Source: Hormiphora californensis (taxonomy: Eukaryota; Animalia; Ctenophora). From it: a stretch of 64,000 bases of DNA. Made by a program: the position numbers and the translations under genes. Positions 1 to 64,000 of the stretch are shown in pieces (the first letter of the stretch is position 1; each line of letters opens with the position of its first letter). The notes under the pieces are model-generated. The model made no database searches. It worked only from the letters and a program-made list of their open reading frames with translations, and was not told where the DNA came from. The stretch covers positions 1,116,001-1,180,000 of the forward strand of contig CM035359.1 in the NCBI GenBank assembly GCA_020137815.1, given 5' to 3'.

Positions 1-526
1 ACATTGCTCTTCCTTCGCAGAAGTAGATCCACGTGCTGTAATAACTTCCTGACAAGTCCAACCCTTTCCCATTTCCATGTTCTCTCTCTCTCTGATCTCT
101 GACTCTCTCTCTATCTCTCTCTCTCCGTCCCTCCCTCACCTCTCTTCTCGTATCTCTATATCCCTCTATATCTCTCTTTTCTCTCTTTAGAGTTAGACTT
201 AGAGACAGGGACCTGGCGCAGATTTACAAATTTTGAAAACTCGATTTTAAACACGACTGATCGTGATACGCGGTGTCATTCTGCCGTTTCTATTTTTGAA
301 AATCTAAGCTCATCAATAGTTTTCTACACCTTGCAAAATAGTAACTAACTCTTATTTTCATCTTGATAGAACGTGAGTCGTTAAAATTGTTATTTGATTA
401 GTATAGGCTCACCCAGCTTGTCCAACTTACCCCATCAAAAAATGTGTGTTCCCTTTCTCCATGTCTCTCTCCGTCCCCCTCCCCTCTCTCTCTCTCTCTT
501 TTTCTTTTTCTCTCTCTCTCTCTCCA

Positions 527-562
<36 letters not shown>

Positions 563-861
563 TCTCTCTCCAGGTGTTTCAAAGACCCATCTTTCTCTCA
601 CCCACAAAGTTCTGTGTGGTGAGACTAGGCTAAAATGTAGGTTGTGATGATGGTGGTCAGATGTTCCCCAATTGCCATGGTAACTCGTGATAATGGAACG
701 CGGTCATGACAACATGATCATCTGATCACTATATTTTGATGAAATTACCTATGGTCAGTTTTAGGAACTTCTTGTGGAAATTCCACAAGAATTTAGTGAC
801 ACATTTTGAGATTTGATCATTTGAGAGTCCTAGTAATACTACTATTATTATTAGTAGTATG

Positions 862-970
862 TAGAAACCGACCGAATCAAGAAATACTGTTCCCTGATTG
901 GCTGATAACCAGTCACGTGACCTAAATAACGAGTTCTGATTGGTTGTTTACTTGTTTCGGTCGGTTCCTG
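862..970. mobile_element. 109-bp hAT-like MITE (family A), copy 1
   Basis: TIR (c/t)ag(g/a)aaccgaccga...tcggtcggttcctg; 8-bp TSD gtagtatg. Confidence 0.88.
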
Positions 971-1196
971 GTAGTATGATATTGTAGTTTTCAAGAGTTC
1001 AGTATCTGTAAGAAACAAAAGAGATGGGTGGTTAGATTATTACCTACTAAACTGAACACATCCCACTGAACACACTGAATACTTCCCCTAAAGTATCGGG
1101 TACATGATAGTTGTGTGTGTGTATGGGGCATATTTAGAGCTCCTGTGCCCCGCATGGAATAAGGCGAGTAGACTTAGAGTCTTAAAACTACCCCAA

Positions 1197-1260
<64 letters not shown>

Positions 1261-1622
1261 GTCTATATCCATCTACCTTTCGCCTCCAAGCCCTATTTTG
1301 CCATGTGGTGTCTATTCTAAATATTGACCCCTTAGATACAAATGTGTGTATGTTTCTAAACGCCATTTCGTCGCAATGAATAACTCATAGCTAACCAAAT
1401 GAGCATTTGCCTGGCTAGACTGTGTTTCGGGTGCAAATGTAAAGGGAGGGTTAGAACATAACAAATGAGCATTGAGCTCGCTGTATTCTGTCTCCAAGGA
1501 TACTTCTGTAATCTGTACCCACAGTTATTTTATCATTTATTTTATATTTATTATCATATTTTATTTTATGTTTATGTTTTGTCTGAAACATCCGGCACGA
1601 AGATCTTTATTTGAAAGTGTTT

Positions 1623-2190
1623 CCCCATCTCTCTCCCATCTGTCTCTCCCATCTGTCTCTCCCATCTGTCTCTCCCATCTCTCTCTCTCTCTCCCATCTC
1701 TCTCTCCCATCTCTCCCTCTCCCATCTCTCTCTCTCTCCCATCTCTCTCTCCCATCTCTCCCTCTCCCATCTCTCTCTCCATCTCTCTCTCGCATCTCTC
1801 CCTCTCCCATCTCTCTCTCTCCCATCTCTCTCTCCCATCTCTCTCTCTCTCCCATCTCTCTCTCTCCCATCTCTCTCTCTCCCATCTCTCCCTCTCCCAT
1901 CTCACTCTCTCCCATCTCTCTCTCCCATGTCTCCCTCTCCCATCTCTCTCTCCATCTCTCTCTCGCATCTCTCCCTCTCCCATCTCTCCCTCTCCACCCC
2001 AATCTGTCCCTCTCCACCCCCATCTCCCTCTCCACCCTATCTCTCCCTCTCCACCCCCATCTCTCCCTCTCCACCCCCATCTCTCCCTCTCCACCCCCAT
2101 CTCTCCCTCTCCACCCCCATCTCCCTCTCCACCCCATCTCCCTCTCCACCCCCATCTCTCCCATCTCTCCCTCTCCACCCCCATCTCTCG
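1623..2190. repeat. Polypyrimidine minisatellite (CCCATCTCTCT / CCCTCTCCACC variants)
   Basis: Directly visible low-complexity repeat that produces spurious ORFs. Confidence 0.9.
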
Positions 2191-2369
2191 GCGTGTGTAT
2201 AACTGTGTACCCTACCGACCAGTCTGTGGGCCTGTGTGTTTTTCACCTCTCTCAGATCTCCTGTCAACACCATGACCTCCTCTCCTCCACAGATAAGAGG
2301 AAGATGTCACGTGATCTGGGTCATGTGTGGTCCTGATCCTGGCACATTTCCCACGACCCTGGGGAGAGA

Positions 2370-2427
<58 letters not shown>

Positions 2428-3863
2428 GTCGCTGGTATATGTGACACCAATCGATTGCCAAAAATCCTTTGCAGTGTCCTTATCCTTTGTACACAAAGTT
2501 GCCAATCGTAGATAAACTAACACCAAAGGGCAAAGAGAGTTATAGAGATATACTGATAGAAAGAGAAATAGAGAGAGAATTTAAAGTAAGAACCGGCCGG
2601 GAGTTTAAGAGACTTTCGCGCTTTTCAAGAAAAGCACTTTTTTGGTCATGTGCCCATGTGGGACTCAAAGTAGACGCAGTCCTAAACACCTCTCCCGTTC
2701 CTATATCTGTCACCCCCCACCTCATCATGTGAACCCTGTCAGGCACAGATATAGGAACGATGAAGACATGAAAAAAAAAAAAAAAAAAAAAAAACACCTC
2801 TCCCGTAGAGTTGCTGTGTGTGAGAGTGTGTCATCGCCCCGAGATTTTGGTCCGTCACCTATAAATGGGGAACTGGGAGAGAGAGAGAGAGAGATAGAGT
2901 GAGATAGACTAAGATATAGAGTGAGAGATAGAGTGAGGGGGCGAGGGAGAGAGAAATAACGATGAGTCAGTAAAAAGTAGAGAGGATATTTAACTGTTAG
3001 AACTCAAGACGCAGTTTGCCCAATGTATAGTCTGATATACAATCGACTATAGCTTCTTTTTACTCTCCTTCACTCCTCTTTCATCTCTTTTTCCTACCAC
3101 CCTCTCGACCTACGGGTTCATTTGCGTCCTGTCTCGTCGTTAGTTGTAAAGTATAATATTCGTTTGCGTCTAAACAGTTGGGGGGGGCCGACAAGCAATT
3201 GTTATATTGTGTGTGTCGGGAGTCATTCGCCACAAGAGTGTCCCTTTCTCTATTCCCCACTTTTCTCTCTGGGTCTCCCCCTTACTTTTTTTCTGGGCCC
3301 CTTTTTAAATTTCCTTTTTTGACCTCCCCTTTAAAAAAACAAGCCCTATAGTATCTCACCTACTTAAAATTTTTGTTTAAATTGTGTCATGTTTTCCTTA
3401 TTTTTGTAGACAATGGTTCAAACCCCCCCCCCCCGTCGATTTAAGTTGTCACTTATTTCCCGAATAGAAGTTTTGGGAAAAGGTCATATCCAATAGCGAA
3501 CATTAAATTTCTTACGTTTTGTTGGCGATCTGAATTTGTCCGTTCATCTGAATTTGTCCGTCTATTTGAATTTTTCAGGCCATTTGAATTTTTCAGGCCA
3601 TTTGAATTTGTCATGCGATTTGAATTTGATATCTTAGAGAGGATATCCTCTCTTTCGGCCGTGTTTCGAATATTTCTAACTAACTTTACCTCCCTTTTTG
3701 AACTCATCGTCCCTTCGTGGTTTTTGAGACCTTTCTAGTTGAATGAGAATATGGAAAGGAGGGAATGAGGGGGAGAAAGGGGGGGGAGAGAGGAGAAAAG
3801 AGGAGGGGGGAGGAAGGAAAAAGAGGAGAGAAGAGAGGAGAGAGAGAGAGACGAGAGAGAGAG

Positions 3864-3923
<60 letters not shown>

Positions 3924-4116
3924 AGTGAAACCACCAGTTCCAGTATGTCCATCTAGTTACACTATGTTTGGTGATAGGAAACTCCGTTGGCATCAAGGAA
4001 TATTTATGGTGTATGGTCTCTTTGATCTTTTCGGTTTATCTGTCTGACGTTATTTTACCATATGTTTTGGGTGTCCGATGTTACCACATTCTTATTATTT
4101 CAACAAGCACGGACCA

Positions 4117-4191
<75 letters not shown>

Positions 4192-4557
4192 ACTCTCTCT
4201 GTTTATGACTTTTAGCTGCGATCTCTCAAATTTCGTCAGCCAAGCCCCGTTTTGCTCAACTTTCAAGTGATTCGACTCCCCACCCACTATCGCACTTCAA
4301 AGCTATACCAAGGATCTTATATATCTCCCTCCACTAATCTACTAATCGCGTGGGTAGCTCGCTCGTTACTGCGACTCAATTGTAACTTATATAATTCAAT
4401 TTTAGGATCAGGGTAGTAGTTAATATTTGTAAGAGCCTGAATGGTAGAATTTAGTTGGTATACGAACACATTATTGGACCATGTTACATTGTATTGGTAG
4501 ATGGTGGGACATGAGTAGCATTAACCAGATGTTTCTATTTGACTAACTTATGCTCTC

Positions 4558-4653
<96 letters not shown>

Positions 4654-4663
4654 CTCTCTGTCC

Positions 4664-4747
<84 letters not shown>

Positions 4748-4977
4748 CCTATCCCATGTGTCTATCTTTATTCTTTGATTGTATTGAAACTTTAGCCCTG
4801 TTCACCATCTCTCTCTCATTACTTGATGGTGTCTCGTCAATGGATACTAGGTGCATTTCTATCACGCTATCTTTCTCTTTCTTTCTCGTCATCGCCTTGA
4901 TTTAATTTGTTTACGAGCTTAAAATTGTACTGAATTTTAAAAAAAAACTACCCTTCACAAATCATTCTCCTAGTGTT

Positions 4978-15146
<10,169 letters not shown>

Positions 15147-15298
15147 GAGAAAGGGAGAGATATATATATTGATGTCAGTTGTGCGCTGACACCGATCTTC
15201 TCCGAGCGAACGTGGTCGGCAACATCGCACTGACAGAGATATTGAGCTCGAGTCTCGAAAAAGTGATGACAATGTATTTGTGTCTGTGATCCAGAGCT

Positions 15299-15485
<187 letters not shown>

Positions 15486-15923
15486 ACCGAAAGACTGATA
15501 GAGAGAAAAGGAGAGCGAGAGAGTGTGTTGTTATTTCAGAGTCATAATTTGAATTTGGGGAGCAGCTTCTACGGATCCTGTCTGACGCCGCCGACCCTAT
15601 CTGAGCGCAATTTGTGAATCAAATTGGGGCGATAGTACAGGCCTTAGGTCTCATACTACATTGAGCATTGTGGATTGAAGCTTAGTGAAGCAGGCAGTGA
15701 TAGGAATTGAATTCCCATCACTGCCTGTGATTCCCGGAATTGTTCAGGAGTGATATCAGTGTTTGTGTGTGTGTTTGTGTGACTGTGTGTAAGTTTCTGG
15801 CAATATTGTCAAAGATTCAGACAGTTTTGCAGTGCTCCTTGGACACCATGTTTGTGACGCTTTCTCAGGGCGAGAAAGGGAAAGAGAGAATCAGAGACTC
15901 TCCGGACTCCGAAGTGTGTAGAT

Positions 15924-16032
15924 CAGGAACAGACCGACACAAGTAAACAACCAATCAGAACTCGTTATTTAGGTCACGTGACTGGTCATCAGCCAATCAG
16001 CGACCAGTATTTCCTGATTCGGTCGGTTCCTG
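15924..16032. mobile_element. MITE family A copy
   Basis: Same sequence in reverse orientation; 8-bp TSD gtgtagat. Confidence 0.9.
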
Positions 16033-16999
16033 GTGTAGATTAAAGCATGCTCGCCTAGTGTTTTTTAGAGCACCCCTTCCTTTCGACATATATAATTATT
16101 ATAGAATTCTAGAGATTTATCTTGTACAAACACTAGTTTGACCAGATTTATTATAAAAACTGACTTGACTGCAGAGAGAACTTGACTACTACGGATATAC
16201 GTTTAGGAAATTTGTATTTTTTGTAAGACTGTTAGGTGCTTATATTCAATACTAAATCGACGCTAAAATTCAAAGGTTTATACAAGCTGCCCTACCCGGG
16301 TCTTGTGCAGTAGTGTTGCGTGAGGACCCACGCGTGAGCAATGAAGCTGACGCGTGAGATAAGAAAGGCATGCGATTGAGAGAGAGAAAGCGCAATGTAA
16401 GAACAGTGTTTGTTTTAACTTTGCCATTTATTTATTTTGATATTTAATTCTTAACTAAACTTTGAAAATATTTCCTTTGTTCAAAACTTCAATTTGGTGC
16501 TCGGCCCAAAATTACAGCATGGGTAAACATCCGGCATGACATGAAGCAATAAACTATACAATATATGCATGATACAGCCCTATTCTTTAAAACACATTTG
16601 CCGGGCACCAACTTCCCCAGCCCCTCGCTCCGCTCGCAGGAAGCGAAGCGCACGAAAGAGGGTCAGCGAGTTACCTGACACAGTGATTGTGCCAGTGGTA
16701 CCCGTTATACTGGTGCAGCTTTGCCAATGAAAGTGTTTTCCAAATCTGCCAGGCATCGCGCTGATCCTTAGCAAGGCTGTGACTGTGAGTCACAGCCTTG
16801 CCTGGAGTGTCGACCTGAGGGTTTTAGAGTCACAGCCTAGCCTGTGACTCTAAAAACCCTCCGGTCGATTTAAAAAAATAACGAATCCTGCTCGCCCTAC
16901 GGGCCCACGGGCTACTTAATCCACTCGGGCTGCACCCTCGGTGGATTGAGTGATGATGTATGGTACTAGTGCATGGTGCTATCCCCCATTCTCATCCAG

Positions 17000-17491
17000 A
17001 TAACGATGACGGTATATACAACGCCTCGCTCTACTCGGACAAGACTTATTCGATGAGGAAGGTTGATCTATACCCCGAGGTCAAGAAAATGTCATTCAAT
17101 GAAGATGAGGTGAGAAAACAGACCAAATATCTCCCTCTCCATTGAGAGTCAGCAACTCCCTCTTAATATGTCTGGCGGCGCCAGACCCCGATATTGCGCT
17201 AAGATGGGGTAGGCGGCGCCATACAGCTCTCGATTCATTTGACTAAAAGCTGTCAGAGCATTGGCCTGACCCATTCTCGTTTCTCTCGCGAGAATTGTGG
17301 TCAGAGCATTGGCCTGACAGACTAAAAGTCAACAACTCCCTCTCTCGTTTCAGTTTGACAACAAGTAACAACTCCCTCTCTCGTTTCAGTTTGACCGAAG
17401 TAACGTGGTTGTGTTCAACCAAAACTCTGAGTTCGATGACAGGATGTTCACTCTTAACACCGCCGTATTCAAGGATCCTGACGTAGTGTGA
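17000..17491 (+). CDS. Putative alternative cytoplasmic-tail exons of the Ig receptor (17000-17109 and 17390-17491)
   Basis: Phase-1 acceptor (ctcatccag|AT) matches the phase-1 donor after ..EQAT at ~13554. The exons read DNDDGIYNASLYSDKTYSMRKVDLYPEVKKMSFNEDE|FDRSNVVVFNQNSEFDDRMFTLNTAVFKDPDVV* with canonical GT/AG sites and a consistent frame. Confidence 0.6.
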
Positions 17492-17974
17492 TGTGACGTC
17501 ACCGTTTGATGACGTCATAATGGTGATGAAGTCACGCATCAAGGATATAAATTCTCATAATAACAGCTCACCCCAGCCTGCAAATTCACTGTCCACACGT
17601 TCCCGATATACATTGACCCGCAGGCCGAAGAATTCGAGAGAGACTTGAAAAGATTTAGTGAGACAGAATATCAGAGAGTTCTGTATGAACAATACAAAGA
17701 GTTCTTATCTTCCTCCTGTACAGTTTGTTTAGTAGCCACCCTAACAATTTCTTAGTCATTTCCTAAATTGGCTGGTCTTCCATATATAACACACCTGCCC
17801 TAAACGACTAAATTTCAGCGAAAAAATTATTGTCGAACTCAATTCGGCACAGAATTGTTGTCGAGTTTACTCTTGTTGAGTAACCGGAACCCCTAATACT
17901 CAACAAGTTCAGTGTTCACTCTGGAACCTTTTCCTTTTCACTCAGAGAGAGTTGAAGAAGGGTCGGGTACAAAC

Positions 17975-18083
17975 CAGGAACCGACCGAATCAGGAAATAC
18001 TGGTCCCTGATTGGCTGATAACCAGTCACGTGACCAAAATAACGAGTTCTGATTGGTTGTTTACTTGTTTCGATCGGTTCCTG
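17975..18083. mobile_element. MITE family A copy
   Basis: Same element; TSD gtacaaac/atacaaac (1 mismatch). Confidence 0.88.
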
Positions 18084-18358
18084 ATACAAACCGATATTTG
18101 GGATTTGAAAAGGTTGCGGGCAGGTGTGTGTATTTTGTTGAATATTATAACAAAAATATAACCATGATCAAACTATGGGAATACGTGTACAAAAACACTC
18201 ATTAGCATCCAAAATAACTTAACACCAAGAGAAAAAGAGTGTGACAGAAAGTCCTTGAAATGTATCACCCTCTCTCTCTATCTTCTTATTGTCTCTGTGA
18301 GTCACGGGAGTTCCAGGAAATCAACAATTAGATTTCCCCAACATTATGTAGAACAGAA

Positions 18359-21300
18359 TCATCGGTCAACTTCACCAAATACAAGATCCATAGTTCCTGA
18401 AAAAGGGTGCAGGGGTGTTAGAAAGCGGGAAAGTCGAACTGAAACGGCTCATTTTTGTCAGGACCTCTATTATCTAACAAACTATACTGCTTAGTGATCA
18501 CTGATCACTGTTTTAACCAATACCAATAACGACAACAATCTATCTTGAAAACCTAATTCATCTTACCAATAACGACAACAATCTATCTAGAAAACCTAAT
18601 TTATCTTACCAATATTGACAACAATCTATCGTGAAAACCTAATTAATTTTACCAATAACGACAACAATCTATCTTGAAAACCCAATTCTTACCAATGATA
18701 GCTACGATGTCAGCAATAAAGAATCCTCTCGCGAGATCCTTCATTGAAGCAAGGTGGTAGAAACCTGGTGCCCTTATCTTACATCTGTAGGGTTTACTGC
18801 TGCCATCACTGACAAGATACACTCCAAACTCTCCCTAGGATATGAAATAGTTAGGTTTGGGGAATCTTCTTACTGCTGCCATCACTGACAAGATACACTC
18901 CAAACTCTCCCTAGGATATGAAATAGTTAGGTTTGGGGAGTCTTCTTACTGCTGCCATCACTGACAAGATACACTCCAAACTCTCCCTAGGATATGAAAT
19001 AGTTAGGTTTGGGGAGTCTTCTTACTGCTGCCATCACTGACAAGATACACTCCAAACTCTCCCTAGGATATGAAATAGTTAGGTTTGGGGAGTCTTCTTA
19101 CTGCTGCCATCACTGACAAGATACACTCCAAACTCTCCCTAGGATATGAAATAGTTAGGTTTGGGGAAGTCTTCTTACTGCTGCCATCACTGACAAGATA
19201 CACTCCAAACTCTCCCTAGGATATGAAATAGTTAGGTTTGGGGAATCTTCTTACTGCTGCCATCACTGACAAGATACACTCCAAACTCTCCCTAGGATAT
19301 GAAATAGTTAGGTTTGGGGAGTCTTCTTACTGCTGCCATCACTGACAAGATACACTCCAAACTCTCCCTAGGATATGAAATAGTTAGGTTTGGGGAGTCT
19401 TCTTACTGCTGCCATCACTGACAAGATACACTCCAAACTCTCCCTAGGATATGAAATAGTTAGGTTTGGGGAGTCTTCTTACTACTGCCATCACTGACAA
19501 GATACACTCCAAACTCTCCCTAGGATATGAAATAGTTAGGTTTGGGGAATCTTCTTACTGCTGCCATCACTGACAAGATACACTCCAAACTCTCCCTAGG
19601 ATATGAAATAGTTAGGTTTGGGGAGTCTTCTTACTGCTGCCATCACTGACAAGATACACTCCAAACTCTCCCTAGGATATGAAATAGTTAGGTTTGGGGA
19701 GTCTTCTTACTGCTGCCATCACTGACAAGATACACTCCAAACTCTCCCTAGGATATGAAATAGTTAGGTTTGGGGAGTCTTCTTACTGCTGCCATCACTG
19801 ACAAGATACACTCCAAACTCTCCCTAGGATATGAAATAGTTAGGTTTGGGGAGTCTTCTTACTGCTGCCATCACTGACAAGATACACTCCAAACTCTCCC
19901 TAGGATATGAAATAGTTAGGTTTGGGGAATCTTCTTACTGCTGCCATCACTGACAAGATACACTCCAAACTCTCCCTAGGATATGAAATAGTTAGGTTTG
20001 GGGAGTCTTCTTACTGCTGCCATCACTGACAAGATACACTCCAAACTCTCCCTAGGATATGAAATAGTTAGGTTTGGGGAGTCTTCTTACTGCTGCCATC
20101 ACTGACAAGATACACTCCAAACTCTCCCTAGGATATGAAATAGTTAGGTTTGGGGAGTCTTCTTACTGCTGCCATCACTGACAAGATACACTCCAAACTC
20201 TCCCTAGGATATGAAATAGTTAGGTTTGGGGAGTCTTCTTACTGCTGCCATCACTGACAAGATACACTCCAAACTCTCCCTAGGATATGAAATAGTTAGG
20301 TTTGGGGAGTCTTCTTACTGCTGCCATCACTGACAAGATACACTCCAAACTCTCCCTAGGATATGAAATAGTTAGGTTTGGGGAGTCTTCTTACTGCTGC
20401 CATCACTGACAAGATACACTCCAAACTCTCCCTAGGATATGAAATAGTTAGGTTTGGGGAGTCTTCTTACTGCTGCCATCACTGACAAGATACACTCCAA
20501 ACTCTCCCTAGGATATGAAATAGTTAGGTTTGGGGAGTCTTCTTACTGCTGCCATCACTGACAAGATACACTCCAAACTCTCCCTAGGATATGAAATAGT
20601 TAGGTTTGGGGAGTCTTCTTACTGCTGCCATCACTGACAAGATACACTCCAAACTCTCCCTAGGATATGAAATAGTTAGGTTTGGGGAGTCTTCTTACTG
20701 CTGCCATCACTGACAAGATACACTCCAAACTCTCCCTAGGATATGAAATAGTTAGGTTTGGGGAGTCTTCTTACTGCTGCCATCACTGACAAGATACACT
20801 CCAAACTCTCCCTAGGATATGAAATAGTTAGGTTTGGGGAGTCTTCTTACTGCTGCCATCACTGACAAGATACACTCCAAACTCTCCCTAGGATATGAAA
20901 TAGTTAGGTTTGGGGAGTCTTCTTACTGCTGCCATCACTGACAAGATACACTCCAAACTCTCCCTAGGATATGAAATAGTTAGGTTTGGGGAGTCTTCTT
21001 ACTGCTGCCATCACTGACAAGATACACTCCAAACTCTCCCTAGGATATATGAAATAGTTAGGTTTGGGGAGTCTTCTTACTGCTGCCATCACTGACAAGA
21101 TACACTCCAAACTCTCCCTAGGATATGAAATAGTTAGGTTTGGGGAGTCTTCTTACTGCTGCCATCACTGACAAGATACACTCCAAACTCTCCCTAGGAT
21201 ATGAAATAGTTAGGTTTGGGGAGTCTTCTTACTGCTGCCATCACTGACAAGATACACTCCAAACTCTCCCTAGGATATGAAATAGTTAGGTTTGGGGAGT

Positions 21301-24300
21301 CTTCTTACTGCTGCCATCACTGACAAGATACACTCCAAACTCTCCCTAGGATATGAAATAGTTAGGTTTGGGGAGTCTTCTTACTGCTGCCATCACTGAC
21401 AAGATACACTCCAAACTCTCCCTAGGATATGAAATAGTTAGGTTTGGGGAGTCTTCTTACTGCTGCCATCACTGACAAGATACACTCCAAACTCTCCCTA
21501 GGATATGAAATAGTTAGGTTTGGGGAGTCTTCTTACTGCTGCCATCACTGACAAGATACACTCCAAACTCTCCCTAGGATATGAAATAGTTAGGTTTGGG
21601 GAGTCTTCTTACTGCTGCCATCACTGACAAGATACACTCCAAACTCTCCCTAGGATATGAAATAGTTAGGTTTGGGGAGTCTTCTTACTGCTGCCATCAC
21701 TGACAAGATACACTCCAAACTCTCCCTAGGATATGAAATAGTTAGGTTTGGGGAGTCTTCTTACTGCTGCCATCACTGACAAGATACACTCCAAACTCTC
21801 CCTAGGATATGAAATAGTTAGGTTTGGGGAGTCTTCTTACTGCTGCCATCACTGACAAGATACACTCCAAACTCTCCCTAGGATATGAAATAGTTAGGTT
21901 TGGGGAGTCTTCTTACTGCTGCCATCACTGACAAGATACACTCCAAACTCTCCCTAGGATATGAAATAGTTAGGTTTGGGGAGTCTTCTTACTGCTGCCA
22001 TCACTGACAAGATACACTCCAAACTCTCCCTAGGATATGAAATAGTTAGGTTTGGGGAGTCTTCTTACTGCTGCCATCACTGACAAGATACACTCCAAAC
22101 TCTCCCTAGGATATGAAATAGTTAGGTTTGGGGAGTCTTCTTACTGCTGCCATCACTGACAAGATACACTCCAAACTCTCCCTAGGATATGAAATAGTTA
22201 GGTTTGGGGAAGTCTTCTTACTGCTGCCATCACTGACAAGATACACTCCAAACTCTCCCTAGGATATGAAATAGTTAGGTTTGGGGAGTCTTCTTACTGC
22301 TGCCATCACTGACAAGATACACTCCAAACTCTCCCTAGGATATGAAATAGTTAGGTTTGGGGAGTCTTCTTACTGCTGCCATCACTGACAAGATACACTC
22401 CAAACTCTCCCTAGGATATGAAATAGTTAGGTTTGGGGAGTCTTCTTACTGCTGCCATCACTGACAAGATACACTCCAAACTCTCCCTAGGATATGAAAT
22501 AGTTAGGTTTGGGGAGTCTTCTTACTGCTGCCATCACTGACAAGATACACTCCAAACTCTCCCTAGGATATGAAATAGTTAGGTTTGGGGAGTCTTCTTA
22601 CTGCTGCCATCACTGACAAGATACACTCCAAACTCTCCCTAGGATATGAAATAGTTAGGTTTGGGGAGTCTTCTTACTGCTGCCATCACTGACAAGATAC
22701 ACTCCAAACTCTCCCTAGGATATATGAAATAGTTAGGTTTGGGGAGTCTTCTTACTGCTGCCATCACTGACAAGATACACTCCAAACTCTCCCTAGGATA
22801 TGAAATAGTTAGGTTTGGGGAATCTTCTTACTGCTGCCATCACTGACAAGATACACTCCAAACTCTCCCTAGGATATGAAATAGTTAGGTTTGGGGAGTC
22901 TTCTTACTGCTGCCATCACTGACAAGATACACTCCAAACTCTCCCTAGGATATGAAATAGTTAGGTTTGGGGAGTCTTCTTACTGCTGCCATCACTGACA
23001 AGATACACTCCAAACTCTCCCTAGGATATGAAATAGTTAGGTTTGGGGAGTCTTCTTACTGCTGCCATCACTGACAAGATACACTCCAAACTCTCCCTAG
23101 GATATATGAAATAGTTAGGTTTGGGGAGTCTTCTTACTGCTGCCATCACTGACAAGATACACTCCAAACTCTCCCTAGGATATGAAATAGTTAGGTTTGG
23201 GGAGTCTTCTTACTGCTGCCATCACTGACAAGATACACTCCAAACTCTCCCTAGGATATGAAATAGTTAGGTTTGGGGAGTCTTCTTACTGCTGCCATCA
23301 CTGACAAGATACACTCCAAACTCTCCCTAGGATATGAAATAGTTAGGTTTGGGGAATCTTCTTACTGCTGCCATCACTGACAAGATACACTCCAAACTCT
23401 CCCTAGGATATGAAATAGTTAGGTTTGGGGAAGTCTTCTTACTGCTGCCATCACTGACAAGATACACTCCAAACTCTCCCTAGGATATGAAATAGTTAGG
23501 TTTGGGGAGTCTTCTTACTGCTGCCATCACTGACAAGATACACTCCAAACTCTCCCTAGGATATGAAATAGTTAGGTTTGGGGAGTCTTCTTACTGCTGC
23601 CATCACTGACAAGATACACTCCAAACTCTCCCTAGGATATGAAATAGTTAGGTTTGGGGAATCTTCTTTGGTCTATTTGTTGTTCAACAAGTGTGAAGTA
23701 ACCGCGACAATGTGACTATATATAAATAACCCACAAATCACCAATATTTTAGTAACAGTAAGATCTATATGATTCAGTTTTAAGCTAAAAAATATGTCGA
23801 AAACCTGAGTATTGGCAGCCAAAATTTTGCCAATTTACCACAAAAATCTCAAAAATCTCAAACGTAATTGAGCAAATTTTCCCAAAAATCTCAAAAATCT
23901 CATCGGCCGAAAAGAGGGTAGCTGAGATTTTTGCGGCAGGCCCCCCCCCCTATATACCTTTGGTGCCTCGACTGCTGTGTAAGTGCTACCAGGTGGCACT
24001 TGGAATCCCTGTGTGAAAAGCTTGAAATGGTGGATCAATGCCTCCATACTATTCTTCATATCGTGTCGAGAGGGAGGTGTTATCTTGGAGTCATCCGTCT
24101 TGATATCTCCTTCAGGCATATCGTTCATACACTGAGAGAGAGGGTGGGGGTTAATCAACAGTAATTGGAAGGTGTTAGAGACGGGCATGCAGAGCACATT
24201 AGGGGTCTTTTTATGAATTATGTTCAGGATGTGATGTGGAATCTGTGTTTCAGAAGACAGGTAGGAGGAGAGGGGTGTGGGAGATTGGTACCTGGTGAAT

Positions 24301-25618
24301 GATACGAAGGCTCTGTCGCATTTCCTCTAACCCGGCACATGTACCTATCGTACACATCACCATGCCGTCCCACAGGTACATCAAAATCAACAAGATCGTA
24401 CGCATCGTAGGGTTGTGATTTTCTCAAGTCCCACCGGCCGCCTGATCCTCGTACCATGACCCCACTGAAATAGAACCGTTAATAAATCATAATTTCATTG
24501 AAATTATTTCAAGTTATCTCAATTCAATTTATGATTGGATTGATTGAGCTCGATGTCCCAATCCTGACACCCAAATCTCCAACTTTGTGGTTGCTGCATG
24601 CGCGCCGCGCACAGCAAATGCTCACAACCCGCACTTTATTCATATGCGAGACTCTGCCGAATCCTACAAATATTTCGCTGTGATTCTCTTCATGACGCTC
24701 AGAACCGCCATCACAATCCATAATGCCACTGCTACACATATTATACTGCAGCCTACTGGCTCGACAGACCAAATAACAGAAGTTGTCGTTGAAACAGGAG
24801 CAACTTTGTTCACAAATACCGTCCCAAACAAGGCCAAACCAATAACAGTGGTACCCCCACCCCGTCCCGGAATATAACCAAGAACTGCAAGTGGGATGTT
24901 ACCCCCAACCCCCACCCCACGACAGACGGATACAACAGTACCACTTGAGCCAGGCGCCTTCGGGGCGCAGTGCGAGGTACAGTCAAACCAAACCAAACCA
25001 AACCAAACCAAACCAAACCAAACCAAACCAAACCAAACCAAACCAAACCAAACCAAACCAAACCAAACATAACCAAACCAAACCAAACCAAACCAAACCA
25101 AACCAAACCAAACCAAACCAAACCAAACCAAACCACCCAAACCAAACCAAACCAAACCCCCCTACCCCTACCTAAAAATAACATACCCCCTCCCCGTCCC
25201 CCCAATATAACCAAGAGCTGCAAGTGGGATGTTACCCCCCCCCCCAACCCCACCCCACCCCAGCCCACCCGAATATAACATACCTCATTCCCCAACTAAG
25301 AGCATTATCCAAAGTAACGGGGCAAATTCCAACCGTTCTCGATCTCCAAACCCTGTTGAAAGTCACCAGCTCTTCCACATCATCCAGCCTCTCACTGAAT
25401 GTTTTCATCCAATCGTAAACATCATCCATAAACCCAATAGGGAGGTCCTGAAATGAGTGAATTGTGATAGAGTGGTGTTCTGCCTTGTCTTGCTCTCACC
25501 GCTCCGCACCGGAGGTTAGAACACCTCATCTTTGAGAGCCGTGAGAGAGGGGAGGGTATTGAAGGGTTTTTGATGATTGAAAAGCCCATTTACCCGGGCA
25601 TACGTATGCATGATACCC

Positions 25619-25701
<83 letters not shown>

Positions 25702-28700
25702 GCATAAATAATAAATATCGCTCCCTCTCTCTTACCCGTGACACTCCACCAGGTCGATAGTAAGCAGCATGAAGCCGTGCCCCGCTCACTCGTTCATAAA
25801 ACTCCATCAACTTTTCCCGTTCCTCAAAGAGCCATACAAAAGGGGTTGTGGCCCCCACATCGAGGATGTGAGTGGTTACTGCCATGATGTGGTTAAGAAT
25901 TCCTCGTCATTTCACCCATCATAACTGAGGAGGAGGGAGAGATAGGTGAATGAAAGGAAGGGGTAGTGGGTGAGTGGGGTACACAACTCACAAGACAAAC
26001 TACAAAGAAGAGGAGGAGGGAGAAATGGGTGAATTGAAGGAAGGGTGAGTGGGGTACAAACTACAAAGAAGGGAAAAGAACCAGGGGGGACGAGGGTAAA
26101 AACCAGGGGGATGCCAAACTACGAACCTCGAATGTACTGGGCACGAAGTGGCACTGTAACTCCCATCATTCGTTCTATAGCGAGACAGAACGCCCACTCG
26201 TTGTACATCATTGATACGTAGTCCAGTCGGTCAAAGTAGGGGAGTGCCTGGTGTATGATTAGAGTTTAGAATATGGGGAAAAACCCCAAATAAATACCTA
26301 GGAAAGCGCCTGGTAAAATGATTTTAGGGTTTAAAGTTTGGAGATAGGACAGTGCCTGATATTACGGGCAGTCCTTAGAGTTTAATGGGAAATTAAATAA
26401 GGGGACGGACATGAATGGGAATGGTGAATGATAGGAAAAGTTTGGTTTTGTTGTGTGATTGTGTATTGCTGAAGGGAGACCACTCGTGGGAAAACGCCGT
26501 TCCTCTGCGCCTCTGTCTGTATCTCTCTCGATCTTTCTCTGATCTCTCAGACGCACCGAACACAAAAAGGGTGTGTCTCCACTAACCTCGAACAAAACCA
26601 TTAGATCTGTCATCTGATCTTTGTCTCCAGCGCACTTCCACTGCCTTCTCTAGCAAGCAGCAAACGCGTTCTCTCTCTCTTACTTCGACACGTCACACAC
26701 CACCGCCAACAAAACCATTAGATCTAAACTTAGTCTTTGTGCCTCTCACCCACCCTATTTCTCTCCGGTCTCTCCGCCACTTTCTTTCAGCATTTCTCTC
26801 TCTCTCTCTTATTGAACCACTGTTTTTATGTTTGTGCCATTATAATTAATTATCAAACTGATTTATTTCAACCTAGGAAGTTGTTCAAATGTTGCGTACA
26901 ATTTTGCTGCTAACAGTTTTGTGGGTGACCCTTAGTACGGTTCAGGCAGGTAAGATATTGAGACTGAGAACACTGTATCACCTTGAATTACCGGGTGTAA
27001 AACTATTCTACCTAGTATAGACCATTGTTAACATCCTGATAGCCGATAGGGCACTATATTACGAGGTAGGTGGGTACTGTTACACGGCACAGCTCCGTTT
27101 TGCACCAACTCAATCTACTAGCTCGATCAAACCATTGCATCCTCCCGTAAGCCGCTCCCAAACAGCTAAACTCATTCTAACATCCAAGATTGGACTGACA
27201 AAAAGACAGGGCCAAGTAATCGCTTCACCTGGGATCTCGAACGCAATGCCCTGGAGATCACTACAACTTCAGGTTTTGGCAGTGGAAAGGAAATCCAACT
27301 GGTTATTGAGAACACCACGGATCATAGCTCGTATCATCTACTTGGCTATTTTAAAATCTATTTCAAGAACCCTTTCTGGTCTGGATGAGCTATTGCACTA
27401 GCGACACCAAGTTCACTACTGAGCCTCCAGCGGCAGTTTCCAAATTTTGGACCATTTGGAAAACAGTGGAATCCATCATTGTAAAATGTAATGAGGTTGA
27501 AGTGTTGAGATACGTATTTCCCGCGGGCTGCAAGGAACAATGGGGTGGGGATAGTGCATCTTTCATCTATTTCGACGATTACGATACAGCATCCCTTCAA
27601 TACCGCACGGGGAAGATATTACCAGGTAAAATTTGTTTAGTTTTAATTTTCCATTGAACTGAGATTTCCTATTTCATATAATTTTGGTTTTCTTTATGTC
27701 ATTGAATGCATGAAAATGAGGGCAACTAGGAGGGTTATTCGACTCCTACAACCATCCAACGTTTTAGTTACAAAACGAAGTGAACGGTTAACTAAGATAT
27801 CACCCTAGACATTAGTACAGTCAAACCTCGATTTACCGTGGTCCGTGAATTTATCCTTCCCCCGAGGCCCGAAAAGCCCGATAAAGATAGATAGACTGTA
27901 ATATAACTCACCTGGGTGTAAGTTTTGTACTCTATCAGTTTCTCAGTTCCCCTGTGCAACAGTCCAATGTGTGGGTCTGCTCCGAAAATTTGCTGAAAAG
28001 ACATCATTATCTTGTCAGTAACGATAGCATATTACACGTTATGTCCATATTATAATCAGATATATATCTTATTACTTTTGACGCACACATCGTGTTAGCT
28101 TGACTAATATACAAAGAGAAATTGAACCCGTGGAATGGCTATTACACGATTGCGCATGGAAATAACCCTCTCTCACCTCGCCCTTGCACTGCAAGATAAG
28201 TCGTAGCACACCGTGAGCTGCTGGATGTTGAGGACCAAAGTTCATCGTCACCAGCTTCTCGTCTGGAGATTTGTACTCTGCCTTAGACATATCCTGAAAC
28301 ACATTAAAGGGGTTACACGTGTTCCGTCGTGTAAGATGTTGAAATCTAAGTTTTTTGATTAACAAATTGTGAAAACTTACTCGTTGAGTCTCACGAGCTA
28401 ATAAAACAATTAGGAAAACTAATCAATTAGAAACTAATTAATAAACAAGTAATTAACTCACCGGTTAGAAACTGTTTAATTAATAACTAATTAACTTACC
28501 GGTTCGTCCACAGGGAAGAAATCCTCTTCATATCCTCCAATGGGAAGCTCCCGACGATAGCCCTGTTGGGGATCAGGGGCAGCGGCCTTCTCCAAATTAG
28601 CCGGGGCCCATCTGAACAAACACCTAGAAAGAGAATTGGGATCACAATGGGATTAGTTGTAAAGTATATTTCAACTAGAAATACTTTTATTACAAAACAT

Positions 28701-28827
28701 GAATGGTATCATGCCAGTCTCTCTGACGTGACCCCCCATATTCGCCCGATCGAACCACTTAATCAATTAAATACCCAATTTACCTGGCCCCCTGCTGTAG
28801 TGCAAACTTCCTCGTTAGTGATAACAT
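18359..28827 (-). CDS. NDUFS2: NADH:ubiquinone oxidoreductase 49 kDa core subunit (complex I), multi-exon
   Basis: Transit-like start [15 protein letters not shown] (ATG 28827). Diagnostic segments: [96 protein letters not shown]. Exon 18693-18834 reads [25 protein letters not shown]; final exon 18359-18396 reads [12 protein letters not shown]. Two +1 indels (~24328, ~25902) are probably consensus errors. Confidence 0.97.
18795..23667 (-). repeat. Tandem array, 64 x 76 bp, built from the NDUFS2 intron end plus exon start
   Basis: Plus-strand unit: tactgctgccatcactgacaagatacactccaaactctccctaggatatgaaatagttaggtttggggagtcttct. 4873 bp minus 9 inserted bases equals 64 units. The leftmost unit contains the real exon start. 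Confidence 0.97.
24984..25157. repeat. (AAACC)n microsatellite in an NDUFS2 intron
   Basis: Visible. Confidence 0.95.
26889..27657 (+). CDS. Nested antisense gene in an NDUFS2 intron: small secreted protein with a Trp/Cys-containing beta-rich domain; one apparent frameshift near 27375
   Basis: Exon 26889-26949 is a signal peptide, [20 protein letters not shown]|gtaag. The exon from 27189 (ctaac..ag) reads [47 protein letters not shown]. After a 1-nt shift it continues [34 protein letters not shown]. It resembles a domain I recall as highly expanded in ctenophores. Confidence 0.7.
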
Positions 28828-29423
28828 CCTCCTCTAGAGTTTCATTTCTCCTAGCTACAGAATTGAAAAGGTTATAGTGAAAGTTGAAAGTGTTATGAAC
28901 GTAGCGTAGCTTTTAACTACATGCATACTAAGGGTTTCTGTGTAAACTGGGGATCGGGAATGGGTGAAATTGGGCGATTTGCAATCGATTCTGTTGGCGA
29001 GTCACAGCTGCCACCGATCAGAACCTAATGCTGCTAATTTCCACTATCTACAGATTTCCGGACAATTGCACATTTGCCAGTAAAAATATTGTCAAACGTT
29101 GCTGGCCCCCGATAGCGGGCGCCGTTACGATCTGGGTGTTTGGAAGCCTGTTTACAGGTGCGTGCTGCCAAAAAAGTTGATTCACTAAAATGGCTCTAAC
29201 CGCCAAACCACTCAACCGTTTTGGCTGATTCAAAGTTTATCTGGTAGGGAATGTCAAGGCCTAACCCCAACCCTCCTTTAGCCCTAACCCTAAAAAACCG
29301 TTTGTCAGCACTCCCAAAACACCCAGATTTTAACGCTGGCCCCCGATAGCGGGATAAGGCAGCGCGCTTTTCAAGATAAAATAATTCCAGTTTTTGATTT
29401 TACGCGCGTAAAAACTGATCATG

Positions 29424-30110
29424 ATTTAAAGTGCGTTTCAAACGACTTGACCTGAGATTCCTGGAAATTCAGGATTTCCCCTTTGTAAATACACGCGCAA
29501 TGCGCCAAATTCCAAGAATTACGGGTCAAGTCGCTTGAAACGGACTTTAAAGTGCGTTTCAAACGACTTGACCTGAGATTCCTGGAAATTCAGGATTTCC
29601 CCTTTGTAAATACACGCGCGATGCGCCGAATTCCAAGAATTACGGGTCAAGTCGTTTGAAACGGAAAACGTTAAAATCTGGGTGCCTTTCATTGCTAACA
29701 ATTCGTAGTTTTGGCGCGCGCGACGGGTTAGGGCTATCCGTTAGGGTCTGGTTAGGGTTTGGTTTGGGGTTATCGGTTAGGGCTATCGATTCTCTAACTG
29801 ATACCGTTTAGTTTACTCAAATCGGCCATGTGGTTCCATGGCTATAGCCGTCTGAAAAAAGTCGGTCTAAAGTATACTCTTTTGGTAGCGCGCACCTGTA
29901 AACAGGCTGCAAGGCACCCAGATTATAAAGTCCATTTTTTTTCAACTGTTCACCCAAAATTGAAATTTCAGTGAAATTTAGAATTTTCGTGGCGCGCGCT
30001 ACACGTTAACATGTGATAGACGCGCAAAACAATTCCGCGCACGACTTTGGGGGGTGAACAGTTGAAAAAAAATGGAGTATAATCGCGCCCGTTTGAAACG
30101 CACTTTAAAT
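29424..30110. mobile_element. Composite non-autonomous TIR element(s) between PAXIP1 and NDUFS2
   Basis: Outer IR atttaaagtgcgtttcaaacg / cgtttgaaacgcactttaaat. Internal ~120-bp direct duplication (29425-29660), degenerate GGGTTA tracts and an inner IR at 29931-30076. Confidence 0.55.
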
Positions 30111-30603
30111 TAAATTAATTTATTTTCTATTTTTGTGTGCCGCGCAAAAACTTTCCGCGGCGCGTTCATCTTCATTTTGAAAACAAATAAATAAATAAAA
30201 GGAGAGACTGGGCAACTCCCACTGCTTTTTAATCACTGGCCATCCAGATTATACAGCACTTTAAAATTCAAACAACAAATTGAGTAAGCGGAAACATAAA
30301 AATTATAACAGTGAAAAAAATGTAAATCATTGGTTGTGACTTCGTTGAGAGTGAGACTCAACTCCGAAGAATATTATTATTATTATGACTGGCAGACTGT
30401 GTTATTATATCATCAAAACAATCTCTCAATCTTCAGACTGGAGAAGAGTGACCATTCAACACCCAACTCAAGAAACAATCTGGCGCCGCGACCCCATCTG
30501 AGCGCTCGGATTAGAGAATCAACCATTTGAGAATCAAATGGTGGGGTATGGCGCCGCAATACAGAAAAACAATGGGCAACAAACGTCAAAGAAACAGTTC
30601 CTC

Positions 30604-46566
<15,963 letters not shown>

Positions 46567-46790
46567 ATATGGGCATGGAATGTTTATCAGCTCCAAAGCA
46601 TCGACACTAAATAGTTGGAAACCAATTAGGATTTGGGGGTTTTTGGTACATAATAATTCCATTATAATTAAGAATTTTGGCAAGGATTGGAGAATTGGGA
46701 AACACGACTCGGATAATTAGGAATGAAAGTGAAAATAAATTAAAACATTGATAAAAATTAAGTCGGCAAGTTAAAAATATTAAAACTGTA

Positions 46791-49724
46791 TCACCGTATA
46801 TTGCATCCAATATAACACCTCCTCTCCACACAGTACTGCAACAGCTCATTCCAATTCGGGTCAGCCCTCAGCACATCCGGATTTCCGATGACAACCAACA
46901 AAGCCTGGGCCCTTGTAATGGAAACATTGAACCGTTTCTCGTTCTGCAGGAACCCCAAACTAGCAGTCCTGTCCAGGGCATGGTTTGACCGAACCGTCGA
47001 GATGATGATAGCCTTCCTCTCTTGACCCTGGAAATCCTCAACCGATGCTACTTTTATCTCCTTTTCAGAGATGGACGGGATATTCTTTAGCATGTATCTG
47101 ATTTTCTCCGCCTGTTTTTTGTAGGGTGAAATAACCCCGATGTCCGACTCCTTGATCCCCGACTGAATGCACTTTTGAACATACACCAGCACCTGTGCTA
47201 TCTCGACCGGGTTGAAGAAGGACGGGTTGTTCTCCTCTCTCTGTTCCTCGCCCCGAACACCATAGAATATCACTGGTAAGGTCGGGTTGGGCAGAAGGTT
47301 GGGGTTGTTAATGGCTGTGTTAACGAGGGATGAAGGTGCACATGGCACTAATTCTTGATCGTAAAATAACCGAGAGGGAACGTGGAGGATTCCCTCGTGA
47401 GATCGATAATTCCGTATCAATTTTGTAATCAAAACCGGATCGTAATTGTAACTTGCACTAAACCCATCGCCAACCCTCCTACCATATATGGGCATGTTCA
47501 TGAGCCTCTCAAGATAGGACACCTGAAGGCCCAACTGTTCACACTGTTGGTTCCGTATTACCGGACCCAACTGGAAGGGATCCCCCGCTAGTACGGCCTG
47601 TGTCCCGGGTCCGGTTGAGAGCGCAATGGGGAGCAACACCTCCGGTTCAACAGCCTGACCAGCCTCGTCCACAAAGACATGAGTGAAATGAGACGTTCTC
47701 AGACCTAGCTTGTAAAGGTTTCCTGCCGTGATACAGGTTGCAACTATTATCCGTTTTAGGGAGGCCTCCTTAACGAGATCGGCATCCATGGAAATGGCTT
47801 GGAGGTGAGGTGGTAGGTGGTTGATGCACCGTGACATACTATTCAGTCTCACCACATCCAATCCAGAAACTTGAGACACCAGCCGGTCTGTTATGAGGTC
47901 ACACGCACTGTTGCTAGGGGCCGTTACTAGGATACGGGAATCATCCTGGATGGTATAAATCTGAAGAATTGCCTCGACGACAGTTACAGTTTTACCGGTA
48001 CCAGGAGGACCGAACAGGAGGTATGGTATTGGTCGGGCTTTAGCCTCTATAATGTGTTTAACGGCCTCCCTCTGCTCCCTGTTCAGCTGTTTATTGAAAA
48101 GTTCCAGCCGTCCAACTCCGAAATGGGGCGGTTTTATTGTGACGTTGTCGGGGAACAAGAGGTAGCTGAGTGAACCTCCAGGTGACTCACACACCAGATC
48201 AACAGCTGTGTGACACCGCTTGAAAGATGTTCGGCTGTGTTGGAATCGAACGGTGACAGGGTCAGTGTTGTAGTTGTCGTGAAACTGCTCATTGAACTTG
48301 AGATACAAATCCTCCGTTTGTTCCACCAGTTTATGGATGAACCCCTCGTATTTTGATCCCATTGATCCCCCTTCTTTTTCACAAGTCACACTTTGTCCCA
48401 CCAGCAGAGAAAGTTTAGATTCCACCAAGCCAGGAACTTTGAGTAGCATGAACTGCCCTTTTTTCATCAAGTAAGCGTTCTCCATCGTAAAACCTTCCAT
48501 CTCCTCCTCACAAAACTTCTCCTCGATGTACAACAGTTCGTGGAAAATAACGCTGTAGTTTGCGAGAGAGAGCTCCTGCATCAAGATTGTATTCTCCGAT
48601 GTAGACTTTATCGTAGGTGGGATGTGATAGCTTTTAAAGTGGTTGGGGTAGAACCGTGGAGCACCCAACCGTGGTCTTTCTCCCTGGATGATAGTCGCAG
48701 AGTCAAGAAAGGAGGTGTCCGATTTAACGCGAAGACACCGCCCTGTTTGGGGTTGAATGGTGTTTATGTGGAGAGGGCGAGTGATTGTTATTGTGGTTCT
48801 CTTGCTCGTAGAGAACTTGAAGGTTATCAATGTCCGGTGTTCACCAATGTCCGTGTTCGTAATCGTAAATGGTAGACTTTTTGAATCATCAGGAGAAAAA
48901 CTGAGGGGAAGTTTCCAGGTGTTATCTGCTGACACAACAATACTATCATCAGAAAGAGTCACAGCCATGAGGTCAACCGGCAGGTTATTTGTCCGGTTTT
49001 GGAAATGAAATGTGATCTGAAACTCCTCACCCGGGTTAACATGACCAATTTTCAGGGCGTGAGGCTCACATATCACCAGCTCGACTCCCTCGTACTCCCT
49101 AACAGTCCGGTTCAGACAGAACTTAGGAAGCCGGTATAACTCAACTTCAGGTCTCAGTTTTCCCGCCGTTATGGAAGATGGCTTGATCTCAAATGCTCGC
49201 CAATCGAAATTCTGCCACTTGCACTCCACCGCGACACCCGTAACAACATCGTTCCTAGCAGGGTTCGAATACTTGAAATCTGATCGCATGACGTAAGTGT
49301 GATCTTCCAAGACACAATGTGATGACGTCACTCTGACGATGTAAGAGGTAAAACGCCGCTTCCGGATGTGCCGGACCGTCGAGCCGATTATCACGCCATT
49401 CAACTCTGATATTGAGACCTGGAGGAGATCACCCGGCACAGGTGGAATCTCACATAGAGCCAACCGGAACGGGATATCATTAACAAAACCCATTTCCTTG
49501 TCGACATCTCGCAGCTCCCCGATCACTTCATTCCGCTCCAACTCTTGCACAAGTCGAACCTCCGTCGCTTTGAATGTATCCGGTCCATTTTCAACTTTGA
49601 AACCTGATACCTTGCTCCCCCGAACCGGTATGTCTCCAACGACCACTGAGTACTCGAAGTAGATGTCATTTTCTATGATACCGTATGTACTGTACGCGCT
49701 GGTAACGTGTCCATCGAATTGCAT
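46791..49724 (-). CDS. MOV10L1: MOV10-family UPF1-like SF1 RNA helicase, MOV10L1/Armitage type; intronless CDS (about 977 aa from ATG 49724)
   Basis: Motifs PYLLFGPPGTGKT, APSNSACD, HVFVDEAGQ, LAGDPFQLGP, NYRSH, VEDFQGQE and RFNVSITRA. The N-terminal OB/S1-like repeats (GHVT..YGIIENDIYF) fit MOV10L1 better than MOV10. An acceptor (ccttctacag) lies 4 nt before the ATG, so the 1046-aa ORF start is probably too far upstream. Confidence 0.85.
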   Translation of the reverse strand: MQFDGHVTSAYSTYGIIENDIYFEYSVVVGDIPVRGSKVSGFKVENGPDTFKATEVRLVQELERNEVIGELRDVDKEMGFVNDIPFRLALCEIPPVPGDLLQVSISELNGVIIGSTVRHIRKRRFTSYIVRVTSSHCVLEDHTYVMRSDFKYSNPARNDVVTGVAVECKWQNFDWRAFEIKPSSITAGKLRPEVELYRLPKFCLNRTVREYEGVELVICEPHALKIGHVNPGEEFQITFHFQNRTNNLPVDLMAVTLSDDSIVVSADNTWKLPLSFSPDDSKSLPFTITNTDIGEHRTLITFKFSTSKRTTITITRPLHINTIQPQTGRCLRVKSDTSFLDSATIIQGERPRLGAPRFYPNHFKSYHIPPTIKSTSENTILMQELSLANYSVIFHELLYIEEKFCEEEMEGFTMENAYLMKKGQFMLLKVPGLVESKLSLLVGQSVTCEKEGGSMGSKYEGFIHKLVEQTEDLYLKFNEQFHDNYNTDPVTVRFQHSRTSFKRCHTAVDLVCESPGGSLSYLLFPDNVTIKPPHFGVGRLELFNKQLNREQREAVKHIIEAKARPIPYLLFGPPGTGKTVTVVEAILQIYTIQDDSRILVTAPSNSACDLITDRLVSQVSGLDVVRLNSMSRCINHLPPHLQAISMDADLVKEASLKRIIVATCITAGNLYKLGLRTSHFTHVFVDEAGQAVEPEVLLPIALSTGPGTQAVLAGDPFQLGPVIRNQQCEQLGLQVSYLERLMNMPIYGRRVGDGFSASYNYDPVLITKLIRNYRSHEGILHVPSRLFYDQELVPCAPSSLVNTAINNPNLLPNPTLPVIFYGVRGEEQREENNPSFFNPVEIAQVLVYVQKCIQSGIKESDIGVISPYKKQAEKIRYMLKNIPSISEKEIKVASVEDFQGQERKAIIISTVRSNHALDRTASLGFLQNEKRFNVSITRAQALLVVIGNPDVLRADPNWNELLQYCVERRCYIGCNIR

Positions 49725-49999
49725 AGATCTGTAGAAGGAGGATGGGTGTGTTATGTGGGACTGAAAGGAGGGAATGAGGTTGGAAATAGGGCAATGATAA
49801 GAGGAGCAGGGGTTGAAAATGTAGGTTTTGAAGGATCGTAGGGAGATTAGGGAAACTGATGCTTTATGCAGGGATACGGAGGGACTCCATGGCGGGAAAA
49901 GGAAAGGTATTGTGTTTTTCGCAGAGTTCAAAATAAAAAGACATCCGATATAGCTGTGTGCAATAAATCCATCTCCTGATCATACAAAACAACAGATAT

Positions 50000-50108
50000 C
50001 AGGAACCGACCGACACAAGTAAACAACCAATCAGAACTCGTTATTTAGGTCACGTGACTGGTTATCAGCCAATCAGGGACCAGTTTTTCCTGATTCGGTC
50101 GGTTCCTG
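50000..50108. mobile_element. MITE family A copy
   Basis: Full TIRs; 8-bp TSD acagatat. Confidence 0.9.
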
Positions 50109-51293
50109 ACAGATATATAATATATTTTCAGATTATTTATAGACTCTCTCTCTCTAAACCTGCAAAAACAACAACACTTTATCAGGGGGGTATCCTGTGT
50201 GAAAACACACTGCTGACACATATAAAAGTTTTATAATAAAACATCACATGTGGCTAATATATTGTATTTTAGAGCTTTATATATATTCTCACAGCAAGAT
50301 GACAGTGTTTGTTAAAAAAACTTGATTCTTCTTTATAAAACTCTCAAAAAACTTCTGGGAACATTATACACGGTCGCTTGTAGTGGGAAAACGGTAATGA
50401 AAAACGAAGATACAGTAAGACGACGCGCAACCGTGGCCAATCAGTACGCTAGTACGTGCTGACACATGAACTTTTTGCTGCGCGTTATGTAACGTGTGTG
50501 TCTCATTACTGTATTTCGCGATACCGTATTTTGACTGCAAGCAGCACTGATATTGTTGTCTAAGGACGTTTGAGGAACTAAAAGTTGAAAAATGGTAGGT
50601 TAAACGGGTTAAACCTTGATTTACCAGACTTCTCGGGGGAATGGTTTTTGCACAGAATATTTAGGTGAAATTTTGTTAATTTCCTGTGACCAGTAAATCG
50701 AGGTTCCGGTAAATCGAGGTTTGACTGTTCTAACCCTCCGCACAAAACAGAGTCTAGCTAGACAAGTATAATGAAGATCTGAGAGAAGTACCAGAACGGT
50801 TATCTAAAACTTCAAATAAAAAACACACACTTACAACATACTATATATATATCGCCCATTTTTTAACTCTCAACTAAAACAATATATAGCTTTTTGTTAT
50901 TTACAAATTTTCAAAAGATATGCATTACGTGTTCGTGATAAAACATGATAATCCGTGAAGCTAAAACACAAACCAAGATCGATTCACATTACACGAACGC
51001 CGAACTCGCAATACAGCTCAATAATGTCTGCGTTTGGACTACAACCGGACCCCGATTTACCGGGATTCTCGGGGGAAAGGGATTTGACTGGTAAATCGGG
51101 GTCCGACTGTAAAAAACTGCCGTGTTCATCCCACTTCATAATGTCTTCACAAATTGAACAGATCGTGTAAAACAGTGTTCCCATCGCGGTGGTCTCAGTT
51201 TCCTATACTTCCTCCATTAACAACCGGATATGTATCTCTGTTTGTGAAAATACACTTCATGAAGCTGCAAACATTATGACATCCTCTCTTTTC

Positions 51294-57246
<5,953 letters not shown>

Positions 57247-57459
57247 CTGTGGGGGAGAATGACTTATTTGTGGCTTTGTTGGTTAATTAACCACTCTAAC
57301 AACTTAGAACGGCAATGGAACATCATGCATAAATGATCCCAACCCAGTCCATCTATTATCACCTGATTTCTCAGCCCACCACTCTTTTGTCTATCCTAAC
57401 ACGTGGATCATCTAAAACTGATGTCATGTCTATGACGTAACAACATGCCACCCTGTTTG

Positions 57460-58252
57460 TAGTAGAGTCGATAACTACATCGACCTCTCCCAATTGTTCC
57501 AGTTTTTGTCACATCTGTTTGGAGCCTCGACACGACCTCTAAACAGGTGTTACTTTTTCACAAACTGTTTTCATCTTGGCGTAATCAGCAGTTGAAATGT
57601 TGCTGATCATAACAAAAACCTGACTAAATTTTTTCAACTTGGGGCAAAACCATGGGTGTCAAAAGTTAGCTCTAGGTCCCCTGAGTAACCATCCGGAGAC
57701 TCCAAGAGATATTTCAAGCCGTTCTCCTGTAATCATTAATCCCGGTAGAGCACATATTTGAGTATGGACGTACGTGCAATTGCCTACAACCTCAACTTTA
57801 ATGTATAACGTTAATGTGCGTCTCTCTCTTTTCTCCCCCTTGAGAAAGAGTTATCTCGCGCGGCGCAGCCGCACGTGCGGTTTTTCCAGAGAGAGTGAGA
57901 GACATACAATAACATGTAAACAGCCTGCCAGCGCTCACGTACGTCCGCATTGTATTTTTTTCTCCACCGGGATTAATGATTACGGGAGAACGGCTTGAAA
58001 TATCTCTTGGAGTCTCCGGATGGTTACTCAGGGGACCTAGAGCTAACTTTTGACACCCATGGTTTTGCCCCAAGTTGAAAAAATTTAGTCAGGTTTTTGT
58101 TATGATCAGCAACATTTCAACTGCTGATTACACCAAGATGAAAACAGTTTGTGAAAAAGTAACACCTGTTTAGAGGTCGTGTCGAGGCTCCAAACAGATG
58201 TGACAAAAACTGGAACAATTGGGAGAGGTCGATGTAGTTATCGACTCTACTA
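57460..58252. mobile_element. Foldback element with ~290-bp near-perfect terminal inverted repeats
   Basis: 57460-57750 is the reverse complement of ~57962-58252 with very few mismatches. Confidence 0.88.
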
Positions 58253-59108
58253 CAGTCGGACCCCGATTTAACGGCCCCCGATTTAGCGGCACCCCGATTT
58301 AACGGCAGGATAAATTTCCCCCAAAAATTTTTTGAAATTTTTTTTTGAAAATTTTTTGAAAATTTTTCAAAGGTGTATTAACCACGTCCGAATCGTGTTT
58401 CGAATCGGTGAATCTTATTGCATGTCTTGCCGGTAATTAGACGGTTCGAAACGAACAGATATGTGATCCCCATGAGGCCCATCGAATCGCAATTTTGACG
58501 CTTGGTAAACTTAACTGGTCCCATGGGGATCACGTATCAGTTCGTTTCGAACCGTCTAATTAGCGACAGGACGTGCGATAAGATGCACTGATTAGAAACA
58601 CGATTCGGACGTGGTTGATATACCTTTGAAAAATTTTCATAACTTTTTTTGCAAAATTTTACAGAATGATTGTCATTGCTTTGATCGGTGCTCCCCATGA
58701 ATTTTCAGAGAAAAAGATATTTTGAAATTCGAATTCTTCCTCACCCCGCTTAAAGTGCCCCGATTCGGCATGGTATCACGTATCGGTTCGTTTCGAACCG
58801 TCTAATTAGCAGCAAGACATGCGATAAGATGCACTGGTTCAATAAACGATTCGGACATGGTTGTACCTTAGAAAATTTTTATAACTTTTTTTGATTTTAA
58901 AAAAAATTATTTTCTTTTTCTAATCAGAAATGATCATGTAATCAATACATGGACATTGCATTTAACACTTAGAGGTGTTTTAGTATAGCATTTTGGACAA
59001 AAATAGGGTTTTATGGACCAAATATGCTCTACCCCGATTTAACGGACACCCCGATTTAACGGACAAAACCCTTTCCCCCGAGGGTGCCGTTAAATCGGGG
59101 TCCGACTG
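58253..59108. mobile_element. Tc1/mariner-like non-autonomous element (family B), copy 1
   Basis: TA|cagtcggacccc..gatttaacgg ... ccgttaaatcggggtccgactg|TA. Confidence 0.88.
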
Positions 59109-59222
59109 TATTGTGTGTCTACGAGTACTAATAATTCTCCCAGACCGAAATATTCCAAACTTGGATAATTCTACAAATTCACTCAATCGTTTTGAAAACA
59201 ACCTTTCTAAACTTTTTGAAAA

Positions 59223-59483
59223 CTTACAATCCAGGAGGGCGGGGTGTCATGACAATTATCTCGCTGCGACCCATTTTAGGAGCTAATTTAATTAGTGGAT
59301 TATAATTAGTAGACCAATCGTAACGTTTTACCGTGTAATTAATTAGCAAATTAACAAAAAATAAAGAAACGGAACTTGTATCAAACTAATGCAGCAAAGT
59401 CAAGCAAAATCACTAACAAGCCTTGTAGGTAAACAAAGAATGAGAATTGAGAGAGAAATAGGAGAGATAGAGAGATAGAGAGA

Positions 59484-59537
<54 letters not shown>

Positions 59538-60711
59538 TGATAAGCTTTACAGAGATAAAAAAGATCTTAGGATTCAGCTCGAGGATATATTATATGGTCA
59601 TGTTTTTTTTCGATTGGACGTTTGACCAAAAATTTTCAGAAGAAAATTGCAAAGCAACCACACGGCTTGGATGGTCACTCATATATGCGATAAGTGCATA
59701 ATACTTTGAACTTTATTATGGTGAAAAAACGGTTACTCTTATTCAACGGCTTTCAGAGATACAGGCTGAAACATCAGTGCGGTTTAAAATTGCGGCACAG
59801 GGCTCTCATGTTGGTCTAGTTATGATTGAACTTTTGAAATTTCAGAAATCAATGTAAATATTTTTTTGTAAAAGGATAGGCTAGGTTTCGGGGGAAAATT
59901 TACTCATATTGTGCGGCACACGGCTATTTTCTACAGCAAATCTTACTCCTAAAGTGTAAAATGAGTAAATTAATGTTTGAGTTTTTGTACGTATCTCCTT
60001 TGAACAATTATAAGTATGATAAGGTGATAACTGGTACTCTCAGTTACTCATATTGTGCGGCACGAGACCTGAAAACAAGGTTGATTTTAGCCAACAGTCA
60101 AAAGAGCCGCAATTTTTGAGTAAACAGATCAAAAACATGGTAGATACAGTAGTTATTGGTGATATGAACTGTATCCAACCACTTTGAGAACTGTTTACTC
60201 ATTTAGTGCGGTGCTACAGCAGGTTAAAGATGAATGCTATTTTTAGCCGCCCCGCACAATTTGAGTAAAATTTGGTAGTTTTATTTAGCTAAGGTGGTTG
60301 TTTATTATATTTGCAATAGTTTAGTATCAATTTACTCATAAAATGGTACCAAAGAAGGGTGTTAAATGCAATTTTAAAAATTCAATTAATTCAACCACCA
60401 TTTACACCGCACAATATGAGTAATTCGCTTACAATCCAGGGGGGCGAGGTGTCATGACAATTATCTCGCTGCGACCCATTTTAGGAGCTAATTTAATTAG
60501 TGGATTATAATTAGTGGACCAATCGTAACGTTTTACCGTGTAATTAATTAGCAAATTAACAACAACAAAAAATTATGAAACGGAACTTTTATCAAACTAA
60601 TGTAGCAAAGTCGATCAAGCAAAATCACTAACAAGCCTTGTAGGTAAACAAACTACAAAGAATGAGAATTGAGAGAAAAAAGAGGGGAAGAGAGAGAGAG
60701 AGAGATAGAGA

Positions 60712-60752
<41 letters not shown>

Positions 60753-60810
60753 CTGATAAGCTTTACAGAGATAAAAAAGATCTTAGGATTCAGCTCGAGG
60801 ATATATATTA
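59223..60810. repeat. ~370-bp direct duplication (59223-59590 and 60428-60810) flanking a segment with repeated ttactcatattgtgcgg motifs
   Basis: Both copies run cttacaatccagg..gtgtcatgacaattatctcgctgcgaccc ... ttcagctcgaggatatat. Confidence 0.75.
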
Positions 60811-61054
60811 TATGCCGACACTACGCACCAGACCCAGCTGATATATTGAGAATGGGAGTAGGAGACAGATTTGTGTGAGGGATGGTATCACAGTCTTTCT
60901 CTTGTTCTCTTTAGTAATAGTAACGATATCACTTTTCTCTCTCTCGCATTGGAATGTTTGGAGGAAATAGCTATCCAGCCCTCGGAATTGAATGATCATG
61001 GGAGATGAAAAAAAGAGAAAGATAGAGAGAGAGGGAGAGAGATAGAGATAGAGA

Positions 61055-61126
<72 letters not shown>

Positions 61127-61143
61127 TAGAGATAGAGAAGGAA

Positions 61144-61174
<31 letters not shown>

Positions 61175-61949
61175 GGGAGAAAGATAGAGATAGAGAAGGA
61201 AAGATAGAGATGTATATACAGGGGCTGTCTCTGAGACCGCAAAATTCGTTGTGTGGTCCGCACAAAAGACTAGCAAATTTGGGTGGGTTGTACAAATAAG
61301 CACACTGAGCGCGCAAATGATGGAGTTTCGCCAATTTTTTTGTACTATGGGATTCACAAGACTCTCACCTACTGCTCAGTGAAAACCCGGTGGAAAACGG
61401 TTGATCACAAGCTTTGCAGTGATCTAAACCGCTGGGTACTTCATTTTATGGTGTATTTCATATTTGGTGGGGTACGGCTCTTTATCCGCATGTCACTAAA
61501 AATTGAGATAGAAACTCGAAAAAAATCGTCTCATGAGTCATCCAAAATCGTCCATTCTACCGATCCCCGGTTTGTTTGGGGTTCCAGGCTCAACCGTCTG
61601 GGAGCCTATTGCCACATAAGTAAAAAAGCAGGTTGATTTTTTTCGACCGGGTCATTTCGCGGTCTCACCAAATGTCACGTGATCTGAGGTGTTGAAAATT
61701 GGATTTCATGTGATTATCTGAGGCTGCAAAACGACTTTTACAAGTAAACATATGAATCTCTCTCCCTCCCACTATTTTACGTTACAATCTCACTTGTGTG
61801 TGCACAGTTACACACAGAAGAGGGGGGGGGGGACCTTCCACCCTTCTGCTTCACAGGACTGTGGACCAAGGGCAGTGCTGATCAAACTGTAAACATTTGC
61901 AACTAATTGATATCAAAGCAAAAATCACCCGACTAATTTCAATAGGCTG

Positions 61950-62649
61950 AATCACATGAGCAACCTTTTTAAAGATCTCAGAGGTCGATAAAGTGATCTA
62001 ATTGGTTATAATAGGGTCTAATTGATCGAAATTACAACTTCTCCCCTGAAAACGCTATGAAGTCGTATGAGGGCACTATACCCACTGACTTGGATACCAT
62101 GATTTACATGAGCATCTTTTCTAAGCTCTCAGAGATCGAGAAAGTGCTCTAATTGAGGATAATTGGGTCTAATTGACCGAAATTACAACTTCTCCCCCAG
62201 AAACACTATCATGACATATTTAGGCACTTACCCCACTGATTTGGATATACGCTGATCCTCATGAGCATATTTTCTAAGTTCTCAGAGATCGATAAAGTGC
62301 TCTAATTGAGGGTAATTGACCAAAATAATTACCACTTTTCCCTGTAATCCCTATAAGTTCATTTGGAGACACTTACCCATTTATTTTGATACCCTGATTC
62401 ACATGAACAGGGCATGAGTATCTTTTATAAGCTCTTATTTGTCATGTGGAAAGAGTGCTCTAATTGAGCACAATTGGGTCTAATTGATCGAAATTACGAT
62501 TCCTCTCAAGAAACGCTATAAATAGGTGTGAGGGCACTTTACCCACTATTTTGCATACCCTGATTCGAATGAACAACTATTCCAAGTTCTCAATGGTGGA
62601 TAAAGTGCTCTAATTGAGCGTAATTGGGTCCAATTGACCAAAATAATTA
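61950..62649. repeat. Degenerate ~125-150 bp tandem repeat (about 5 units), interrupted by the family B element
   Basis: Recurrent aaagtgctctaattgag..aattgggtctaattga..ggcactta.ccca..tgattcacatga. Confidence 0.7.
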
Positions 62650-63496
62650 CAGTCGGACCCCGATTTAACGGCCCCCGATTTAGCGGCACCCCGATTTAAC
62701 GGCAGGATAAATTTCCCCCAAAAATTTTTTTTGGAATTTTTTTGAAAATTTTTGAAAATTTTTCAAAGGTATATCAACCACGTCCGAATCGTGTTTCGAA
62801 TCGGTGCATCTTATTGCATGTCTTGCCGGTAATTAGACGGTTCGAACAGATATGTGATCCCCATGAGACCCATCGAATCGCAATTTTGACACTTGTTAAA
62901 CTGGCTCCATGGGGATCACGTATCAGATCGTTTCGAACCGTCTAATTAGCGACAGGACGTGCGATAAGATGCACTGATTCGAAACACGATTCGGACGTGG
63001 TTGATATACCTTTGAAAAATTTTCATAAACTTTTTTTGCAAAATTTTACAGAATGATTGGTAATGCTTTGATCGGTGCTCCCCATGAATTTTCAGAGAAA
63101 AAGATATTTTAAATTCAAATTCTTCCTCACCCCGCTTAAAGTGCCCCGATTCGGCATGGTATCACGTATCGGTTCGTTTCGAACCGTCTAATTAGCGACA
63201 GGAGATGCGATAAGATGCACTGATTCGATAAACGATTCGGACGTGGTTGATATACATAGTACCTTAGAAATTTTTATAACTTTTTTTGAAAATTTTGAAT
63301 TTTTTTTCTAATCAGAAATGATCATGTAATCAATTCATGGACATTGCATTTAACACTTAGAGGTGTTTTAGTATAGCATTTTGGACAAAAATAGGGTTTT
63401 ATAGGCCAAATATGCTCTACCCCGATTTAACGGACACCCCGATTTAACGGACAAAACTCTTTCCCCCGAGGGTGCCGTTAAATCGGGGTCCGACTG
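62650..63496. mobile_element. Family B element, copy 2
   Basis: Near-identical to 58253-59108, with TA TSD. Short derivatives with related ends occur near 27818, 46232, 50610 and 51042. Confidence 0.88.
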
Positions 63497-64000
63497 TACC
63501 ACTTTTCATATAAGTTCATAAGTTCATTTTAGTCAGGGCATATATGATGGCATGGTGCCAAAAAATGCTGAAAAAGGACATAATTGTTATCAAGCTAATT
63601 CCACTTCTAGTAGGCTCTAATAGGTCCCTAGAAACACCAAAAAAATTGGCCGCGGTTTTATCAATGAAGAAGTTGGGTTTTTCGGCCACGCCCTTTTACC
63701 CATGTTTTTAGCCTTCTGGCGAAAACCAAAACAGGGCTTAGGAAAGGAGTAGAGGCAAATCTAAGGACACTAAAATGTGTAGCGTCCTCGCATTAGTGGG
63801 GGTAGGTGCGGAAATTAATTCTCTATCTCTACGGCTATAGCCACTCTGGAGTGGTTTAGAGACTTTTCACTGGTGCCATTTTGTTCAGAAGAAAAAGTTA
63901 AATCTAAGAGTTGTGAAGAAATTTATGGTCTATCTCTAACCGTTCTGTGGATATTTGCGATCAAAGTATGCCAACTTACTCATTTTTTGGCATTTTAGGC

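Follow-up and report, generated by a model that had tools for sequence, protein, structure and literature searches.

The window analysed here is a 64,000-nucleotide stretch of the Hormiphora californensis genome (contig CM035359.1, positions 1,116,001 to 1,180,000), and all coordinates below refer to it. On its minus strand lies NDUFS2, an essential complex I gene. The upstream exon (174 nt, 23958–24131) and the penultimate exon (142 nt, 18693–18834, the sole complete copy) match the Pfam family Complex1_49kDa (PF00346) at the contiguous profile positions 155–212 and 213–259, which bears out the host gene named in a preliminary description of this DNA. The coding part of the last exon occupies 18360–18396 and is placed by RNA joints that skip 296–297 nt. 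The nearest named protein was Mnemiopsis leidyi NDUFS2, at 80.6% over 444 residues, as compared with 65–69% for proteins from one dipteran and two sponges (all rough tblastn means). The host intron between the upstream and penultimate exons extends over 5123 nt (23957–18835). Its donor is located at 23957, 326 nt ahead of the first acceptor, and its 5′ part of 289 nt (23669–23957) is unique. The functional 3′ splice region (18835–18873, acceptor AG at 18836–18835) was placed by sequence and RNA junctions and contains a predicted branch-point-like CTAAC at 18854–18850, recognised from the sequence only. A frameshift near 24330 indicates that indel errors are present in the assembly. The other genes in the window encode what we take, from their translations, to be an Ig-domain receptor, a PAXIP1-like protein and a Dishevelled-like protein. 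Two candidate sequences were set aside as evidence: P0001, possibly a chimera, matched the upstream exon at 100% but parts from the window midway along the exon that follows, and P0002 reads into a different intron. The exact 24-nt exon-start pattern was found in no stretch of metagenome_contigs, and a protein scan of the same collection returned 80 loci at 63–75% identity, none from the source organism.

Most of the host intron is a minisatellite on the minus strand between 18794 and 23668, for which TRF reported a period of 76 bp, 64.0 copies and 99% matches. The tandem array of NDUFS2 acceptors and exon starts that had been described is thereby confirmed at 64 copies in the assembly, as is, by reading of the units, its division of the 76-bp unit into 37 and 39 nt. 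Each unit joins the final 35–39 nt of the intron to the initial 37–41 nt of the exon. The 64 copies of acceptor plus exon start run from 23631 down to 18834, and the acceptor AG is retained in 64/64 of them. All 63 decoy acceptors lie ahead of the penultimate NDUFS2 exon, the first AG being at 23633–23632. The units are nearly uniform: 50 of the 63 full units are identical, and the remaining 13 carry one small change each (a g/a change in six, one extra nucleotide in three, two extra nucleotides in three and an exonic substitution in one). The g/a variant had been suggested as an index for spliced reads, a use it cannot serve, since it occurs in only 6/63 units and sits within the intronic 39 nt. 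RNA folding, computed without a shuffle control, gave −13.0 kcal/mol for one unit and −35.7 kcal/mol for two; no structural silencing model is proposed.

Eight of 22 listed sequencing runs were compared with positions 18300–18930 by contig placement. X16 had no contigs placed and X17 only four short pieces below 90% identity, and both were uninformative. The DNA runs X4 and X5 represent two samples from two studies, and in both of them the unit is multi-copy. The summed depth of contigs on the unit was 33,269 in X4 and 47,877 in X5, where the unique exon had 88 and 281. By the tool's own warning summed contig depth is no copy number per se; on the assumption that each contig was placed once, it gives a rough floor of ~7–12 copies per haplotype, or 50–190 with contigs of 40–60 nt. 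Single contigs are more direct to read: one X4 contig of the +2-nt unit variant had a depth of 472 against 88.5 (5.3 per haplotype), and one X5 unit contig a depth of 1,837 against 281 (6.5 per haplotype), indicating more than five unit copies per haplotype. One unit variant was present at 5.3 versus 1.3 per haplotype in the two samples, a difference of content that gives no allele lengths. In both runs, loose ends linked the unit with the edge of the unique intron part at 23669, which is the left edge of the array. Together with the multi-copy depth, this junction indicates that the array exists at the NDUFS2 locus. Further exits from the repeat were three in X5, as from insertions or a deletion, and one fold-back in X4. 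An assembly or concatemer artefact would fit the indel errors carried elsewhere in the window (the frameshift near 24330) and the fact that no array-spanning reads were seen. Against it, two samples show the unit at multi-copy depth, its +2-nt variant and the junction at the left edge, and we regard it as extremely improbable. Read depth had been put forward as a check for such an artefact; the unit lay far above single-copy depth in both runs, and as an account of the existence of the array the artefact reading is already largely refuted. A figure of 64 copies is plausible, the number and the order of units being those of an assembly with indel errors.

A DNA run from a related organism, X10, yielded a single 235-nt contig that extends from the exon into the intron end at a depth of 45.7, corresponding to a single copy. 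Its intron end matches the junction at the left edge of the array and differs from the junction between units. The single acceptor in X10 suggests that the single-copy state is likely ancestral, as judged by sequence from one run of a relative in which loss is possible, and the 76-bp array is likely to be recent. Six of the eight runs (X4, X5, X7, X8, X9 and X10) carry a C allele at 18793, with which the exon reads GTAAG in place of the window's GTAAA; the difference is synonymous. With this allele the duplicated segment is flanked by AAG on each side, which suggests that the first duplication was microhomology-mediated. The array may have originated in a single tandem duplication at this 3-nt AAG microhomology, between the left edge and the 18793-C exon allele, and would then have expanded and been homogenised through slippage or unequal exchange.

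The 76-bp array has smaller counterparts in the window. On the donor side, 3′ of the penultimate NDUFS2 exon, sequence and TRF place a 43-bp array of 3.9 copies on the minus strand (18521–18688), two inner units of which repeat the TTG/GTAAGA of the real donor; skips of 129 nt in X5 and 131 nt in X4 represent alleles that lack three units. By alignment, copies of acceptor plus exon start were also found at 14756/14848/14932, near 52934 and near 54876. Among the intronic minisatellites of this one window, annotated with knowledge of the arrays, 15/17 lie at most 15 nt from a splice site, against 3.9 expected (0/100,000 simulations). Microsatellite and low-complexity arrays showed no edge bias (1/11, against 1.0 expected). 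The minisatellite excess holds without the 76-bp array, with scores of at least 90 only, and with intron length capped at 100 nt. It also holds against a null drawn from 33 array-free intron lengths with junction-spanning allowed (7.5 expected, p ~1e-4) and against one drawn from array-free introns of at most 250 nt only (8.8 expected, p ~1e-3); it is gone if an original length of no more than 100 nt is assumed for every intron (p 0.10). By TRF limits, 3/17 arrays literally span a junction. A strict 16-mer scan, which misses shorter or gapped copies, detected junction copies at 3/108 junctions, and as it misses copies seen by alignment, literal spanning is taken to be rarer than abutting.

Splicing was followed in the RNA runs X7, X8 and X9, which are metatranscriptome contigs from three studies at depth 5–20, from animals ungenotyped for the array. 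In X8, one 375-nt contig (depth 11, 7/145 bases different from the window) contained the whole penultimate exon joined to the last exon, with a loose end that is the upstream exon. In X9, one 672-nt contig (depth 19, 6 differences) likewise ran from the whole penultimate exon into the last exon; its loose end, pooled from two contigs into a consensus (agreement 0.8), resembles the upstream exon. X7 showed normal junctions across three contigs, one of which had 0 differences from the window, and the end of the upstream exon coincides with the loose ends of its contigs as well as those of X8. The contigs thus join the penultimate exon to both of its neighbours. In the contigs of these three runs, the 39-nt spacer was not covered and no 39-nt skip was found; unit inclusion was also absent at this depth, at which a small leak could escape, as contigs drop rare forms. 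The earlier suggestion that the decoys are skipped, whether by exon definition or because 39-nt introns are too short, agrees with the use of the last acceptor only in RNA contigs from these ungenotyped animals.

The strength of the decoys was assessed against 54 hand-predicted introns in four window genes, from which a donor matrix was built and uncallable junctions were left out. The shortest of these introns was 83 nt and the median 208 nt, so that the 39-nt unit spacer is less than half of the shortest. G occupies position −1 in 47/54 predicted donors. The unit donor, GCA/GTAAGA, scored 4.4 bits, with 5/54 predicted donors lower and 28/346 exonic GT sites as high, and the real downstream donor of the penultimate exon scored 7.7 bits, at the median. 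What had been called a consensus donor is therefore weak by this genome's own standard. Nor is it a product of the repeat junction, as had been supposed: its GTAAG core is already exonic in the 18793-C allele (6/8 runs, X10 included), and the presence of this core in the relative and in other alleles indicates that the exon possessed it before the array arose. RNA contigs with the 18793-C allele retain the full exon. Predicted exons of 39, 43 and 45 nt within the window imply that shortness of the exon would not by itself keep the decoys silent, and the penultimate decoy acceptor is 218 nt from the real donor, where predicted internal exons reach 222 nt. The anticipated frame shift on unit inclusion was upheld by computation: one to four units lead to a TGA after 21 residues, and with one to three units this TGA precedes the last junction by no less than 113 nt, which makes it a premature stop of the kind that poison exons introduce. 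Reading on from the first acceptor meets a stop after 19 residues. A recursive splice site is an AG/GT junction that regenerates a donor. The array acceptors read AG/GGAGAG and not AG/GT, and a zero-length recursive site is thus absent. Splicing from the unit donor to the nearest AGs, near exon positions 35–38, gives +2 or −1 nt, which makes the simple in-frame intron birth raised in the preliminary description impossible; nor is the frame restored by proto-splice-site splicing, as it would be in Rogers-type intron gain.

As a whole, we favour, with a probability of about 0.8, the reading that the locus carries a real 76-bp minisatellite of 64 copies at an intron–exon boundary, likely recent, which is a tolerated mirage whose 63 decoys are removed with the intron. 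The array is most likely silent via exon definition, which would operate across the 142-nt penultimate exon. Of the 64 acceptors, the last is the only one with a donor of median strength 142 nt downstream of it. After every decoy comes a weak donor-like site, of a kind that the spliceosome appears to ignore already inside the exon, and then a 39-nt spacer probably too short for an intron here. Any leak would most likely use the penultimate acceptor, adding 76 nt and a premature stop, with predicted degradation, and nonsense-mediated decay would conceal it in RNA contigs.

A splicing pattern that is leaky and unselected, in which a fraction of transcripts use the nearest decoys (+76 nt) and are degraded, as a slight load and no regulator, is unlikely. 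In sequence the decoys do not differ from the real acceptor, and the 218 nt between the penultimate decoy and the real donor are inside the predicted exon range (at most 222 nt). In the available part of a report on human donor-side repeats, 6-16 uses the two nearest pseudo-sites and CBS uses two pseudo-sites (PMC1557585). The absence of the 39-nt spacer from every RNA contig of X7, X8 and X9 argues weakly against a leak at depth 5–20. Against it also stands the growth of the array to tens of copies in two samples, within a gene that is essential.

That selection on array length sets NDUFS2 output, through unit inclusion and nonsense-mediated decay, is more doubtful still. Such a poison sink had been raised earlier, and no evidence for it was found in RNA contigs at depth 5–20, where inclusion was absent from X7, X8 and X9. 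The inclusion products would suit it, each of them meeting its TGA no less than 113 nt ahead of the last junction, as would the unequal content of one unit variant in the two samples (5.3 against 1.3 per haplotype). The weak unit donor (4.4 bits) speaks against it, as do the similar boundary copies in unrelated genes of the window and the three further repeat exits in X5. The relative X10, in one run, is without the array, and the conservation expected of a poison exon is thus lacking. That the array is a step towards a new exon or intron, or a ladder for recursive splicing, has a negligible probability: mirages were proposed as a route to intron gain by Ebner et al. (PMC3087553, available part), but the frame and the AG/GG acceptors are against it, and stepwise removal would require 39-nt introns, where the shortest predicted is 83 nt.

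The array can be set beside several known repeats. The available part of one report lists human donor-side VNTRs in F7 IVS7 (37 bp, 5–9 copies), 6-16, CBS, LAMIN B2 and PDGF, in which the exact splice site is reiterated in the intron and splicing takes the copy closest to the exon, either by itself or together with its nearest neighbours (PMC1557585). The 43-bp array at 18521–18688 is their direct analogue. The 76-bp array, in contrast, repeats an acceptor, and since the used site is transcribed last, the 5′-to-3′ first-come scanning proposed for F7 cannot explain it. Repeats at exon–intron boundaries can form new introns (PMC2812944, in part), and in plants and green algae an enrichment of tandem repeats near the ends of introns has been described (PMC3887541). 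The latter resemble the window's arrays in clustering near intron–exon junctions, but in the accessible part of that source they are mostly short motifs and copied splice sites are undescribed, whereas here minisatellites are biased and microsatellites are not. Heterozygosity of 3.2% has been given for one ctenophore, in a source whose available part does not mention splice-site repeats (PMC8527503), and the limited collection of literature searched held no report of ctenophore mirages.

It is conceivable, though the odds are against it, that mirages are no peculiarity of lancelets and instead betray a mutational process, shared by animals from ctenophores to chordates, by which tandem duplications are initiated at the edges of introns. 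Its cause might be slippage in recombination or repair where a conserved exon adjoins a highly polymorphic intron, in very heterozygous marine animals. If such a process exists, the array, set against the single-copy relative, would offer the cleanest dated case of it, and would let one test naturally, in an animal of an early branch, how an acceptor is chosen among identical sites. The minisatellite edge bias, if genome-wide, would point to a mechanism of mutation that depends on gene structure. The array is also a natural experiment on how the spliceosome settles on the final one of 64 identical acceptors, and should use of the last site be confirmed in RNA from carriers, exon definition would operate in a short-intron ctenophore.

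By its structure the array is an amphioxus-type mirage minisatellite, which extends this little-studied class of repeats to ctenophores and is unusual for its copy number, purity, essential host gene and phylum. Somatic instability has reportedly been seen for one amphioxus mirage, that of Adh3. Mirages also differ in length from haplotype to haplotype, as the 43-bp donor-side array does by three units. In the amphioxus gene BflGb6, according to the available part of the report, the unit consists of the 3′ intron end and the 5′ part of the exon in 3–6 copies, and RT-PCR showed normal splicing (PMC3087553). Further amphioxus mirages lie in Adh3, troponin C and PGBD5 (PMC3902484, in part). The NDUFS2 array shares with them a unit that crosses the intron–exon boundary, AG and GT splice signals within the units and copies homogenised within the cluster, and in both animals either exon edge can be affected. 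The amphioxus mirages are spliced normally, and the ctenophore junctions were normal in RNA contigs of depth 5–20 from ungenotyped animals. The array differs from BflGb6 in having 64 copies as against 3–6, and 50/63 identical units as against 81–100% identity. Unlike the amphioxus mirages, it is hosted by a ctenophore and by an essential complex I gene, and a single-copy relative polarises the change.

Fifteen of the 17 intronic minisatellites found in the 54 predicted introns of the window, which were annotated by hand in four genes, are no more than 15 nt away from a splice site. No comparable bias was seen for the microsatellites of the same 54 introns.

In the assembly, a 47-bp array of 36 copies with 99% matches (34632–36331, minus strand) stops 2 nt short of the acceptor of an exon in a gene that, from its translation, we take to be PAXIP1-like; CCAG is present in every unit, 19 nt upstream of the AG that is used. 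In a presumably Dishevelled-like gene, two exons are preceded by duplicated acceptors accompanied by a few exon-like bases (52938–53021 and 54876/54976, minus strand), and a 35-bp array is located further upstream (54982–55472, minus strand). In a third gene, assumed to encode an Ig-domain receptor-like protein, the acceptor of the last exon occurs together with the initial ~13 nt of that exon in three decaying copies with an 86-bp period (14715–14945, plus strand), of which only the last (14932) opens the full exon. This gene also contains two candidate 15-nt in-frame microexons (11032–11046 and 11438–11452, plus strand), both of which have a GTAAGT donor and a plausible acceptor site; they resemble each other and are possibly alternative.

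Frameshifts in otherwise conserved exons (near 24330, minus strand, and at 5527–5749, plus strand) and the homopolymer-rich stretch at 53800–54750 probably reflect assembly indels.

Within NDUFS2, a third splice-site copy was observed, a 38-bp duplication of a donor (28427–28504, minus strand). Contigs of sequencing run X5 showed three additional exits from the 76-bp acceptor repeat of this gene, at 18788, 18797 and 18805. One X5 exit joins intron 23915–23940 into the middle of a unit, a possible deletion allele, and another runs into a dispersed element resembling that near 17970–18075. In run X4, a fold-back was detected at 18915, at the CCTAGG palindrome of the unit.

The element near 17970–18075 is one of several copies, identified by eye, of a short MITE-like dispersed element with inverted ends, the others lying at about 860–970, 15925–16035, 32040–32125, 34110–34225 and 50000–50110. 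A further element of ~850 bp is present in two copies (58257–59110 and 62654–63500), which have small internal repeats in common.
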